Below are positions 1 through 64,000 of a stretch of DNA of 64,000 nucleotides, piece by piece (the first letter of the stretch is position 1; every line of letters starts with the position of its first letter). A model generated the notes under the pieces. It was not told the DNA's origin and made no database searches. It worked only from the letters and a program-made list of their open reading frames with translations. Both the position numbers and the translations under genes were made by a program. This stretch comes from Promethearchaeota archaeon (lineage in GTDB: Archaea; Asgardarchaeota; Lokiarchaeia; Sigyniarchaeales; SOKP01): assembly GCA_048938005.1 (NCBI GenBank), contig JBHLMQ010000002.1:32001-96000 (forward strand), read 5' to 3'.

Positions 1-1
1 T

Positions 2-1531
2 GAAGCAATAGTAACATGGAATAACTCTTATTCTACTTATGGGTTGAATGAAACAGGAATTATATATAAAAAGTTTATTATAATCCATGAGTCAATATTG
101 ACTCCTGATGAAAACTACTACGAAGATATTTCTGAAGGTGAAGTAATAAATTTAAAAGTATCATTTAACGATTTGGAAAATTTTGATGCAATACAAGATG
201 CTGAATTATATCTAGATAATTTTCTTGATTCGAGACAGTTTTTTAGTGAGATAAGTCCTGGTTATTACTTTATTGAATTTAATACTACTGGTGGAATTGC
301 TGGCATTAACACATTAACAATTTATGCTAATTCTTCTTTATATACTAATACGCAAGTAAATATTAGTGTTGAATTAATTCTTGAGTTAATCGTCCAACCA
401 ATTGGCTTTGAAGATACAATTGATGCCGAAATGGGCGAAACGATAATTATTCAATTACAATTACTAGATCCTAATACAAATAATAGTATTGAAAATGCAT
501 CTATAACTTATTCATGGAGATATGGAGTAGACTCAATTAATCAAACTAGTCCTGGTATGTATCAAGCAGTTATAATTTTACCTGATAATGTAAAAGGGAA
601 TTACAAATTTGAACTTACAATAATTCCTGAAAATTCAACATATCGAACAACACAATATTCTTTCATTGTTGTAATTAGTGAACCCATTGTTGTTGAAGAC
701 CCGTTTCCAAGCTTTCTATTATGGATAATAATAGGGGTTTTAGTAATTATTGTAAGTGCTTTAGGTTTTGTAAGCTTAAGAACTTATGTATTTATGCCAC
801 GAAAACGTAGAAAAGAATCAGAGTTGCTATCAAAAACTCAACGATTTAAGGACATCAATAATATACAAGCTATTGTAGTAATTCATAAATTAAGTGGGAT
901 ACCCCTTTACTCAAAGAGTTATTCAATTCTAGAGAAACATAAAAAAGAACTATTCTCAGGATTTATTCAGGCCATTACAACAATTGGCGAAGAGTTTTCT
1001 GAAAAAGAAATAACTGAAATAGAACCTACTGAATTAGAAAAAAGTTATGGTGCTGAAAAAGTTATTGAACTGGATTTTAAACAATTCTATTGTCTTATTA
1101 CAGATATAGAAGATATTCGGGTTGTATTTATTCTTAAGGAAAAATCCTCCGAAAGATTGAAAAGTCAAGTTTCTAATCTTGCATTAGCTCTAAATCTAAA
1201 ATTATCTAAAGAGTTAGAAATGTGGAATGGAGCTTTAGATGATTTTGAAATGATAATTCCAAAAATATTAAATGAGTATTTTGAGCTATATTATAAGGAT
1301 TCATTTAAATTAGTGGGTAGTCTAAACCTAATAAAGTTGAAGAAAGAAAGAGCCTTATCAAAAATGGAAATGCGTGTAATAAATGTAGTTCAATCCATGT
1401 CAAAAGATACTAATATTATTGTTAACTTAAATAACATAGTTGAATTAATAAGTGAAGAAAATAAAGATTTAGTTATTGAAGCTATTGAATCATTAATCAG
1501 GCAAAATATTATAATATCTACTAACGATTAG
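2..1531 (+). CDS. 5'-truncated single-pass membrane protein: beta-rich ectodomain, TM helix, cytosolic longin-like domain plus winged-helix-like tail
   Basis: Frame is open from base 2 (EAIVTWNNSYSTYGLNETG), so the true start lies upstream of the window. TM FLLWIIIGVLVIIVSALGFVSL is followed by PRKRRK; longin-type IVVIHKLSGIPLY...LFSGFIQAI. Confidence 0.7.
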   Translation, partial: EAIVTWNNSYSTYGLNETGIIYKKFIIIHESILTPDENYYEDISEGEVINLKVSFNDLENFDAIQDAELYLDNFLDSRQFFSEISPGYYFIEFNTTGGIAGINTLTIYANSSLYTNTQVNISVELILELIVQPIGFEDTIDAEMGETIIIQLQLLDPNTNNSIENASITYSWRYGVDSINQTSPGMYQAVIILPDNVKGNYKFELTIIPENSTYRTTQYSFIVVISEPIVVEDPFPSFLLWIIIGVLVIIVSALGFVSLRTYVFMPRKRRKESELLSKTQRFKDINNIQAIVVIHKLSGIPLYSKSYSILEKHKKELFSGFIQAITTIGEEFSEKEITEIEPTELEKSYGAEKVIELDFKQFYCLITDIEDIRVVFILKEKSSERLKSQVSNLALALNLKLSKELEMWNGALDDFEMIIPKILNEYFELYYKDSFKLVGSLNLIKLKKERALSKMEMRVINVVQSMSKDTNIIVNLNNIVELISEENKDLVIEAIESLIRQNIIISTND

Positions 1532-1584
1532 GGATCATCAAAGTATCAATTTCCAATTTTTTTTTCACTTTTTATATTAACGAT

Positions 1585-2196
1585 ATGAAAAGTCTAAGGT
1601 TTTCTTGTATTAGATGTGGTAATTGCTGTACTGATAAGAATACATTAGTAAATCTTACATATTTAGATATATTAAGAATTAAGAATGGTTTAAATTTAGA
1701 CATTGATGAGATTCTCGATATAATAGGATTTTATATTTTTAATAAACCTTTAACTAAAGAAGATAAAAAGAGAATGATAATAACTCCTATGGAAACCGAA
1801 AGAGGTTTAGCTTTTATAGGGCTTCTCAAAAATAGTTTAGGAGGATGTTATTTCTATGATTCAAAAAATAAAAAGTGTTTAATTTATGAATTGAGACCAA
1901 TGTTTTGTCAAACATTTCCATTTTCGTTTAAGCTGTTGGATGAGAATAAAGATCTAACTAATAACAATATAAATATATTCTACGCGGAAAAAGGCAAACA
2001 ATATTGTCCTGGAATTAAAAATGAAGCACCTCTTATTAATAATGATTATTGGATTAGAATAGGCAGAAGAACTTTAAAAGATCTCAAACAGAATTACAAA
2101 GTAATAAAAAAATGGAATGATTCAGTCAGAAAGGGAAAAATAAAACCGACTACAAAAAAATTTCTTACTACAATTTTTGATTTAAATAATTTTTAG
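1585..2196 (+). CDS. YkgJ-family (CxxCxxCC) cysteine-cluster protein
   Basis: FSCIRCGNCC, CYFY...KCLIYELRPMFCQTFPF, CPG. Confidence 0.85.
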   Translation: MKSLRFSCIRCGNCCTDKNTLVNLTYLDILRIKNGLNLDIDEILDIIGFYIFNKPLTKEDKKRMIITPMETERGLAFIGLLKNSLGGCYFYDSKNKKCLIYELRPMFCQTFPFSFKLLDENKDLTNNNINIFYAEKGKQYCPGIKNEAPLINNDYWIRIGRRTLKDLKQNYKVIKKWNDSVRKGKIKPTTKKFLTTIFDLNNF

Positions 2197-2216
2197 TACT
2201 TTCCTCTTTAAATTAT

Positions 2217-3860
2217 TTAAAAATTCATAGAGGCATATAAGGAACTTGCTAATAATGCCCAATATAACATCTTTAACTCTATTTTATAACCCAGTATATC
2301 TTTACGCCAATTAAAATCATTATCAAGATTTTCCATACTGAAAAAGCTTGTTGAATTTATAATGAAATTTAATAAATTACTGCATAGTTCGGGTTCCTCT
2401 TCCTTTAAATTTAGCAAATCTAAAATTAATAATACTTGTGCTGATTCTGTTATTAAATCACCTACAGAGTTGTTTGGAGTTATTAACTTTTTTATCTCTT
2501 TAATATAAGTTGTTTTAAACTCAATGAGATTTGCTTCTTTTTTCAACAGCTTTATTGATGTTAAATGGTTATATATGTCTAAGGGTGGATTAAATTTATC
2601 CAGCTTTAATAAATTTAAACTAAAAATGATTTTTAAAATAGAATTTTTATCTAAGGTAACCTTTTGCTTTTTTGCTATTAGTTTTAAACTAAGTAGTGAA
2701 TATAAATTCAATTCTAATTTTTCTGGAATGAAATATTCTAAATTTGATTTGAGAAAGTTTTCAATAACGGGAAGATCAATTAAATCGGTATTGTTTAATA
2801 AATCCAACTCTGAAAGAATCGCTAGTCCAAAAAAGATATTTTTTGGATCTGGCATATTGACTTTTGATGAACTAAATATTTTTCCAAAGACAAAATTCTT
2901 TAAAATTTCAAATATTTCTGTATTAGTAAAAGGAAATTCAATATTTAACATTTTTAGGATAGAAACAAAAAAATACAGATTCTCTAAATCAAAAAAATTT
3001 TGGTTTACTACTTTTGAGTTTATTAAATTCACCTTATCAATTTTGAATTGATCACTTATACTTGTTTGAATGGGTGTAAATTGTCCGAAATAATCAAGGA
3101 AAGTGTCAGTCTCAGTTTCAATGGGGGCCTGTTCACCTTTCTGAGGTATAATTTTAGTTTGAGAAGCTATTTCTTTTGAAATCAATTCTCTATCTAGATC
3201 TACTATTGACGATTTTAATAGATCTTTCTTAGGTGTTTTTAATGTTTCAATTATATCTTGTTTAGCTTCCCGTAATTCTGTTAATATATTCAATTCTGAA
3301 ATTTTTTTTTTTGATTCAATAGTTAAATCCGTGAAATTAATATAATTATCATAATTTAGTTGTTTGAACATTTCTTTATTGTTTGGAACAGTAAAATACT
3401 TCTTTTTAAACTCATTTAGTTTTGAAATAAAATTCGGTGGTATTAATTCAAATAAATTTACATTCTCTAGTTTTTTAGTATCAATATCAAGGAGATATTC
3501 AAATAGAATTTCGAATAGTATTTTATTCACATTATTCTTTAAGTAAACCTCAAAATAAGAATTATAATTTTGATATTCTGTTGTATCTTTACTCAAAGAG
3601 TTTATAAAATTATTTTGATTTTCATTTAATATATCTATTGGTACACCAATAGTGTTTAAGCCTGTTTTAATTGCTTTTAGCATCTTATCAAGAGAGCTTT
3701 TTAAATGCTTTTTACTTTCTTTTTGAGTCTTTTTGTTTAAATCAATTTTTTTGTAGGCAATAAGATCTTTTAAGTAGGAATAACTTTTTTCGTAATAATC
3801 TAAAATCTCATTTCTCAACGTTGCTAAAAAATCAGTTAGAATATCTGCAATCTCTTTCAT
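2217..3860 (-). CDS. hypothetical protein, helical C-terminal half (possibly a degenerate prenyltransferase-type alpha/alpha repeat)
   Basis: 547-aa ORF; Leu-rich helical repeats such as NIFFGLAILSEL and MLYWALLAS; no catalytic motif recognised. Confidence 0.55.
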   Translation of the reverse strand: MKEIADILTDFLATLRNEILDYYEKSYSYLKDLIAYKKIDLNKKTQKESKKHLKSSLDKMLKAIKTGLNTIGVPIDILNENQNNFINSLSKDTTEYQNYNSYFEVYLKNNVNKILFEILFEYLLDIDTKKLENVNLFELIPPNFISKLNEFKKKYFTVPNNKEMFKQLNYDNYINFTDLTIESKKKISELNILTELREAKQDIIETLKTPKKDLLKSSIVDLDRELISKEIASQTKIIPQKGEQAPIETETDTFLDYFGQFTPIQTSISDQFKIDKVNLINSKVVNQNFFDLENLYFFVSILKMLNIEFPFTNTEIFEILKNFVFGKIFSSSKVNMPDPKNIFFGLAILSELDLLNNTDLIDLPVIENFLKSNLEYFIPEKLELNLYSLLSLKLIAKKQKVTLDKNSILKIIFSLNLLKLDKFNPPLDIYNHLTSIKLLKKEANLIEFKTTYIKEIKKLITPNNSVGDLITESAQVLLILDLLNLKEEEPELCSNLLNFIINSTSFFSMENLDNDFNWRKDILGYKIELKMLYWALLASSLYASMNF

Positions 3861-3880
3861 GTCTTAAAAATTTTATTGTA

Positions 3881-3933
3881 TTCAATAATATATATTGAAA
3901 GTTATATCCAATAATATATATTGAAAGTTATAT
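3881..3933. repeat. 25-bp direct repeat x2 containing an inverted repeat, between divergent genes
   Basis: CAATAATATATATTGAAAGTTATAT at 3883-3907 and 3909-3933; TTCAATA-N5-TATTGAA at 3881-3899. Confidence 0.85.
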
Positions 3934-3966
3934 ATCAATATTATTATTTATATTATAACGAATATT

Positions 3967-4731
3967 ATGAGTTTTTGTTTCATGGACAAGTGGTCTAACT
4001 TTAATCATATTGCAGAAGATTACCATTCGAAACGAAAAAAACCATGGCGACCGCTTGAGTTTTTTTTAAAACATTTAAAGAATAGGGGTTATATTTTTAA
4101 GGGGATTATTTTAGATTTGGGGTGCGCTAATGGGAGAAATTTTGAATTAATCAGTATACCTCCTAATAAATTAATAGGAATAGATCTCTCTTTTGAATTA
4201 TTAAAGATAGCTAGATCAAATTTAAAGTATAATTCGCAATATTCTCAATTTGAATCTAACTTTATTCAACTTATACTTGGAGACATAGTTAATCTTCCTA
4301 TAAGAAAAAGATCAATGGATACCATTTTCTCAATTGCAACAATACATCATATAAAGAAAAAATCTGAGAGAGAAAGAGTAATAGCTCAAATACATGAACT
4401 ATTAAGGGAAAATGGGAGTCTTATTCTTACAGTATGGCGCAAGTGGCAAAAAAAATTTAGAAGCTATTTCATTTTAGAATGGTTTAAAAGAAACTTTTCT
4501 ATTAAATTTAAAAAACAGCAAAAACTTATTGGTCTAGAAGAATTTGGGGATAAATTTGTCCCTTGGACACTCTCAAAAGAACGTAAAACATATAACAGGT
4601 TCTATCACTTTTTTTCTAAATATGAACTTAAAAAACTGTTGAAGGCTTTTAATATTATCGAGTTGCATATAACAGGTGGTCCTAATAATAGAGATAACTT
4701 TTTTATTTTTGCTCGTAAATCCATAAATTAA
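3967..4731 (+). CDS. class I SAM-dependent methyltransferase, Trm9/ALKBH8-like
   Basis: ILDLGCANGRN, IGIDLS, SIATIHHI, LTVW, VPW...RFYHFF. Confidence 0.75.
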   Translation: MSFCFMDKWSNFNHIAEDYHSKRKKPWRPLEFFLKHLKNRGYIFKGIILDLGCANGRNFELISIPPNKLIGIDLSFELLKIARSNLKYNSQYSQFESNFIQLILGDIVNLPIRKRSMDTIFSIATIHHIKKKSERERVIAQIHELLRENGSLILTVWRKWQKKFRSYFILEWFKRNFSIKFKKQQKLIGLEEFGDKFVPWTLSKERKTYNRFYHFFSKYELKKLLKAFNIIELHITGGPNNRDNFFIFARKSIN

Positions 4732-5219
4732 TGGCATACTATTGAATTATAAGAATTCAATATATATGGTTTAAAATCTTCGTACTTATCATCAATTACT
4801 GACGCATGAATGTTAAAGAGCCTCTCAGTAATGTCGCAATAGAATATACAATGTATTACTTTTTCATGATAATATCTTTTTCTTATCATTTTATTTCGAT
4901 GACCGTACCAAAATGTTATTTCATGGCTCATTAACCAATCTCTCTCCTTTTTTGTAACAACAATATTAATGGCATTATATGTTGCGATACTACTTTCAAC
5001 TTCTTTATAATAAAAAAGACTTGCTCTCTCTTTTTTTTCCCAGCTCACTTCCAATTTTGAATTTGATCCCCATATCTCGTCATACTCGTCTTGTGAATGT
5101 AAAATAATAAACCCTTGACTCTCATTGCCATTATATTCTATCTCTCGATACCAAATTGGCATTTTATTAATTATGATTCCACATTCTGGTTTATTATAGA
5201 CGAAATAATTATATTCCAT
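4728..5219 (-). CDS. hypothetical protein
   Basis: 163-aa ATG ORF filling the gap, stop overlaps the convergent gene. Confidence 0.6.
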   Translation of the reverse strand: MEYNYFVYNKPECGIIINKMPIWYREIEYNGNESQGFIILHSQDEYDEIWGSNSKLEVSWEKKERASLFYYKEVESSIATYNAINIVVTKKERDWLMSHEITFWYGHRNKMIRKRYYHEKVIHCIFYCDITERLFNIHASVIDDKYEDFKPYILNSYNSIVCH

Positions 5220-5364
5220 ATCATTTCCCGCTTGCGTATTTTTATTTCAAGAAATCGAATTATTTCTAAAATAAATTTATTGTTTATAAAATTTCTGTTC
5301 AAACGAAATTTATTTTAAGCTAATTTCCAATTGTTTAAAAGAGAATTCTTAAGAAGTTAGAAAT

Positions 5365-5952
5365 TTATTTTATTAATTCTTTTCCTTCATCAATCCATTT
5401 TTGTAGTCTTTGTAGAGATACACCTGTTATTAATGCTGCTAATTCTTCAGGATTTTCTTTGCATAATTCTTCTACGTTGTTAACCCCAAGTTGAATAAAT
5501 TTTTTCGCTGTTGTAGCTCCTAATCCAGATAATTCTGTTAGAGGGATGCCTGCAGCTTCTAGCTTAACTTTTTCTATTTTTGTTGGTTTTACTTTTTGTT
5601 TCTTTTTATGTTTTGGAACAGGTTTAGCTGGAGCTACTTTAGGTTTTACTACTCTTTTTACTTTTGGTTTTTCTACTTTTGGTTTAAATGGTGTTTTCTT
5701 TTTCTCTTTTTTAACAAATGGTTCTCTTTTTTTACTCTTTTTCTTTGGAACTTCAATTGGTTTTAATTTTTCAATGTTTTCAGCATAAATTGATTTTCTG
5801 AAATAATCGATTTTAATATTCAAATTCTCTAAGAATTTAATTGTCTTTCCAGCTTGTTTAATTTCATTTAGGGAAAACCCTTCACCTTCTCTTAAATGAG
5901 CATCTTTAGAGGGACTTTTTACCATAGCAATAAGTTTTTGTTTACTCTCCAT
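5365..5952 (-). CDS. rpl13e: ribosomal protein eL13 (L13e) with Lys/Pro-rich linker and C-terminal helix-hairpin-helix domain
   Basis: REGEGFSLNEIKQAG...IDYFRKS...ENIEKL resembles the eL13 core RxGRGFSLxELKxAG; HhH LSGLGATTAKKFIQLGV. Confidence 0.75.
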   Translation of the reverse strand: MESKQKLIAMVKSPSKDAHLREGEGFSLNEIKQAGKTIKFLENLNIKIDYFRKSIYAENIEKLKPIEVPKKKSKKREPFVKKEKKKTPFKPKVEKPKVKRVVKPKVAPAKPVPKHKKKQKVKPTKIEKVKLEAAGIPLTELSGLGATTAKKFIQLGVNNVEELCKENPEELAALITGVSLQRLQKWIDEGKELIK

Positions 5953-6055
5953 GATAAAATCATCTAAAATTTAAAATGTAATTTTGATAAATCTCTAACG
6001 CATTTATTTTTTTCTATTTAGAGATAGGGAGAGTCTAATTTTTATAAATTGGCTC

Positions 6056-6763
6056 TTAAATTTTTATAATATCAAGCTGCTCTAACTTTTTTAAAATATC
6101 ATTTATTTCAATACGTTTTCTACTAAGATTTCTGGAAATTTTTAAAGGAGAATTCTTGGCATTGCATTGTAAAGCTACCTGGAAATCAAAATCTGTTATC
6201 ATTCCCATAGATAGAACTTTTTCTAACACACTTTTGACTACCAATAATTTTGGGAAAACTTCAGCTATGCGCCCTCCAATTGTAAGATTTTCAATATCTG
6301 CAACTAATGTATGAAATCTACTTTTATCAGTAGTAGCTCTGAAAGTTTTAAGATCAGATTGATGTTTTTTCCAAAAACGATTTGCAATTTTATGAATTAT
6401 TTCTTCAATTTTATCAGAGTTATCGTCCGCATCTGAAATAGAGCAGAAGAGTATCCTTGATAAAGGATGATAATAAATAAAAATAATTGAATCTTCAGAC
6501 TCTAAAACTCTATCCATCTCATCTACCCTTCTTCCTTTAGACATCGCCTCTTGAATTACATCAATTGTTGTATTAATTGCATTAAAAAACCCAGTTAAAA
6601 TATCGTCTTGAATTTTCTTTAATTCTCTGAATGTTGATTCTAAAATAGATATCCCGTTATCTGCATCTATGAGAAAAATCTTATATATAATGTATATCCC
6701 CAACCTACTGTTTTCATGAAATAATATACGTTTCTTTTTAATAAAAAAATAAAAATATATCAA
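6056..6763 (-). CDS. longin-like domain plus C-terminal winged-helix protein (start uncertain)
   Basis: IFLIDADNGISIL...ILTGFFNAI; C-terminal SPLKISRNL...INDILKKLEQLDII. Confidence 0.6.
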   Translation of the reverse strand: MIYFYFFIKKKRILFHENSRLGIYIIYKIFLIDADNGISILESTFRELKKIQDDILTGFFNAINTTIDVIQEAMSKGRRVDEMDRVLESEDSIIFIYYHPLSRILFCSISDADDNSDKIEEIIHKIANRFWKKHQSDLKTFRATTDKSRFHTLVADIENLTIGGRIAEVFPKLLVVKSVLEKVLSMGMITDFDFQVALQCNAKNSPLKISRNLSRKRIEINDILKKLEQLDIIKI

Positions 6764-6814
6764 AATAAAACTATGTAAAATTTAATTTATGAATATGATA
6801 ATAATAAATTATAA

Positions 6815-7402
6815 GTGATGAGGTCATCCCAGCCAAGAAAGATCATTTTGAAAGTACCAAGGTTCCAAAGGATAAAAAATAATTTGAGAACCATTCTCAG
6901 ATTGGCTTATTTGGACGAACATAAAAGCCTTTCAAATAAAATAGATTTTTATCAAAAAAAGTATATTCAAAATAATTGTTGGCTTACTCCATCTCAGCTT
7001 AAAAGGAAAATATTTATTACCCATGCTTACACTAGCCTTGGTTAAGAATGTCAGAAATCGATTTTAGTTTGTTCTAGAGAGGTAGCATGCCTATCATATA
7101 AAAAAATGGTAAGCAAAGGAGTAATAGAACCTTCTGACCGACCGATCAACCTTAATATGGTATGGGTTCCTCATAATAGTGCCTGGTATTGTACAGAATG
7201 TTATGAATGATATTATAAAGTAAAAGTATGTGAGCAATGCTATAAATTTGATGAAAATTCAGTAGAGATTTTGGAATGTTATATATGCAATAGATATCTA
7301 TGTGGATCCTGTCAAAAATTTTGCCCTGATTGTAGAGAATCATATTGTTATCAAAGTTATTTCGACCATCTAGATAATAAGAAATGTCGTTTTAAAGATT
7401 AA
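6815..7402 (+). pseudogene. interrupted Cys-rich zinc-finger gene with two in-frame stops
   Basis: One frame continues past TAA 7043-7045 and TGA 7208-7210: ...NMVWVPHNSAWYCTECYE*YYKVKVCEQC...CYIC..LCGSC..FCPDC..YC...DH, ending TAA 7400-7402. Confidence 0.6.
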
Positions 7403-7508
7403 AATTCATGCTTTTGAATTCTTATATTACTTTTTCTTAATGGTTAAAATTAAAAATAGAGATTTTTATTTCTAATGCAAATAATATTAAAGTTCTATGG
7501 TTTGAAAT

Positions 7509-8762
7509 ATGAAAATTAAAGTTGCTTTTGTTTTTTTGTACTTTCTTATTTTTCCATCCATTAATACAATAGGTATGACTCTGCTCACACCACCTAATGC
7601 AATTATAGCGTATCCTAATTTATCCCTTTCTGGTGAAGGCGTTTCTAATTACAATATTTCCCAGAGTGTAACTTATGAAGTAGTAATCAATTTTACTCTA
7701 ACTCATAAATCCGGGGTAGGATTATATTGCTTTAAATTTGCAAGACTCAATACTCGCATGCCAAATTCATCATTAACCCAGTATTGTCCACCTTATCAAG
7801 AGAGTGTATGTAATTTTAGTAAAATAACCAATAATATACCTGGTCAAATTAAAGAAGGCCATCATGATAAATTTAACAATACATATGATTCGTTTAATGC
7901 TTCTCTCTCGATTGATGCAAGTGTCACATATGACATAAAATATTATGTAAAGTTGAATAGCATTTACTTTCAAGATATTGAGGATACGGATATTGGCGTG
8001 TATAACACTTCTGATGAGATTTTTAATTTATATTGTAACAACTCTGAACCTTATTATGAACGAGATGATGCATCATTAATTAGTCAATCTAATAGTATTG
8101 TAAGTCCTAGTGATAATCCTGTTGAAAAAGCTGAAAAGATTTGTAATTGGGTTTCAAATTATTTAACATATAATAAAACTATGCCTATTCAAGAAAAAGG
8201 AGCTCTATGGGCTTACAATCATCAGCAAGGTGATTGCAGTGAATATTCAAGTTTAATGGTTACCCTATTACGAATTCAAGGGATACCTGCTCGTAAAGTT
8301 ACTGGATTCTTAGTATCAGATGATCCCACAATTAGGCCTAAACCAGGAGATTCTTGGAATTTCTATACGAATAATTTGATTACAACAATATTAGGGCATG
8401 CATGGATCGAGTATTATGTCGCTGATATCGGTTGGATTGCGTGTGATCCTACTTGGAATAAAATAACAAATTACTTTAATAGAATTGATTTTATTAGATT
8501 TAATTTAAATGTAGGGGCAAACTTCTTTTTTCCACCTTCTGATACTGTGAGTGAATTCGGGAATCCTATTATTGGATATATATATGGTGATACATATCTC
8601 TATAATTATAATGTAAAAATAACTGTTCTTGAATCAAATCTAGCTCCTTTAAGTCCATTTCCTATATTTTTTGTTATTTTTATTGTAGCAGGTTCAGCTG
8701 TTATTTTAATTGCGGTTGTTCTATTATTGAAAAGGGGAAGTAAAAAAAAAATTTCTTATTAA
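7509..8762 (+). CDS. exported, membrane-anchored transglutaminase-like protein
   Basis: Signal peptide; Cys-His-Asp triad motifs GDCSEY, GHAW, CDPTW; C-terminal TM plus KRGSKKK. Confidence 0.85.
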   Translation: MKIKVAFVFLYFLIFPSINTIGMTLLTPPNAIIAYPNLSLSGEGVSNYNISQSVTYEVVINFTLTHKSGVGLYCFKFARLNTRMPNSSLTQYCPPYQESVCNFSKITNNIPGQIKEGHHDKFNNTYDSFNASLSIDASVTYDIKYYVKLNSIYFQDIEDTDIGVYNTSDEIFNLYCNNSEPYYERDDASLISQSNSIVSPSDNPVEKAEKICNWVSNYLTYNKTMPIQEKGALWAYNHQQGDCSEYSSLMVTLLRIQGIPARKVTGFLVSDDPTIRPKPGDSWNFYTNNLITTILGHAWIEYYVADIGWIACDPTWNKITNYFNRIDFIRFNLNVGANFFFPPSDTVSEFGNPIIGYIYGDTYLYNYNVKITVLESNLAPLSPFPIFFVIFIVAGSAVILIAVVLLLKRGSKKKISY

Positions 8763-8798
8763 AATTAAAAATTCTTACTTTTTTTCTATCTTTAAATT

Positions 8799-10262
8799 TC
8801 ATATGTAAGTATGAATTAAATCAATGAGGTTCTTGGAGAAGTTAGGTAAATTTTTCTCAATTTTATCAATTTCTAAAGATTTCTCCAGAAATAGAAGTAA
8901 ATACAAATTGTATTTCTCAACAGTTATTTTTTTAAAGATAACTTTTTTAGACTCCTCAGAAATTCCGGAAGATACTATAAAATCTTGTTCTAACAATTTA
9001 AATTCTTTAAAAGTAGAATATAAATTTTTAAAATATGGGGCTGAAATTTCAAAAACTTTTCCAGAAATATCGGTTTTTGAGAAATTAGATAATATTATGC
9101 CATTTTCATTAAGTAACAATATAGCATCTGAATTTGTTTTTTTAGCAAACTTTTTTAATTGATTTCTAAATAATTCACGATTAGGACTTAATTGAGATAA
9201 ACCAAAAGAATATGCTGAAATAAGGCTCCAATGATCAAAGATACTTGTCTGGAAAATTTTAATAAAAAATCTCTCAGTATTTTTATTGATTTCATCTGCA
9301 ATTACTTCTAAGTTTTTGAAAATCTCTTTAGATCCTTTAAGATCAGGATCAAATTTATGTAGACAAAGTACAATAGGAGGGAATTCATCTAATTCTATTA
9401 AGGAGTTTAAAATTGTACCAAATAAATTTAAAGCTTCATCTATTCTTTCTAGATCTTGAATATCAATGAAAAAAAACAACAAATCAATATTATATAAATA
9501 AATTTTACTTTGTTCAAGAAATTTTTCTCGATATTTTTCTTGTCCACCTATATCCCATATCGAAATGGTTGTGTTTTGCTCTTCAAAAATATTTTCTTCT
9601 TTTCTGTCTACACCCTTAGTTGGTAAGACTTTTATGATTTCGGAATATTTTTTTTGGATTCCTAAAAAAAAACTTGATTTCCCTGCCCTATCTAATCCTG
9701 TTAGCAGGATTTTAATTTGTCGTCTGGTTGAAAGTGGATCTTTTAATTCTTTTGTAAATTCAAATAATTCCTCTCTTAATTCATCCATAATATTTTTTCG
9801 TTCACTATGACTCTTGTTAAGTTGAATTTGCGAAGCAGCTTTATCAATTATGATTCTTAAATATTTCATATTTTCATAGAAAAAGACCCTATCACTCTCA
9901 TCAATTAACACTGTAATAGTTGCTGCTAAAGCTTTACCACGAGCTTTTGGATCAGGTATAAGGAAAAAATAAGTTAATCCATTTAATTTTATGTCAGGAA
10001 AAGGTAATATTCCAAAATAATTTACACCCTCTGTTCCTACACCATTTTGATATTTACTATCTCCCATCAAAAGTGAAATTGTCTTCATAGCGATAAGGAG
10101 CCCTGCGTTTTCATCTAAATCATTTGGCCAAAAAATCTTTGGTACAGGTCCATTTTCATCAAAAATGCTTAAAACGATTGCTTTGATAATATCTGATTTG
10201 AACTCCCCTATTTTTTCTTCAGTTGGTTTATTTTTCTTTGGTTTAGCTTTTGTTTTTGTCAA
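8799..10262 (-). CDS. FLCN/SMCR8-type longin (uDENN) domain + Rag/Arf-like GTPase + roadblock domain
   Basis: SIFDENGPVP and DPKARG in the N-domain; G1 GLDRAGKS, G2 PT, G3 WDIGGQ, G4 HKFD, G5 TSIFD; roadblock AILLLNENGIILS. Confidence 0.85.
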   Translation of the reverse strand: MTKTKAKPKKNKPTEEKIGEFKSDIIKAIVLSIFDENGPVPKIFWPNDLDENAGLLIAMKTISLLMGDSKYQNGVGTEGVNYFGILPFPDIKLNGLTYFFLIPDPKARGKALAATITVLIDESDRVFFYENMKYLRIIIDKAASQIQLNKSHSERKNIMDELREELFEFTKELKDPLSTRRQIKILLTGLDRAGKSSFFLGIQKKYSEIIKVLPTKGVDRKEENIFEEQNTTISIWDIGGQEKYREKFLEQSKIYLYNIDLLFFFIDIQDLERIDEALNLFGTILNSLIELDEFPPIVLCLHKFDPDLKGSKEIFKNLEVIADEINKNTERFFIKIFQTSIFDHWSLISAYSFGLSQLSPNRELFRNQLKKFAKKTNSDAILLLNENGIILSNFSKTDISGKVFEISAPYFKNLYSTFKEFKLLEQDFIVSSGISEESKKVIFKKITVEKYNLYLLLFLEKSLEIDKIEKNLPNFSKNLIDLIHTYI

Positions 10263-10422
10263 AGAATCCCCATTTTTTTAGTTGGAAGCTTTTAATATAT
10301 TAAAAGTTCAATATAACTTTTATTTAGAAATAATATAAAATCTTAATATTACTTTACTATATTCAAAAAAATCATTATTATTAAATACTTTTTTTACCAA
10401 AATTCTAAAGAATTTCCAGAAT

Positions 10423-12222
10423 TTAAGAATAGAACTTCAAACGTGATATACTTGAACCTTTACAAATATCTCTTATAAAATCTTTGATAGTTAAATTGCT
10501 AAATTTTAAGTCTTTTAAGGAAATAAATTCAATTGCTCCCTCATGTATGAATCTATGGAAATCTCCCTGAATTTTTATCCTAGTTAATAAGTCGATCTTC
10601 ACATCATCCCGATAATGAACAGAGTTAGTATAAGTTTGATGATTAGATAATAATCTAATATCTTTCGGGAAATGTTTTAGGTCTAATTTGGTAAATCTAT
10701 CGATTGCTTTTTTTGAAAAGTTTTCGCTTAGAATAAATTTTTTATTACATTTTTCCGATAATTCTGAACATATTTTATTTATTTGATTTAATGTTTTCAT
10801 ACTAAGTTTGATTGATTCTGAATTTTCATGAAGTTCATAATTAGTTAAATACTTCATTGATTCATTTAATCCAACTAAACTAATGGATAATCCTTGATCT
10901 TCCAATTTAAGTAATGGTTTTCCGTCGATGACCCCCCCACAAAAAGGTAAATGATGTGACCTAATTCTCCTTCTTATTATATCATATTTTTTTAATAAAA
11001 TTTTTGAACATAATTTTATTTTCGAATTTAATAATTCAAAAAATGAATCTTCATTTTTGCTAAGATATGCATACCTTGGTAAGTTAAGACTAACATTTTG
11101 AAGGATTCCAACATTCGCGTAATTTTTATTAGAAATTTGTTTGATAATTTTATCTTTATAGATATCTAAACATAAATTTACAAAATAAAAAGAGCTTATT
11201 ATCCCTATCTCATTCCAAAAATTCGAATAAATATTTTCAATTTCCCTTATTAACTTATTATCTAATATTAATTGAAGTTCTGGTGTTGTTATGGGATTAT
11301 TATCATACCCTTCTTTGTAAACGTGGATAAGAGCTTTAAATAATTTTATACCTTCATCTTGATAATTTCCATAAACATTTTCGATTTTTCCACTAGGTCC
11401 AACAGAAGGAACCTCTGAAAACACTTCAAAAATAGATTGAGATGAAGATATTGATGTTTGTGAGATTCCATGTCCAATTATAATAGGTAATTGATTAATC
11501 TCATAAATAAAGTTCCGAATCTCTCGAATTAGTTTTTCTTCAGAGAAATCTTGTACATATGGTGCTAAAAAAGAAGTGATATATTTAAAACCTTGATTTC
11601 CATAAAATTCACTTTGAGTCATACCCCGCCATTTGGAGAGATGATATAGAGCAGAAATAAGATCTTTTGCTGGTTCTTGTTTAATATATCCCGAAGAGTA
11701 ACCTATTGGAGGAAGACCATTTTTTAAAATTAATCGAGGATCCCATATTTGACTAAATGGTCTTAAATCAAAATAATTTAATCCATTAATATGAATATCA
11801 CCGGCTAGATGTGCTTTAGATTCCTCATTATCTAATATTCTTAAATGAGCATATTCTTCAGCTATTTGGTCTGCTGCCCAATGATGAATTTTTTCAGGAT
11901 TTATCCGCTCATATGGTTTATCACTTGGACCTTTTTCAAGAATTTCTTCATAATCCATCAACGGCATTCCAATTCGGGTATACAGCTTACGTTCATTTTC
12001 GAAGTGTTGTTCTGAAAGTATAGAACAGACTATTTCTCTAATATGTGGACCAGAAAGAAATTTAATACCCGAACTGATTATTCTTCTTACCACTAATTCA
12101 GTTATATGGTTTGCATCGGTTTCATTCATTCCTGTCTCTTTCAATATACTGTCAAAAATCTTGGATGGATCGAATTTTGCAATATTCCCTTCAGTTCTAA
12201 ATACTTTAGGTAATAAATCCAT
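10423..12222 (-). CDS. ATP-cone + class III ribonucleotide reductase (NrdD)-like protein, degenerate and C-terminally short
   Basis: ATP cone (FDPSKI...LSGPHIREIV), AHLAGDIHI, SLNLPR, LVGLNE, YTNSVH; no RxxGY glycyl-radical loop. Start taken at the ATG of MDLLPKV. Confidence 0.75.
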   Translation of the reverse strand: MDLLPKVFRTEGNIAKFDPSKIFDSILKETGMNETDANHITELVVRRIISSGIKFLSGPHIREIVCSILSEQHFENERKLYTRIGMPLMDYEEILEKGPSDKPYERINPEKIHHWAADQIAEEYAHLRILDNEESKAHLAGDIHINGLNYFDLRPFSQIWDPRLILKNGLPPIGYSSGYIKQEPAKDLISALYHLSKWRGMTQSEFYGNQGFKYITSFLAPYVQDFSEEKLIREIRNFIYEINQLPIIIGHGISQTSISSSQSIFEVFSEVPSVGPSGKIENVYGNYQDEGIKLFKALIHVYKEGYDNNPITTPELQLILDNKLIREIENIYSNFWNEIGIISSFYFVNLCLDIYKDKIIKQISNKNYANVGILQNVSLNLPRYAYLSKNEDSFFELLNSKIKLCSKILLKKYDIIRRRIRSHHLPFCGGVIDGKPLLKLEDQGLSISLVGLNESMKYLTNYELHENSESIKLSMKTLNQINKICSELSEKCNKKFILSENFSKKAIDRFTKLDLKHFPKDIRLLSNHQTYTNSVHYRDDVKIDLLTRIKIQGDFHRFIHEGAIEFISLKDLKFSNLTIKDFIRDICKGSSISRLKFYS

Positions 12223-12502
12223 TATTATCTTCTTAAATGATTTGTATTTAGTTTTGTAATATTTTGTATTAATCAATAATATTATAGAAACTTTAAAAAA
12301 AAAAATTATTATGGGATTAAATTTAAAGAATTGCTATTATAAAGGAACAAGAGGAAGATTTAATTCTAGCAAAACTTTTCAATTTTTTTTGCTTTTGACA
12401 TTCACCTATTTTAAATCTTATTATCTGAAATTCCTCTAATTAAGCTTTCAGAATTTTCATACACTCTTTCTTTTATTTTAATAGATCGGTTTATATGAAA
12501 TC

Positions 12503-13297
12503 ATGAAATTATGCACCGACTCATTATTGAAACAGTTTTTTGCTGAGATTTATTCAATATTAAAGGAGACAGATACAAATGTCATTGATATCTGGTGGGA
12601 AGTTTCAGAAATTCCAATTCTTAATCATTTTAATCATTTTGAGCTAAGAGACTTTTTGGGGAATTTCAATTTTGTTTCACTTCAAAAAGGAAACTATCTT
12701 CACTATATTGTTATAAATAAGATCTTGTTCATTATGGAAGCTATCACTATATTAAAATTGGATATTAGGCAAATTTCGGAGATATTAGATTATGATGGTT
12801 TTGAATCCTTAATAAAAGAAATTCTCTCAAAAAACAACTATATAACTATAAAAAATTTTAGATTTACAGATAAATCAAATTTTAAATCTAAGACTTCCCA
12901 AAAAAGATATGAAATTGATATTATTGGAATTCATTTAAAATATATATTACTTATAGATGCAAAACAATGGAGGCGTAAGGATTCATATCTTTCTCTCAGT
13001 AAAGCAGCAGATTTACAATTTCGTCGAGCCATTGCTTTAAAAAAAAATCCTGAAATCTTTTTTCGCCTTATCCATAAATTAATTGGCTCAAAATTCAATT
13101 TAAAAAAGCGATTACCATTTATAATTATCCCTGTCATGGCAACCTTAGAGGATAACAGTATTAAGATAAATGCCAATCAAATTCCTCTTGTTTCTATAAA
13201 CGAATTAAACTCGTTTCTCCAAGAATTACAAAACAACTTACAATATTTTAGAATAGTCAAAATTAATAGGATAATTCAACAGAAAAGAATAGCTTGA
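12503..13297 (+). CDS. PD-(D/E)xK nuclease-fold protein (Mrr/NERD-like)
   Basis: FESLIKEIL, YEIDIIG, LLIDAKQW. Confidence 0.7.
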   Translation: MKLCTDSLLKQFFAEIYSILKETDTNVIDIWWEVSEIPILNHFNHFELRDFLGNFNFVSLQKGNYLHYIVINKILFIMEAITILKLDIRQISEILDYDGFESLIKEILSKNNYITIKNFRFTDKSNFKSKTSQKRYEIDIIGIHLKYILLIDAKQWRRKDSYLSLSKAADLQFRRAIALKKNPEIFFRLIHKLIGSKFNLKKRLPFIIIPVMATLEDNSIKINANQIPLVSINELNSFLQELQNNLQYFRIVKINRIIQQKRIA

Positions 13298-13334
13298 ATA
13301 AAAAATAAACTCAATGCATACTTTTATAATATCC

Positions 13335-14390
13335 CTATTTTTCTAATCCTAAATACTCCTTTAATTGCTTTTTTACTATATTCAAAGCAAAAGAGATTAT
13401 TCCACTTTTAACCTTAGGATGTGAAAATAATACTAATATCATATCTTTAATACTTGGATTTTCTCTATCTATCGGGGCAAGATCCAAAACTCCATCTGTT
13501 CCTCTTACTGATATAGATTTTAATACGCCAGCATCTAATCCTTCTATGATATCAGTTCCAATCATTGAAAGATTCATTCCTATGGTTGCAAATAAAGAAT
13601 CAGAAATTCTACTTGATATTGCCGATGCCAATATTGTTCCATCTGTTTTGATGATTGCTGAAGCTTCAATATTTAAATCTAACGTTAATAACCGCGTTAA
13701 AATTTCATTCATACTGGAGGGTGGTATTTTCCCTTCGATTTCTTTTTTTTTTATTGTTTTCACTTTGGGTATTTCTAGTTTCTTAACAGAAATTTTTTTT
13801 GAAAGAAATCCTAGCACCTCAGTCATATCCTTTTCTAGTCTTTTTTGTTTTAAAACAGACTCATCGCTTTCTGTAGTTTCTAATGGAATGGGAGAAATTG
13901 AAATTTCTTGTTTCCCATTTTGATCTTCTAAAACTGAATTTTTAAGCTCCTTAAAAGCATCCGAAATTACATCCCTAGATCTAGAAGATGGAGTTGGAGG
14001 AGAAGGAGGAGTCCTTATGCTATTACCGGAATCTATAATAGATCCTTTATATGGTTGAGCTGGAATTTCTTGCAGAACTTCTGAATTATTTACATCAGAT
14101 ACTGCTCTACCATCCATAGGAACCTCATTTTCAAATTCTTCTTTCTTAGGTAAAGGAATTTCATGCAATTCAATTGGTTCGCTAGTTACTTTCTGTTCTT
14201 TTGGAATTTCTTCTAATTCCAATTTTTTTTCCAGTTCAATAGGTTTCTGTTCTTTTTTTTTTTCTCTGTCAATTCTAGAACCCCGTGATCGAGATCGTTT
14301 AGAAGAAACGGGTAGTAGAGCGCCACATTTCCTACATGTGTGACTAACGGCTTCATTATTTGTAGTACCACAGTTTTGACATATAATCAA
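13335..14390 (-). CDS. zinc-ribbon + low-complexity linker + roadblock/LC7 domain protein
   Basis: CQNCG...CRKCG; Pro/Glu/Ser-rich linker; IEASAIIKTDGTILAS...ISVRGTDG. Confidence 0.8.
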   Translation of the reverse strand: MIICQNCGTTNNEAVSHTCRKCGALLPVSSKRSRSRGSRIDREKKKEQKPIELEKKLELEEIPKEQKVTSEPIELHEIPLPKKEEFENEVPMDGRAVSDVNNSEVLQEIPAQPYKGSIIDSGNSIRTPPSPPTPSSRSRDVISDAFKELKNSVLEDQNGKQEISISPIPLETTESDESVLKQKRLEKDMTEVLGFLSKKISVKKLEIPKVKTIKKKEIEGKIPPSSMNEILTRLLTLDLNIEASAIIKTDGTILASAISSRISDSLFATIGMNLSMIGTDIIEGLDAGVLKSISVRGTDGVLDLAPIDRENPSIKDMILVLFSHPKVKSGIISFALNIVKKQLKEYLGLEK

Positions 14391-14577
14391 TAAAATTTTT
14401 CAACTCTTTGATTACTTTAATTAATTTCCTAAACCTTTAAGGTTTATTGCTCTAAATTTTGTAATTTTTTTAGTTTTTACTATACAATTTATGAATAAAA
14501 ATTTAATTTTATTAATGTTAGTGATAATAAAATAAATTAGAATGCTCTTAAAATAGAATAAATTCAATTAGAATAAC

Positions 14578-15552
14578 CTATTTATATAGAATCTCTTTTA
14601 ATAAATTTGCAAAAGATTCAAGATCTTCTTTATGGAAAACAGGATCTTCTTTAAGAAGCAATAAATAATATGGAGATGAATCCTTTTTCAAAGTAATCTC
14701 TTTAAATATGAAATTTTTACCGAATCTTTGTACTATCATTCGAGTTTCATAACTTTCTTCCAATACACCAGTGTATTGAAATGAATCGTGCAAAGTTAAA
14801 AAATATGGGGTCGAAGCTGTCAGTAGATGCTTGATTTCATCATCTTTATAATAGGAACCAATTATAAGTGAATTGTCGTCAATAACTACAACTCCTTGTG
14901 AATCAACTTTTTTTGCAAATTCTACAATTGTTTTCTCAATCAATTCTGATTTTGGATAGAGCCTTAAAAGAATTTCAGACATGGCAGTAATAATTGAACC
15001 AAAATCATAAATTGAGGTTTCATAGTAATATAATTTTTTATAATCTGTAGCATTTCTTATTTTATCCTTTAAATCTATTACTAAGGCTTCCATTTCATTT
15101 TGAGCACTTCTCCTTAAAGCAGGATCATATTTATGAAGAAAAATATATATCGGAGGTTCGATCTCTAATTTTTTAAATTGTTTTATTACATCTTTAAAAT
15201 AACTAATAGCTTCTGGTATTCTAGCTTTATTTTGGGCATCGATTACATAAATAGCAATTTCTGTGCCTTCAAAATATTTTCCTGGATTTTTCAAATATGC
15301 AATTCGGTAAGCCGCTTGTCCACCTAGATCCCATTCTGAGATTTCTTTACCCAGAAAATCGAATATTCTTCTTTGAGCCCCCCTTGTTGGAGATAAAATG
15401 GCGATTTTAGAAAATTCTCTTTGAAGAGCCAATATTATACTTGTTTTACCTGCGTCGTCTAAACCTGTAAAAAGAACCTTATTTGGAGCAACTACTACTT
15501 CTGGTTCTTCCTTTCTAAGGTACAATATTGATTGTTTAAGATCTTTTTCCAA
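14578..15552 (-). CDS. Rag-like small GTPase with C-terminal roadblock domain
   Basis: GLDDAGKT, PTRG, WDLGGQ, HKYD, TSIYD; GVVVIDDNSLIIG. Confidence 0.85.
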   Translation of the reverse strand: MEKDLKQSILYLRKEEPEVVVAPNKVLFTGLDDAGKTSIILALQREFSKIAILSPTRGAQRRIFDFLGKEISEWDLGGQAAYRIAYLKNPGKYFEGTEIAIYVIDAQNKARIPEAISYFKDVIKQFKKLEIEPPIYIFLHKYDPALRRSAQNEMEALVIDLKDKIRNATDYKKLYYYETSIYDFGSIITAMSEILLRLYPKSELIEKTIVEFAKKVDSQGVVVIDDNSLIIGSYYKDDEIKHLLTASTPYFLTLHDSFQYTGVLEESYETRMIVQRFGKNFIFKEITLKKDSSPYYLLLLKEDPVFHKEDLESFANLLKEILYK

Positions 15553-15805
15553 AGTTAAATTTCACCTTTAATGTTACATGAATAAAATTTCAAATATATT
15601 CTTTTGTAAGATAAAAAATTATATAATACTTTATTTAGATTTCGCATTTAAAATTATTTTATATAAATAATTTGAAGTCTTAATATCTTTGAATTTCCAC
15701 AGGAATGGGAATTTCACTTTTGGTTTGAATCATTTTTAATTTTTTAGCTAATTCTGGTTTACCAATTGTTTGAATTAATTCCTTTATAATTAAAAATAAA
15801 GCTAT

Positions 15806-16327
15806 TTATCTTTTTAATAATTCCTTTAATTTCTCTATTGCTTCATGGGGAGTTTCTACTCCATAAATCATATCATATCTTCTATCATCTAATTTTTGAT
15901 TTGCTATCTTTGAGGACCATCCTTTGACACTAGACAACGCAACAATAGGTTTTTGATATATCCAAGCAAAACAAATCTCAGATAATGTACCAGCTTTACC
16001 ACTAATAGCTAAACAAGCATCACCACTGAGAACGACAACAATATTTCTCGCTTGTGAAAATGGGCAAGGAATAACGATATCAACATATTTGTTAGCAGTA
16101 GATTTATCTATGTGAGGGATTATTCCAATTGTTAATCCATTTTCTTCTTTTGCCCCTTTGCATACAGCCTCCATAACGCCAGTAAGACCTCCACAAGCTA
16201 TAACAAATTTATTTTGAGCAAGTAATCGTCCTATTTCAAATGTTATTTCTTCTGTTTTTTTATCAATTTCACTTGATCCTATTATTGATACAATGCCATT
16301 AAACTGATCTTTATAATTAAAATTCAT
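15806..16327 (-). CDS. LOG/SLOG-family nucleotide-binding protein (TIGR00725-like)
   Basis: CGGLTGVMEAVCKGA, TIGIIP, ARN, GTLSE. Confidence 0.85.
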   Translation of the reverse strand: MNFNYKDQFNGIVSIIGSSEIDKKTEEITFEIGRLLAQNKFVIACGGLTGVMEAVCKGAKEENGLTIGIIPHIDKSTANKYVDIVIPCPFSQARNIVVVLSGDACLAISGKAGTLSEICFAWIYQKPIVALSSVKGWSSKIANQKLDDRRYDMIYGVETPHEAIEKLKELLKR

Positions 16328-16372
16328 ACACTTCAGGCTCTTATATTTTTATTTTTAATAAACTCAAAATCT

Positions 16373-17335
16373 CTAAAATCTAAGTACATCAATCGATTCT
16401 GATCCATCATTTAATTTCAAGAGATTTTTATCTTCAATGATTTTACCTATAATTTCTGCATGTAATCCATGCTTTTCAAATAGTTCAATCAACTCTTTAC
16501 AATTTTTATCTGTAGCAGTCAATATAAACGATGTAGTTAAATACATCTTGATATAAGTTGCCAAATCATATTTATTCTTTACTAAAATAGGAGGAATTGT
16601 TATTTTGGTAACATTTATATCTGCACCTCCTTCTGAATACTTTATCATTTGTAAAATTGTTCCAAAAATCCCCCCGTTTGAAATATCTTTCGAAGCATTT
16701 GCTAAATGTTTTTTAGCAACTAAATTCATAGCTTTCCTACTATTAAGAATTTCTTCTGAGGTTTTAAATGTAGTTGTATCATAGTATAGTTTACTAGCTT
16801 TTCCAATTCTTCCATTGAAATCAACAGCTAAAATTATTTTATCATTTTTTTGAGCATTACCAGCAGAAATATAATCATCCTTTTTAATTTCTCCTATCAT
16901 TGTAGAACTTAACTCATAGCATTTACTATGAATGTTTGTATGGCCTCTTATAATTGGTACTTGAAATTTATTTGAGCCTTCACAAATTCCTCTTAATAAT
17001 TCATTACAAGTTCTAAGATCCTTTACAGAAATGATTATACTTGCTGCTAATGGGGTACCTCCACACGCATAAATGTCATCAACACTAACTAAAATAGAAC
17101 TAAAACCCGCTCCATAAGGAAATTGTTCAATAAATTCAGTCCTTATTCTATCAGTGGTAATTAATATTAACTTTTCATTATTTCGCAGAGTCGCAGAGTC
17201 TTCACCAATGTCAGTAAAAATTCTATTAGTTTTAAAAGCGTTTTTATAAATATATTCAACTATAGGATTAATCTCTTTTTTTTCAATGATATATTGATTA
17301 TTTCTAATGCTTTCAGCGATCTTTTTAAGAATCAT
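16373..17335 (-). CDS. AIR-synthase-related (PurM/ThiL fold) protein
   Basis: IGEDSA, DDIYACGGTP, GHT, KDISNGGIFGT. Confidence 0.8.
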   Translation of the reverse strand: MILKKIAESIRNNQYIIEKKEINPIVEYIYKNAFKTNRIFTDIGEDSATLRNNEKLILITTDRIRTEFIEQFPYGAGFSSILVSVDDIYACGGTPLAASIIISVKDLRTCNELLRGICEGSNKFQVPIIRGHTNIHSKCYELSSTMIGEIKKDDYISAGNAQKNDKIILAVDFNGRIGKASKLYYDTTTFKTSEEILNSRKAMNLVAKKHLANASKDISNGGIFGTILQMIKYSEGGADINVTKITIPPILVKNKYDLATYIKMYLTTSFILTATDKNCKELIELFEKHGLHAEIIGKIIEDKNLLKLNDGSESIDVLRF

Positions 17336-17429
17336 CTATGATTTAAATATAAAGCTATTAATAATTAAATTTGCTTAAAATAAATTAAGAAATTTAAAAC
17401 TTAATATAAATAAATTACTATTTAAAACA

Positions 17430-18932
17430 ATGGAAGAATTATTGAAATCTTCAATTGTTAAGGGATTCGTATTTAGTATTTACGGTGAATTAGGACCAAC
17501 TCCAATTTATTGTTTCCCTAATTTCGTTAATGAGAAAGAATTGGAGGAGCTTATCAAAAAGCCAGAAAAACAAGATGGTCTTATTCTAACATATCGAGAT
17601 ATAACTCAAATTTCTATTAAAAATTTAAGTTTATTTATTACCGATAAGATAATTTCTGAACAAAAAGATCTTCAAAAAATTCAATATTTTGCGATTCTAC
17701 CCTATCCAGATTTTAATACAACCTCACTTACGTATTTTCATTATATTTATACAAATTTTTCTGAATTTCCTGTAGCAACAGCTTTTTCAATTTTAGTAGA
17801 AGAAAATAGACGAAGTTATTTGTATAATAATATTAATAGAATTAAACCAGTAGTAATTGATTTTTTCAAAAATTTTCATAAAGAACTATTTGATGCTTAC
17901 CCTCCACGTGAATATGTTGAAGATTTTTTTCGTGAACTTTTATTGAAATTAATAGAAATCGAACAAAGTCCTTCAACACCTATTACTAGTCATAGAAAGA
18001 TGAAAATCTTGTTCGCTGGTTTAGATGATAGTGGCAAAACAAGTTTTTTACTTTCTGTAGATCGAAAATATAGTAAATTAATTGGATTAAAACCAACTAC
18101 AGGAGCAAGCATTAAATCTATTGAAGCCTTAGGAGCGACAATATTTTTATGGGATTTAGGTGGTCAGAGAAGGTTTAGAGAAAAATATATTGATAAGGCA
18201 GAAATTTACTTGTATGAAGCGGATTTGTTATTCTATTTTATTGATATTAGAAATAAAATAAGGTTTGAAGAAAGTATCGAATATCTTCAAAATCTAAAAG
18301 CTGTTCTGAAAGATTTTAATCAAAATACTCCAATAATATATATCCTTTCAAAAGGAGATGCTGATATTCTGAATTCAGTAGAAATTAAAGAAAACATTGA
18401 ATATATCAATAAAAAGTTAATTAATATTACACTTGATGAGCCATTAGAAATATATACTACAAGTATTTTTCAGATTTTTACAATTTTAAGAGCTTTCTCA
18501 TCAGGTATATCCAAATTAAGTCCTAATAGAGATTTAATAAATCATAACCTTAGGAATTTTTCTTTAAAGACTTATACTTATTTAACATTGTTATTAAGTC
18601 TTGATGGGTTAGTGTTAGCAGATTTTTATAGTAATGAAGTATTGCGATTAACAAACATTCCCAAATCAGAAGTGATAAATGTTTTTGAAGTCTCTGCGCC
18701 CCAATTTGCTATGTTATTCAAAATTTTTGCTAAATTTAAGGCTTTACAAAAAGATGAGGCTATATTTAAAGTTGCTAACTCAGTGATTCTTTTTAAAAGA
18801 ATCCAAATTGAAGACAATGCAATGTTTCTTCTTTTTTTAGTAGAGGATGAGAAGAAAAAAAAATTGATTAATAAGGAATTATCACGTTTCTTAAATCAAA
18901 CCAATGACTTACTCTTAAGGTATATTGCTTAA
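17430..18932 (+). CDS. longin (uDENN)-like domain + Rag/Arf-like GTPase + roadblock domain; paralog of 8799..10262
   Basis: SIYGELGPTP, YFAILPYPD; GLDDSGKT, PT, WDLGGQ, SKGD, TSIF; shared LSPNR and VFE(I/V)SAP motifs. Confidence 0.85.
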   Translation: MEELLKSSIVKGFVFSIYGELGPTPIYCFPNFVNEKELEELIKKPEKQDGLILTYRDITQISIKNLSLFITDKIISEQKDLQKIQYFAILPYPDFNTTSLTYFHYIYTNFSEFPVATAFSILVEENRRSYLYNNINRIKPVVIDFFKNFHKELFDAYPPREYVEDFFRELLLKLIEIEQSPSTPITSHRKMKILFAGLDDSGKTSFLLSVDRKYSKLIGLKPTTGASIKSIEALGATIFLWDLGGQRRFREKYIDKAEIYLYEADLLFYFIDIRNKIRFEESIEYLQNLKAVLKDFNQNTPIIYILSKGDADILNSVEIKENIEYINKKLINITLDEPLEIYTTSIFQIFTILRAFSSGISKLSPNRDLINHNLRNFSLKTYTYLTLLLSLDGLVLADFYSNEVLRLTNIPKSEVINVFEVSAPQFAMLFKIFAKFKALQKDEAIFKVANSVILFKRIQIEDNAMFLLFLVEDEKKKKLINKELSRFLNQTNDLLLRYIA

Positions 18933-19831
18933 AAAATAACTTTTAAAGGATTACGTTCTGAAATTTTATGTCTATTCACTCTCTTTTGATAATATGAATT
19001 AACACCAGAAATAAGAGCAATTGCAGGCACTATACACTTAACAAATTTTATTGGCCCAAATAATATGAAATCACTAGGAGCAGCAGCACAATACGCCATA
19101 ATTGAGGCAATAGCGCCACATCGTGCGTTCTCACCATACTTTTTTCCAAAATTCCATCCATATATTGCATTAGCAGGAGCAAATCCAGCTGGTAGCCCCA
19201 AATCGGTTTTAACTAATCTTGTTGATTCAAAATTGATGGAAATTGATGGCAAATCTAAAACTGCTGTATCAACAATAATATTCTCAATTTGTGCCTTTTG
19301 AGCTTTAGGAATTAATGTTTCTTTTAAAAAATTTATTTTCTGTTTTGGAAATATATATTTATTTCCAAATGTTAATAATACAGCATTTTTAACTCCAATG
19401 TCTTTTAGTTTATCTAAATTTTCATCGTTAGTATTTTCATCAATACTGTTTATTATAGCTCTGTTTAATAATCCGATTTCATGCAATCCTTTCATTGCAG
19501 GGATCCTAGAAGTATCATTTAACCCGTCAACTAAAAAGGGATATTCTACGGTATCTGCAATAAACTCACACTCTCTTATAAGCGCATCTGGATATGAGCC
19601 TACAACATCTATTATTCCCTGTAATTGTGTATCTTCAATAATTTCAGTAAATATATTTAACTCTTGTTCAACAATATTTTTGTCAATTTTACCTGTTTTT
19701 TCGTCCAATAAAGCTGCATGTTTAGCATAAAAAACAGTTCCTATCATTACAATTGGATTTTCTCCTGGCTGGCCGCCAATTGAAACATTCCCAATTTGTA
19801 CGATCTTTTGTTCAGTTTCAAAATTTAGCAC
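18929..19831 (-). CDS. mtrH: tetrahydromethanopterin S-methyltransferase subunit H family methyltransferase
   Basis: IGGQPGENPIVMIGTVFY, IINSI, VDTAVLD, GFAPAN, DFILFGP. Confidence 0.85.
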   Translation of the reverse strand: MLNFETEQKIVQIGNVSIGGQPGENPIVMIGTVFYAKHAALLDEKTGKIDKNIVEQELNIFTEIIEDTQLQGIIDVVGSYPDALIRECEFIADTVEYPFLVDGLNDTSRIPAMKGLHEIGLLNRAIINSIDENTNDENLDKLKDIGVKNAVLLTFGNKYIFPKQKINFLKETLIPKAQKAQIENIIVDTAVLDLPSISINFESTRLVKTDLGLPAGFAPANAIYGWNFGKKYGENARCGAIASIMAYCAAAPSDFILFGPIKFVKCIVPAIALISGVNSYYQKRVNRHKISERNPLKVIF

Positions 19832-19887
19832 ATTTCATTAACTCCTTAGTTTTTATATTTGATAAATAAAGAGATTACATAACTATT

Positions 19888-20799
19888 TTACTTTTCTATC
19901 TTAGTTCCAGAACTTTCTATGCTAAATGGTTTATCTAGCATTAACAATTCTATAAAATTTGATACTTTTGTATCCGGAATAACCAAATTATCTTCTTCAA
20001 TTGTATATCCAAACTTTTCAGCCCATTCAGAAATTTTTTCAGAATAATTTTTTCTTTCCATCCTTAAAACTTTACGCATCAGGTTTAATTTAACTTGATT
20101 TGAACTTTCTACAGTTATTTTTATCTGTTCCTTCCTTTTTTTCTTTATTGGTTCACTTACTAGTGTTCCAATATAAATTATTGATAATATAAATTCAGGA
20201 ATCCATTTATGCATCAAAAGTACAATTATTGCCGCAATAAAAGAACTTGCAGCACTTATAGAGAAATGGATATCCTCCCAAGCATACCCTATGTAATATA
20301 GATCAATTTGAATAACCATTCGTATGATATTTACAACATAAAAGATAACAGATGATACAATAAGGGATTTTGTTTTACGCCATATGATATCTTCTTTTGT
20401 AGTTGGATCTTGACTGTGAGGGATGAAAACGATAATTCCTACGAAAACACATATTGCTTGTATACCTGTACAAAAAGTTTCAAAATATATTGGATTTTTA
20501 CCTGGAATAAAAAATCTCCAATCATAGATACCACTTGGTGCAAATTGTGCTTCTGCTCCCATATTGAATAATAAATTTAAAAAATAAACTGTTTGCTTTA
20601 CTACAATTTCATGCAACCAGTAATTGATTCTCAAATCAAAGAATAAATAAATAAGATATGCTGAAATTGGTGCTCCAATGGCGAATAAAACTAGAGATTT
20701 GAAAGAAAAAATATACTTTCTTTCATTATATTCGATAATAGGCTTTTTAATTTTGCTCCAATCCTTAAGTTTTTGCATCTGTTTTTTCCTCTTCTTCAT
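19888..20799 (-). CDS. archaeosortase/exosortase-family protein with C-terminal soluble domain
   Basis: Multi-TM protein; catalytic Cys (ETFCTGI), Arg (NIIRM) and His (DIHF) in the expected order. Confidence 0.75.
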   Translation of the reverse strand: MKKRKKQMQKLKDWSKIKKPIIEYNERKYIFSFKSLVLFAIGAPISAYLIYLFFDLRINYWLHEIVVKQTVYFLNLLFNMGAEAQFAPSGIYDWRFFIPGKNPIYFETFCTGIQAICVFVGIIVFIPHSQDPTTKEDIIWRKTKSLIVSSVIFYVVNIIRMVIQIDLYYIGYAWEDIHFSISAASSFIAAIIVLLMHKWIPEFILSIIYIGTLVSEPIKKKRKEQIKITVESSNQVKLNLMRKVLRMERKNYSEKISEWAEKFGYTIEEDNLVIPDTKVSNFIELLMLDKPFSIESSGTKIEK

Positions 20800-21034
20800 T
20801 TGTATGTTTAAGATAGTAGTGAAACCTATCTATTATTATATAATTAAGAATAATTAGTAATGGTATCATTACAAATCCAAGATTAAAAGAATTCTCTGAT
20901 CTTAATAATGGGATTGATAAACCAATTACAAATGCAAATAATAAGTTAATTGTTAGCATTAACCAGATATATATTTTCTTTTTGATCAATTGATTCATAA
21001 TAAAGAATTTTAAAACTCTAGTATAAGGGAACAA
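20765..21034 (-). CDS. small 2-TM membrane protein coupled to the archaeosortase gene
   Basis: Two hydrophobic helices; overlaps the 5' end of the sortase ORF. Confidence 0.55.
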   Translation of the reverse strand: MFPYTRVLKFFIMNQLIKKKIYIWLMLTINLLFAFVIGLSIPLLRSENSFNLGFVMIPLLIILNYIIIDRFHYYLKHTNEEEEKTDAKT

Positions 21035-21311
21035 ATCAACCTTTATTAAAAATTTTTATTAGGAAGGGTAAAGCTTAATTCTATTTAACTTTATTTTTTG
21101 TTTAATTTTAATAAATAGTTCAAAAAGACGAGATCTCACCTTTAAGTTAATTATTTTTAATAATTCCATCTCTATCATACTCCGTTTTAGCGAAAAAGCA
21201 GAAATTGAAGATTTTTTTGTATATTAAGTTGAAAAATTAGAATTAAATAGAATGCAAACTTAATAATTAAATGTTAAAATTTAGGAGTTAGAAAAATTTA
21301 GGAGTCCATTA

Positions 21312-21911
21312 ATGGTTCTTGATTTAACGCCAGAAGACGAATTTAGAAGCTTAACGTATTCTATCCAAAACATTGTTGTTAAAACGTCGTTAAATATTGG
21401 GGAAGATCTTGTTTTAAAAAATATTAATGTTAAATTAAGCAACACTGAATATAATCCAGAACATTTTCCAGGTCTTTTCATAAGATTCAAATATCCAAAA
21501 TGTGTAATCATCATTTTCAGAAATGGAAAAATAATTATAACAGGATTAAAATCATTTAATCAAATTAAATTAGCTTTAAAGCGATTGATTCTAAATCTTA
21601 ATGATATAATTAAGATTAAAATTGATAGAAATTCAATAGATCCGAAAATAGTGAATATTGTAATTACAGCTAACTACTATAAGAAAATTAATTTGGATTT
21701 AGCTGCTTTAAAATTGGACAATACTATTTATGAACCAGAGGTTTTTCCAGGTTTAATTTATCATTCATTTAATCCAGTAAAATCTGTTTTCTTGATATTT
21801 AGCACAGGTAAAATAGTTTTTACAGGTGTACGTGAGAAAAAAGTAATTGAACCAGCGCTAGTAAGTCTTGGACGATTATTGAATGATGAAAAACTGTTTA
21901 TGACATCATAA
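21312..21911 (+). CDS. tbp: TATA-box-binding protein
   Basis: Two repeats: NIV...YNPEHFPGL...IFRNGKIIITG and NIV...YEPEVFPGL...IFSTGKIVFTG. Confidence 0.95.
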   Translation: MVLDLTPEDEFRSLTYSIQNIVVKTSLNIGEDLVLKNINVKLSNTEYNPEHFPGLFIRFKYPKCVIIIFRNGKIIITGLKSFNQIKLALKRLILNLNDIIKIKIDRNSIDPKIVNIVITANYYKKINLDLAALKLDNTIYEPEVFPGLIYHSFNPVKSVFLIFSTGKIVFTGVREKKVIEPALVSLGRLLNDEKLFMTS

Positions 21912-22028
21912 AAAAGTAAAATATTTTTTTGAGAATAAAATAAAATTTTTTTTCTATATTGAATTCTTCTTTTCAAATAGATTTCACAATAATATATCTT
22001 CATGAATATATATTAAGTGAGTGTTTAA

Positions 22029-22742
22029 ATGGTAGATGAAGAAAAAGAAAATCAAACTTCAGAAGTAAAGGAAGATAAAAAAGAAGAAGATAGTGAAAAA
22101 GAAAAGCCTAAAGCAAAATTTACTTTTAAATGCACTAAATGTGATGAATGTTGTCTTTCACGTGGTCCAATTCCTATAACATTTTGGGATTTAGAGATGT
22201 GGGCAAGAAATGGAGTCGTGGCTAACTTTATGCCCTATTTAGACATATACAACAAGCCTGACGGTGGGATTGATTTAATATTAAAACCTTTACCACCACC
22301 CAAAAAAGAAGATGAAGAAAAAACAGAGACAAAGGATCCCTTTGCTACTGTCCCCATAGAAGAATTGCTTAGTGTTAAATGTCCTCTATATAATAAGGAT
22401 GATAAAAAGTGCTTAGTTTATGATAATCGTCCATTAAGCTGTCGTACATATCCACTTGAATTTGACGGAAAAAACTATATTGTTGTTGATGCTGATTGTC
22501 CAGGTGTTGGTGAAGAAGGAATGACTCCTGAAGAATTAAAAGAGATGCGAGAAACGGCAAAAATAATGCATTATGAATTAACTCGAATGAGAATTGCATT
22601 ACCAGTATTAAATCAAATGATTTCACAGAAAATTATGATGGATTTAATGCGGCAAAATATAGAAGCTATGAGTAAAATGAGCGATGAGGATAAAGCCAGA
22701 TTAGATGAAATCTTTAAAAAGAGCCGTGAAACTCCGGAGTAA
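22029..22742 (+). CDS. YkgJ-family cysteine-cluster protein
   Basis: FKCTKCDECC, CPLY...CLVYDNRPLSCRTYP, CPG. Confidence 0.85.
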   Translation: MVDEEKENQTSEVKEDKKEEDSEKEKPKAKFTFKCTKCDECCLSRGPIPITFWDLEMWARNGVVANFMPYLDIYNKPDGGIDLILKPLPPPKKEDEEKTETKDPFATVPIEELLSVKCPLYNKDDKKCLVYDNRPLSCRTYPLEFDGKNYIVVDADCPGVGEEGMTPEELKEMRETAKIMHYELTRMRIALPVLNQMISQKIMMDLMRQNIEAMSKMSDEDKARLDEIFKKSRETPE

Positions 22743-22755
22743 TTTGGTGATATCT

Positions 22756-23274
22756 ATGGAAGAATTGAATATAAAGAATTCCAAAATTAAATTGGTTCAA
22801 GGAGATATAACTGAATTAGATACAGATGTTATTGTAAACGCTGCGAATGCTCAACTAATTTTGGGAGGTGGTGTTGCTGGAGCAATTAGAAAAAAAGGTG
22901 GCCCAACAATTCAAGAAGAATGCAATAAAATAGGTGGTACTTATGTTGGAGGTGCTGTTATTACAAACGGAGGTAATCTGAAGGCAAGACATGTAATTCA
23001 TGCCGTTGGACCACGAATGGGTGAAGGGAATGAGGATGAAAAATTAAGAAATGCCACTCTTAACAGTCTTAAATTAATGGATGAGCACAAATTAAAAACA
23101 ATAGCATTTCCTGCTATATCAACAGGAATCTTTGGGTATCCAATCGACAGGTGTTCAGAAATCATGATTTCTACAGCGAAAGAATATTTAAGTGGTAACA
23201 CTCAAATTGCTGAGGTTATTTTCTGCCTTTATACTGCTTCAGATTTTGGCATCTTTTTTGAAAAGTTAAAATAA
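22756..23274 (+). CDS. macro domain protein (ADP-ribose binding/hydrolase)
   Basis: GDIT, IVNAAN, GGGVAGAI, VIHAVGP, FPAISTGIFGYP; ATG 22756 preceded by GGTGA. Confidence 0.92.
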   Translation: MEELNIKNSKIKLVQGDITELDTDVIVNAANAQLILGGGVAGAIRKKGGPTIQEECNKIGGTYVGGAVITNGGNLKARHVIHAVGPRMGEGNEDEKLRNATLNSLKLMDEHKLKTIAFPAISTGIFGYPIDRCSEIMISTAKEYLSGNTQIAEVIFCLYTASDFGIFFEKLK

Positions 23275-23385
23275 ACAATTTTTGACGTTACTTTTTTTAT
23301 TAACGTTTAATTTATAATTAGAAGAATATTAATAATTATTTGAGAAAATCTCATAATTACGATTGTTTATGGGTTTCTCTTTAAG

Positions 23386-26298
23386 ATGAGTGATTATAGA
23401 TATATTAAGTTCTTTGAAAACTTAAGAGTTAACGACGTACCTCTTGTAGGGGGAAAGAACGCTTCACTTGGAGAATTATTGAGTTTCGGAATAGCTGTTC
23501 CACTTGGTTTTGCTGTAACTTCAGCTGCTTTTGATTATGTTTTAGATACTAATTTTTATACTATAAAAGAGAAAGAGGTATCACTTCGAGAATTGATTGC
23601 GAGGGACATTAAGAAGATTTCTAATGAATTGAAATCAGAAGATATTAAGGCTGTAGAAAAAGTGGATAAAATATGTGCAAATATTCGTTATATAATTGAA
23701 CAATCAAAAATTCCTGATTCTCTTGCAGATGAAATCTTAGATGCATATAATAATTTGATTGAAAAGATTGGGGAAGAATCCACATTTGCCGTAAGAAGTT
23801 CTGCTACGGCAGAGGATTTGCCAGATGCGTCATTTGCAGGACAACAGGATACTCATTTAAATATTGTTGGAGAAAAACAAATATTAGAATATATTTTAAA
23901 GGATATGGCATCTGTTTTCACTACCAGAGCAACAATGTACCGTGAACGAGCAGGATTTGATCATTTCGCTGTAAAACTCTCAGTTGGAGTCCAAGAAATG
24001 GCTGGTGGTAAAGATGGGGTTAAAGCTTCAGGTGTGATGTTTACAGAGTGTCCAGATAGTGGTAATAGTAATGTTATTGTAATTAGAGGAACTTGGGGGC
24101 TCGGAGAATTAATTGTTCAGGGTGTTGAAAAAGGAGATGAATTTATTGTTTTTAAACATGATCCGAGGAAACTCCAAATTATTCGTCGTGAATTAGTAAG
24201 AAAAGAAAAAATGATGATTTTCGCTCAAAGTCCTGATAAACTTGGTACTGAAGTTATACTTGTTCCTGAAAATGAACAATTGCAATATTGTTTAACTGAT
24301 GAGGAGATTTTAATCCTAGCAGATTACGCACAAAAAATTAGAGAACATTATGGGCGAAGAATGGACATTGAATGGGCTGTTGGAAATAATGGAAAGGTTT
24401 ACATTGTCCAAGCTCGTCCTGAAACGGTACATAGTATTAAAGGGGATGTAGAGGAAATATTTTATCTACTTGAGGATCCCGAGAAATTAACTGAAGAAAA
24501 ATTATTAGTTGAAAATTCAGGTATCGCTATTGGGCGTAGAATTGGATTTGGGAAAGTTAAAGTTATAGAATCCATAAATAATGCGCATTTATTGAAGGAA
24601 GGGGATATACTTATCACCGAAGAAACTAATCCTGATTGGACATCTTATATGCAAAACTTAGGTGGTGTAATAACAGAGCGAGGTGGACCCACCTGTCACG
24701 CAGCTATTGTTTCAAGAGAACTGAATATAGCCTCAATTGTAGGCGCAGATAATATAGTGCAAATAATGAAAGAACAGCAACGTGAGGGGATTGAATATGT
24801 CACTATTGATTGCAGTGAGGGTGAACCAAGGATATGGTTAAAAGATGTTGAATATGATTTTGACACAATTGAATTTGCTAAACTCCCTCAAACAAAAACT
24901 AAAGTACTAGTGAATTTAGGAATACCTAAAGGAGCTCTATCTTCAGGAAAATATCCTGATGGAACAGGGTTAGCAAGATTAGAATTTATAATTAACGACG
25001 AGATACAAATTCATCCAAATGCATTAATTGATTTTGAAGCCTTAGTTATGAGATATGATATTTTACTCGATCAAAGAAAAAAAATTGAAAATATTAAAAA
25101 GAGTGATTTATATCACAAAGATCCTTTCAATAAAGAAATATTTCAATTAAAACAAACTTTGGATAAAATAAGAGAATTAACAGTTGGTTATGAAGATAAA
25201 GAAGAATTTTATGTGGATAAATTAGCAGAAGGAATTGCGACTATTGCGGCAGGTGTATGGAAAGTACTACCTGATGGGAGTATTGCTGAATGTGTTGTCA
25301 GACTTTCAGATTTCAAAACTAATGAATACGCAAATCTAATTGGTGGGTGGATTTATGAGGGTGAGGAAAATAATCCTATGCTTGGATTTCGAGGATGCTC
25401 CCGGTACGTACATGATGAATTTCAAAATGCATTTATATTAGAATTAAGAGCGATTAAAAAAGCCAGAGATTGGGGTTTAATAAATATTATACCTATGTTA
25501 CCATTTTGTAGAAGTCCTGAAGAAGCCCAAAAGATAATTAATATTATGGAGAGCGAAGGATTAATAAGAGGACAAGATGGATTAAAGGTATATGTCATGG
25601 CAGAAATACCATCAAATATAATTTGTGCAGATATATTTAGTCAATTTTTTGATGGATTTAGTATAGGTTCGAATGACCTGACACAGCTTACGTATGGAGT
25701 AGGACGAGACAACGAAAAAATGATTCCCTTAATGAACTATTACAATTATAATACAAATAGTGAAGCAATAAGGAGATCAATTAGTCATTTAATAAAAACC
25801 GCTCACAATTATGAGAGAAAAGTAGGGATTTGCGGACAAGCCCCTAGTGATGATCCCGAATTTCTTAGGTTTTTAGTACGAGAAGGGATCGATTCACTTT
25901 CTTTAAATTTTGATACTTTTGCTAGAGGAAGAATAAATACATGGAGAACAGAAATAATTGAAGCAAAACTAGACGATGACAACAAAGCTGAATCTTATAA
26001 CTTTCTAAATGACTGTGATAGTTTAATTGAAAAAATTCGAATCCCTCGTGGTAAACTTCGAAACATGATACGAAAGCAGGGTAAAAAACTAAATCAAAAA
26101 CTATTGGCATCCACTGAACAATTTGATCAAATATTTAGTGCTATCCAACAAATCTCTTATGATTTTGTAAAAGAAATTGATGGTGGGGAAATTAAGAAAT
26201 TCCACAATTTTTTTAATAATTATCAAAACCACATAAAGGAATTTGGAGAAAACATTCCCAGGTTAAAACGAGAAATTCGTGAATTTGGTATTTACTAA
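23386..26298 (+). CDS. ppsA: phosphoenolpyruvate synthase (pyruvate, water dikinase)
   Basis: VGGKNASLGE, AVRSSATAEDLPDASFAGQQ, DIEWA, QARPETV, TCHAAIVSRE, SIGSNDLTQ, GICGQAPSD. Confidence 0.95.
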   Translation: MSDYRYIKFFENLRVNDVPLVGGKNASLGELLSFGIAVPLGFAVTSAAFDYVLDTNFYTIKEKEVSLRELIARDIKKISNELKSEDIKAVEKVDKICANIRYIIEQSKIPDSLADEILDAYNNLIEKIGEESTFAVRSSATAEDLPDASFAGQQDTHLNIVGEKQILEYILKDMASVFTTRATMYRERAGFDHFAVKLSVGVQEMAGGKDGVKASGVMFTECPDSGNSNVIVIRGTWGLGELIVQGVEKGDEFIVFKHDPRKLQIIRRELVRKEKMMIFAQSPDKLGTEVILVPENEQLQYCLTDEEILILADYAQKIREHYGRRMDIEWAVGNNGKVYIVQARPETVHSIKGDVEEIFYLLEDPEKLTEEKLLVENSGIAIGRRIGFGKVKVIESINNAHLLKEGDILITEETNPDWTSYMQNLGGVITERGGPTCHAAIVSRELNIASIVGADNIVQIMKEQQREGIEYVTIDCSEGEPRIWLKDVEYDFDTIEFAKLPQTKTKVLVNLGIPKGALSSGKYPDGTGLARLEFIINDEIQIHPNALIDFEALVMRYDILLDQRKKIENIKKSDLYHKDPFNKEIFQLKQTLDKIRELTVGYEDKEEFYVDKLAEGIATIAAGVWKVLPDGSIAECVVRLSDFKTNEYANLIGGWIYEGEENNPMLGFRGCSRYVHDEFQNAFILELRAIKKARDWGLINIIPMLPFCRSPEEAQKIINIMESEGLIRGQDGLKVYVMAEIPSNIICADIFSQFFDGFSIGSNDLTQLTYGVGRDNEKMIPLMNYYNYNTNSEAIRRSISHLIKTAHNYERKVGICGQAPSDDPEFLRFLVREGIDSLSLNFDTFARGRINTWRTEIIEAKLDDDNKAESYNFLNDCDSLIEKIRIPRGKLRNMIRKQGKKLNQKLLASTEQFDQIFSAIQQISYDFVKEIDGGEIKKFHNFFNNYQNHIKEFGENIPRLKREIREFGIY

Positions 26299-26378
26299 AA
26301 CTTCTTTCAAAATCAAAAAAATTATATTTCAAAAAAAATTTCTCTTTTTAAACTTCTTACCTAATAATAACACTTTTT

Positions 26379-26669
26379 TTGGTGATTTTTTCAATGCCAC
26401 GAGCATTAAAAAACGAAGAAAAAGAAGCCTTTGAAAATGTTGAACAACTTTTAAATGATATGATAAATGACCGTAGCGTGCCGCGAAATATAAAAAGAAT
26501 TGCTCAAAGAAGTATTAACCAATTACATAGAGAAGATGAAACCCCAGGCGTAATAGCCAGTAACGTAATGTATATGGTTGATGATCTGGCTCAAGATGCT
26601 AACATTCCTTTTCATGCGCGTACAACGGTATATAGAATTATTTCTATTTTGGAGAAGGTTAAAGATTAA
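26379..26669 (+). CDS. UPF0147 family protein
   Basis: DRSVPRNIKR...D.NIPFHARTTVY; likely start ATG 26394. Confidence 0.85.
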   Translation: MVIFSMPRALKNEEKEAFENVEQLLNDMINDRSVPRNIKRIAQRSINQLHREDETPGVIASNVMYMVDDLAQDANIPFHARTTVYRIISILEKVKD

Positions 26670-26770
26670 TTTTATTTTAAAAAGATTTTTATACATTTAC
26701 TTTTGTTTCCTTGATAAATGAAAATTATTATCAAAGTTGGTTTATTCTATTAGATCGATTTTTCCTTAAA

Positions 26771-26844
26771 GGGAAGGTAGTCTAGCTTGGTATGATTCTT
26801 GGTCCGGGGCCAAGGGGTCGGGGGTTCAAATCCCTCCTTTCCCA
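26771..26844 (+). tRNA. tRNA-Pro(CGG), intronless, CCA not encoded
   Basis: Acceptor GGGAAGG/CTTTCCC+A, D-loop AGCTTGGT, anticodon stem CTTGG/CCAAG with loop TC-CGG-GG, T arm GGGGG-TTCAAAT-CCCTC. Confidence 0.9.
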
Positions 26845-26942
26845 TTAAACCTATTATTTATTAAACTAAAAGATCATATAATTAATTAATAACAAATTCT
26901 TTATCCAATGAAAAAAAGAATAAAATGTGGTGAATATTAAAT

Positions 26943-27647
26943 TTGTCCTTGGATATAAATGGTTGGATTGATGGAATCACTGCCTCAGGTGTAGTGATAT
27001 TTGGTATAATATTTGGTTTATTTTTTATTTATAGGGGAAAGAAAACCAATGCTAATTTGCTAATATATTTAGGTTTGGCTAATATGCTTGCTGGTCTTAT
27101 GTTCTTAGGTGTATTTATAGATTTCCTGTCTGTCATTATAATACAACAAAATATCCCAAATAATGGTATTGTCGCTATTCTATCTTATATTTGGTTTGCT
27201 CCAGTAATAATGACTGCAATGTATATAGGTGCAGAATTATTAATTCCTAAAATAAAAATACATATTATAATCCTTATCGAAATTGTTTCAATAATCTTTG
27301 AAATCGTTATATTCATAAATCCATTAGGTTCTTTTAATTTTATCCCTGATCCGCCAACGCCTCCTCCTGTAAACTTGATTGATTATAATGTTAATTTAAT
27401 AACATTAGCTGGAATGCTTATGGGTGGTATGTTATTAACAGTTCTAATCTTTTTAGGATTTGGATTTTTATATAAAGGTTTTAAATCTTCAGGAATTATA
27501 CGTAAAAATTTCTTATTATTATCTGTTGGCTCATTGTGTTTCTGCGTTTTTGGATTATTAGAAGGTTTGACTGTGCCAGGATATTTAGTGATTTTGGTAA
27601 GAATTGGATACTTAAGTAGCTTCTGGTTCATGTATTTTGGACTATAA
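26943..27647 (+). CDS. approximately 7-TM membrane protein; paralog of the membrane part of 31076..32128
   Basis: Hydrophobic helices; shared GW..., FxYxGxKT..LLxYxGLA, YxGA, DxN and YFGL motifs. Confidence 0.75.
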   Translation: MSLDINGWIDGITASGVVIFGIIFGLFFIYRGKKTNANLLIYLGLANMLAGLMFLGVFIDFLSVIIIQQNIPNNGIVAILSYIWFAPVIMTAMYIGAELLIPKIKIHIIILIEIVSIIFEIVIFINPLGSFNFIPDPPTPPPVNLIDYNVNLITLAGMLMGGMLLTVLIFLGFGFLYKGFKSSGIIRKNFLLLSVGSLCFCVFGLLEGLTVPGYLVILVRIGYLSSFWFMYFGL

Positions 27648-27770
27648 GAATAGATTTTGAAATCTTTTTTTTTTCCCTACGATTATTATTTATATAAAAA
27701 GATTTTATTATTAGTTAAAAGCGATATATTACGGTTTATTAAAGTAGAATTACTTCATTAAAAAGAATTT

Positions 27771-28823
27771 TTGGTAATCATGAAGCGGGAAATAATTACA
27801 GGGATTGTATACATTGAAATGAATGATGAGATCGGTCCAAATCCAGTTGCGTGGCTTCCCACTAAATTTACACAAATGGATCTAATCCACATAAGCATTA
27901 AAGCATTAACTATTCTCTCTGGAGAAAAAGGGCTCATCCCAGAATCTTTAGTTATACTCCCATTTCCTTCGATGAATTTAAAGGGTTTAATTAAATATAT
28001 TAAATGGGATGATCCATCAAGGCGAGGAAGTATCGGTCAATCTGCCATCGTATTACTATTCCCAGAGATGGATGATGTAATTTTCTATAAATATATTGAT
28101 GAATTATCTATTCCTTTCAATAATCTCTCTCCAGAAATAATAAATTTAGAAAAAACTGAAGGGTCTAGAGAAGATTTTATTAAGGTATTAGAACATCTTG
28201 AGTTTAATACAACCGCTCTTCTGGAAGAATTAAAACTTCAAGAAATCGCTAAACAAGAGAGTGAAGAATTCCCTGTACAGAAAATTAAAGATCGAAGCCT
28301 GATAGATTATCAATTTAAAGTAATTATAGTTGGAGACCCTAATGTTGGAAAGACGTCATTAATACTTAGATATACTGATAATGCGTTTAGGAGAAATTAT
28401 GTGCCCACATTAGGAGTAATGGTTAGTGACAAGATTTTCAAAATCGAAGATTTTGTGGTGCAATTAACACTTTGGGATATTGGTGGCCAGCAGAAATTTC
28501 AGACTATGAGGCAGCAATTTTATCGCGGTTCTGATGCAGTCTTCCTTGTATTTGATTTAACGAGGCCAGAATCGTTCAATAATATTCCCAAATGGTATGC
28601 TGATGTTCTCGATCAATTAAAAGATCGATCTGAGGAATTAATAGGTTTTATCATTGGGAATAAAAACGATTTAGGAGATCAGAGAAAAATAACCGACGAA
28701 ATGGCAAATCAGTTAGCAAGTCAATTAGAACTAGAATTTATCGATACATCGGCACTATTAGGAGGGAACGTAGATTATGCTTTTTCTAAAATAGCTAAAT
28801 ATTTATTGAAATCACGTATGTAA
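27771..28823 (+). CDS. longin (uDENN)-like domain fused to a Rab-like GTPase
   Basis: EMNDEIGPNP, ILPFP, DPSRRG; GDPNVGKT, YVPTLG, WDIGGQ, FYRG, NKND, TSAL. Confidence 0.88.
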   Translation: MVIMKREIITGIVYIEMNDEIGPNPVAWLPTKFTQMDLIHISIKALTILSGEKGLIPESLVILPFPSMNLKGLIKYIKWDDPSRRGSIGQSAIVLLFPEMDDVIFYKYIDELSIPFNNLSPEIINLEKTEGSREDFIKVLEHLEFNTTALLEELKLQEIAKQESEEFPVQKIKDRSLIDYQFKVIIVGDPNVGKTSLILRYTDNAFRRNYVPTLGVMVSDKIFKIEDFVVQLTLWDIGGQQKFQTMRQQFYRGSDAVFLVFDLTRPESFNNIPKWYADVLDQLKDRSEELIGFIIGNKNDLGDQRKITDEMANQLASQLELEFIDTSALLGGNVDYAFSKIAKYLLKSRM

Positions 28824-29189
28824 TTACAGTACAAAAATTCATTGAAATTGAGTTTTATTTAATTTTGGTATCAGCTTTATACTAATTTTATAACACCATA
28901 GAAATGTCTAAATATTACTCTAATATGTATGTTATTTCGTAAAAGTTCGGTTTCACGAATTATTGGATTAGATATTATACTTTCATCTTAAAAAGAAAGA
29001 TTTTTCTTGCATTTTAATTAGATAAGTTCCTTATTCCTTTTCTTTTTGCACCATAAAGCTAAATCTAGTATTGATTAAGGGTATTATTTTGACAAATAAA
29101 TAATCAAGCAACTTACAATATACGACGAAAATTAGTAAAAACAATACTCTGTATTAATTTAAATATAAATATCACAATATAACTTTACT

Positions 29190-29687
29190 ATGAAAGATGA
29201 GAGTATAGAAACTTTTAATACATCTATTATAAAAATAGATGGTAGCAATAATTTTAAAAAATGTTCTAAATGTAAGCAAACTTATCCTGCTATTCCTGAA
29301 TTTTTCTATAAGCATAGTAATAGAAAAGATGGTCTTGATCCATGGTGTAAAGAGTGTAAGAAAGAATATGATAAAACATATCATAAATTTAAGAAGTTCA
29401 ATATCTCATTAAAACAGTATAAGAAAATGTTTATAGAGCAAGACAGTCGGTGTCTTATATGTGGAAGATATTTCGATGATATTTATAGAAATCTGAAACA
29501 AAATCATGTGTATTATACACCCAGAATTGATCACGACCACAAATCAGGAAAAGTAAGAGGTATTTTATGTCACCATTGTAATACTGCTTTAGGAAGTTTT
29601 AATGAAAATCCTTTCATTTTAGTTAGGGCATTAAAATATTTAAAAGAGAACAAAAAGAAGAAATCCGATTTTAAACTTAAATTTTAA
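29190..29687 (+). CDS. endonuclease VII-type (beta-beta-alpha-Me) nuclease with N-terminal Zn-binding domain
   Basis: KKCSKC...WCKEC; QDSRCLIC; IDHDHKSGKVRGILCHHCNTALG. Confidence 0.85.
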   Translation: MKDESIETFNTSIIKIDGSNNFKKCSKCKQTYPAIPEFFYKHSNRKDGLDPWCKECKKEYDKTYHKFKKFNISLKQYKKMFIEQDSRCLICGRYFDDIYRNLKQNHVYYTPRIDHDHKSGKVRGILCHHCNTALGSFNENPFILVRALKYLKENKKKKSDFKLKF

Positions 29688-29870
29688 TATTTTTGAATTA
29701 TTTGGTAAAGAAACAAGTATTTTTTATAATATTTGAGGATATAGATTTTATACTAAATTTGAGTTTCATGAATTTCTATTTATAAGTATGAAAACCATCA
29801 TATTTACAAATTTTTGTTAATTTTAAATTTATAATTAAATCAAGATAATAAAGGTAGGTTTGAATAAAGA

Positions 29871-30446
29871 ATGAATTTAGAAGATATTATTTATAAAAGA
29901 AGAACAATCAGAAGATTCAAACAAGATCCTATCTCATTAGATATCTTAAAAAAGTTAATTGATTTTGCCCGTTTAGCTCCTACGGCTATCAATATTCAAA
30001 GTTTAGAATTTATAATAGTTGAGAATGCTGATATACGAGAAAAACTTTTCCATTTAGTAAATTTTGCATCTTTACTTCCACAAGATCAAAGAACTCCTGA
30101 AAAAGGAAGAGAACCTACCGCTTACATAATTGTACTTGTAAATACAAAAATTAGAATTGTACTTGTTGATTTTAATGTTGGTGCTGCTGTTGAAAATATT
30201 TTGCTTGGAGCCGTTAATTTTGGGATAGGGAGTTGCTGGATGGCTAATATCAATAGAAATAAAATTCGAGAATTATTTGAAATTCCGGAATATTACGACA
30301 TAAAACATGTTATTAGCTTAGGGTATCCAGATGAAGAATCTGTCGTGGAGCCCTATCAAGACTCTTTTAAATATTGGAAAGACGATGATGGGCGTATGCA
30401 CATACCAAAAAGAGCTTTGGATGATATTATATTTAAAATATATTAA
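29871..30446 (+). CDS. nitroreductase family protein
   Basis: RRTIRRF, APTAINIQ, GIGSCW, LGYP, PKR. Confidence 0.9.
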   Translation: MNLEDIIYKRRTIRRFKQDPISLDILKKLIDFARLAPTAINIQSLEFIIVENADIREKLFHLVNFASLLPQDQRTPEKGREPTAYIIVLVNTKIRIVLVDFNVGAAVENILLGAVNFGIGSCWMANINRNKIRELFEIPEYYDIKHVISLGYPDEESVVEPYQDSFKYWKDDDGRMHIPKRALDDIIFKIY

Positions 30447-30653
30447 GATTAAGTAAATAAATAGAACGATCCATGTTTTTGTTTACGCAATACCCAATAT
30501 TTTTAGGGTTATGATTATATGATAAAAAAATTTTTTATTTAAACTTTTTTTCATTCTTTAAACTACCTTTAATTAATTATACATAATATTAATTAATTCT
30601 TTAAACTCTATATTAATTAAAAACAAAATAAAAACAAATGGAGGAAACTAATA

Positions 30654-30884
30654 ATGACCGCAAGTGAACAGAAAATAATTCCCATTTTAAAAGAATTCCC
30701 TAAATACGAGATTTTAGATAAAATAGAAAAAGAATTGAAAAAAGAGGTAAAATTAGTTACTACAGTAGAGCGTGTTTTTGACCCTATTCAAAAACGAAGA
30801 GATGAAAAAAAGTGGAAGCAAACTTTGGGATATTATCTTCTACATCCAGAAAAATTTAAGTTTGGATTAAGAGATTTAAAATAA
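30654..30884 (+). CDS. small hypothetical protein
   Basis: ATG with upstream GGAGG; followed by a T-tract. Confidence 0.6.
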   Translation: MTASEQKIIPILKEFPKYEILDKIEKELKKEVKLVTTVERVFDPIQKRRDEKKWKQTLGYYLLHPEKFKFGLRDLK

Positions 30885-30895
30885 TAAAATTTGTA

Positions 30896-30916
30896 TTTTT
30901 TTTTTCTTTTTTTTTT
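30896..30916 (+). terminator. oligo-T tract, putative archaeal terminator
   Basis: T10-C-T10 just downstream of the stop at 30884. Confidence 0.45.
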
Positions 30917-31075
30917 AAAATTCGTAAGTTAACTAAAATCTAGTTAAATTTAATATTGAAGCTCTTAATAAAATATTTATATAATACCATCTAATAACTA
31001 ACTTGATTGAATTCAATTATATGAATATTATTCAATAAAAATTAAAATTTGATATTTATTTGGGTGAAATTGTAA

Positions 31076-32128
31076 ATGCTATCTGATGTAGGTTGGCTTA
31101 ATGTTATCTCAATAATGGGAATTCTTATTTTTGGTTGTTCAATTGGAATATTCTTTATGTACAAAGGGAGAAAAACAAAGGTTAAACTCCTCTTTTATAT
31201 GGGTTTGGCTATTTTTTTCAATGGATTATGGTATTGGGGAAATTTTTGGGAAAGCTTTTCAATTCTTATTACAGGGAATAACTTCGAAATAGGTGTCTCA
31301 TACGAATTGCAGGCTATAATGAGCTTTATGTGGGTTGGGCCATCAACATTTTTTGCATGGTATGTCGGTGCTACTCTAGTAATGCCGAAACAAAAATGGT
31401 ATTTTATTAGTTTTGGTCTAATTCTAGGGATTTTATATGAATTATTTCTTTTTATAGATCCACTAGGCTCTATTTATATTTACGTTCCAGTACCCGCAAA
31501 TTCAGATTTAGTTGATGAAAATCTTATTCCTAACACACCTTTATCTATTATAGTGACTCTATACATAACATTTGGTGTAACTTTTATAGGTTTAGGCTAT
31601 TTGTATAAAAGTATTCAATCGAAAGATGTCTTAAAAAAAAAATATCTTTATTTGTCAGCAGGTTATATTTTTGTAGTCTTATTCTCAACAATAGAAGGCT
31701 TCGGCGCTGTTGGGATTACTTTATTTTTTTCTAGGGTGGGTATTATTGTAAGTTTTGGGTTTAATTATTTTGGTTTAAGAGAAGAGCCTATTAAAATTGA
31801 AAAAATAACTACTAAAAAAGAATTTGAAGTTGAAGATTCAATATTTAGAATTGCAAAAAGACCTGCTCGAATAACCGAGGAGGAAGTAACTTATTACAGA
31901 GAGCAGAAAATATGTTTGATGTGTAAAGGAAAAGCAGGAGGATTCAATACTTATATTTGTACCGAGTGTGATGCTATATATCATGAAGATTGTGCACGTG
32001 CTTTATCTAACATGGAAAATGCTTGTTGGGCGTGTAATGAGCCAATTGATAAATCTAAACCCTCTAAACCGTTTAAAATTGAGGAGGCCGAAGAAGGTTT
32101 TAAAAAATCAGAAAAGTTTAAAGACTAA
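31076..32128 (+). CDS. 7-TM membrane protein with C-terminal C4HC3 RING-like finger (candidate E3)
   Basis: CLMC-x11-CTEC-x4-HEDC-x10-CWAC at 31913-32035; immediately upstream of the ubiquitin gene. Confidence 0.75.
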   Translation: MLSDVGWLNVISIMGILIFGCSIGIFFMYKGRKTKVKLLFYMGLAIFFNGLWYWGNFWESFSILITGNNFEIGVSYELQAIMSFMWVGPSTFFAWYVGATLVMPKQKWYFISFGLILGILYELFLFIDPLGSIYIYVPVPANSDLVDENLIPNTPLSIIVTLYITFGVTFIGLGYLYKSIQSKDVLKKKYLYLSAGYIFVVLFSTIEGFGAVGITLFFSRVGIIVSFGFNYFGLREEPIKIEKITTKKEFEVEDSIFRIAKRPARITEEEVTYYREQKICLMCKGKAGGFNTYICTECDAIYHEDCARALSNMENACWACNEPIDKSKPSKPFKIEEAEEGFKKSEKFKD

Positions 32129-32251
32129 TGAATATCTTCTTGAAGAATTTACAGAATATTTTTTACAGAATAGAAACATTAAATAGATGAAATTTAAAAA
32201 TTATTTTAATAATATTTAAGTTAAACCTATTAAAAAATAAAAAATGAAACT

Positions 32252-32515
32252 TTGATGAGAATATCCGTTGAAGATACGAGAACTGGTAAGTTAATAAAAC
32301 TCGATGTTAAAGAACACCATCCAATTGAACGTATTATAGACATAGTTATTAAACATATGGGAATTATCAGTGCAGAACAACGCTCTTATACTTTAGTTCT
32401 TCATGAGAAAGAATTGCCTAATTCAATTACAATTGAAGATGCAGTACATAAATTTGGTCTTCAAGAAAATGACAAATTATCACTATGGGCAAGAGTTATT
32501 GGAGGAAATCTATAA
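32252..32515 (+). CDS. ubiquitin-like protein precursor
   Basis: Beta-grasp pattern MRISVEDTRTGKLIKLDV...GLQENDKLSLWARVIGG followed by NL-stop. Confidence 0.85.
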   Translation: MMRISVEDTRTGKLIKLDVKEHHPIERIIDIVIKHMGIISAEQRSYTLVLHEKELPNSITIEDAVHKFGLQENDKLSLWARVIGGNL

Positions 32516-32598
32516 ATTAATTATCCAATGATTTATTAATGTTAAAAATTTAAATTTATTTGCTTAAAACATCAGAAAATAAGAGCTAATTATTAATT

Positions 32599-33177
32599 TT
32601 AATCATCAAGTATGATTACTTCATCTTCATCCTGTTCTTCTTCTATTTCTTCAATTTTATATTGTTTTTTAAGATCTTCCATAGTAGTTTTTTTAAAAAA
32701 CTCAGCAGCTTCAAGACATATATCATATTTGAGTGGATCTTCTGGATTAGGATTTTCTACTAATTTTTGCAATGCCTTAACTGTAGTTTCTAAATCTGAA
32801 AGCCTAGACCATTGTTTCAAAACATTTAAGCAGATATAACCGGTACCGGGGTCTTTAGAAGTAGTTAATTCAACCGGATGAATATTAGGATGGAAAATAT
32901 TGGAATACCAAGCAAAATCGATTCCTCCAGGGTAAGGAAAAGATCTGTTGATTTTCATAAAAATACGATGAGATTTCTGAGGAGCTAAATTTTTAGGATC
33001 TTTATAATCTCCTAAAATGAATCCTATAGCTTTAATATTAATTAATAGTTCTATACTATTTTCATGCCAGACTATTGAATCTTTTTCAATTACTTTTAAG
33101 TGTTCTAAATTTTTAATTTCATTATTAATACGATCCTTCCATATTTCAAAAGGCAATTCTGGCATATTTTCTATCAA
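32599..33177 (-). CDS. ubiquitin-conjugating enzyme E2-like protein
   Basis: FPY, IFHPNI, GYICL (catalytic Cys), W, NPNPEDPL; acidic tail. Confidence 0.9.
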   Translation of the reverse strand: MIENMPELPFEIWKDRINNEIKNLEHLKVIEKDSIVWHENSIELLINIKAIGFILGDYKDPKNLAPQKSHRIFMKINRSFPYPGGIDFAWYSNIFHPNIHPVELTTSKDPGTGYICLNVLKQWSRLSDLETTVKALQKLVENPNPEDPLKYDICLEAAEFFKKTTMEDLKKQYKIEEIEEEQDEDEVIILDD

Positions 33178-33267
33178 GTAAAATTATTATTTAAATTAAA
33201 TTAAAACATTGCATTTTTGATTATATTTGTTTCATAATGAAGTGTTTATATTTTTTATTTGCAAATA

Positions 33268-34152
33268 TTAACTAATAGATTTCTCATATGAACATGTCCA
33301 ACAATTAGGATCTTTTAACTTTTCAATGATATTAAATTTATTTGTAAGTCCATTATAATTTATTTGTTTTCCAATCACAGGTTCTCCTATTTGGGAATCC
33401 CATTTCCCATATTCTTTAAAGTGATCCAAATTTAGAATAAATTTCATAACTTGTTGAGATTGAATTCCTCCTATAATTGAAGTGGTACTTATAATAGTTG
33501 CCATTTTTCGAGTTGTTTCTCCATTTTCAGAATCGATTTCTTGTCCAGTACATGAAAATTTCTTCCACATTAAATCTAAATCTTTATCAGAAATTCCGCA
33601 TTGTAGACATGGAGCATCTTTAACTTCTGAATATACTGCTTGAATAGATCCAAAATGTTCATCTATACCAGAATCAATAAAAGGAATACCAAAATAATGC
33701 GCATAATTATTTGCTTCTAATCGCGCTTCAATATTATCCACACAAGAGCAAATGACATCTGATTTTTTATATATATTTTTATCAATTTCATTTAATTTAT
33801 TTTTATATGTTACAATTTCTACTTCAGGATTTAAAGTTTTAATCGATTCTTTTACAACATCAACTTTGTATTTGCCTTCAATATCATCTTCCATATTAAA
33901 TAAAACACAGCGATTAAGATTCGATCTCTCGATAATATCATAATCAATAATAATTAATTTCCCAATTCCCGTTAATGTTAAGTTCTTTACTAATTCATTT
34001 CCAGTAGCACCAACGCCTATTACCATTACAGTAGCATTAGAAACCTTTGATTGATCCCAACCTGCAATACGTTTTTGGCGATCATATTTATCTGAATCAA
34101 TTGATTCAAATCCAATTATTTTTATATCGAATTTATCTTTTTTTTCTGTCAT
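33268..34152 (-). CDS. E1-like ThiF/UBA adenylyltransferase
   Basis: YDRQ, GVGATGNE, DYDIIERSNLNR, CVDNIEAR, CLQC, FSCT (putative catalytic Cys), CWTC. Confidence 0.92.
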   Translation of the reverse strand: MTEKKDKFDIKIIGFESIDSDKYDRQKRIAGWDQSKVSNATVMVIGVGATGNELVKNLTLTGIGKLIIIDYDIIERSNLNRCVLFNMEDDIEGKYKVDVVKESIKTLNPEVEIVTYKNKLNEIDKNIYKKSDVICSCVDNIEARLEANNYAHYFGIPFIDSGIDEHFGSIQAVYSEVKDAPCLQCGISDKDLDLMWKKFSCTGQEIDSENGETTRKMATIISTTSIIGGIQSQQVMKFILNLDHFKEYGKWDSQIGEPVIGKQINYNGLTNKFNIIEKLKDPNCWTCSYEKSIS

Positions 34153-34218
34153 TTATTCATGAAATTCTATTCTTATTATTAATTTTAGAACAATACTTAA
34201 TAAATTAAGCTTTATTGC

Positions 34219-34713
34219 TTACTTTTTGGATGATATTATTGCATTACTTACTGCTTTATACTTCTTTTCTGATGATTTGTCAATTGTAAAAAATTTAAAT
34301 TCGTCTCTTATTGGATCTATAACTAATGCTACTTGATATGACTCAGGAAAGAAATATTCTTGAGTATGAATATCGGTTGATGATAAAAAACACCCAAAAT
34401 TAGGATGAGAGTGCCACCATCCAACGATTCTTAAATTATCATCTTTTTTCTTATTTTTTAATTCTTTAAATCTTTTTTCATATTCGCCGGCTTTTCCTTC
34501 AATTTGAGAAGTTGAGAAGTGATTACTATGAACCGCATCCTCAATGAATAATTGTTCTTCAATTATTATGTATATTTTCTCCTTCCATTTTAATATTTTT
34601 CCTATTAAATAACCAAAAATCTCCTTTTGAGAATTATTACTTAAGTCTTTTATTTGATCTAATACTTCTTCGTATATATATACTGGAAATACGAAATCTT
34701 CTTCTATTGACAT
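34219..34713 (-). CDS. JAMM/MPN+ metalloisopeptidase (Rpn11-like)
   Basis: EIFGYLIG, VGWWHSHPNFGCFLSSTD, ALVIDP. Confidence 0.93.
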   Translation of the reverse strand: MSIEEDFVFPVYIYEEVLDQIKDLSNNSQKEIFGYLIGKILKWKEKIYIIIEEQLFIEDAVHSNHFSTSQIEGKAGEYEKRFKELKNKKKDDNLRIVGWWHSHPNFGCFLSSTDIHTQEYFFPESYQVALVIDPIRDEFKFFTIDKSSEKKYKAVSNAIISSKK

Positions 34714-34776
34714 GCCTTCTAAATATAAAGTTAATTTAATTCATTAAAATTCTCAAAATTGATAACATATAAATTA

Positions 34777-37419
34777 TTATCGCGTACTTTGGATAAACTG
34801 ACGCTTTTTCTTCTTTTCTTTTTCCCATTTTTTACGTTCTGAACGAAGCTTGAAAAGATCAATGTCCTTATAAATTAAATTTTCTTCCTTTGGGGGTATG
34901 ATTCTTTCGATTCTCTCCTTTTCTGGAGTATATATAAGAGATTCACCATATTCAGCAATATTAACAAAAAAGCAATAAGCATAAATGGATCTTCGGGCAT
35001 CAAAATGAGCTGCTTTGAAATCAGCTGTAACTGGTGTGTATGCCGGATTAAAAATGAGATCCACTGGGGGTTCAAAATTTTTTAATTCTACTCGTAAATC
35101 CATATCAAGAAAATCTCTACATATTATTATTGCAATTCTACCAAACTCAGTATTACAGACAACCGTTTGTCTTGGAAACGCATCTATTTTTATTCCTTCT
35201 TCAAATTTTTTATTCTCAAAATGTATAATTGCCGGAATATGTTTTTCTTGTTCCCAAATAATTCCATCTGGTCCAATTACACTACATATATTTTGATTAG
35301 TTTCTAGGTTGTGAAATGAGCCAGGAACAATTAACATACCAAAAGATTTAGCTAAATTTGAAATCTCCTCTAAAAATTGACCATAATTGAGATCTATAGC
35401 CATTTCTGGAAATATGAGTATATCAACTTTATTATTATGAGCATTCTTAATCATATTTCTAACTGTATCTAATGTTGATTTAACTTTTTCTTCCCTAAGC
35501 CCTAATAAACCCGAAGCTTTTTCTTCATAATACTCGTTCATGAGATCTCCTGTACTAGACACCCCTATTTGAGCAATCCCAACTCTAAATTCTCTTTTTT
35601 GAATTTTAGGATATTTTTTAAGAAAATCATAATAGATTAGTTTATATTTCTTTTTTTTACCATTATTTTCTTTAACTTTCTTTATTTCTTCCTTTCGAGG
35701 AAATGAGGGTGCTAAAGTATCCATTGTACTCTTAGAAATTACTGGTTCACTAATTGTATTAAGCGCAGATATTATGATTTTTTCTTCTTTTTCGATTAAA
35801 TTCAAGCGATCTAAAACCTCCTTTTCTTTATCTTTGTATCCTGCTTCTCCAAAGAGTTGTGCTGCTGATTTAAACATCCCTGAACCAATGTCTAAAAGGT
35901 TTTTCTTCTCATCAAGGTTTAATTCTTCATCCGCTCTGATAATATACCATGTGGCATCAAAATAAGTTGAAGTAGCAAGTGCCCAATCAGCTTCACTTTC
36001 AAATCCACCTTTTCGATATAAATTAGCTGCATTCCTGAGATTCATTTTAATCTTTGGATAATATTCTGCTTTAACAGATGTCTCACTTGCCTTGTCGAAT
36101 TTAGAACCTAGTTCTAAAGCTTGACAAAAAGCAGAATTTCCTAAAGCTAACGATTTTGATTTATTATTAATAAAATGTTCACTAGCTTTATTAAATAACT
36201 CTACGGCTTCTGTGAACTTATCAGGATTATCATATTCTTCAGCGAATTCCATACATTCCCATGCTTTACAAAGATAATATATTGCATTTAACTCTTCTCT
36301 GTCTTGGTCTTCTATTACATAGGAACATAGATCTTTGAACTGAGATGCAGCACAAGAAAATTTCTCGGCAGCAGTGAGATGATCTCCTTGCTTTTCGAAC
36401 ATCCGTGCTTCTCCTATTTGATCCCAAATTTCCGAATAATCAACCTTTATTTCAACTTGTTCTGCTGGTTGTTCCATTTCAATATATTCCTTTGTATGAA
36501 CTACAGGTTTTTCTTCTGCTGTAATAAGATGTTTCTTTTCTTGCTTGGTCAAAATAGAAGTTCTTAATATTTCTTTTAAAATAAAAAGAATTTCGTTTTT
36601 AGATTCTTTTTTATTTGCAGAAAAACCAAATGTCTTTATAGCAAACATTTCTTCTATTTTTTCTGGATCAAACGCAGAATCCTTTAAATCTTGAAAGTTC
36701 GCAATGATGTAAAAATCTGCTTTATGGACTATAGGTTTTAATAATGACACTAGCTTTTGAGTTCTTCCCAAATTGCTTGCTCCAGAATTTGTAACAATTA
36801 ATATAACATCAACCGAATTTAATAGATCTCTATACAGATTCGAATTATTTACTAATTCTTCTAGATCAAATTCTCTTAAAATGCATTGTTTAATTTCTTT
36901 AAAATCTATAAAGTTTATTGGTTTTTGGATAATCTCAACTAAATCATTATCTAATTTTATAATTGTTTCTCCTGGAAATAAATTCATTATAGTTGTTTTT
37001 CCAACACCTTTTTCCCCGGTTAATAAGATTTTAGGAGGGATGAATATATTTTTTTCTATGAATTCATCAAATTCTTGAAAAACACTAACATTTCCAGTCC
37101 AATTTTCTAAGTATGGTTTATATCTTTTTATAAATTCTTTTTTCATTAATTCAACTTTAGATCTTGCTTCTTCTTCTAAATCATTTATATCTATAACAAT
37201 AACAAAAATACAATTGAATTCAATGGAATATGAATATATAAAATTAAAATTTTTAAAAACAAGAGCTTTTATCTCTCCTCCTTTAATTTCTTTGGCAAAG
37301 TTGCTAATTCCAGTAAGAAATCCACTAATAATGCTATTATCAATGTTAATTTGCTCAATAAAATCCTTAGAATAACAAGGTACTCCTCCTGGACCTATTA
37401 TGAATATCTTTAATATCAA
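34777..37419 (-). CDS. multidomain protein: longin + degenerate small GTPase + TPR/SNAP-like helices + carbon-nitrogen hydrolase (nitrilase)
   Basis: IFIIGPGGVPCY..ISGFLTGI; GEKGVGKT, ANFQD; repeats such as AAEKFSCAA and NAANLY; FPEM, QEKH, ICRDF triad. Confidence 0.8.
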   Translation of the reverse strand: MILKIFIIGPGGVPCYSKDFIEQINIDNSIISGFLTGISNFAKEIKGGEIKALVFKNFNFIYSYSIEFNCIFVIVIDINDLEEEARSKVELMKKEFIKRYKPYLENWTGNVSVFQEFDEFIEKNIFIPPKILLTGEKGVGKTTIMNLFPGETIIKLDNDLVEIIQKPINFIDFKEIKQCILREFDLEELVNNSNLYRDLLNSVDVILIVTNSGASNLGRTQKLVSLLKPIVHKADFYIIANFQDLKDSAFDPEKIEEMFAIKTFGFSANKKESKNEILFILKEILRTSILTKQEKKHLITAEEKPVVHTKEYIEMEQPAEQVEIKVDYSEIWDQIGEARMFEKQGDHLTAAEKFSCAASQFKDLCSYVIEDQDREELNAIYYLCKAWECMEFAEEYDNPDKFTEAVELFNKASEHFINNKSKSLALGNSAFCQALELGSKFDKASETSVKAEYYPKIKMNLRNAANLYRKGGFESEADWALATSTYFDATWYIIRADEELNLDEKKNLLDIGSGMFKSAAQLFGEAGYKDKEKEVLDRLNLIEKEEKIIISALNTISEPVISKSTMDTLAPSFPRKEEIKKVKENNGKKKKYKLIYYDFLKKYPKIQKREFRVGIAQIGVSSTGDLMNEYYEEKASGLLGLREEKVKSTLDTVRNMIKNAHNNKVDILIFPEMAIDLNYGQFLEEISNLAKSFGMLIVPGSFHNLETNQNICSVIGPDGIIWEQEKHIPAIIHFENKKFEEGIKIDAFPRQTVVCNTEFGRIAIIICRDFLDMDLRVELKNFEPPVDLIFNPAYTPVTADFKAAHFDARRSIYAYCFFVNIAEYGESLIYTPEKERIERIIPPKEENLIYKDIDLFKLRSERKKWEKEKKKKRQFIQSTR

Positions 37420-37549
37420 TTGTGATCTCTCGTTTTTACTTACAACTAATTAATTTAATAAAAGATAATAAAATTAATTAAAATGATTATGAAAAAGTTA
37501 TAATTGAAATCAATAAAACCTTGATAATTATAATGAATGTGTATCAAAG

Positions 37550-37720
37550 TTGAACGAAAAAGAAGAAAAAACTTTATCAAATAGTCCACCACCTAAAATA
37601 ATAGATTCTGAAGATAAGGAAATCTTAGAAAAAAGACCACCAAGCGAGAAAATTCTTTATTTTAACCTTATTAAGAATGATATTACTTTAAAAGAAAAAG
37701 ATAAAGAAGATTTCACTTAA
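37550..37720 (+). CDS. possible 56-aa charged microprotein
   Basis: TTG-start ORF MNEKEEKTLSNSPPPK...EDFT with purine-rich, coding-like composition; below the ORF-track cutoff. Confidence 0.3.
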   Translation: MNEKEEKTLSNSPPPKIIDSEDKEILEKRPPSEKILYFNLIKNDITLKEKDKEDFT

Positions 37721-37729
37721 AGCACTTTT

Positions 37730-38299
37730 TTAACTGGAACTTCGTAACTCTGCAAATATAGCTTTATATTTATAATATAATTCTCCTATTATCGCCTTAA
37801 ATGCTTCATTAACTCCTTCCCCTGTTTTTGCTGACGTTATAAAATAACCTAGATAGTTCCTTTTTTTAACAATTTTTTGAATTTTTGTATTGTCTAAAGA
37901 TTCTTTATCTACTAAATCAACTTTATTAGCAAAAACTACGACAGGGATGTTACCACAAAACTGTTTAATATCTTCATGCCAATTTGTTAGATGTTTAAAA
38001 CTTTCTTTACCAAGAGTGTTTTCTTCAAGAGTATATACAATAATAGCAGCTTTACTATCCTTATAAAAAGCAGGGCGCAAAAAATGAAATTCATCTTGAC
38101 CAGCAATATCCCAAAAAAATAGTTTACATTTATCTCCGTCGATAATTTCCTCAAAAACAGAAAATTGAGCTCCAATTGTTCTAATATAATCTTCCTGAAA
38201 ACTCCCTTGTGTAAATTTTCTTATTAAAGATGTCTTTCCAACAAAGCCATCTCCAATAACTGTAATTTTGAATATATACTGGTCTTTAATATCATTCAT
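37730..38299 (-). CDS. Rab-like small GTPase
   Basis: GDGFVGKT, YIRTIG, WDIAGQ, FY, NKVD, TSAKTG; no C-terminal Cys prenylation motif. Confidence 0.92.
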   Translation of the reverse strand: MNDIKDQYIFKITVIGDGFVGKTSLIRKFTQGSFQEDYIRTIGAQFSVFEEIIDGDKCKLFFWDIAGQDEFHFLRPAFYKDSKAAIIVYTLEENTLGKESFKHLTNWHEDIKQFCGNIPVVVFANKVDLVDKESLDNTKIQKIVKKRNYLGYFITSAKTGEGVNEAFKAIIGELYYKYKAIFAELRSSS

Positions 38300-38497
38300 T
38301 GTTTCAATTTGTGAATTCTTATATGATCAATTATAAATATCAACAATGGTTTAATATAAAACTTTTCTTTTGATGTATTAAAGTGAAATACAATTATTTT
38401 TATAACAAAAGCTTTATAAATTTGCTTATCAATGTTTATATTACAAAATTGTGAATCTATCAAGTAATTTTAAGAAAATATAATATAAAGAGGGATT

Positions 38498-39310
38498 ATG
38501 ATGGTTACAAGAACAGAAGATAGAATGGAAGTTTTGTTTGGTTTTTTTGGTACGCAAGTATCTGCAATTTTACTAATTATAGCTGCTTTTCTTTCTCCAG
38601 GATATAGCCCATTGAAAGATGCTGTAAGCTCGTTAGGGTGGGGTAATGTAAAATCATTATTCAGTATTAGTTTTGTTGTAAGTGGGTCATTATGCATCCC
38701 TTTTTACATATATCTTGAAAGAGAATTAATAAATATAAAGGAAAGTATTAGAAGGTTAGCAACAGGAGTGTCAATTTTTACTTGTGTATGTATTGCCTTG
38801 GTTGGAATAATTCCAGATAAAACTTACTTGGATATATTTGTATTATTTCACGGTTTTGTAGCATCAGTTAGTTTTATAGGATCAGCAATCTATATTGTTC
38901 TTTATAGTTATTTAATGTATAATGTTCCTAAAGCTAAAATGTATGAAGGACCAAAATTTAAAAAATATATAGCTTATCTCGGCTTCTTCATAGGCTGCAT
39001 ATTAATCGTCTTTTTAATAACAAATACAATTGCTTTAACTTTGTATACGATTACAATTCCTATAATTGAATGGATTTTAACCCTTTCTATTTATTTATGG
39101 ATTACATTGACAGCAATTCACTTAATATCATACAAGTTTTTTAACATCCCTGGTGTTTATTATAGAAGATCAGAATACCCTGAGGCATTGAAAAAGTTTG
39201 AAGACGCACTTCAAATTCTAAATAAACTTAATCTAAGTGAAGAACCTATATCAGAAACTCTAAAAGAAAATATAGAATTCTTGAAAAAAGAGCTGGAAAA
39301 AGAAACATGA
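38498..39310 (+). CDS. DUF998-like membrane protein with C-terminal TPR-like motif
   Basis: PGYSP...VSSLG, GIIP, HG, EW; tail GVYYRRSEYPEALKKFEDAL. Confidence 0.7.
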   Translation: MMVTRTEDRMEVLFGFFGTQVSAILLIIAAFLSPGYSPLKDAVSSLGWGNVKSLFSISFVVSGSLCIPFYIYLERELINIKESIRRLATGVSIFTCVCIALVGIIPDKTYLDIFVLFHGFVASVSFIGSAIYIVLYSYLMYNVPKAKMYEGPKFKKYIAYLGFFIGCILIVFLITNTIALTLYTITIPIIEWILTLSIYLWITLTAIHLISYKFFNIPGVYYRRSEYPEALKKFEDALQILNKLNLSEEPISETLKENIEFLKKELEKET

Positions 39311-39356
39311 TTAATTATAAATAAAAGTGATAAAAAACAGTCATCGAAATTGATTC

Positions 39357-42044
39357 TTAGAGCTTAATTTCGTTATCGCATGACCAACATTTATCACCTT
39401 TTTCTTTTAAGATGATAGCGCATTTCATGCAATAACGTGTATTACAGTGAGGGCATAAATATATAAAACCGTCGATTTCTCCTCTGTGCACTATACAAAC
39501 ATATTTTTCCTTTTCGACAGCAACTTCCCCTTCTGTTTTTCGCAATTCTTCCAATTCCTCACGGCTTAATACATGTTCAGAAGAAATTATAGGTTTAGGC
39601 TTTTTAAGCTTTTTTGTGGGTAAAAGTGATAATTTTGTTTCGCCTTCAGGAATAACTCTTTTTCTAGATATTTTACGATGTCTTATTATCATCCCTGTTC
39701 CAAATATTCCTGCAATAGCAATTGTAATTAATATAATTGTTATTAAAAGTGGAAATGGTTCATCAGGTTTATCTATCCATAAAAAAATTTCAATTTTATC
39801 AGTTCCTGTTACTATTATATCATTTTGCCCGTCATTGTTTACATCTCCAACCCAAATGGACCCCCCTCTCCAATCCGTTTCTATTATATCCACATCCCAA
39901 TTCCCGGAAATTTTATTCCAGCTTAACATTGAGATACATCCACGTTTTCTGAATACTAAATCGTTTTGTCCATCATTGTTTGCATCTTCTATAAAAAAAC
40001 TGCCCCCAGGGTCATCACTCCCAGATGGCCTTTGCCATTTTTGTGGAACCCAATTCCTAGAAGTAATATTCCAAAATAGGGTGTAAATAAACGGCCCAGT
40101 TGGATCACTAATTGAGGTAACAATATGATTTTGACCATCATTGTTAATATCTCCTATAAAAATATCTATAGGTATATCTGTAGGTGCCAAACCTAAATTT
40201 TTAGTAATTGTTGGATTCCAATCCTTAGAAGTTACGTTCCAGCAAAGTATTGAAATGCTTTGATCATTTTCATTTGCTGTTACGATCTCATTTTGCCCAT
40301 CATTGTTTGCATCTCCTATAAAAATGTCTGCCAAAGTTGGGGTGTATCCAACATTCTTAGTGATCGTTTTATCCCAATTATTGGAAGTAGTGTTCCAACA
40401 AAGTATAGAGACAATACTACTATTACCTCCAAGAGCTGAACTTACGATATCATTTTGCCCATCATTATTTGCATCCCCCACAAATACATCATATGCTCCG
40501 ACTTGTTTCTTGATTCTTTTATCCCAATCGTTGGAAGAAGTGTTCCAGCATAGTATTGAAATCACGCCTCCATTTGCTACTACAATATCATTTTGCCCAT
40601 CGTTGTTCGCATCTCCCACAAAAACCCTTTGAGGCCAAAGTTCTACCTTTTTTGTGATTTCGGTCCAATTATTAGTTGTGATATTCCAGCAAAATATTTC
40701 AATATAATCGATAGAGGACATAGATTCATAAGGCGCATGTATAATATCATTTTGTCCATCATTGTTAGCATCTCCAATGCAAATGCTACGAGCGTTAAGA
40801 CTATCTATCGTCTGTAGACGACCAAAATGACCAGAAATTTGTTTCCAGCAAATTATTGAGACAGAATTATCTTGAAAATTTGCAGTTACTATGTCATTTT
40901 CCCCGTCATTGTTTACATCTCCTATAAAAACACTTGCATCGCCATCTATCTGCTCCCCAAAATCTCCAACATCCTTAATTATTTCTGTATCCCAATCGTC
41001 AGTAACTACATTCCAGCACAGTATTGAGACTGTATCATCCAAGTAATTTGCAGTAACGATGTCATTTTCCCCATCAATATTTACATCGCCTATAAAAACA
41101 CTCAGGGGGCGCCTACCTACAGATAATTGAATTTCTGCATCCCAATCGTCAGAAATCACATTCCAGCACAGTATTGAGACAGTATTGCCATTACTATTTG
41201 AGGTTACGATGTCATTTTCCCCATCATTATTTGCATCTCCTATAAAAACGCATTTCGGAGCTGATCCGACACTTTTAGAAATTTCTGCATCCCAATCGTC
41301 AGTAGTTACATTCCAGCATAGTATTGAAACTTTATTGCCAAAACCACATGTTATTATGTCATTTTCCCCATCGTTATTTGCATCTCCTATAAAAACACAG
41401 GCTGGGCTATCTCCGACATCTTTAGTAATTTCTGCATCCCAATCGTCAGTATTTACGTTCCAGCATAGTATTGAGACATTATTATCATTATAATTTGCAG
41501 TAATAATATCATTTTCCCCGTCATTGTTTGCATCCGCTACAAAAACACAATCCGGCTCTGATCCGACATTTTTAGTGATTTCTACATCCCAATCTTTTAA
41601 AGTTATGTTCCAGCAAAGTATAGAAATCGTATCATTTAAAAAATTAGCAGTTACGATGTCATTTTGCCCGTCATTGTTAGCATCTCCTATAAAAACGCTA
41701 GTAGGTCGATTTCCAACATTTTTGGTAATTTCTGCATCCCAACCGTTTAAAATTACGTTCCAGCACAGTATTGAGACATTATTATCGTAATAATTTGCAG
41801 TTATAATGTCATTTTGCCCGTCATTGTTTGCATCTCCTATAAAGACACAGCTTGGGGCCCATCCGACATTTTTGGTAATTTCTGCACCCCAATTACCTGA
41901 CGATACTTTAGGTGAGGAGTTTATGGAAGTTGAATTATATGTAGATGGGCCTATCTGAGGTCTATTTTCAGTTAAATTCACGAAGTTAAACTTTAGGATA
42001 AATAAGAAAATCAATATAAACGAAAAGAAGTTCCTCTTCCTCAT
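39357..42044 (-). CDS. single-pass protein: signal peptide, 14 FG-GAP/VCBS repeats, TM, cytosolic RING-like finger (copy 1)
   Basis: 14 x D(A/V/I)N(N/I)DG(Q/E)N motifs; TM LLITIILITIAIAGIFGTGMII; CIVH-x10-CPHC-x4-CMKC-x10-CWSC. Start taken at MRKRNFF. Confidence 0.88.
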   Translation of the reverse strand: MRKRNFFSFILIFLFILKFNFVNLTENRPQIGPSTYNSTSINSSPKVSSGNWGAEITKNVGWAPSCVFIGDANNDGQNDIITANYYDNNVSILCWNVILNGWDAEITKNVGNRPTSVFIGDANNDGQNDIVTANFLNDTISILCWNITLKDWDVEITKNVGSEPDCVFVADANNDGENDIITANYNDNNVSILCWNVNTDDWDAEITKDVGDSPACVFIGDANNDGENDIITCGFGNKVSILCWNVTTDDWDAEISKSVGSAPKCVFIGDANNDGENDIVTSNSNGNTVSILCWNVISDDWDAEIQLSVGRRPLSVFIGDVNIDGENDIVTANYLDDTVSILCWNVVTDDWDTEIIKDVGDFGEQIDGDASVFIGDVNNDGENDIVTANFQDNSVSIICWKQISGHFGRLQTIDSLNARSICIGDANNDGQNDIIHAPYESMSSIDYIEIFCWNITTNNWTEITKKVELWPQRVFVGDANNDGQNDIVVANGGVISILCWNTSSNDWDKRIKKQVGAYDVFVGDANNDGQNDIVSSALGGNSSIVSILCWNTTSNNWDKTITKNVGYTPTLADIFIGDANNDGQNEIVTANENDQSISILCWNVTSKDWNPTITKNLGLAPTDIPIDIFIGDINNDGQNHIVTSISDPTGPFIYTLFWNITSRNWVPQKWQRPSGSDDPGGSFFIEDANNDGQNDLVFRKRGCISMLSWNKISGNWDVDIIETDWRGGSIWVGDVNNDGQNDIIVTGTDKIEIFLWIDKPDEPFPLLITIILITIAIAGIFGTGMIIRHRKISRKRVIPEGETKLSLLPTKKLKKPKPIISSEHVLSREELEELRKTEGEVAVEKEKYVCIVHRGEIDGFIYLCPHCNTRYCMKCAIILKEKGDKCWSCDNEIKL

Positions 42045-42327
42045 ATTTAATCGCCCTAACAAATATTCTTACTGTTTTTCAAATTCAATTTTTTTAAAAT
42101 AATTCTTCTTTTACTTCTATATTTCTCCTTTATGATCAATATATTTTTTGGATTGAAGCACTTGCTAAAGGACTAAATACTTTATTGATTAATCTCTATA
42201 AGATGTTATAAAATAAAATCATATTTAACAATATTGTACATAAAGAATATAAATATCGTAAAGAATGAAAATAAAAAAATTTAGATGAATAAAAAAAGTG
42301 ATAAAAAGCAATTATCGAAATTGATTC

Positions 42328-44997
42328 TTAGAGCTTAATTTCGTTATCACATACCCAACATTTATCACCTTTTTCTTTTAAGATGATAGCGCATTTCATG
42401 CAATAACGTGTATTACAGTGAGGGCATAAATATATAAAACCGTCAATTTCTCCCCTGTGTACTATACAGACATATTTTTCAGTTTCTACAGCAACTTCTC
42501 CTTCTATTTTTTCCAATTCTTCCAATTCCTCAGGGCTTAGTATGTGCTCAGAAGAAACTGTACTCAGAGGCTTTTTAAGCTTTTTTGTTGGTAAGAGTGG
42601 TAATTTTGTTTCGCCCTCAGGAATGGCTCTTTTTTTAGATATTTTGCGATGTCTTATTATCATACCTGTCCCAAATATTCCTGTAATGGCAATTGATATT
42701 AATATTATTGTCACTAAAAATGGAAATGATTCATCAGGATTATCTAACCATAAAAAGACTGAAATATATTCACCAGAAGATGATTCATGTGCTACTACTA
42801 TATCATTTTGCCCATCATTATTTACATCTCCCACAGAAACGTCAAAAGGACGAACCTCAACTGTTTTTCTTGTATCGATATTCCAGTCCTTGGAAATTAT
42901 ATTCCAGCTTAATATTGATATGGTAGGACCCATCCGATTTGCATTTACTACTTCATTTTGCCCATCATTATCTGTATCTCCAATAAAGACACACCTAGGG
43001 TTATCATTTTTTCTGAATTGCCATTTTTGTGTATACCAATTCCTAGAAGTAACATTCCAACATAGTATATAAATAGAACCAAATATATCATCACTTGAGA
43101 CAACAATATCATTTTGCCCATCATTGTTCGCATCTCCAATAAAAATATCAAAAGGTGCCACATTTAAATTTTTAGTAATTGGTGGATTCCAATCCTTAGA
43201 AGTCATATTCCAAACTAGTATTGAGATGCTTTTATTATCGTGATTTGCTGTTACGATCTCATTTTGCCCGTCATTATTAGCATCTCCTATAAAAAGAGTA
43301 TATGGGTTATCTCCAACATTCTTAGTGATTTTTTTATCCCAATTATTGGTAGTAGTGTTCCAACAAAGTATATCGACGGTGTTAGACGTTAAAGTTACAC
43401 CTACAATATCATTTTGCCCATCATTATTTGCATCCCCCACAAATACACTATATGCACTGATTTCTTTAGTGATTCTTTTATCCCAATCGATGGAAGAAAT
43501 GTTCCAACAAAGTATTGAAGTGAAGGCTCCATTTCCTGCTACAATATCATTTTGCCCATCATTGTTTGCATCTCCCACAAAAACGTCTGTAGGCATTGGT
43601 CCTACCCCTTTTGAGATTTGGGGATTCCAATTATCAGATGTAGCATTCCAGCAAAAGATTCCAATGTAATTAAGTACAGTAGTTATGCTGTAAGGTGAAA
43701 ATAAAATATCATTTTGTCCATCATTGTTAGCATCTCCAATGCAAATTCTATTCGAACCAATTCCATTTTCTATCATCTGCAGAGCCAAATGTCCAGAAAT
43801 TTGATTCCAACATAATATTGAAACAGAATTATCATCTTCATTTGATGTCACAATATCATTTTCCCCATCATTATTTGCATCTCCTATAAAAACACAGTTT
43901 GGGGCTGTTCCGACATTTTTAGTGATTTCTGCATCCCAGTTGTTAGCACTTACATTCCAACAGAGGAGTGAGAGTGTATCATCCCAATAATTTGCTGTCA
44001 AGATGTCATTTTCCCCATCATTATTTGCATCTCCTATAAAAACACTCATGGGATGTACACCTACGAATATTGGAATTTCTGCATCCCAATCGTCAGAACT
44101 TATATTCCAACACAGTATTGAGATAGTATTGCCGTCCCTATTTGAGGTTACGATATCATTTTCGCCATCGTTATTTGCATCTCCTATAAAAACGCAACTC
44201 GGAACTGATCCGACACTTTTAGTGATTTCTGTATCCCAATTGTCAGTAATTACATTCCAACATAATATTGAGACTTTATTGCTAAAACTATTTGTTATAA
44301 TATCGTTTTCCCCATCATTATTAGCATCTCCTATAAAAACACAGCTTGGGGCTGCTCCGACATTTTTGGTAATTTCTGCATTCCAATAGGAAGGAGGATC
44401 AGAAGTTACATTCCCACAGAGGAGTGAGATTGTATTATCCAAGTAATTTGCAATTACGATGTCATTTTGCCCGTCGTTGTTAGCATCTCCTATAAAAACG
44501 CTAGTAGGTTGATTTCCCACGTTTTTAGTAATTTCAGCATCCCAATCGTTGGAAGAAGTGTTCCAACAAAATACTGAAATGGTATCATCTAAAGAATTGG
44601 TAGTTATGATGTCATTTTGCCCGTCATTGTTAGCATCTCCTATAAAAACGCTAGTAGGTTGATTTCCAACGTTTTTAGTGATTTCTGCATCCCAAACCTT
44701 TAAAAATACATTCCAGTAAAGTATTGAGACAGTATTATCTACATAATTTGCAGTTACGATGTCATTTTGCCCGTCATTGTTAGCATCTCCTATAAAAACG
44801 CTAGTAGGTTGAATTCCAACGTTTTTAGTGATTTCTGCATCCCAAACTCCTGACGATGCTTTAGGCGAGGAGTTTATAGAAGTAGAGCTATATGTAGATG
44901 TGCCTATTTGAGGTCCATAATTAGTTAAATTCACGAAATTAAAATTTATTATAAATAAGAAAATCAATATAAATGAAAAAAAATTTTTTTTCCACAT
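42328..44997 (-). CDS. single-pass protein: signal peptide, 14 FG-GAP/VCBS repeats, TM, cytosolic RING-like finger (copy 2)
   Basis: Same architecture; near-identical tail CIVH...CPHC...CMKC...CWVC. Confidence 0.88.
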   Translation of the reverse strand: MWKKNFFSFILIFLFIINFNFVNLTNYGPQIGTSTYSSTSINSSPKASSGVWDAEITKNVGIQPTSVFIGDANNDGQNDIVTANYVDNTVSILYWNVFLKVWDAEITKNVGNQPTSVFIGDANNDGQNDIITTNSLDDTISVFCWNTSSNDWDAEITKNVGNQPTSVFIGDANNDGQNDIVIANYLDNTISLLCGNVTSDPPSYWNAEITKNVGAAPSCVFIGDANNDGENDIITNSFSNKVSILCWNVITDNWDTEITKSVGSVPSCVFIGDANNDGENDIVTSNRDGNTISILCWNISSDDWDAEIPIFVGVHPMSVFIGDANNDGENDILTANYWDDTLSLLCWNVSANNWDAEITKNVGTAPNCVFIGDANNDGENDIVTSNEDDNSVSILCWNQISGHLALQMIENGIGSNRICIGDANNDGQNDILFSPYSITTVLNYIGIFCWNATSDNWNPQISKGVGPMPTDVFVGDANNDGQNDIVAGNGAFTSILCWNISSIDWDKRITKEISAYSVFVGDANNDGQNDIVGVTLTSNTVDILCWNTTTNNWDKKITKNVGDNPYTLFIGDANNDGQNEIVTANHDNKSISILVWNMTSKDWNPPITKNLNVAPFDIFIGDANNDGQNDIVVSSDDIFGSIYILCWNVTSRNWYTQKWQFRKNDNPRCVFIGDTDNDGQNEVVNANRMGPTISILSWNIISKDWNIDTRKTVEVRPFDVSVGDVNNDGQNDIVVAHESSSGEYISVFLWLDNPDESFPFLVTIILISIAITGIFGTGMIIRHRKISKKRAIPEGETKLPLLPTKKLKKPLSTVSSEHILSPEELEELEKIEGEVAVETEKYVCIVHRGEIDGFIYLCPHCNTRYCMKCAIILKEKGDKCWVCDNEIKL

Positions 44998-45277
44998 ATT
45001 TAATCTTCCTAATATTTAAACTCAATATTTTTCAAATTCAATTTTTTAAGAATGATTTTTCTTTTAGTTTTATATTTCTTCCTTTAGGATCAAAATAATT
45101 TTTGGATTGAAACACTCCCTTAAGTACTAAATACTTGCTCGATTAATCTCTATAAGATATTATAAAGCAAAATAATATTTAACAATATTGTACGAAAAAA
45201 ATTATAAATATTGTAAATTATGAAAATAAAAAAGTTAATATGAATTATAAGCGAAGAGACTAATTCTATACAAGTTT

Positions 45278-45511
45278 TCATAGAGGAACAACGATATGAG
45301 TTTCGGTTCTATCGACACCTTCTATACTATGGATTTTTGCAAGGATTGTTTTAGCAATTGTTTCGACATCCTTTCCTTCCACTTTAACAATTATATCAAT
45401 ACCACCAGTTACAGGATGAGTTTCTTTTACCTCAGGAATTTTGTTCAATTTTCTGACAACGCTTTCCACAAATCCTGCCTTAGTTTGCATTAAAACGAAA
45501 CATAACGTCAT
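45278..45511 (-). CDS. stand-alone Lrp/AsnC ligand-binding (RAM) domain protein
   Basis: IPEVKETHPVTGGIDIIVKV...IEGVDRTET; no HTH. Confidence 0.85.
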   Translation of the reverse strand: MTLCFVLMQTKAGFVESVVRKLNKIPEVKETHPVTGGIDIIVKVEGKDVETIAKTILAKIHSIEGVDRTETHIVVPL

Positions 45512-45777
45512 TTTTATAAAACTTCTCAATTTTTTTTATTAATTACTTATAGATAGTATCAAGGAAATTTAAAAATCTTTCAGTTTAATTTATTCTCGAT
45601 TTTTGTAAATAAGGGGATTTAAATTACAAAGAAGGGATTTAATTTAATTTGTTTTATTTTATAAGGTAATTGAATATCTTTTTTATATCTAAATGAATCT
45701 TTTTAAAGAATAGAAAAATAAAAATATATAAGGAAATCCCATTTAAATTTTTATTATTAGTCAAGGTAGAACCCAAT

Positions 45778-46728
45778 ATGATATTTACTTTTGAGAATAT
45801 TGTAAAAGGAATAATCTTTGGGGGAAACTTACTAAAGACGAAAATCAAAAAAATTCCTTTAGCAGTAAACTATGATTTAACCTGGCAGTGTAATTTAAGG
45901 TGTGAACATTGTTATTTTTATTCTTCAGCTGAAGAGATAAATGATGGTTCTGATTTAAATCAAAGAGAATTATCTAATGAAGAATGGATTAATGTTTTTA
46001 ATTATCATAGGAATTTGGGAGTACGTAGTGTAGCTTTGACTGGTGGGGAACCAACACTAAGAATGGAACTTCTGTATGAAGCGGTTAAAATATTCCCTTC
46101 TGTACAAATCGCATCAAATGGAATCATAAAATTACCCCAATTTAAATCAAAAAAACAACCAATTTATTGGGTAAGTTTAGATGGAGGAGAGGAAACGCAT
46201 AACTTGATTAGGGGGGCAAATATATTTAATAAAGTAATTGAAAATATCAAGGATGACAAGCGGGTTTTGATCTCTACAACTATAACCAGTAGAAATTATA
46301 ATGAAATAAGTACTGTTGTTAAAATCGCTTATGATGCGGGAGTTGCTGGCATATTTTTCTTATTGTATACAGGATATTCTGGTGATCCCCTATTGGTTAA
46401 AGGAGAGGTTCTCAAAAAAACAACTAAGAATGTTTTAATGAATATGCGTGATTATGGTGATTTCATTTTAATGTCAAAAAAAATGTTTGAATTATATATA
46501 TCTAAAGAATTTGTTCCTCATTGTATATTTAAATCGGGCGGAGTAAAATCTTATTACCCAAATGGGAAAAGAAAATTTTGTGTAATGGGAAATTCTCCAA
46601 AATTATGTGCTAATTGCGGATGTATTGTACCAGTAGGTTCTTATGCGCTTTCTAAGCTTGATCCAGAAACAATTGATAAATTAAAGACATTTTTTTATGG
46701 TAATAATAAGCGTTCAATAAGGGCCTAA
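45778..46728 (+). CDS. radical SAM protein with C-terminal Cys cluster
   Basis: CNLRCEHC, TGGEPT, SNG, VSLDG; C...FC...CANCGC. Confidence 0.9.
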   Translation: MIFTFENIVKGIIFGGNLLKTKIKKIPLAVNYDLTWQCNLRCEHCYFYSSAEEINDGSDLNQRELSNEEWINVFNYHRNLGVRSVALTGGEPTLRMELLYEAVKIFPSVQIASNGIIKLPQFKSKKQPIYWVSLDGGEETHNLIRGANIFNKVIENIKDDKRVLISTTITSRNYNEISTVVKIAYDAGVAGIFFLLYTGYSGDPLLVKGEVLKKTTKNVLMNMRDYGDFILMSKKMFELYISKEFVPHCIFKSGGVKSYYPNGKRKFCVMGNSPKLCANCGCIVPVGSYALSKLDPETIDKLKTFFYGNNKRSIRA

Positions 46729-46842
46729 ATCAATTTTTTTATTTTTAATTGAAATATTAATTTTTTAAGTAGTATTTCTGAATCTTCTTATTTAATCAAC
46801 AATGACTCTAGATGAATGAGTAAATTATAGGGATTAAAGATT

Positions 46843-47691
46843 ATGAGAGAAATAAAAAAAGTCTTAATAATTGGTGCTGGTTTCACAGGGAAACAAATAG
46901 CTGCCACAACAGCTCTATATGATTATAACGTAAATATCTGTGATATAAACTCTGAAATATTAGCAGAAGCAAAAAAGTACATCGATGGAGTATTAAAACG
47001 AAACAAAAAGCTTGAATTAATCAATAAGGTATCTTATTACAATGAGATTGAAGAAGCTGTTAATGATGTAGATCTGGTTATTGAAGCTGTACCAGAGAAT
47101 ATTGGCCTGAAAAAGAAGGTGTTTTCCCAAATCGATCAAATCGCACCTATGAAAACAATAATTGCGACAAATAGCTCCTCAATTCCCGTTTCTAAGATTG
47201 AAGATGCTGTAGGGAGGAAAGATAAAGTATTAAATATCCATTTTTATCCCCCCATTCCTAGACGACCGATGGCAGACGTTATGCGAGGTACTAAAACGAG
47301 TGATAAAACATTTGATATTGGCATAAAATGGATTAAAAGTATAGGATGTTATCCGATTATTCTGAAAAAGGAATGCCATGGTTTTGTTTTCAATAGAATG
47401 TGGCATGCAGCGAGAAGAGAAGCTCTTAAAATTTGGGTGGGAGGGTATGCCGATATTGAAACTATAGATTTAGCATGGAAAACTTTTACGGGTATGAAAA
47501 TGGGCCCTTTCGTATTAATGGATGCTATTGGCTTAGACACCGTTTATGCTGTTCAAATGAGTTATTTTCATGAAAGTGGTGATTTTAGAGATAAACCACC
47601 TGACGAACTTAAAGAAATGGTTGAAAAGGGAGATCTTGGAATGAAATCTGGTAAGGGGTTTTACACGTGGAAAAAACCAAAAAAAACATAA
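46843..47691 (+). CDS. 3-hydroxyacyl-CoA dehydrogenase family protein
   Basis: IIGAGFTG, VIEAVPE, ATNSSS, HFY, GFVFNR, MGPF...D.IGLD, G.KSGKGFY. Confidence 0.9.
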   Translation: MREIKKVLIIGAGFTGKQIAATTALYDYNVNICDINSEILAEAKKYIDGVLKRNKKLELINKVSYYNEIEEAVNDVDLVIEAVPENIGLKKKVFSQIDQIAPMKTIIATNSSSIPVSKIEDAVGRKDKVLNIHFYPPIPRRPMADVMRGTKTSDKTFDIGIKWIKSIGCYPIILKKECHGFVFNRMWHAARREALKIWVGGYADIETIDLAWKTFTGMKMGPFVLMDAIGLDTVYAVQMSYFHESGDFRDKPPDELKEMVEKGDLGMKSGKGFYTWKKPKKT

Positions 47692-47801
47692 AATTAAGAT
47701 TATCCCTATTATTTCAAATTAATAGATTATAATATAATAAAGGTAATTTTAAAAATAATAATCAAGAAAAAGGATATATAAGATGAAGAGGTACGATTTT
47801 T

Positions 47802-48716
47802 ATGAAGCCAAATTTACTAACCGATGAAAAAGTAATTATAACTGCTGCGATTACGGGCGGTATTCAAGGAAAATGGGCAAATCCTGCAATACCTATAACT
47901 CCTGAAGAACAAGCTCAAGATGCATTGGAATGTTATGAAGCAGGAGCATCAATATTACATCTCCATGTTCGTGGTGAAGATGGGCAAAATACGCCAGACT
48001 TGAAATATTATAATAAAGCAGTTAAACTTATACGTGAAAAATGTCCAATTATCGTTCAAATTGGAAATGGTATTGGTGCACGTGTAGCATATGGAGTTAA
48101 AACTAGTAGTAAAGGACGGAAGTATGGTCAAGCTATAGTTATGCCGACTCTTAAAGAAAGATTGAATCTACTTAATATAGATCCACCCCCAGATATGCAT
48201 ACTATTAACGCAGGTACCTTTGAATTTCAAACTAAGTATGCTAACCATACTTTTAACAATCCAATCTCTTTTAATAAAAAATATGTTGAAGGTTGTAACA
48301 AAAAAGGCTTTGGTATTGAGATTGAAGTATATGATACAGGTCATATTGCTAATATTGAGACATTAGTTTCAACGTTCAAGGTGCTAAAACCTCCATTACA
48401 TTTCAGTATTGTTTTAGGGATTGGTGGTGGCGCACCAGCAACTGTTAGAAATTTAATAAACATGGTTGATTTACTACCTGAAGGTTCTACTTGGCAAGTA
48501 GTTACAGTTGGTAAATTAAATCTTCGAATAACTACAATTGCTCTCTGCATGGGGGGAAATATAAGAACAGGACTAGAAGATATTCTCTATTATCGAAAAG
48601 GAGAGATGGTAGAAAATAATGCTCAATTAGTAAAGAGAATGGTTAGATTAGCTAAAGAACTTGGAAGAGAACCTGCTAGTATAGATGAAGCGAGAAATAA
48701 ATTAGGACTAAAATAA
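47802..48716 (+). CDS. beta-keto acid cleavage enzyme (Kce/DUF849 family)
   Basis: IITAAITG, P.TPEE, AGASILHLHVR, EIEVYD, RTGLED. Confidence 0.9.
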   Translation: MKPNLLTDEKVIITAAITGGIQGKWANPAIPITPEEQAQDALECYEAGASILHLHVRGEDGQNTPDLKYYNKAVKLIREKCPIIVQIGNGIGARVAYGVKTSSKGRKYGQAIVMPTLKERLNLLNIDPPPDMHTINAGTFEFQTKYANHTFNNPISFNKKYVEGCNKKGFGIEIEVYDTGHIANIETLVSTFKVLKPPLHFSIVLGIGGGAPATVRNLINMVDLLPEGSTWQVVTVGKLNLRITTIALCMGGNIRTGLEDILYYRKGEMVENNAQLVKRMVRLAKELGREPASIDEARNKLGLK

Positions 48717-48757
48717 AAATTAAGTACAAATCTTCAAAAAAAAAAATAAAAAATAGA

Positions 48758-50170
48758 TTATTTAAGTTCAGGATGTTTTTCTAATTCCTGTCTCATTTTT
48801 TCGAGTTTTTCGCCATGTAAATCGTAAGATCTAAAGAAGAGAATTGATCCTACTAGTGCTATTGATGGAAATACGAACATTAACGATTTTAAGCCAAGAT
48901 CTATTAAAAATTCATTTGTAGTAATGAGAGAATATTCACTCCAACCCGTTCCTGAAAATATAATGTAAATGGTTGTAATACCTAATATCATTGAGAATCT
49001 GTGAATAAATGCATTAACACCATAATAGCTAGCAGCTCTTCTTACGCCAAATTTGAGTGCGTCTTGATCAATTACATCACCATGAATTATATCAATAAAA
49101 AAGAGTGCCGCTGACAATCCAAAACCTACCGTAAAGAAAATAACCATTGAAAATGTTCTACTTATATCATTATCGGATAAAAAGATTAAAGGAAACAATG
49201 TAATTATCCATATTCCCAACCCAATCATAAGTCCTTTACGTGTACCAATCTTTTTTCTAATTCTTGCTTGAAGTGGCATAAAAATGGCTGCAGCTACTAG
49301 CGCTATCATTAAAGTTAATCCAATTAATAAAGAACCTTTAGTTCTTCCGAGCACATGAACCGAGAATAAAGGAAAAACTGTTAATAACACATTAAAACAA
49401 TACCATATAAGCATGTTTCCTAATGTAAATTTTATAAAAGTCCTATTTGAAAAGGTTATTTTTAAAGATTCAAAAAATCCCGGTCTTTTTTGAAAATCAG
49501 ATGCTTCTTCTTTTTTTTCTCTGACACCATAGAAAATGAATATAAATGCCGTAATCAATACTATAAGGTATAAGATTATGCCTGCAATAATATAATTTGG
49601 ATGAATTCGTGCTGCCTCTATAGCATCAGGTATTGCATTTTCAGTATCAGGTACTAAAGGATCAATGACAAAAGTTGGGACTAAGGATGCCAATATTACA
49701 GCAATCATTGTAAAAATTTTTATGTATACATTTACTTCCCCCCTCTGTTTTTCTGTTGGAAACATTTCGGGAAATATCGCATTTGTATTTACTGAAAACA
49801 TTGTATAAAAGAGCTCAAAGGTAAAAATTATGAAGATAAAGTACCAGAATTTAAAACTTGGGGGTGTTGTAAAGAGGAAAATCATCATTAATGACAAAGG
49901 AACAAATGCAATTATTAGATAAAATTTCCGTTTTCCTAATTTTCCTTTATGCTTGGTTTTCTCACTTAACGCCCCTAAAAGAGGGTCATTCACCATGTTC
50001 CAAATGCCCCATAGAACGAATCCAATCCACATTTCAAGCATCGAAAGACCTACTATTGCAAAATAGAAGGTAAAAATGTAAATAGTAAAGGCTTGGTACG
50101 TTAGCTGGTCAGGGAAAGCACTTATACCAAATAATACTTTTTCTTTTCGAGAGATTTTTCTTTCACTCAT
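48758..50170 (-). CDS. MFS transporter, GPH (MelB-like) family
   Basis: About 12 TM; WNMVNDPLLGALS, GKRK, DVIDQD...GVRRAASYYG. Confidence 0.88.
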   Translation of the reverse strand: MSERKISRKEKVLFGISAFPDQLTYQAFTIYIFTFYFAIVGLSMLEMWIGFVLWGIWNMVNDPLLGALSEKTKHKGKLGKRKFYLIIAFVPLSLMMIFLFTTPPSFKFWYFIFIIFTFELFYTMFSVNTNAIFPEMFPTEKQRGEVNVYIKIFTMIAVILASLVPTFVIDPLVPDTENAIPDAIEAARIHPNYIIAGIILYLIVLITAFIFIFYGVREKKEEASDFQKRPGFFESLKITFSNRTFIKFTLGNMLIWYCFNVLLTVFPLFSVHVLGRTKGSLLIGLTLMIALVAAAIFMPLQARIRKKIGTRKGLMIGLGIWIITLFPLIFLSDNDISRTFSMVIFFTVGFGLSAALFFIDIIHGDVIDQDALKFGVRRAASYYGVNAFIHRFSMILGITTIYIIFSGTGWSEYSLITTNEFLIDLGLKSLMFVFPSIALVGSILFFRSYDLHGEKLEKMRQELEKHPELK

Positions 50171-50361
50171 GTAATATCCCTTATTCAGTTTTAAAACAAC
50201 AATAAATTTTAACTAAATGTATTTAGATTTTGATCTTTTTAAAACTATTTCAATGATTATGAAAAAAATGTTGGCATCCATAAGATTCATTTAATTAAAA
50301 TCATATCCTAACTTAATCGTAAATTACTATTATTGATTTCAAAAATTAAGAACTTTGATTT

Positions 50362-50949
50362 ATGATGTCAGATCTTACTATTGAAGTAACATATTTTGAA
50401 AATGGAGGGCCTCAAAATACAGAAAAAGCATTACAAATTGCTAAAAAATACGCTGATCAATTTAATATCAGAGATATAATAATTGCGAGTACTAGAGGAA
50501 CTACAGCAAAAAAGGCTTTAGAAATTTTCAATCCAAATGAATATAATATACTAATAATTACACATTCTTATTATTTTATTGGCACTGAAAACCGACAAGA
50601 ATTTCCAGAAAATCTTATGGAAGAATTAAAGAGTAAAGGATTAAAGATTTTTACAGCTACTCATTCTATGGCAGGAATTGAAAGAAATATAAGGATTTCT
50701 TTAAAACAATGGATGCCTATTGATATTTTGGCTAAGTATCTTAGAACTAATTTCAGTCAAGGGACGAAAGTATGTATGGAAATAGCGAGTATGGCTGTTG
50801 ATGCAGGTTTAATTCAAGATTTAGAAAAAGATGTAATTTGTGTAGGGGGAACTGGAAGAGGCGCAGATACAGTATGTTTAATTAAACCTATGCCTACAGG
50901 TTTATTTGATAAACTAAGAGTTAAAGCAATTTTAGCTAAACCATTATAA
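50362..50949 (+). CDS. pyruvate kinase C-terminal-like alpha/beta domain protein
   Basis: YFENGGPQNT, IASTRGTTA, QGTKVCMEI..MAVDAG, GGTGRGADT. Confidence 0.8.
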   Translation: MMSDLTIEVTYFENGGPQNTEKALQIAKKYADQFNIRDIIIASTRGTTAKKALEIFNPNEYNILIITHSYYFIGTENRQEFPENLMEELKSKGLKIFTATHSMAGIERNIRISLKQWMPIDILAKYLRTNFSQGTKVCMEIASMAVDAGLIQDLEKDVICVGGTGRGADTVCLIKPMPTGLFDKLRVKAILAKPL

Positions 50950-51117
50950 CAAAAGAAGTTGATTTAAGAAATTTGAAAGAGCCTCTCAAGTATTATCATT
51001 TCATATCTGAAACAACTTATTTAAATAGCAAAAGTAGCAGAGAAATTGGAAATAAGTGATCCTGCTTTAATTTCATTTGAAAAAAAAAATTTTTAATAAT
51101 ATTTTTAATTATTACAC

Positions 51118-51516
51118 TTATCCTCTCTGTTTGATATAAGAGTAAATACCAAGAGCAAAAAGTATACACATTAAGATTAAACCCATGATAAATAGCAATA
51201 TAGTTCCAATGTTAAGTGTTGGGGCATATATAGCAAAAATGGTAATATTAATGATTATTGTTGGTATAAATAAACCAAATAAATACGAATACATCAATTT
51301 AATCTTATCCCATTCCTTTTTACGAAGAACTATAACTGCGAAAATGGAAGAGAGAAAGCAAATTCCCCCAAAGACTCTAAGATGATAAGGATCTGTCCAA
51401 CCGGTTATAGCCAGTATAAAAATATCAGCTAGAAATACATTTATGATCCCATATAAAAAAGTAACAATAGCATATGCTATAAGTGAAATTTTTGTAATTT
51501 TTTGAATTTCGGTCAT
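51118..51516 (-). CDS. 4-TM hypothetical membrane protein
   Basis: Four hydrophobic helices; DP..LRVFG. Confidence 0.65.
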   Translation of the reverse strand: MTEIQKITKISLIAYAIVTFLYGIINVFLADIFILAITGWTDPYHLRVFGGICFLSSIFAVIVLRKKEWDKIKLMYSYLFGLFIPTIIINITIFAIYAPTLNIGTILLFIMGLILMCILFALGIYSYIKQRG

Positions 51517-51699
51517 TCTTTTAACCTTCTATATATTTTTAATGTAATTTTTTTTCCTGAAAAGAACTCAAAATTTAATAAAATGAAATATTATAAAAAT
51601 CTTACTTTTTTGTCTAATTATAGTAAAAGTTAAAAATATGTAGAAATCAATTGAATTAATTTAAAGGAAGCGAATACATTAAAAAAAAAATAAAAAAAA

Positions 51700-52890
51700 T
51701 TAAATAATATCTAATTTTTTCCCAACTTTTTCTATAGCGCTTAATGCCATGTTTAAATCTTCTTTAGTGAGTAATGCATTCATCTGTACCCTTATTCGGG
51801 ATAATTCTCTTGCCACCATAGGAAACACTATGGGAGTCCCATAAATATTTTCCTCCTCAAAAAGTATTCGTGCTAATTCTTGGGCTTTTCCAGGATCACC
51901 GATGATTAATGGAATAATAGGAGTTGCCGAATTACCAGTATTATATCCCATACTTTGAACCTCTTTTTTAAAATAATTTGTATGTTCCCATACTCTTTTA
52001 ACATGTTCGGGCTCACTTTCAACAACTTCAATTGATGCTTTATTAGCGGCAACAACACCTGGGGGATGTGCTGTGCTTAAAAGATAAGTTCTGCTCTTAT
52101 TGGCACAAAATTCAATCAAATCTTTAGAGCCAGCAACAGTACCGCCGAAAACCCCAAATCCTTTACTCATGGACCCGCCCTCAACATGAACTTTACCTTG
52201 TAGATTGAAGTGAGCTACAATTCCTCGTCCATTTCCTAGGACACCCTCCCCATGACAATCATCTACGAAGATCATGGCACCAAAATCTTCTGCTATATTA
52301 GCAATATCCGCTAGAGGGGCCATATCTCCATCCATGCTAAAAACTCCATCAGTTATAATGCAAATTCTTCTTGCTTCTTCTTTTTCAGCTTCTTTAAGTT
52401 GAGATTCCAAATCTGATACATCTCTATGTTTATAAATAATTCGCTTAGCACCAGATAATCTAACACCATCAATAATAGATCCATGATTTAATTCATCTGA
52501 AACAACGATATCAGGTTTTCCAACTAGCATTGGAATTAATCCCGAATTTACAGCAAATCCAGTTTGACACAGAATTGAAGCTTCTACTTCTTTAAATTTA
52601 GCAAATTTTTCTTCAAATTGTTTTGTTAGATCAAACGAGCCAGCTATAACTGGTACAGCACCAGCACCAGCGCCATATTTTTTAGTGGCATCTATAGACG
52701 CTTGAACTACTTTTGGATGCGTAGCTAAACCAAGATAATTATTGGTATTAAGCATTAAAACTTCTTTTCCATCAACTACAGAATGCGGTTTGGAACCTTG
52801 CTCAAGATATCTTATAATCCATTCAAGGTTGTTTTTTCTTAATTGGGTCATTTCTTCCTTTAGAAAAGCAACAGGATCTCTTTTCATCAT
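51700..52890 (-). CDS. kbl: glycine C-acetyltransferase (2-amino-3-ketobutyrate CoA ligase), alpha-oxoamine synthase family
   Basis: NNYLGL, SDELNHGSIIDG, DGVFSMDGD, DDCH, SMSKG (PLP Lys), RIRVQ; divergent from tdh. Confidence 0.85.
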   Translation of the reverse strand: MMKRDPVAFLKEEMTQLRKNNLEWIIRYLEQGSKPHSVVDGKEVLMLNTNNYLGLATHPKVVQASIDATKKYGAGAGAVPVIAGSFDLTKQFEEKFAKFKEVEASILCQTGFAVNSGLIPMLVGKPDIVVSDELNHGSIIDGVRLSGAKRIIYKHRDVSDLESQLKEAEKEEARRICIITDGVFSMDGDMAPLADIANIAEDFGAMIFVDDCHGEGVLGNGRGIVAHFNLQGKVHVEGGSMSKGFGVFGGTVAGSKDLIEFCANKSRTYLLSTAHPPGVVAANKASIEVVESEPEHVKRVWEHTNYFKKEVQSMGYNTGNSATPIIPLIIGDPGKAQELARILFEEENIYGTPIVFPMVARELSRIRVQMNALLTKEDLNMALSAIEKVGKKLDII

Positions 52891-53070
52891 ATCACCTTAA
52901 ATTTTTTTATAATACGTGAGTAAATTATAATTTATGTCTATTATGAAAAGTATTTTAGTTTTACTTATCTAGGAATGGACATCAAAGATTGGATTTTTAT
53001 GAATAAAACTTTTTTTAGGGAATTAATTATGAATTATACTGACAATTTAATATCTTAAGATCTGATAAAA

Positions 53071-54018
53071 ATGAGAAGAATTCTTGTAATAGGCGCCGCG
53101 GGGCAAATTGGTAGTGAATTGGTACCATTCCTGAGGGAAAAATATGGTAATGATAATGTTATTGCTACTGGTAGAAAAACCCCCCTACCAGAAATTATAA
53201 AAAACACAGGGCCAGTAATTTACCTTGACGCATTAGAAAAAAATACCATTTCAAGAGTTTTTTATGAGTATGAGATAGATACAGTTTACCATATGGCTTC
53301 AATTCTTTCTGCCACTGGAGAAAAAATGCCTCAAACAGCTTGGGATATCAATATGAATGGTTTGATTAATATTTTAGAAGCTAGTAGAAAATATAATATT
53401 AAAAATATTATATGGCCAAGCTCTATAGCTGCATTTGGTCCTACTACACCTAGAGATAATACACCTAACATTACAATATTACAACCAACTACCATGTATG
53501 GTATAACTAAAGTAGCAGGAGAACTCTTAACTGAATACTATTACAAAAAATATAAACTAGATATTCGTTCAATGAGACTCCCAGGGATTATAAGCAGTGA
53601 AACTCTTCCAGGAGGTGGAACTACTGATTACGCTGTTGAAATATTCTATGAAGCAATCAAGAAAAAACAATATACTTGTTTTCTCAGGGAAGACACTGTG
53701 TTGCCAATGATGTATATGCCTGATTGTCTTAAATGCATGATCGATATTTTGGAGGCAGATAATTCAAAATTAAAGCGACGAGTATATAATGTTACCGGAA
53801 TGAGTTTTTCAGCAGGAGAAATAGCAGCTGAGATAAAGAAACAAATCCCAGAATTTCAAATAGATTATAAACCTGATTTTCGACAAGAAATTGCAGATTC
53901 CTGGCCAAAATCGATAGATGACTCTTTAGCGCGAGAAGAATGGAACTGGAATCCTTCCTATGATCTAGCTTCTATGACAAAAGATATGATAGAAATCTTA
54001 AGCAAACGACTTAAATAA
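53071..54018 (+). CDS. tdh: L-threonine 3-dehydrogenase (SDR/epimerase type)
   Basis: GAAGQIG, ILSATGE, PSSIAAFG, PTTMYGITK, PGGGTTDYA, PMMYMPD, RQEIADSWP. Confidence 0.88.
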   Translation: MRRILVIGAAGQIGSELVPFLREKYGNDNVIATGRKTPLPEIIKNTGPVIYLDALEKNTISRVFYEYEIDTVYHMASILSATGEKMPQTAWDINMNGLINILEASRKYNIKNIIWPSSIAAFGPTTPRDNTPNITILQPTTMYGITKVAGELLTEYYYKKYKLDIRSMRLPGIISSETLPGGGTTDYAVEIFYEAIKKKQYTCFLREDTVLPMMYMPDCLKCMIDILEADNSKLKRRVYNVTGMSFSAGEIAAEIKKQIPEFQIDYKPDFRQEIADSWPKSIDDSLAREEWNWNPSYDLASMTKDMIEILSKRLK

Positions 54019-54102
54019 CTTTTTTTTATTCTTTACATTCTTGTAATCTAATAAAATGGTTAAAATAATATTCATCATATACTTTTTTAAATGTAATTAA
54101 TT

Positions 54103-54888
54103 ATGGATGAGAAAAGTATGAAAATTGTTTTTCATGAAAAATATTATAATTCTGAGTATGCTTGGGATCCAGCTGCGTCTCCAGGACGATTAGAAGGAAT
54201 AATGAATAAAATTGCAGAAAATGAAGAATATAAGATAATTATTCCTAAACCTGCGACCGAAGAAGATATATTAAGAGCTCATACTCATAGACATTTGCAA
54301 AATATAAAAAGAAATACATTATTATTTGAGTTAGCTTCATTAGCTGCGGGTGGGGCAATATTGGCTGCTGAAGAAGCTTATAAAGGAAACCCTACGTTTG
54401 CAGTGATAAGACCTCCTGGTCATCATGCTTCAGCGGATTCATGTTGGGGATTTTGTTATTTTAACAACATAAGTATAAGTTTATTAAAGTTATATTCTGA
54501 TAACAAAATAAAGTCTGCGTTTGTCTTGGATTTTGACTTGCATACTGGTGATGGAAATATAAATATATTAACAAATAGGGAAGATGATTTTAAAGTGAAA
54601 ATTCTTAATCCCTATTCTAGTGGGAGAACGGGTTATATCAAAGAAGTTAAAGGGTATATGAAAAGTTTAGAGGATATCGATATTTTTGTAGCCAGCGCTG
54701 GTTTTGATGAAGGTATTGATGATTGGGGCCACAAATTATATCCTGACGATTATTTCGAATTAGGTAATTTAATGAAAATATATTCTGAAAAATTATGTAA
54801 AGGACGACGATATGCTTTATTAGAAGGAGGCTACAACCATAATGTTTTACCGAAAAATGTAAATTCTTTCTGCCAAGGTTTAAAATAA
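54103..54888 (+). CDS. histone deacetylase family (Zn-dependent) protein
   Basis: RPPGHHA, GFCYFNN, DFDLH.GDG, SAGFD, LEGGY. Confidence 0.9.
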   Translation: MDEKSMKIVFHEKYYNSEYAWDPAASPGRLEGIMNKIAENEEYKIIIPKPATEEDILRAHTHRHLQNIKRNTLLFELASLAAGGAILAAEEAYKGNPTFAVIRPPGHHASADSCWGFCYFNNISISLLKLYSDNKIKSAFVLDFDLHTGDGNINILTNREDDFKVKILNPYSSGRTGYIKEVKGYMKSLEDIDIFVASAGFDEGIDDWGHKLYPDDYFELGNLMKIYSEKLCKGRRYALLEGGYNHNVLPKNVNSFCQGLK

Positions 54889-54905
54889 AAAAAGGAATTA
54901 AAGAA

Positions 54906-56030
54906 CTAGTTTTTAAAATAATTTAATACTTTTTGCATATGATGGTATGAACTTTTAGTTTTTGATAAATCATTTAGAAAAGTCGCATTTGCAAGAACAA
55001 TATGTTTCATCCCAACCTTAGCATATTCTTCTATTTTTCCTATTATTTCATCAGGTGTACCATGTAAGATGGAATCATCACACATTTTATGTGGAATTTT
55101 ACTAAGTGCCTCTAAAATCGTTGTTCGATCATAATGAGTTGGGATATAATCAAGTAATCCGTAAAAATCTTTCCCCAATGGGTGTTCTAATCCATATTCT
55201 TTAAAAACTGAGTTTGGAAATGTTAACAATATATTTTTAAGATAAGGGTTCCCAATTAATTCGTCACATTTATTATGATCCTCATCAATGACTAAATATG
55301 ACCAAAATCCTGGTGTAATTTCATCAGGATCTCTCCCAACTTTTTTTGCAGCATTATGAATGTGATTTAACCGATATTTATAGGCTTGAGGATCTGAATA
55401 TGCGGGTAACCAACCATCTCCCAATCTACCAGTTAAATCTAACATTTTTGGTCCATGTGCTGCAATCCAAATTGGAGGGTATTCATTTTTTTTGAAAGGC
55501 TTTATTGTTAGAACAGCATTTTTGAGTTTCCAAAACTCTCCATTATAATCAACCTTTTTATCACTTTCCCATAAAAGTTTGATAATTTTAATAGATTCTT
55601 CCAGTCTACTGACGGGGCGATCCCATTTTATTCCATAAGGAATAACATTTTCTCCTTCACCTGTACCTATTCCTAAAATAACTCTCCCTTTAGATATATT
55701 ATCTTGAGTGATCAACGTTTGCGCTAAAACCGCGGGATGTCTTCGAAATGTCTCAGTTACACTAGTTCCCAGTAATATTTCACTTGTATTCCATGCTGCG
55801 ACTGCCATTATTGAATAGACTTCATGAAAAATATGAGGATTTTCTTGGAATGTAGCTGCTTTGATAAGATCTGGTGTCCAGATTGATTCTGGGGTCCAAC
55901 CCATTAAATGATCCGCCATCCAAACGGAATCATAGCCAATCTCCTCTAATCTTGTGATTCGGTTTATACCTTCTTCAACTGGTCCAAAAATGCTGGTTTC
56001 GGTTCCTATTTTTATATCTGAAATATCCAT
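54906..56030 (-). CDS. LLM-class flavin/F420-dependent oxidoreductase
   Basis: GYDSVWMADH, RRHPAVLAQ, D.ISKGRVILGIGTGE, PPIWIAAHGP, DGW. Confidence 0.88.
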   Translation of the reverse strand: MDISDIKIGTETSIFGPVEEGINRITRLEEIGYDSVWMADHLMGWTPESIWTPDLIKAATFQENPHIFHEVYSIMAVAAWNTSEILLGTSVTETFRRHPAVLAQTLITQDNISKGRVILGIGTGEGENVIPYGIKWDRPVSRLEESIKIIKLLWESDKKVDYNGEFWKLKNAVLTIKPFKKNEYPPIWIAAHGPKMLDLTGRLGDGWLPAYSDPQAYKYRLNHIHNAAKKVGRDPDEITPGFWSYLVIDEDHNKCDELIGNPYLKNILLTFPNSVFKEYGLEHPLGKDFYGLLDYIPTHYDRTTILEALSKIPHKMCDDSILHGTPDEIIGKIEEYAKVGMKHIVLANATFLNDLSKTKSSYHHMQKVLNYFKN

Positions 56031-56059
56031 ACAATACCACTTAATTTAATATAAAAGAA

Positions 56060-57382
56060 TTATTTGATTTGGAAAAAAGATTCTTCAAATTCAGGGTTGT
56101 TTTGATATCTTCTCATAAAAAGCATAGGTGCTTTATCAAGATTTTTAAAAAAGTACGATGGTATTTTAATCCCTGCTTGCTTTAATGCTGCTTGTATATC
56201 TTCAAGGGATGGAGGGCATCCTTTAACAGCAATCATTTCATTAATATTAGGATCGTCTTTATTTGCATTATACATACATTGTCCAAACAAGATCGTTTTA
56301 TTCATTCCGGGGGTGGGTTTCATAACTTTTCCGGTTAAAATTTCAACCTTATCAAAAGGTTCACCCTTCCAAGCCATTTTTATACCAGATAAAAGAATCC
56401 CATTAAGGCCTGAACAGTATGTACACATCGTTTCGTCATATTTATGATATTTAATACCAGATATTCCTGCCTTTTGATATGGAAGTGGTAATGTGTTATT
56501 ATTAGAATAAATATAATCCCATTCATGAGGAGAAGCTAAATCTTCAATTTTTTCTCCAACTAAATCGATATCAGATAAATCTAATGGACGATTTCTATCT
56601 TTTGCAGCTTGTAGAAGATAAGGAACTGATGATGGATCAATATCTAATAAATTAGCACCTACGACATCAGCAGCAAATATATCTGTTGAGGCAACTAATA
56701 TGTTATTTCTATGAGCTTTACCATCAATTGCAGGTCCGCGTTCAAGAGTGTAAATTCCATCGATAATACAAAAGCAGGGTGGGATTTTATTTGCAAGCTG
56801 AGCTACATTATAGTGAAGATTTTTTACCGGATCAGCACTATGAAATTTTTTTCGTGAAGCGATATTAATAAGACCTTTTAAATTTTTCATTCCTAAGCTT
56901 ACTACACATTGTGCATGAGTTTTAAGTACAGGAATATCTACAAGAAAGTCAGAATGAAGCATATCAGCATTCATTTTAGCAGTTAATCCTTCTTTTAATT
57001 CGATGCTTTCAAAAGGTCTGTCGAATGTATTGAATACCTGAATTCCATATTTATCTTTGAGAGAATTATATCCAAGTTTTTCAAAAGCATCCTCAGCAGT
57101 TTCATTATCCTTCAAGCCTTCCGATACGATGCCTTCTCCGATGATAATATCATCAATTCCTTGCTCTTTAAGTAAAATTATTATGTCCTCAATAACGCGT
57201 GAAGTTGTTATTACACCCCATTTTGGAATATCGCAGTGTCGATTCCAATAAACAATATTGGGCTTGATAAACACTTTTGCTTTAGATTTTAAATGTTCAA
57301 AACCATTTGCAAGCTCAACAGCCTCACGTACTGATTCTAGAGGTTTTTCATATTTTACAATTGATACTAATGATTTACTCAC
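56060..57382 (-). CDS. DUF362 domain protein with C-terminal Fe-S-like Cys motifs
   Basis: VFIKPN, PVLKTH, SLGMKNLKG, IIDG; CTYC, GQC, GCPP; GTG start with GGTG upstream. Confidence 0.85.
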   Translation of the reverse strand: MSKSLVSIVKYEKPLESVREAVELANGFEHLKSKAKVFIKPNIVYWNRHCDIPKWGVITTSRVIEDIIILLKEQGIDDIIIGEGIVSEGLKDNETAEDAFEKLGYNSLKDKYGIQVFNTFDRPFESIELKEGLTAKMNADMLHSDFLVDIPVLKTHAQCVVSLGMKNLKGLINIASRKKFHSADPVKNLHYNVAQLANKIPPCFCIIDGIYTLERGPAIDGKAHRNNILVASTDIFAADVVGANLLDIDPSSVPYLLQAAKDRNRPLDLSDIDLVGEKIEDLASPHEWDYIYSNNNTLPLPYQKAGISGIKYHKYDETMCTYCSGLNGILLSGIKMAWKGEPFDKVEILTGKVMKPTPGMNKTILFGQCMYNANKDDPNINEMIAVKGCPPSLEDIQAALKQAGIKIPSYFFKNLDKAPMLFMRRYQNNPEFEESFFQIK

Positions 57383-57501
57383 GTAATCACACCTATACCT
57401 TTATTATTCTAATATAATGATTTGAATATTAAATATTTTAAAAATTAATTTATTTTGAAAAATAATTAAGCATTATATAACTAAAATACATTAGGGAGTT
57501 C

Positions 57502-58047
57502 TTATTTCTTTATTTTTTCTTTCCATTCCTCTGCTAAGAGACCCATTATTATTGCATCATGGTAACTTCCATTTGCCCAAATAAATTGTCGCTTTCTTCC
57601 TTCTTCTACGAATCCAACTTTTATGTAAGAATTTAAAGCCCTTATATTGAAATCATAAGTATATAATTCGATTCTGTTTAAATTAAGGGTAGTAAATCCA
57701 TATTCTATCAATAATTCCAATGCTTCAGTGCCATATCCTTTATCTTGATACTCTTTTTCCCCAATTACGATCCCTACTTCTCCTACTCGATTTTTCCACT
57801 CTATATTATGTATTCCACAATTTCCGATAATTTTATCTTTACCATTTTCATCTGGAATCATAATGGCAAAATTGATGGTATTTTCTCTGTTCTTAAGATT
57901 CTCAATCCAGTCTTCCTCCATCATTCTCGTCATTGGACGATACATTATCAGATATTGAGTAATTTCTGGATCATTGAACCATTTGAGATAGGAATCTATA
58001 TATTCTCTTTTAATAGGCCCTAATTTAACTCTATTCCCTCTTAACAT
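57502..58047 (-). CDS. GNAT N-acetyltransferase, RimJ/RimL-like
   Basis: IGNCG, EVGIVIG, YQDKGYGTE, N.RA..SY.KVGFVEEG. Confidence 0.9.
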   Translation of the reverse strand: MLRGNRVKLGPIKREYIDSYLKWFNDPEITQYLIMYRPMTRMMEEDWIENLKNRENTINFAIMIPDENGKDKIIGNCGIHNIEWKNRVGEVGIVIGEKEYQDKGYGTEALELLIEYGFTTLNLNRIELYTYDFNIRALNSYIKVGFVEEGRKRQFIWANGSYHDAIIMGLLAEEWKEKIKK

Positions 58048-58126
58048 AGAAGAAAAAAATCAAGATCAAAATAAAAAATTAATTATTTAAGTAGATTTCA
58101 AAAAAATTGGTAGATAAAGTTGAATC

Positions 58127-60991
58127 TTAAAATGATATACCCTTATTTCGCGCTATGTATTTAACTATCTCGAAGGATACAATACATATTAATGAGATTA
58201 GAAAGCAGACTAACCAATCGAGACCAGTTAAAAACATAAACATGAAATTAATACCTGAATCCGCCAAAAAAACTTGAACTCCAGGGATATACATCAGCAT
58301 TAAGTAAACAAGAAAAAGAAATCCTATAATTAGATAATTTCTTCGTTTACTGTCTTCTATAAAGCTTTTTATTAAAGACTTATTGGGACGTCTAATCTGA
58401 AAAACTAAAAAAGATTCACAGAAAAAGAGGGTTGTCATTAACATTGTAAGAGTTTTTCCCACTTTCAAATTAACACCATCTGAATACAGGTATAAATCAT
58501 TGAGTGCACCAAAATTCCAATTTTCAAAACTAACACCATAAATTCCACTATAAGTTATATAATAAACTAGAAGCATACTTACAGCCAGTAATATTCCATA
58601 TATGAATAAGAGACCAACAGTATTTTTTGAAAGGATTTCTTCCGAATCACGTGGTTTTTCTTTCATTACATCTTTAGACGTAGTGTCAAATGTGAGTATT
58701 AATCCCGGAAAGACATGTAAAGTTATCGCTAAAAATATCCATTGATAATAGAAAGGCTCATCTAAAAAGTATGGCAAATTAAGTACTATAGCTAAGATGA
58801 ATTGAACTATTCCTTCAAAAACATTTATACAAATATAAAAAAATACTACTGCTCGAATTCTTGCGAAAATTCCTCTTCCATGATTGATGCCTGTAACAAT
58901 CGAGTTGAAAGAATCATCTGAAATAACCATATCAGAAGCTTCTTTAGCTACATCTGTTCCGGTAATACCCATTGCGATTCCTACATCAGCCATGTTAAGT
59001 GCTAAAGCATCATTTACGCCATCTCCAGTCATCGCAACGACCTTATTCTCCTCCTGATATTTTTCTACAATATCCTCTTTATGTTCCGGAGAAACTCTGG
59101 CGAAAACTTTTACTGGTTTGAATTCTTCATATGATTTAATATCTTTAACCATCTTTCCCTCTACAGCTATTTCATTTTCATCAGTTACAATGGCAATTTG
59201 CGATGCTATGGCCCTTGCTGTAGTAGGGGAATCCCCTGTAATCATGACAACACCCACACCCGCTTCATGACACTGCCTTACTGATTCTCTTACCCCTTCT
59301 CTTGGAGGGTCCAATATTGTTACAAAACCAATAAAAATCAAATCCGATTCACTTACTTTTCTTCCTTCATCTCCTTCAGGTGGAATTGTATCCATTACTT
59401 TATAACATAAACTTAAAATCCTATAACCCTGATTAGCATATAAATTTACAATTTCCATTACCTTTCTCTTGATATCTTCAGTAAAATTAATTTCAATATC
59501 ATTATATAAAGCCTTGGCACAAAGTGGGATTAGAATTTCACTTGCTCCTTTTGAAAAAGAATAATAGGAGTGATTCCGTTTATAAAGTTTAGTCATCCTT
59601 TTCAATGTGGAATCAAAAGGATATTCTGTTATAGACTCAAAATCATCAAGAAGATAATCTCCCATCCCTTTTTGAAATAAAACCATAAGTGCTCCTTCTG
59701 TGGGAGAACCAACTACGTCCCACTTAGGAATTGTTCTACCAGAAACCGTGATTTCATTTTTTATTAATGCTGAATTGTTATTTAAGAATCCTGAAGTTAA
59801 TAATAATTTAAGAGAAGGATATTCCTCAATGTGTTTCACATAAACTGGATTTTTTGGATCATCCATTAAAATAATCTCTCCCTCTGGAGAATAACCACTA
59901 CCAGTAATTCTAAATATTGAACCATTCGTCCAAGCATGTTGAATAGACATCTGATTTTTTGTTAAAGTTCCTGTCTTATCTGAACAAACTACACTTACTC
60001 TTCCCAAACTATCTACAGATGCTAGATTTCTTATAATGACTCCTACTCGAGCCATAGCTAAGACTCCGGTGATTAGAACAATAGTCACAAGAAGTGGGAT
60101 ATTGATTGGCATAAGATCAAGGGCAGAATTCAGGCTTTCAACAAATTCAAGTCGTGTAAAACTACTTGCTACCCAAATTATTAAAAGTATTATCAACCAA
60201 AAAGTTACAATAATTAATCCTAGCCATTTACCAAAATTATTCATTTTTTGTCTTATAGGAATTTCACTTGTACCTGCCTCTTCTAAACCATGAGAAATCT
60301 TTCCTATCTCTGTATCTCCACCAACTTTCACTACTATAGATTTTCCATTTCCAGTTGTAATATAGGTCCCATAGAATACCATATTACTACGTTCACCAAT
60401 AGCAATATCTCTTTTGTTTATCGCTTTTCCTCTTTCTCCTTTTCTTACAGGTTCAGATTCTCCTGTCAATGATGCTTCATTTACTTCGAGGTTATGTGAT
60501 TCAATTATTCTAGCATCCGCAGGAATTTTGTCTCCTTGGTTCAATGCTAACAAGTCACCAATAACAATTTCTCTAGTTGGAATCTCCTGTTTTTGTCCAT
60601 CCCTGATTATTGTTGAAGTTGGAGCAGTTAATTCTCTTAGTGCTTTTAATTTCTTTGTAGCTCTATATTGTTGAATAATAGCAACCATACAGTTAAGAAA
60701 TACTATGAACAGAGTTAAACCAATGAAAGTCAAATTTCCCTCTGCTCCAAAAAGCACAGCTAAGAATAATATTATTGATGAAACTAAGTAAATCACGATT
60801 AACCAGTTAAATAGAGGAGCTAAATATATTTTAATAAACCCTTTTGAAACTTTAGGGATTTCATTGAATCCATATTTTTCTAAACGTTTTTTAACTTCCC
60901 TTTCGGACAATCCTTTATTAGGATCAGTTTTAAGTTCACGATAAATTTGCCCTAATTCAAGATTATAATAACTTACTTCTGCAGATTCCAT
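58127..60991 (-). CDS. P-type ATPase, P2A-like scaffold with atypical transport site (copy 1)
   Basis: LTGES, DKTGT, KGASE, DPPR, MITGD, FARVSP, TGDGVND; M4 PINIP. Confidence 0.92.
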   Translation of the reverse strand: MESAEVSYYNLELGQIYRELKTDPNKGLSEREVKKRLEKYGFNEIPKVSKGFIKIYLAPLFNWLIVIYLVSSIILFLAVLFGAEGNLTFIGLTLFIVFLNCMVAIIQQYRATKKLKALRELTAPTSTIIRDGQKQEIPTREIVIGDLLALNQGDKIPADARIIESHNLEVNEASLTGESEPVRKGERGKAINKRDIAIGERSNMVFYGTYITTGNGKSIVVKVGGDTEIGKISHGLEEAGTSEIPIRQKMNNFGKWLGLIIVTFWLIILLIIWVASSFTRLEFVESLNSALDLMPINIPLLVTIVLITGVLAMARVGVIIRNLASVDSLGRVSVVCSDKTGTLTKNQMSIQHAWTNGSIFRITGSGYSPEGEIILMDDPKNPVYVKHIEEYPSLKLLLTSGFLNNNSALIKNEITVSGRTIPKWDVVGSPTEGALMVLFQKGMGDYLLDDFESITEYPFDSTLKRMTKLYKRNHSYYSFSKGASEILIPLCAKALYNDIEINFTEDIKRKVMEIVNLYANQGYRILSLCYKVMDTIPPEGDEGRKVSESDLIFIGFVTILDPPREGVRESVRQCHEAGVGVVMITGDSPTTARAIASQIAIVTDENEIAVEGKMVKDIKSYEEFKPVKVFARVSPEHKEDIVEKYQEENKVVAMTGDGVNDALALNMADVGIAMGITGTDVAKEASDMVISDDSFNSIVTGINHGRGIFARIRAVVFFYICINVFEGIVQFILAIVLNLPYFLDEPFYYQWIFLAITLHVFPGLILTFDTTSKDVMKEKPRDSEEILSKNTVGLLFIYGILLAVSMLLVYYITYSGIYGVSFENWNFGALNDLYLYSDGVNLKVGKTLTMLMTTLFFCESFLVFQIRRPNKSLIKSFIEDSKRRNYLIIGFLFLVYLMLMYIPGVQVFLADSGINFMFMFLTGLDWLVCFLISLICIVSFEIVKYIARNKGISF

Positions 60992-61116
60992 AGTGAGTCT
61001 TCCACAGTTTTTAATATAATTTAAAGATAATTGAATTCAAAATTCTAATCAATATAATAAATAACCAATAATAATCATGCTTTAAAAAATTAAATATTTC
61101 TTATCAAGAAGTATTT

Positions 61117-63987
61117 TTAAAAATAAATATTTCTCCTTCTAACAATGTATTTAAATATCTCAATACCGATTATACCAGGTAAAGCAAGTAAAATACAAAT
61201 TAACCAATCGTCAAAACTTAAGAATAAAAAATTTAAATTAAGACCAAGCAAGTTATTTATAAAACTATTTACTGAAGATGAGAAGCACACTAATAAGACA
61301 TGAATTGCCAATGCAAATAAACAAATGAAAAGAAGTGGTTTATACAATTCTTCAGTTATACTCTTATACGCTGATTTATTTGGCCGTCTAAACGTCCAAA
61401 CAAAAAATGCTTCGAAAACATATATTGTTGTAATAAACATTGTCCTTGCTTTCATCTGTGTTAATTCTAATGGAGTAGATCCTATTGGGATATAACTTAA
61501 AGATGGATTTGTATTCCAAGGATTTAAAGGTATAATGCCTCCTAAAGTCAGTTGCAAAGCTAAAAATAGACCTAGTCCTCCTAATAAAGCTTGTATTAAA
61601 AGTAAAATCCAGAGTTTTTTACTTAATAATTCTTCTTCATTCCTTGGAGGTTCTTTCATAACATCTTTAGGATGTATATCAATAACGAGCGCCAATGAAG
61701 GGAGAGAATGCATAATTCCAAAAATATATATGTGTTGCCAATTCGAAGCAAATAGCTCAAATCCAATAAAGGGTTCGATAAGTTCAAAGGTAAAAAATGT
61801 TACTCCCTCCATAATATTAATACATATAAAGAAAAAAATAATAGTCCTTATTTTAGCAAAAATTCCTCTCCCAATTTTAACCCCTTGCTTAATGGATGAA
61901 AAATTATCATCAGTTATTACCATATCTGAAGTTTCTTTAGCGAGGTCGGTTCCAGTAATTCCCATTGCTACTCCTGCATTAGCCAGTTTTAAAGCAGGTG
62001 CATCATTGATACCATCTCCTGTCATAGCGCAAATTAGATCCTGCTTTTGATAATTTTCTACAATAATTTCTTTATCAGTTGGTTCTACACGCGCAAAAAC
62101 AGTTGTTTTGTTAAACTCAGCTAAAGGTAATTCTTTTATTTGATTGCCCGCAGCAACGAGATCTCCCTCTCTGTAAATCTCCATTTCAGAAGCAATAGTT
62201 TTTGCCGTTGCTGGATGGTCTCCAGTTACCATTACAACTTTAACTCCCCCACTCTGGCATTCTTTAACAGATTCTTTAACTCCTTGTCGGGGTGGATCCA
62301 TTATTGAAACAAAACCTAAGAAAATTAACTCTTTTTCCACTTCTTCTCTTTTTAAATCATCAACTTTTTGTATATTTTTATAAGCAACTGCTAATGTTCT
62401 AAATCCTTGATTAGCACGCTCAATTATTTTGTTTAAAATTAGATTTTTAGATTTTTCATCAAGATCTTTTAAAATTCCATCGATTTCAATTTGAGATGAT
62501 ATTTCCAACATTCGTTCAGGAGCACCCTTTGAAAAAGCAATAACTGTTGGATTATTTTCAGCTGTAGTGCAAATAGTAGTCATTCTTTTAACTTCTGAAC
62601 TAAATGAAAACTCGGTTTTTTTATCATATCTATTCTTGATGTCATATGGGAATATTCCCGCTTTTTCTGCTAAAACCAGTAATGCTGCTTCTGTGGGAGA
62701 TCCATAAGCTCTCCTTACTGCTTTCTCTCTCATACCCTTTAATTTTACTTTAATATCTTCGAATTCAAGTCTTGCAGTATTATTAACAACAATTGAATCA
62801 ATAAATTTATTAAAAGTTTTATCAGCTTTTAAATCAATAGGTGTACTATTTTTTAAAATCAATCCCTCTGCATCATATCCAGCCCCGGTAACATTATATT
62901 CTTGTTCGTTTAGCCAAAATTTTTCAACAGTCATTTCATTTTTTGTAATTGTTCCAGTTTTGTCTGAAGCAATTACAGACACACGCCCAAGCGATTCAAT
63001 AGCAGATAAATTCTTTATGATCACTCCACTCTGAGCCATATTTAATACACCTGTAATAAGAACTAATGTAGAGAGTAATGGTAAATTAATAGGAACAACA
63101 TTCATTGCCCTTATTATAGAATCAGTAAAAGCATTTACAATTTCATCTTGAATAAGATTATTTTGAATAGCTAAAATGGTGAGTTTGAAGGATATTAAAA
63201 TAATTAGATTGATTATTACAATAATTCCAAGGATTTTTCCGAGTCTATTCAACTTTCTGGTTAGGGGAATATCTTCTATACTACCCATTTCATTTAAAGT
63301 CTGGGAAATTTTTCCAATTTCTGTTTTAGTCCCTGTACCTGTTATTAATTCTTTTGCATTTCCAGTATAAACGTAAGTTCCCATAAATACCATATTGGAT
63401 TGATTTTGAATAGGTAATTGTTTTTTCTCTAAAGTATCACTATATTTTTCTACCGGCTCACTTTCACCTGTTAAAGGCGCTTCATCAACACTTAAATTCA
63501 TAGATTCTATAATACGGCCATCAGCAGGAATTTTATCCCCTTGCGTGAGTATAACTATATCTCCGGGAATTAAATCTCTCGTATTTACCTCAATATGTTT
63601 ACCATCTCTTAGGACAGTTGCTTTAAGTGCAGAAATTTCTCTTAGGGATTCTAATGCTTTTTGTGCTCGAAATTGCTGGATTATAGCGGTGATCGAATTA
63701 ATTATAACTACTGTAAAAGTTATTATCTGTGTGTCACCCCTACCTAATATTACGATAATGATTCCAGTTATAAGGAGAATCATTATTAAGAAATTGAAAA
63801 GAGGTGCAAGGTAAATTTTCCATATACTTTTCTTAATCTTAGGTAATTCATTGTAACCATATTTTAGATATCTTTCACTCAATACAGAAGATTTTAATCC
63901 CTGATCTGGATCAGTATTAAATCTCTCTAATAATTCATTAATAGGTAGATTATAATAAAATTCATCAGATCCAAGTTTGATTGACAT
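61117..63987 (-). CDS. P-type ATPase, P2A-like scaffold with atypical transport site (copy 2)
   Basis: LTGES, DKTGT, KGAPE, DPPR, MVTGD, TGDGINDAPAL; M4 PINLP. Confidence 0.92.
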   Translation of the reverse strand: MSIKLGSDEFYYNLPINELLERFNTDPDQGLKSSVLSERYLKYGYNELPKIKKSIWKIYLAPLFNFLIMILLITGIIIVILGRGDTQIITFTVVIINSITAIIQQFRAQKALESLREISALKATVLRDGKHIEVNTRDLIPGDIVILTQGDKIPADGRIIESMNLSVDEAPLTGESEPVEKYSDTLEKKQLPIQNQSNMVFMGTYVYTGNAKELITGTGTKTEIGKISQTLNEMGSIEDIPLTRKLNRLGKILGIIVIINLIILISFKLTILAIQNNLIQDEIVNAFTDSIIRAMNVVPINLPLLSTLVLITGVLNMAQSGVIIKNLSAIESLGRVSVIASDKTGTITKNEMTVEKFWLNEQEYNVTGAGYDAEGLILKNSTPIDLKADKTFNKFIDSIVVNNTARLEFEDIKVKLKGMREKAVRRAYGSPTEAALLVLAEKAGIFPYDIKNRYDKKTEFSFSSEVKRMTTICTTAENNPTVIAFSKGAPERMLEISSQIEIDGILKDLDEKSKNLILNKIIERANQGFRTLAVAYKNIQKVDDLKREEVEKELIFLGFVSIMDPPRQGVKESVKECQSGGVKVVMVTGDHPATAKTIASEMEIYREGDLVAAGNQIKELPLAEFNKTTVFARVEPTDKEIIVENYQKQDLICAMTGDGINDAPALKLANAGVAMGITGTDLAKETSDMVITDDNFSSIKQGVKIGRGIFAKIRTIIFFFICINIMEGVTFFTFELIEPFIGFELFASNWQHIYIFGIMHSLPSLALVIDIHPKDVMKEPPRNEEELLSKKLWILLLIQALLGGLGLFLALQLTLGGIIPLNPWNTNPSLSYIPIGSTPLELTQMKARTMFITTIYVFEAFFVWTFRRPNKSAYKSITEELYKPLLFICLFALAIHVLLVCFSSSVNSFINNLLGLNLNFLFLSFDDWLICILLALPGIIGIEIFKYIVRRRNIYF

Positions 63988-64000
63988 ATTTGAAATAATT

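What the first reader, a model, noticed from the sequence alone, without database searches (positions are those of the whole stretch)
8799..18932. Rag-like GTPases fused to FLCN/SMCR8-type longin domains, one with and one without the arginine finger
Seen: 8799..10262 and 17430..18932 are paralogous longin-GTPase-roadblock fusions with a Rag-like G5 (TSIF) and, in the first, a Rag-type G4 (HKFD). The N-domains start with F(D/G)-type ExGPxP motifs (FDENGPVP, YGELGPTP). The first has IPDPKARG (Arg codon 9939-9941); the second has TNFSEFP at the equivalent place. A third, unfused Rag-like GTPase and a roadblock protein lie between them. Established: FLCN and SMCR8 carry their GAP arginine finger in a DxxARG loop and pair with non-catalytic longin partners (FNIP, C9orf72); Rags dimerise through roadblock domains; longin/roadblock-GTPase fusions are known in Asgards. 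Inference: a compact Rag-heterodimer + GAP-heterodimer module with built-in active/inactive asymmetry, resembling the eukaryotic Rag-FLCN/GATOR1 machinery.
Basis: partly seen in the sequence, partly recalled or inferred. Interest (0 to 1): 0.85.

Follow-up and report, generated by a model that had tools for sequence, protein, structure and literature searches.

The report
Rag GTPases with built-in GAP-type longin domain
Two neighbouring genes of a Lokiarchaeial genome encode Rag-type GTPases fused to a folliculin/NPRL2-like longin domain, one with and one without the catalytic-looking arginine, which suggests that the Rag switch and its GAP were already coupled in the archaeal relatives of eukaryotes.

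Summary
ORFs 8799..10262(-) (A, 487 aa) and 17430..18932(+) (B, 500 aa) are full-length paralogs (32% identity, E 7e-73). Both read N-terminal longin, RagGtr GTPase, C-terminal roadblock.

- **Fold:** after a Lokiarchaeial longin, the nearest solved folds to A's N-domain are chains of GATOR1, Lst4, FLCN-FNIP2 and C9orf72-SMCR8 entries.
- **Motifs:** A's GP motif and the Ala-Arg-Gly of the beta4-beta5 loop are invariant in 117 of 117 aligned sequences. B keeps GP in 113 of 113 but has no ARG in 120 of 120 listed hits.
- **Neighbours:** an unfused Rag-like GTPase (C), orthologous to the solved LokiRagO, lies between A and B in all 12 fetched A-B loci.

What is not shown: GAP activity, the target GTPase, and A:B pairing. 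The complex prediction gave only weak support.

The parts are already in print: longin-GTPase-roadblock fusions (Tran 2024) and Asgard GP/Arg-finger longins with unknown client (Novak Vanclova 2025). The covalent link to Rag and the Arg+/Arg- pairing look unreported in the library searched.

Verdict: a new variant of a known kind, of moderate to high interest.

The parts
8799..10262 (-). Gene A: longin - RagGtr GTPase - roadblock fusion, 487 aa, Arg-finger-bearing paralog
   Evidence: ORF. Pfam Gtr1_RagA 4.6e-26 and Folliculin 8.5e-4 (19.6 bits, below the 23.3 cutoff). Full-length AF2 model has pLDDT 76.0, pTM 0.73. Its Foldseek hits are 8yl2 LokiRagO 2e-18 and RagA/RagC 6s6a 3e-15 to 5e-15 over about 300-310 columns.
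9738..10196 (-). A, N-terminal GP-longin domain (about residues 23-175): b1 26-35, b2 38-45, a1 51-66, b3 82-88, b4 93-103, b5 111-121, a2 122-148, a3 152-174
   Evidence: AF2 model m1c6521c674f3 has pLDDT 88.1, pTM 0.81. Foldseek PDB hits: 8yqg Loki Roadblock-Longin longin 4.1e-9, then chains of GATOR1, Lst4, FLCN-FNIP2 and C9orf72-SMCR8 entries. Profile A1 vs PDB finds 8yqg at 1.7e-27.
10146..10151 (-). A, GP motif (Gly38-Pro39) at the start of beta2
   Evidence: G38 and P39 are each 117 of 117. GP is present in 100 of 108 representatives that cover the column. The motif is described for FLCN, NPRL2, SMCR8 and C9orf72 in PMC12290439.
9936..9944 (-). A, Ala107-Arg108-Gly109 in the beta4-beta5 loop: candidate arginine finger (Arg codon 9939-9941)
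   Evidence: Translation. A107, R108 and G109 are each 117 of 117. ARG is present in 120 of 120 listed family-A hits. The loop position comes from the model.
9195..9716 (-). A, GTPase domain (about residues 183-356): G1 GLDRAGKS, G2 T215, G3 WDIGGQ, G4 HKFD, G5 TSIF
   Evidence: Sequence. Conservation of G1-G5. Pfam Gtr1_RagA covers residues 184-394.
8802..9179 (-). A, C-terminal roadblock-type domain (about residues 362-487)
   Evidence: Secondary structure H362-376, E378-384, E390-395, H398-420, E428-432, E440-448, E451-459, H462-486. Foldseek alignments of about 300-320 columns to full RagA, RagC and Gtr1 chains, TMt 0.63-0.71.
17430..18932 (+). Gene B: paralogous longin - RagGtr GTPase - roadblock fusion, 500 aa, without the arginine
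   Evidence: ORF. 32% identical to A over the full length. Pfam Gtr1_RagA 4.9e-19. PDB sequence hits: 8yl2 1.4e-26, RagA 2.6e-11.
17493..17498 (+). B, GP motif (Gly22-Pro23)
   Evidence: G22 and P23 are each 113 of 113.
17748..17771 (+). B, degenerate finger loop (residues 107-114, YTNFSEFP), two residues shorter than in A
   Evidence: No ARG in 120 of 120 listed family-B hits. The loop columns are variable. The gap position is seen.
14578..15552 (-). Gene C: unfused Rag-like GTPase-roadblock protein, 324 aa, ortholog of the solved LokiRagO
   Evidence: Pfam Gtr1_RagA 3.4e-25. PDB 8yl2_A 3.2e-91 over residues 4-321; the 8yl2 title is. 35% identical to A's GTPase+RB part. Lies between A and B in 12 of 12 fetched loci.
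13335..14390 (-). Gene D: Zn-ribbon, long low-complexity linker, and a probable roadblock domain (C-terminal 130 aa, 13338-13727)
   Evidence: Pfam Zn_Ribbon_1 0.0011. Robl_LC7 E 0.033, below cutoff. PDB 7f8m Robl_LC7 protein E 0.013. Detected next to C in 10 of 12 loci and in G030.

Best explanation
A and B are paralogous RagGtr-family GTPases. Each carries a C-terminal roadblock (Rag CRD-like) dimerisation domain and an N-terminal longin domain of the FLCN/NPRL2/SMCR8 'GP-longin' kind. A's longin keeps an invariant Ala-Arg-Gly in the beta4-beta5 loop. That is the position where DENN-type longin GAPs are reported to carry their arginine finger. B's longin has lost it.

Most likely A and B pair, roadblock to roadblock as Rag dimers do and/or longin to longin as FLCN-FNIP, NPRL2-NPRL3 and SMCR8-C9orf72 do. 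That would give one finger-bearing and one finger-less longin built directly onto a Rag dimer. The single Arg would then speed GTP hydrolysis on one G domain of the assembly: A's own, B's, or that of the neighbouring unfused Rag-like GTPase C. The two G domains would thereby hold unequal nucleotide states.

Shown: domain architecture, fold class, motif conservation and loss, gene neighbourhood. Inferred: GAP activity, the A:B pairing, the target.
For: **Architecture.** Pfam Gtr1_RagA matches A, B and C. The N-domain model (pLDDT 88.1) has the longin order b1 b2 a1 b3 b4 b5 a2 a3. The full-length model aligns over about 300-320 columns with LokiRagO, RagA, RagC and Gtr1 chains.

**Fold class.** After the Lokiarchaeial longin 8yqg (4.1e-9), the best Foldseek hits are all chains of longin-GAP complex entries:
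- 9o5a_H and 9o5d_D, GATOR1: 2.6e-4 and 5.4e-4
- 4zy8, Lst4: 8.7e-4
- 8dhb_J, active FLCN complex: 1.8e-3
- 7o2w_A, C9orf72-SMCR8: 2.6e-3

Pfam Folliculin is hit by 10 of 35 members of alignment A1, best E 1.3e-6. As a lead only, ESM Atlas rank 2 is a cluster with NPR2 on 19% of members, score 0.88.

**Motifs.** GP and ARG are each 117 of 117 in A orthologs. B orthologs have GP in 113 of 113 and ARG in 0 of 120. R108 lies between b4 (93-103) and b5 (111-121), and GP at the start of b2. PMC12290439 describes GP next to the Arg finger in FLCN, NPRL2 and SMCR8 and in Asgard longins. The Avl9 preprint places DENN-GAP fingers between b4 and b5.

**Pairing of Arg+ and Arg- longins.**
- A and B lie on one contig, 5.6-13.5 kb apart and divergent, in 16 of the 22 same-genus genomes that have both. 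In the other 6 they are on different contigs.
- They are also linked in 2 genomes of another family, at 40% and 35% identity.
- In 3 genomes of a further family with no B found at E<=1e-15, the A-like gene sits 1.4-1.9 kb from a stand-alone 169-179 aa longin. That longin lacks the Arg and shares B's 2-residue-shorter loop.

**Complex prediction A+B: weak support**. ipSAE was 0.49 against a best of 3 controls of 0.00. That mark was reached by 58 of 80 solved complexes and 2 of 110 mismatched pairs. At 0.60 or under, however, it was reached by only 7 of those 80 and by both mismatches that passed. The runs agree in at least 85% of contacts and the partner's pLDDT is at least 77. My own alignments were used, so the counts hold only roughly. 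Rag heterodimers are solved, so the pass may reflect likeness.
Against: - No biochemical evidence exists.
- No residue-level superposition on FLCN R164, NPRL2 or SMCR8 R147 could be made. The VIA libraries were absent and the tools return no coordinates.
- Sequence profiles of the N-domain find no FLCN, NPRL2 or SMCR8 chain in the PDB at E<=10.
- A's own Pfam Folliculin score (19.6) is below the gathering score (23.3).
- A and B are not an operon. They are divergently transcribed with six genes between them.
- The conserved neighbourhood also holds housekeeping genes: archaeosortase H, MtrH, transglutaminase-like, and a TIGR00725 SLOG protein. It is therefore partly plain vertical synteny among kin.
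- In G032 A and B are 81 kb apart.
- In G026 the SLOG-AIRS-ArtH-A block has no B or C hit.
- C's solved ortholog is titled a homotetramer, so Lokiarchaeial Rags need not follow the heterodimer rule.
- The solved Lokiarchaeial longin 8yqg lacks the Arg (alignments).
- An Arg-Gly at this column is also common in longins fused to Ras-like GTPases: 33 of 43 longin-GTPase representatives, including window ORF 27771..28823. The finger is therefore not Rag-specific.
Confidence: 0.5

Rival explanations
1. The Arg-bearing longin is a GAP module, but A and B do not pair. Each forms homo-oligomers. A stimulates its own G domain, in cis or across an A:A dimer, much as G-alpha carries its own arginine (recalled analogy). 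B is simply a finger-less paralog regulated by something else.
For: C's solved ortholog LokiRagO is titled 'homo tetrameric'. 8yqg is a 'dimeric structure' of a single longin. Tran et al. modelled homodimers of such architectures (PMC10933270, section read). A occurs without a detectable B in some genomes: B was not found at E<=1e-15 in G026, G027, G029 and G033. The A+B prediction is only weak.
Against: A and B co-occur in 22 of 24 same-genus genomes and are linked in 16 of those 22. Where B is not found, an Arg-less stand-alone longin lies beside A. That fits a need for a finger-less partner.
Confidence: 0.25
2. The longin domains are not GAPs. They serve as platforms, exchange factors, or localisation or effector-binding modules for the fused GTPase, as most longin and roadblock domains do. 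The conserved ARG would then be structural or bind another ligand.
For: Most longin/DENN proteins are described as GEFs or platforms (PMC3747258 abstract; PMC10933270 introduction). Liu et al. proposed a GEF role for an Asgard FLCN-like module (bioRxiv 10.1101/2020.10.19.343400, passage). No sequence-level hit to FLCN, NPRL2 or SMCR8 was found.
Against: Absolute invariance of Ala-Arg-Gly in a surface hairpin loop (117 of 117), together with the GP motif that PMC12290439 reports as specific to longin GAP subunits. The nearest eukaryotic folds are the GAP complexes.
Confidence: 0.15
3. The finger acts in trans on other small GTPases (Arf-related or Ras-like), as SMCR8-C9orf72 does on Arf. The fused Rag domains would only regulate or localise this GAP.
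For: PMC12290439 leaves open whether ArfR or Rag proteins are the clients of Asgard GP-longins. The same longin type with Arg-Gly is fused to Ras-like GTPases.
Against: Covalent fusion to a RagGtr domain, and a Rag-like neighbour (C), are the only partner clues in the locus. No Arf-like gene lies in the conserved block.
Confidence: 0.1

Closest known systems
Eukaryotic longin-domain GAP complexes for Rag/Arf: FLCN-FNIP, GATOR1 NPRL2-NPRL3, SMCR8-C9orf72
   Same: Longin fold. GP motif at beta2. Arg in a neighbouring loop. One finger-bearing and one finger-less paralogous longin. Association with Rag GTPases. These complexes supply the nearest non-archaeal solved folds (PMC12290439; PMC9473554).
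   Different: There is no DENN or NPRL2 C-terminal domain; instead the longin is fused to the GTPase itself. No Ragulator, TOR or lysosome context. No significant sequence-profile hit to these chains. Pfam Folliculin is below threshold for A.
Asgard 'FLCN/SMCR8-type' GP-longins with arginine finger (Novak Vanclova, Jackson, Dacks 2025, PMC12290439)
   Same: Same two motifs in the same arrangement, in Asgard archaea. The authors already propose shared ancestry and possible GAP activity.
   Different: The passages read treat the client GTPase as an open question (ArfR or Rag) and do not mention fusion to Rag GTPases or Arg+/Arg- paralog pairs. Their sequence list (Data S1) could not be seen, so overlap with A cannot be excluded.
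Lokiarchaeial Rag-like GTPases with longin and roadblock domains (Tran et al. 2024, PMC10933270; Dey et al. 2016, PMC4917890, citing Klinger et al.; Liu et al. bioRxiv 2020)
   Same: [quoted passage not shown] Longin-GTPase fusions in Lokiarchaeum are reported. NPRL2-like longins and longin-fused Rag GTPases in Asgards are reported.
   Different: In the passages read, none of these identifies the fused longin as the finger-bearing GAP type or notes the finger-less paralog.
LokiRagO (PDB 8yl2), LokiRagM (8zla/9m28) and the Loki Roadblock-Longin protein (8yqg/8yqk)
   Same: C is an ortholog of LokiRagO (3.2e-91). The G+RB parts of A and B match it (4.9e-38; 1.4e-26). A's longin is homologous to 8yqg.
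   Different: LokiRagO has no longin domain and is titled homotetrameric. 8yqg has an N-terminal roadblock instead of a C-terminal GTPase, and it lacks the Arg at the aligned loop. No paper on these entries was found.
Monomeric DENN GAPs (Avl9 family; bioRxiv 10.64898/2026.01.05.697756)
   Same: Arginine finger between beta4 and beta5 of a longin (sub)domain.
   Different: These are eukaryotic DENN proteins that act on Arf/Arl in trans. They are neither fused to a GTPase nor paired with a finger-less paralog.

Membership tests
RagGtr GTPase family | G domain matches the Gtr1/RagA profile above its curated threshold | tested here: met
   Pfam PF04670: A 92.1 bits, B 69.1 bits, C 89.3 bits, against a cutoff of 22. 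By plain sequence, PDB Arf and Gtr1/RagA chains score alike (about 1e-12 to 1e-13).
RagGtr GTPase family | C-terminal roadblock-type domain (CRD) after the G domain | tested here: met
   The full-length model of A aligns over about 300-320 columns with whole RagA, RagC and Gtr1 chains, TMt 0.63-0.71. The secondary structure of residues 362-486 agrees.
RagGtr GTPase family | Obligate dimer through the roadblock domains (a heterodimer of two paralogs in eukaryotes) | tested here: inconclusive
   A+B prediction gave ipSAE 0.49 against a best control of 0.00, 'weak support', with no contacts given. The C ortholog is titled homotetrameric.
RagGtr GTPase family | Placement inside the RagGtr clade in a GTPase phylogeny that includes eukaryotic RagA/B and RagC/D | not tested
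   No eukaryotic sequences were available from the tools for a tree. All three proteins hit RagA/Gtr1 chains, and no RagC/Gtr2 chain was listed at the thresholds used.
FLCN/NPRL2/SMCR8-type longin GAP subunits | Longin fold whose nearest solved relatives are the longin-GAP complexes | tested here: met
   Model. Foldseek ranks 3-11 are chains of GATOR1, Lst4, FLCN-FNIP2 and C9orf72-SMCR8 entries, E 2.6e-4 to 2.6e-3, TMq 0.43-0.57. The tool does not name the subunit of each chain.
FLCN/NPRL2/SMCR8-type longin GAP subunits | GP motif at the beta1-beta2 loop or the start of beta2 | tested here: met
   A has G38-P39 in 117 of 117. B has G22-P23 in 113 of 113. The motif is defined in PMC12290439.
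FLCN/NPRL2/SMCR8-type longin GAP subunits | Conserved arginine finger structurally equivalent to FLCN R164, SMCR8 R147 and the NPRL2 finger | tested here: inconclusive
   An invariant Arg108 is present in the beta4-beta5 loop of A and absent in B. Residue-level equivalence could not be computed: the VIA libraries were unavailable and no coordinates are returned.
FLCN/NPRL2/SMCR8-type longin GAP subunits | Sequence-profile membership (Pfam Folliculin or NPR2 above threshold) | tested here: not met
   A scores 19.6 bits on Folliculin against a cutoff of 23.3. 10 of 35 relatives hit it at E<=0.1, best 1.3e-6. No FLCN, NPRL2 or SMCR8 chain is found by profile at E<=10.
FLCN/NPRL2/SMCR8-type longin GAP subunits | Longin followed by a DENN domain (FLCN, SMCR8) or the NPRL2 C-terminal domain | tested here: not met
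   In A and B the longin is followed by a GTPase and a roadblock domain. They are relatives of the longin module only, not members of the FLCN/DENN or NPRL2 families.
FLCN/NPRL2/SMCR8-type longin GAP subunits | Arg-dependent GAP activity on a Rag or Arf GTPase | not testable with these tools
   This needs GTPase assays with R108A.

The most novel reading that the evidence does not exclude
The A/B pair is a surviving 'all-in-one' form of the Rag switch. A RagA/RagC-like heterodimer has N-terminal longins that together form a FLCN-FNIP/NPRL2-NPRL3-like single-finger GAP acting inside the same complex. On this reading Rag GTPases were the original clients of the GP-longin GAP family. The Arg+/Arg- longin split, seen also as A plus a stand-alone Arg-less longin in another family, would predate eukaryotes. 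The eukaryotic GATOR1, FLCN and C9orf72-SMCR8 catalytic cores would descend from such fused or adjacent pairs by gene fission.
Probability: 0.2. Interest if true: 0.85.

Novelty: new variant of a known kind. Interest (0 to 1): 0.6.

Why it matters
The 2025 survey of longin GAP complexes found GP/Arg-finger longins in Asgard archaea and asked which GTPases they serve. Here the finger-bearing longin is covalently joined to a RagGtr GTPase. It is conserved in nearly every genome searched of the window's order (39 of 41, G000 included). It is also accompanied by a finger-less paralog. That gives a natural partner assignment: Rag.

It also suggests that the Rag-plus-longin-GAP logic of eukaryotic nutrient signalling existed before TOR, lysosomes and eukaryotes. 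And it offers a small, soluble two- or three-protein system (A, B, C) in which the finger mechanism can be tested directly. C's ortholog has already been crystallised.

Tried and rejected
- **Profile searches of the PDB.** The N-domain alignments A1 and A2 found the Lokiarchaeial longin and roadblock entries but no FLCN, NPRL2 or SMCR8 chain at E<=10. The link to those families therefore rests on fold, weak Pfam hits and motifs.
- **Full-length model of A.** It was meant to show whether R108 faces its own P-loop. The tools return no coordinates, so cis versus trans stays open.
- **Literature on the PDB entries.** Searches for 8YL2/8ZLA/9M28, Roadblock-Longin/8YQG and LokiRagO/LokiRagM found no relevant paper in the library. 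The work may be unpublished or in a journal that is not held.
- **Supplementary files.** They were closed. Data S1 of PMC12290439 (its 14 Asgard longins) and the supplementary figures of PMC10933270 (architectures, AF2 dimers) may already show proteins like A and B. I could not check.
- **Sequencing runs.** No RNA holder was listed.
- **Operon reading, rejected.** I considered that A/B synteny alone shows an operon-like module. The genes are divergent and separated by six genes, and the block includes housekeeping genes conserved in the same order.
- **HKFD as a Rag signature, rejected.** 102 of 117 orthologs have NKFD.
- **MAG names.** The NCBI names 'Hodarchaeota', 'Thorarchaeota', 'Odinarchaeota' and 'Heimdallarchaeota' on hits of 50-80% identity were not used for distribution claims.

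**Rows dropped before counts.** In some searches, hits shorter than 420 aa were left out. That left 116 of 120 A hits and 112 of 120 B hits aligned, plus the window protein in each. In one search, 1 of 130 representatives had no longin hit, and 8 did not cover the finger column. Only the best 120 of 487 (A) and 120 of 165 (B) hits were listed and examined.

Full report
**What is there.** The window is AT-rich (GC 0.24-0.37). Hit names place it among Lokiarchaeia/Promethearchaeota. They align over their whole length at 32% identity, E 7e-73.

Six genes lie between them:
- an NrdD-like protein with an ATP-cone
- a NERD-like protein
- D, a Zn-ribbon protein with a probable C-terminal roadblock domain
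- C, an unfused Rag-like GTPase of 324 aa
- a TIGR00725 SLOG protein
- an AIR-synthase-related protein resembling methanogenesis marker 2

A, B and C all match Pfam Gtr1_RagA well above threshold. C is an ortholog of PDB 8yl2 (E 3.2e-91). Foldseek titles that entry 'Homo tetrameric RagA-like small GTPase from Asgard Lokiarchaeota (LokiRagO)'.

**The three-domain architecture.** An AF2 model of A residues 1-178 (pLDDT 88.1, pTM 0.81) has the longin order b1(26-35) b2(38-45) a1(51-66) b3(82-88) b4(93-103) b5(111-121) a2 a3. The full-length model (pLDDT 76.0) adds a Ras-like G domain and a C-terminal a-b-b-a-b-b-b-a domain. Its Foldseek hits cover about 300-320 columns of LokiRagO (2e-18), RagA/RagC (6s6a, 3e-15 to 5e-15), Gtr1 and LokiRagM. 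That span takes in both the G domain and the roadblock CRD. The G1-G5 motifs are intact and conserved in A, and B's P-loop and DxGGQ are present in 118 of 120 listed hits each. The 'Rag-type' HKFD of A is a local variant, because 102 of 117 orthologs have NKFD.

**What kind of longin.** A profile of the N-domain family finds PDB 8yqg at 1.7e-27. Foldseek titles it the 'Longin domain from a Lokiarchaeota archaeon Roadblock-Longin protein'. After 8yqg, Foldseek ranks only chains of longin-GAP complex entries:
- GATOR1: 9o5a_H at 2.6e-4, 9o5d_D at 5.4e-4, 9v0j_A, 7t3b_B
- Lst4 longin (4zy8): 8.7e-4
- the active FLCN complex (8dhb_J): 1.8e-3
- C9orf72-SMCR8 (7o2w_A, 7mge_C, 6v4u_A)
- FLCN-FNIP2 (6ulg_N)

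TM-scores are modest (TMq 0.43-0.57) and the tool does not say which subunit each chain is. At sequence level the link is weak. Pfam Folliculin scores 19.6 bits for A against a cutoff of 23.3. It is hit by 10 of 35 family members, best E 1.3e-6. No FLCN, NPRL2 or SMCR8 chain appears in profile searches of the PDB. I therefore call the domain a relative of the FLCN/NPRL2/SMCR8 longin module, not a member of those families. The DENN or NPRL2 C-terminal domains that define them are absent.

**The motifs.** In 117 aligned family-A sequences F34, D35, G38, P39, A107, R108 and G109 never vary. All 120 listed hits contain ARG. In family B, GP is 113 of 113. None of the 120 listed hits has ARG. The loop is variable and, in alignments, two residues shorter.

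R108 lies in the b4-b5 hairpin and GP at the start of b2. Novak Vanclova et al. describe exactly this pair, GP at beta2 spatially next to the arginine finger. They report it as specific to FLCN, NPRL2, SMCR8 and C9orf72, and as present in 'FLCN/SMCR8-type' Asgard longins. A 2026 preprint places the fingers of DENN GAPs between b4 and b5.

Across 129 diverse representatives of the domain, GP is present in 100 of the 108 that cover the column. Arg-Gly is present in 82 of the 121 that cover the loop. Among longin-GTPase-roadblock proteins, 8 have it and 12 do not.

**Context and distribution.** The window's genome has only four matches to the domain profile: A, B, a 350-aa longin-Ras-like GTPase at 27771..28823 (with Arg-Gly), and one weaker hit on another contig.
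- A-type N-domains were found in 39 of 41 genomes, namely 40 relatives of the same genus or order plus G000. B-type N-domains were found in 35 of 41.
- In the genus, 22 of 24 genomes have both. In 16 of those 22 the two genes are on one contig, divergent, 5.6-13.5 kb apart. In the other 6 they are on different contigs.
- I fetched 12 regions, chosen because A and B shared a contig. C lies between A and B in 12 of 12, D and the NrdD-like gene were detected in 10 of 12, and SLOG and the AIRS-like gene in 12 of 12. Two of these regions come from another family, at 40%, 35% and 47-48% identity for A, B and C.
- The block also contains archaeosortase H, MtrH, a transglutaminase-like protein and an unknown 235-aa protein in constant order. 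Much of this is therefore inherited gene order, and the genomes are kin.

More telling are the rearranged cases. In G030, C-D-A are adjacent. In G032, A sits alone 81 kb from a C-SLOG-AIRS-B block. In three genomes of a further family, B was not found. There the A-like gene (with DxxARG) lies 1.4-1.9 kb from a divergently oriented stand-alone longin of 169-179 aa. That longin lacks the Arg and shares B's shorter loop.

Phylum-wide, the domain profile matched 64 of 151 genomes at E<=1e-8. Frames of A/B size were listed only in the window's own order. Other families show 170-400 aa or more than 1000 aa frames (50 further matches were not listed).

**Do A and B bind?** The one complex job (full-length A + B with my alignments, 987 residues) gave ipSAE 0.49, 0.48 and 0.49, against 0.00 for all three controls. 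The tool's verdict was 'weak support'. That mark was reached by 58 of 80 solved complexes and 2 of 110 mismatches. At 0.60 or below, however, it was reached by only 7 of the 80 and by both passing mismatches. The runs agree in at least 85% of contacts, the partner's pLDDT is at least 77, and no contacts were given. Because Rag heterodimers are solved, the pass may reflect likeness to them.

**What is known already.**
- Longin-GTPase fusions in Lokiarchaeum were reported in 2016 (passages of PMC4917890).
- Liu et al. noted Rag GTPases fused to longin, and abundant NPRL2-like longins, in Asgards (passages).
[quoted passage not shown] I found no text that joins these points. By that I mean that the finger-bearing GAP-type longin is itself fused to a RagGtr GTPase, and that it comes with a finger-less paralog. 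Supplements were closed, so overlap cannot be excluded.

**Verdict.** The best reading (confidence 0.5) is a Rag dimer with a built-in, single-finger longin GAP. The main rival is that A self-activates in homo-oligomers. It is a new variant of a known kind. Its main value is that it names Rag as a client of the archaeal GP-longins and makes the question testable with two or three small proteins.

Noticed in passing
window 27771..28823 (+): A 350-aa protein with the same GP-longin domain (GP, and Arg-Gly in the finger loop) fused to a Ras/Rab-like GTPase (TIGR00231 small_GTP, 7.8e-22). It has no roadblock domain. Among representatives, 33 of 43 longin-GTPase proteins carry the Arg-Gly, so this longin type is attached to more than one GTPase family.
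   Followed up: partly
L033 11866..12405 (+); L034 12350..12859 (+); L040 9476..9985 (+): In three genomes of another family, a stand-alone 169-179 aa longin without the Arg lies 1.4-1.9 kb from the A-like gene. Two of the three also lack GP. One gene of 360-388 aa with no assigned function lies between them. B was not found in these genomes at E<=1e-15.
   Followed up: partly
window 15806..17335 (-): A TIGR00725-family SLOG protein (134 bits, cutoff 106.9) and an AIR-synthase-related protein resembling methanogenesis marker 2 (248 bits, below its cutoff of 365) are adjacent. They lie between C and B in 12 of 12 fetched loci, and next to B or A in more distant genomes. Any link to the GTPases is unknown.
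   Followed up: no
window 6056..6763 (-): An Asgard-restricted hypothetical protein of 215-235 aa with a faint C-terminal TrmB-like HTH signal (E 0.2). It is conserved next to the transglutaminase-like gene and A in most fetched loci.
   Followed up: partly
window 10423..12276 (-): An NrdD-like protein with an ATP-cone. It scores far below the NCBIfam NrdD cutoff (216.6 against 326.35 bits), so it may be a divergent glycyl-radical-type or inactive relative. It lies directly upstream of A on the same strand in 10 of 12 loci.
   Followed up: no
A residues 34-39 (window 10146..10163, -): A's invariant Phe-Asp two residues before GP (FDxxGP) recalls the essential W33-D34 before G38-P39 of C9orf72 quoted in PMC12290439, with one residue less spacing. 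B has Tyr-Gly at these positions.
   Followed up: no
G030:C22:47234-47914 and representatives P0269, P0285, P0302 and others: A family of about 285 aa, roadblock followed by GP-longin with ARG in 14 of 15 representatives. Its solved members are 8yqk and 8yqg. It was not found in the window's own genome with profile A1 but is present in a genome of the same order.
   Followed up: partly
other genomes, e.g. G172:C54:26990-27559, G147:C85:1487-2065: In one family of the phylum, the GP-longin profile matches inside very long open frames of 1475-1639 aa. Their architecture was not examined.
   Followed up: no

Follow-up and report, generated by a model that had tools for sequence, protein, structure and literature searches.

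Two adjacent genes on the minus strand of the DNA stretch analysed here (64,000 nucleotides, referred to as the window) encode P-type ATPases whose membrane ion site is probably rebuilt. They are best read as members of a distinct archaeal clade, centred on the Asgard archaea, which appears to branch inside the prokaryotic P2A (Ca2+-pump-like) radiation, and we infer that this distinct clade probably consists of cation pumps with a specificity other than Ca2+. According to the ORF calls, gene 1 (58127-60991) codes for P0001, a complete P2-type ATPase of 954 amino acids from a widespread subclade, and gene 2 (61117-63987) codes for P0002, a paralogue of 956 amino acids from a different, older subclade. 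The two proteins are 42% identical along their full length, and their genes are separated on the minus strand by an AT-rich spacer of 125 bp (60992-61116).

Motif mapping located the catalytic motifs of both proteins, all encoded on the minus strand. The DKTGT phosphorylation motif lies at 59966-59980 in gene 1 and 62950-62964 in gene 2, the A-domain TGES at 60455-60466 and 63460-63471, and the P-domain GDGxND at 59009-59026 (GDGVND) and 62002-62019 (GDGIND), respectively. The nucleotide-binding motifs KGA.E, DPPR, and TGD are also present in P0001 and P0002, which thus are P-type ATPases (HAD-IC), and the superfamily model TIGR01494 scored 302 and 280 bits, respectively (cut-off 62.3). Both contain the Pfam domains Cation_ATPase_N, E1-E2_ATPase, Cation_ATPase, Hydrolase, and Cation_ATPase_C. 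The presence of Cation_ATPase_N and Cation_ATPase_C (M7-M10), ten helices, and no heavy-metal-binding domain corresponds to the P2 architecture, into which the helices of an AF2 model of P0001 also fit (pLDDT 82.8, pTM 0.75). In P0001 the Cation_ATPase_N domain begins at residue 8, and extra N-terminal helices are absent. TGES was found in all 119 close homologues of P0001 that were scanned and in 25 of 31 diverse clade members; four of the latter have TGE followed by another residue, one has NGES, and in one the motif was not located in the scanned span. DGET occurred in none of these 31 diverse and 119 close members. Judged from their sequences, P0001 and P0002 are best regarded as catalytically competent P2-type ATPases with 10 helices.

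Several of the intramembrane positions that bind Ca2+ in SERCA are occupied by different residues in both proteins (all motifs on the minus strand). M4 reads PINIP in gene 1 (60095-60109), where Ile296 takes the position of SERCA E309 and Asn297 that of G310, and PINLP in gene 2 (63079-63093). M6 of gene 1 reads QWIFLAITLHVFP (58706-58744), with Ala755, Leu758, and His759 at the positions of N796, T799, and D800, whereas gene 2 with QHIYIFGIMHSLP (61699-61737) has Phe, Met, and His there. The P2A ligands, which are the Glu of PEGL in M4 and the Asn...Thr-Asp of M6, are thus replaced by Ile, Ala/Phe, Leu/Met, and His in P0001/P0002. M5 and M8 are less altered. The M5 motif CINVFEG of gene 1 (58811-58831) keeps Asn723 and Glu726 at the positions of SERCA N768 and E771, and CINIMEG of gene 2 (61804-61824) keeps the same Asn and Glu; in M8, Glu859 of FCESF in gene 1 (58409-58423; SERCA E908 position) and the Glu of VFEAF in gene 2 (61405-61419) are likewise retained. 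In an HMMER alignment to the Listeria Ca2+-ATPase (6zhf), PINIP lies opposite PEALS, and His759 coincides with the Asp in ..LVNDSLP. The preliminary description of tandem P-type ATPases with intact DKTGT, TGES, and GDGxND motifs fits both ORFs, its coordinates of PINIP and PINLP were reproduced exactly, the M6 Asp-to-His change was recovered by motif mapping, by the alignment to 6zhf, and in the site table described below, and the retained N..E in M5 and Glu in M8 were recovered by motif mapping and in the site table.

P[IL]N[IL]P is combined with the M6 His in all 121 sequences of a set that consists of both window proteins and the closest 90%-clusters, 119 in number (identity to P0001 71-91%). 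The 30 loci that matched best in further genomes of the phylum also have this combination without exception. A site table in P0001 numbering compared 31 clade rows, which were diverse cluster representatives, with 96 canonical rows. At position 296 every canonical row (96/96) has Glu, whereas the clade has Ile (22), Val (3), Phe (3), Trp (2), or Leu (1); position 297 is Gly in 86 of 96 canonical rows and Asn (28), Ser (2), or Met (1) in the clade. In M6, the Asn at position 755 (91/96 canonical) is exchanged for Tyr (10), Phe (8), Val (3), Ile (3), Ala (2), and others, and the Asp at position 759 (90/96 canonical) for His (30) or Gln (1). Asn723 is common to both groups (89/96 canonical, 27/31 clade), as is Glu726 (92/96 and 31/31), and position 859, which is Gln in 59 and Glu in 33 canonical rows, is Glu in 29 of the 31 clade rows. 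Differences extend to M2, whose cytoplasmic end has a conserved acidic residue in canonical pumps (Glu in 91/96 rows) and Gln in 26/31 clade rows, and to M1, where the Gln of canonical pumps is replaced by Pro. Within the clade P295 and E726 are invariant, N297, H759, and E859 are conserved at 90% or more, and the second M4 proline is kept in 26 of 31 rows.

All three side-chain ligands of Ca2+ site II (E309, N796, D800) are therefore replaced in the clade, and three of the five SERCA site-I ligand positions (M5 Asn, M5 Glu, M8 Glu) are kept. Because the changes are fixed across 31 divergent cluster representatives they do not resemble decay, and the earlier proposal that the Glu-to-Ile and Asp-to-His exchanges were selected is supported by this sequence pattern. 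Ordinary Ca2+ pumping is unlikely since all site-II side-chain ligands were lost, and a canonical pump with PEGL and N..TD is encoded elsewhere in the same genome, in agreement with the initial view that the two proteins are probably not Ca2+ pumps. The conservation pattern suggests that the buried Glu residues of M5 and M8 together with the M6 His form a predicted ion site.

In a tree of 74 rows the 31 motif-bearing rows formed a single clade (SH-aLRT 100) among 42 canonical P2A-like rows, and this clade was placed among prokaryotic PEGL pumps. The tree was calculated by a quick LG+G4 search with SH-aLRT values only and was rooted on the P3A-like pump of the same genome; its references were prokaryotic, and for the eukaryotic P4, P5, and P2B-D, the P3B, and the P6 classes HMM scores and controls were used instead. 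P0001 and P0002 share all features that delimit the clade, which are a hydrophobic residue followed by Asn after the M4 proline, His at the D800 position, Glu in M5 and M8, and monophyly. A survey of the PIN[IL]P clade across the Asgards, an idea raised in the preliminary description, detected clade members in 131 of the 201 genomes sampled from the window's phylum (counted by hand; Asgard according to the submitters' labels) and none in 272 genomes from two further archaeal phyla. A match with E = 0 was taken as clade-level in this survey, and the 16 readable lower-scoring matches used to calibrate the threshold comprised 15 PE-type pumps and 1 truncated clade member. Many of the 131 genomes contain two or more copies, and in at least 26 of them two copies lie next to each other. 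Labels of clade members were archaeal only, including one cluster labelled Korarchaeota, except for one partial match labelled just "bacterium." A profile search of genome contigs with the clade alignment had no clade member among the 80 matches listed (M4 PE.. in 77, other residues in 3), but its patterns were generic (DKTGT and GDGxND regions) and hence uninformative on the distribution of the clade. The literature searched contained no description of the clade and nothing that places it in an already characterised cation-pump clade, and it is apparently undescribed.

Gene 1 belongs to a subclade of 17 rows in the clade tree, and gene 2 to a subclade of four rows together with P0133, P0135, and P0138. 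Contigs from two other studies (four runs) also span the junction between both genes, so the tandem did not arise by misassembly. The genes are best interpreted as old paralogues that were retained adjacent to each other in one family of genomes, and their substrates or their regulation may not be the same. The spacer contains a T-run past the stop codon of the upstream gene and a TATA-like stretch ahead of the downstream ATG, features that we read as suggesting separate transcription. An Rfam scan of positions 57400-64000 yielded one chance-level match and no riboswitch, leaving the spacer without an Rfam family, and a sigma-70/terminator scan at the locus remained at shuffle level and is not applicable to archaea.

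Assuming that the clade pumps a non-Ca2+ cation, the M4 Asn, the M5 Asn and Glu, the M6 His, and the M8 Glu would, by homology to SERCA, contribute to one rebuilt pocket. The enzyme would run the normal E1/E2 phospho-cycle, for which DKTGT, TGES, and GDGxND are intact, and would move a small cation other than Ca2+ across the membrane. Our tentative candidate for this cation is a divalent transition metal such as those of the Mn2+/Fe2+/Zn2+ class, which would leave the cytoplasm in exchange for H+, because two carboxylates would balance one M2+ and because imidazole and amides suit borderline metals; they are typical ligands of such metals and poor ligands of Ca2+, Na+, and K+. H+ would be the second choice. 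Just as well, the M6 His may relay protons or serve as a built-in counter-charge.

The genome encodes several other P-type ATPases. Besides the canonical Ca2+-type pump, these are a P3A-like pump whose M4 reads PVALP and whose M6 (LNDIP) keeps the Asp, and two CPC pumps (P1B metal pumps), so that there are already candidate exporters for Ca2+, H+, and the Cu class. Ten gene neighbourhoods of clade members showed synteny on the genus level only, with a GNAT gene downstream and a TFIIB-like gene upstream. The genes found there code for GNAT, DUF362, luciferase-like, deacetylase, epimerase, aminotransferase, and TFIIB-like proteins; none of the 10 neighbourhoods showed a partner related to metals, lipids, or ions. 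The lack of metal-related neighbours and the two P1B metal pumps already present speak against a transition metal as the substrate. VIT1 of the Fe/Mn exporter family occurs in 174 of the 201 genomes, both with and without clade members; as no pattern complementary to the clade emerged, its co-occurrence is uninformative on the substrate. A PF01884 label on the homologue P0105 was considered as a link to lipids and rejected, since a length of 960 amino acids would leave no room for an extra domain.

A less likely alternative is that the clade pumps H+ or a monovalent cation (Na+/K+), with Glu(M5)-His(M6)-Glu(M8) acting as a protonatable relay or site and a hydrophobic residue at the E309 position as in P3A pumps. 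In its favour, protons are classically carried by His and Glu, the genome's P3A-like pump is hydrophobic at the E309 position as well (PVALP), and the neutralised M2 Glu, which became Gln in most clade rows, would fit a less charged substrate. However, the P3A model TIGR01647 scored only 356 and 341 bits for P0001 and P0002 (cut-off 615.5), below the 452-490 bits of ordinary P2A pumps. The proton-binding site of P3A pumps is the M6 Asp, and exactly this position is His in the clade, whereas the P3A-like gene already present in the genome has it conserved. His would also be an unusual ligand for Na+ or K+.

That the proteins still pump Ca2+ (or Mg2+), using the kept site-I residues in M5 and M8 together with backbone carbonyls, is unlikely, although this is how the sources annotate them ("Ca2+-transporting ATPase"). 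Among solved structures, P0001 indeed matched Ca2+ pumps best (HMMER; LMCA1 414 bits, SPCA1 398, SERCA1a 346), and the best NCBIfam equivalogs of both proteins were P2A models. Three of five site-I ligand positions are retained, and according to the part of a review devoted to P6 ATPases (PMC10654040), CtpE carries Ca2+ despite an Asp-to-Ile exchange in M6. Against Ca2+ stands the loss of the E309, N796, and D800 equivalents, which are kept in 96, 91, and 90 of the 96 canonical rows, respectively. Single-site Ca2+ pumps use site II, the very site destroyed here. The Ca2+-pump equivalog models, too, remained far below their cut-offs, at about 60% of these values: the PMR1-type model TIGR01522 gave 480 (P0001) and 472 bits (P0002) at a cut-off of 798.3, and the SERCA-type model TIGR01116 gave 424 and 448 bits at 703.4. 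In contrast, four PE-type control pumps all exceeded the SERCA-type threshold with 711-743 bits, and two of these controls, both archaeal, passed the PMR1-type threshold as well (817 and 827 bits). Finally, the genome already has its canonical Ca2+ pump.

It is improbable that the clade marks an independent prokaryotic departure from cation pumping, in which the enzyme autophosphorylates as P4 and P5 ATPases do and carries a non-metal cargo (a lipid head group, polyamine, or organic cation) inward during dephosphorylation. Autophosphorylation would be possible because the clade lacks the M4 Glu, which links phosphorylation to the binding of an ion from the cytoplasm, and the cargo would be held by the two Glu, the His, and an aromatic-rich M6. 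In that case the archaeal lineage closest to eukaryotes would have evolved its own equivalent of the "large substrate" pumps, which are otherwise confined to eukaryotes.

Likewise improbable is a lipid flippase or other transporter of large substrates, either as a P2-to-P4 intermediate or as a convergent case, with the M4 Ile serving as hydrophobic gate and phosphorylation being independent of a cytoplasmic ion. The A domain of P4 flippases carries DGET and their M4 PISL, and the Ile at the E309 position corresponds to the Ile of PISL; also missing is the E309 carboxylate, through which the binding of an ion is linked to phosphorylation. The polar residue that follows parallels the P5A motif PP[D/E]LP as given in a passage of the same review (PMC10654040). 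The resemblance of the M4 motif to that of flippases had led the preliminary description to suggest a flippase-like function, a view that the further analyses do not support. The P4 model TIGR01652 scored 108 and 106 bits for P0001 and P0002 (cut-off 431.25), which is the level of four ordinary P2A pumps (102-120), and the P5 model TIGR01657 scored 241 and 236 bits (cut-off 618.25), below ordinary P2A pumps (255-274). The A domain has TGES instead of DGET, and the M4 of P0001 and P0002 has a single leading proline and not the PP.LP of P5. The best 50 Foldseek matches in the PDB were all P2 pumps (E about 1e-56, TM 0.7-0.76), with no P4 or P5 structure among these 50. The buried M5 Glu is invariant and the M8 Glu is kept in nearly all clade rows. 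No gene for a two-helix (Cdc50-type) partner was seen in the 10 neighbourhoods by ORF sizes, clustering, and Pfam searches of nine neighbouring ORFs, but such a partner need not adjoin. The nesting of the clade among prokaryotic PEGL pumps and the P4 score at control level also argue against a P2-to-P4 intermediate, and a hydrophobic residue at the E309 position is no P4-specific sign, considering the PVALP of the P3A-like pump. Least probable is a non-transporting relic or regulatory ATPase with a broken ion site and lost pump function: three canonical ligands are gone, but at least 131 genomes have full-length open frames, the close homologues share 71-91% identity, the catalytic motifs are all intact, and decay would not yield replacement residues as conserved as N297 (28/31) and H759 (30/31).

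The specificity of P-type ATPases is read from a few intramembrane residues, and the combination seen in this clade was not described in the literature searched. The sources annotate its members as "Ca2+-transporting" or "cation-translocating" ATPases, and conclusions drawn from these annotations on how Asgard archaea handle Ca2+ may therefore include a non-Ca2+ pump. For instance, a passage of one article ascribes a putative Ca2+-ATPase to all five Asgard proteomes (PMC7997004). As stated in part of a 2023 review, undescribed prokaryotic P-type ATPase families are to be expected (PMC10654040), and the clade is a well-delimited candidate for such a family. It has no bearing on the origin of eukaryotic flippases.

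Among known systems, the P2A Ca2+-ATPases (LMCA1 6zhf, human SPCA1, SERCA) resemble the clade most, as they provide the best sequence and fold matches and share the five Pfam domains, the catalytic motifs, the M5 Asn and Glu, and the M8 Glu. They differ by PEGLP in M4, where the clade has a proline, a hydrophobic residue, Asn, a second hydrophobic residue, and a proline, by Asn and Asp in M6 instead of a hydrophobic residue and His, by Glu instead of Gln in M2, and by Gln instead of Pro in M1. P3A H+-ATPases, as known from plant and fungal motifs, have a hydrophobic residue at the E309 position too and also occur in archaea, but use an M6 Asp as proton site where the clade has His. P4 flippases share the Ile after the M4 proline (PISL) and the lack of an acidic residue at this place, but carry DGET instead of TGES, whereas the clade has a second M4 proline (26/31 rows) and buried Glu residues in M5 and M8. 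In its section on these enzymes the review reports P4 ATPases from eukaryotes only (PMC10654040). P5A ATPases, whose M4 motif is given in the review as PP[D/E]LPxE (PMC10654040), share a polar residue two places past the first M4 proline when the motifs are aligned by us on ..LP; they differ in that the clade proteins lack extra N-terminal helices and score below ordinary P2A pumps with the P5 model. The P6 ATPase CtpE of Mycobacterium, as described in part of the review, likewise branches off among prokaryotes, is altered at the M6 Asp position, and cannot be assigned to P1-P5 by its motifs (PMC10654040). By the same description CtpE keeps PEGL, has Ile in M6, and is found in bacterial phyla, which sets it apart from the archaeal clade with His in M6 and no M4 Glu, and it provides a precedent for recognising a new family (PMC10654040).

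The window closes with two minus-strand ORFs coding for P-type ATPases, gene 1 (58127..60991; protein P0001, 954 aa) and gene 2 (61117..63987; protein P0002, 956 aa), which are separated by an AT-rich spacer of 125 bases. The proteins share 42% identity over their full length, and both show the complete domain architecture of P2-type pumps (Cation_ATPase_N, E1-E2_ATPase, Cation_ATPase, Hydrolase, and Cation_ATPase_C) and all of the catalytic motifs TGES, DKTGT, KGA.E, DPPR, TGD, and GDGxND. The motif coordinates of the preliminary description were reproduced exactly, and its observation is confirmed. HMMER alignment to the solved Listeria Ca2+-ATPase placed PINIP over its PEALS and His759 over its M6 Asp. 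The tandem arrangement is real, since the gene junction is bridged by contigs of two other studies, four runs in all (X2, 58212-61606; X5, 60788-63072; X6, 60756-62120; X7, 60890-61284). Six P-type ATPases are encoded in the 3.72 Mb genome (101 contigs): P0001, P0002, and, outside the window (loci L001-L004), two CPC-type P1B pumps, one P3A-like pump (M4 PVALP, M6 LNDIP), and one canonical P2A pump (M4 PEGL, M6 NIATDGIP).

P[IL]N[IL]P in M4 and a His in M6 were found in all 121 sequences comprising P0001, P0002, and the 119 closest 90%-clusters (71–91% identity to P0001). Among the best 150 rows of a scan covering 1.84 billion cluster representatives, the M4 proline was followed in the 28 top-scoring full-length rows (≥535 bits) by a hydrophobic residue and then Asn, Ser, or Met, and M6 had a His wherever its pattern was readable. 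Under 535 bits, rows with PEGLP and N..TD predominated; one more full-length clade row appeared at 483 bits, and fragments bearing the clade motifs were scattered among the 150 rows. A quick maximum-likelihood tree (LG+G4, short search, SH-aLRT, without bootstrap) was calculated from 74 rows: 31 motif-bearing, 41 canonical representatives, the genome's own PEGL pump, and the P3A-like pump as outgroup. The motif-bearing rows formed a single branch (SH-aLRT 100) arising among prokaryotic PEGL pumps. P0001 and P0002 fell into separate starred subclades (17 and 4 rows, respectively), so the duplication is old. One clade representative, P0136, carries PIMIP in M4 and His-Asp (..SVHDIP) in M6 and is the only row with Met in place of Asn at position 297. 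The 960-aa close homolog P0105 bears a precomputed PF01884 (PcrB family) label on top of its ATPase domains, probably a spurious overlap.

Searching 201 genomes of the same phylum with a clade profile gave E = 0 matches in 131 genomes and 12 of 27 family codes, a hand count that represents a lower bound; small-genome families mostly lacked the clade. Scores of clade members started at about 1180 bits (E = 0) and the top PE-type (PE.. in M4) protein seen reached about 905 bits, a threshold calibrated on 17 lower-scoring matches (15 PE-type, one contig-end fragment of a clade member, one unreadable); all 30 best loci carried the clade motifs. At least 26 genomes, 25 of them sharing the window's family code and one with a different code, carried two clade genes no more than about 1.1 kb apart. 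Applied to two further archaeal phyla at a threshold of 1e-285, the same profile gave no match in 151 genomes of one and 121 of the other. Of 30 clade clusters looked up, nine had an organism label assigned by submitters, comprising eight Asgard names (Promethearchaeota, 5; Helarchaeota, 2; Odinarchaeota, 1) and one Korarchaeota; one partial close match was labeled just "bacterium." A complete genome of the same phylum (G038, family code f19) lacks the clade and encodes four other P2-like variants (L138, L141, L143), including PEGLQ with M6 QILAIDLGIDIIP and PEELP with an ELFMD-type M6.

The surroundings of the clade ATPases give no hint to the substrate. Neighbors were GNAT, DUF362, luciferase-like, deacetylase, epimerase, aminotransferase, and TFIIB-like genes, with mostly genus-level synteny; no riboswitch was found around the gene pair, and no complementary pattern with VIT1 was seen. 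Directly upstream of gene 2 and already beyond the window lies a 316-aa ORF without Pfam match (L117:214-1161, minus, contig C9) that has a zinc-ribbon-like N-terminal start of the Cys-x-x-Cys type; a true TFIIB-repeat gene follows farther upstream (L117:1904-2854), and two genomes sharing a genus code conserve both beside the ATPase pair. A class I/II aminotransferase (51700-52890, minus) and an NAD-dependent epimerase/dehydratase (53071-54018, plus) lie no more than about 5 kb from a clade ATPase; besides the window, this holds for one more genome of the same genus and two genomes of a different family code, f13 (L119, L123, and L125 for these further genomes). Chance or inherited gene order could account for this proximity, and nothing points to a functional link. 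The window's highest-G+C stretch (39357-44997, minus; 0.32–0.37 vs. about 0.28 elsewhere in the window) contains two large ORFs of 901 and 889 aa.

The ion-binding site was compared column by column between the 31 clade rows and 96 canonical rows (P0001 numbering; textbook SERCA equivalents in brackets). All 96 canonical rows have Glu at position 296 (E309), where the clade rows have I22, V3, F3, W2, or L1; 297 (G310) changes from G86 to N28, S2, or M1; 755 (N796) from N91 to mostly Tyr, Phe, or aliphatic residues; 758 (T799) from T86 to variable; and 759 (D800) from D90 to H30 or Q1. Retained are 723 (N768; N27), 726 (E771; E31), and 859 (E908; E29). Two more positions differ: an acidic residue where M2 meets the cytoplasm (E91 in canonical rows, Q26 in the clade) and an M1 Gln (Q88 and P27, respectively). 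The clade has therefore lost the Ca2+ site-II side-chain ligands, kept three site-I ligands, and newly fixed a His and an Asn. The comparison thus supports the rebuilt cation site proposed initially, and fixation across the 31 rows bears out that the change was selected rather than decayed. Isolated single-site variants outside the clade were seen in a Nanoarchaeota MAG (L040), a Halanaerobium MAG (L049), and P0173, otherwise canonical P2A-like pumps whose M4 Glu is replaced by Asn, Gln, or Ser (PNALP, PQALP, PSGLP); M6 of P0173 is still of the N..TD type.

Beyond the established intact catalytic apparatus, P2 fold, and altered residue pattern, we infer a pocket and a substrate. By homology, Asn297, Asn723, Glu726, His759, and Glu859 would line one pocket covering SERCA site I and a portion of site II, with bulky hydrophobics at 296 and 755 filling the one-time site II. 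A single divalent borderline metal (Mn2+, Fe2+, Zn2+, Co2+, or Ni2+) might be held there by a pair of carboxylates, an imidazole, and a pair of amides, a set that fits such metals and is poor for Ca2+, Na+, or K+. That this distinct clade transports a small non-Ca2+ cation is somewhat probable. Within that reading a transition metal is a tentative candidate, and H+ or a monovalent ion a rather less likely one, a proton relay being the main alternative to the metal site. Ca2+ or Mg2+ pumping after all is improbable: the earlier suggestion that these are not Ca2+ pumps is plausible in that the site-II side-chain ligands are gone, and is tempered by the three site-I ligands that remain.

A lipid or other large substrate is very unlikely, and the suggested flippase-like protein or P2-to-P4 intermediate found no support. 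The best NCBIfam scores of P0001 and P0002 were to P2A models, yet far under cut-off. The P4 model gave 108/106 bits vs. 102–120 for four ordinary PE-type pumps (two of the window's phylum, two of Bacillales), and the P5 model 241/236 vs. 255–274; the clade is therefore as remote from P4 and P5 as ordinary Ca2+ pumps are, and is simply more diverged from all families. An AlphaFold2 model built on the clade alignment (pLDDT 82.8, pTM 0.75) had only SERCA, SPCA1, H/K, Na/K, or LMCA1 chains, and no P4 or P5 chain, among its 50 best PDB matches. The A-domain motif was TGES in 119/119 close homologs and, among 31 diverse rows, 25 had TGES, four had TGE followed by a different residue, and one had NGES, with no motif found in the remaining row; DGET occurred in none of either set. 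Lost function is scarcely credible beside the fixed residue pattern.

Searches of the openly accessible literature found neither this clade nor its motifs described, although an earlier description may exist elsewhere. Passages of a 2023 review call P4 and P5 unique to eukaryotes, define P6 (CtpE) by its altered M6, and expect further prokaryotic P-type families (PMC10654040). Asgard P-type pumps are summed up in part of another paper as a putative Ca2+-ATPase and copper pumps (PMC7997004), and passages tracing SERCA to bacteria do not discuss them (PMC7016017). The clade of P0001 and P0002 is a well-delimited, widespread, uncharacterized P2-pump variant with a rebuilt ion site, and is directly testable. 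As in the clade, a hydrophobic residue also occupies the E309 position of the genome's own P3A-like pump (PVALP), and such a residue is therefore not a P4 signature.
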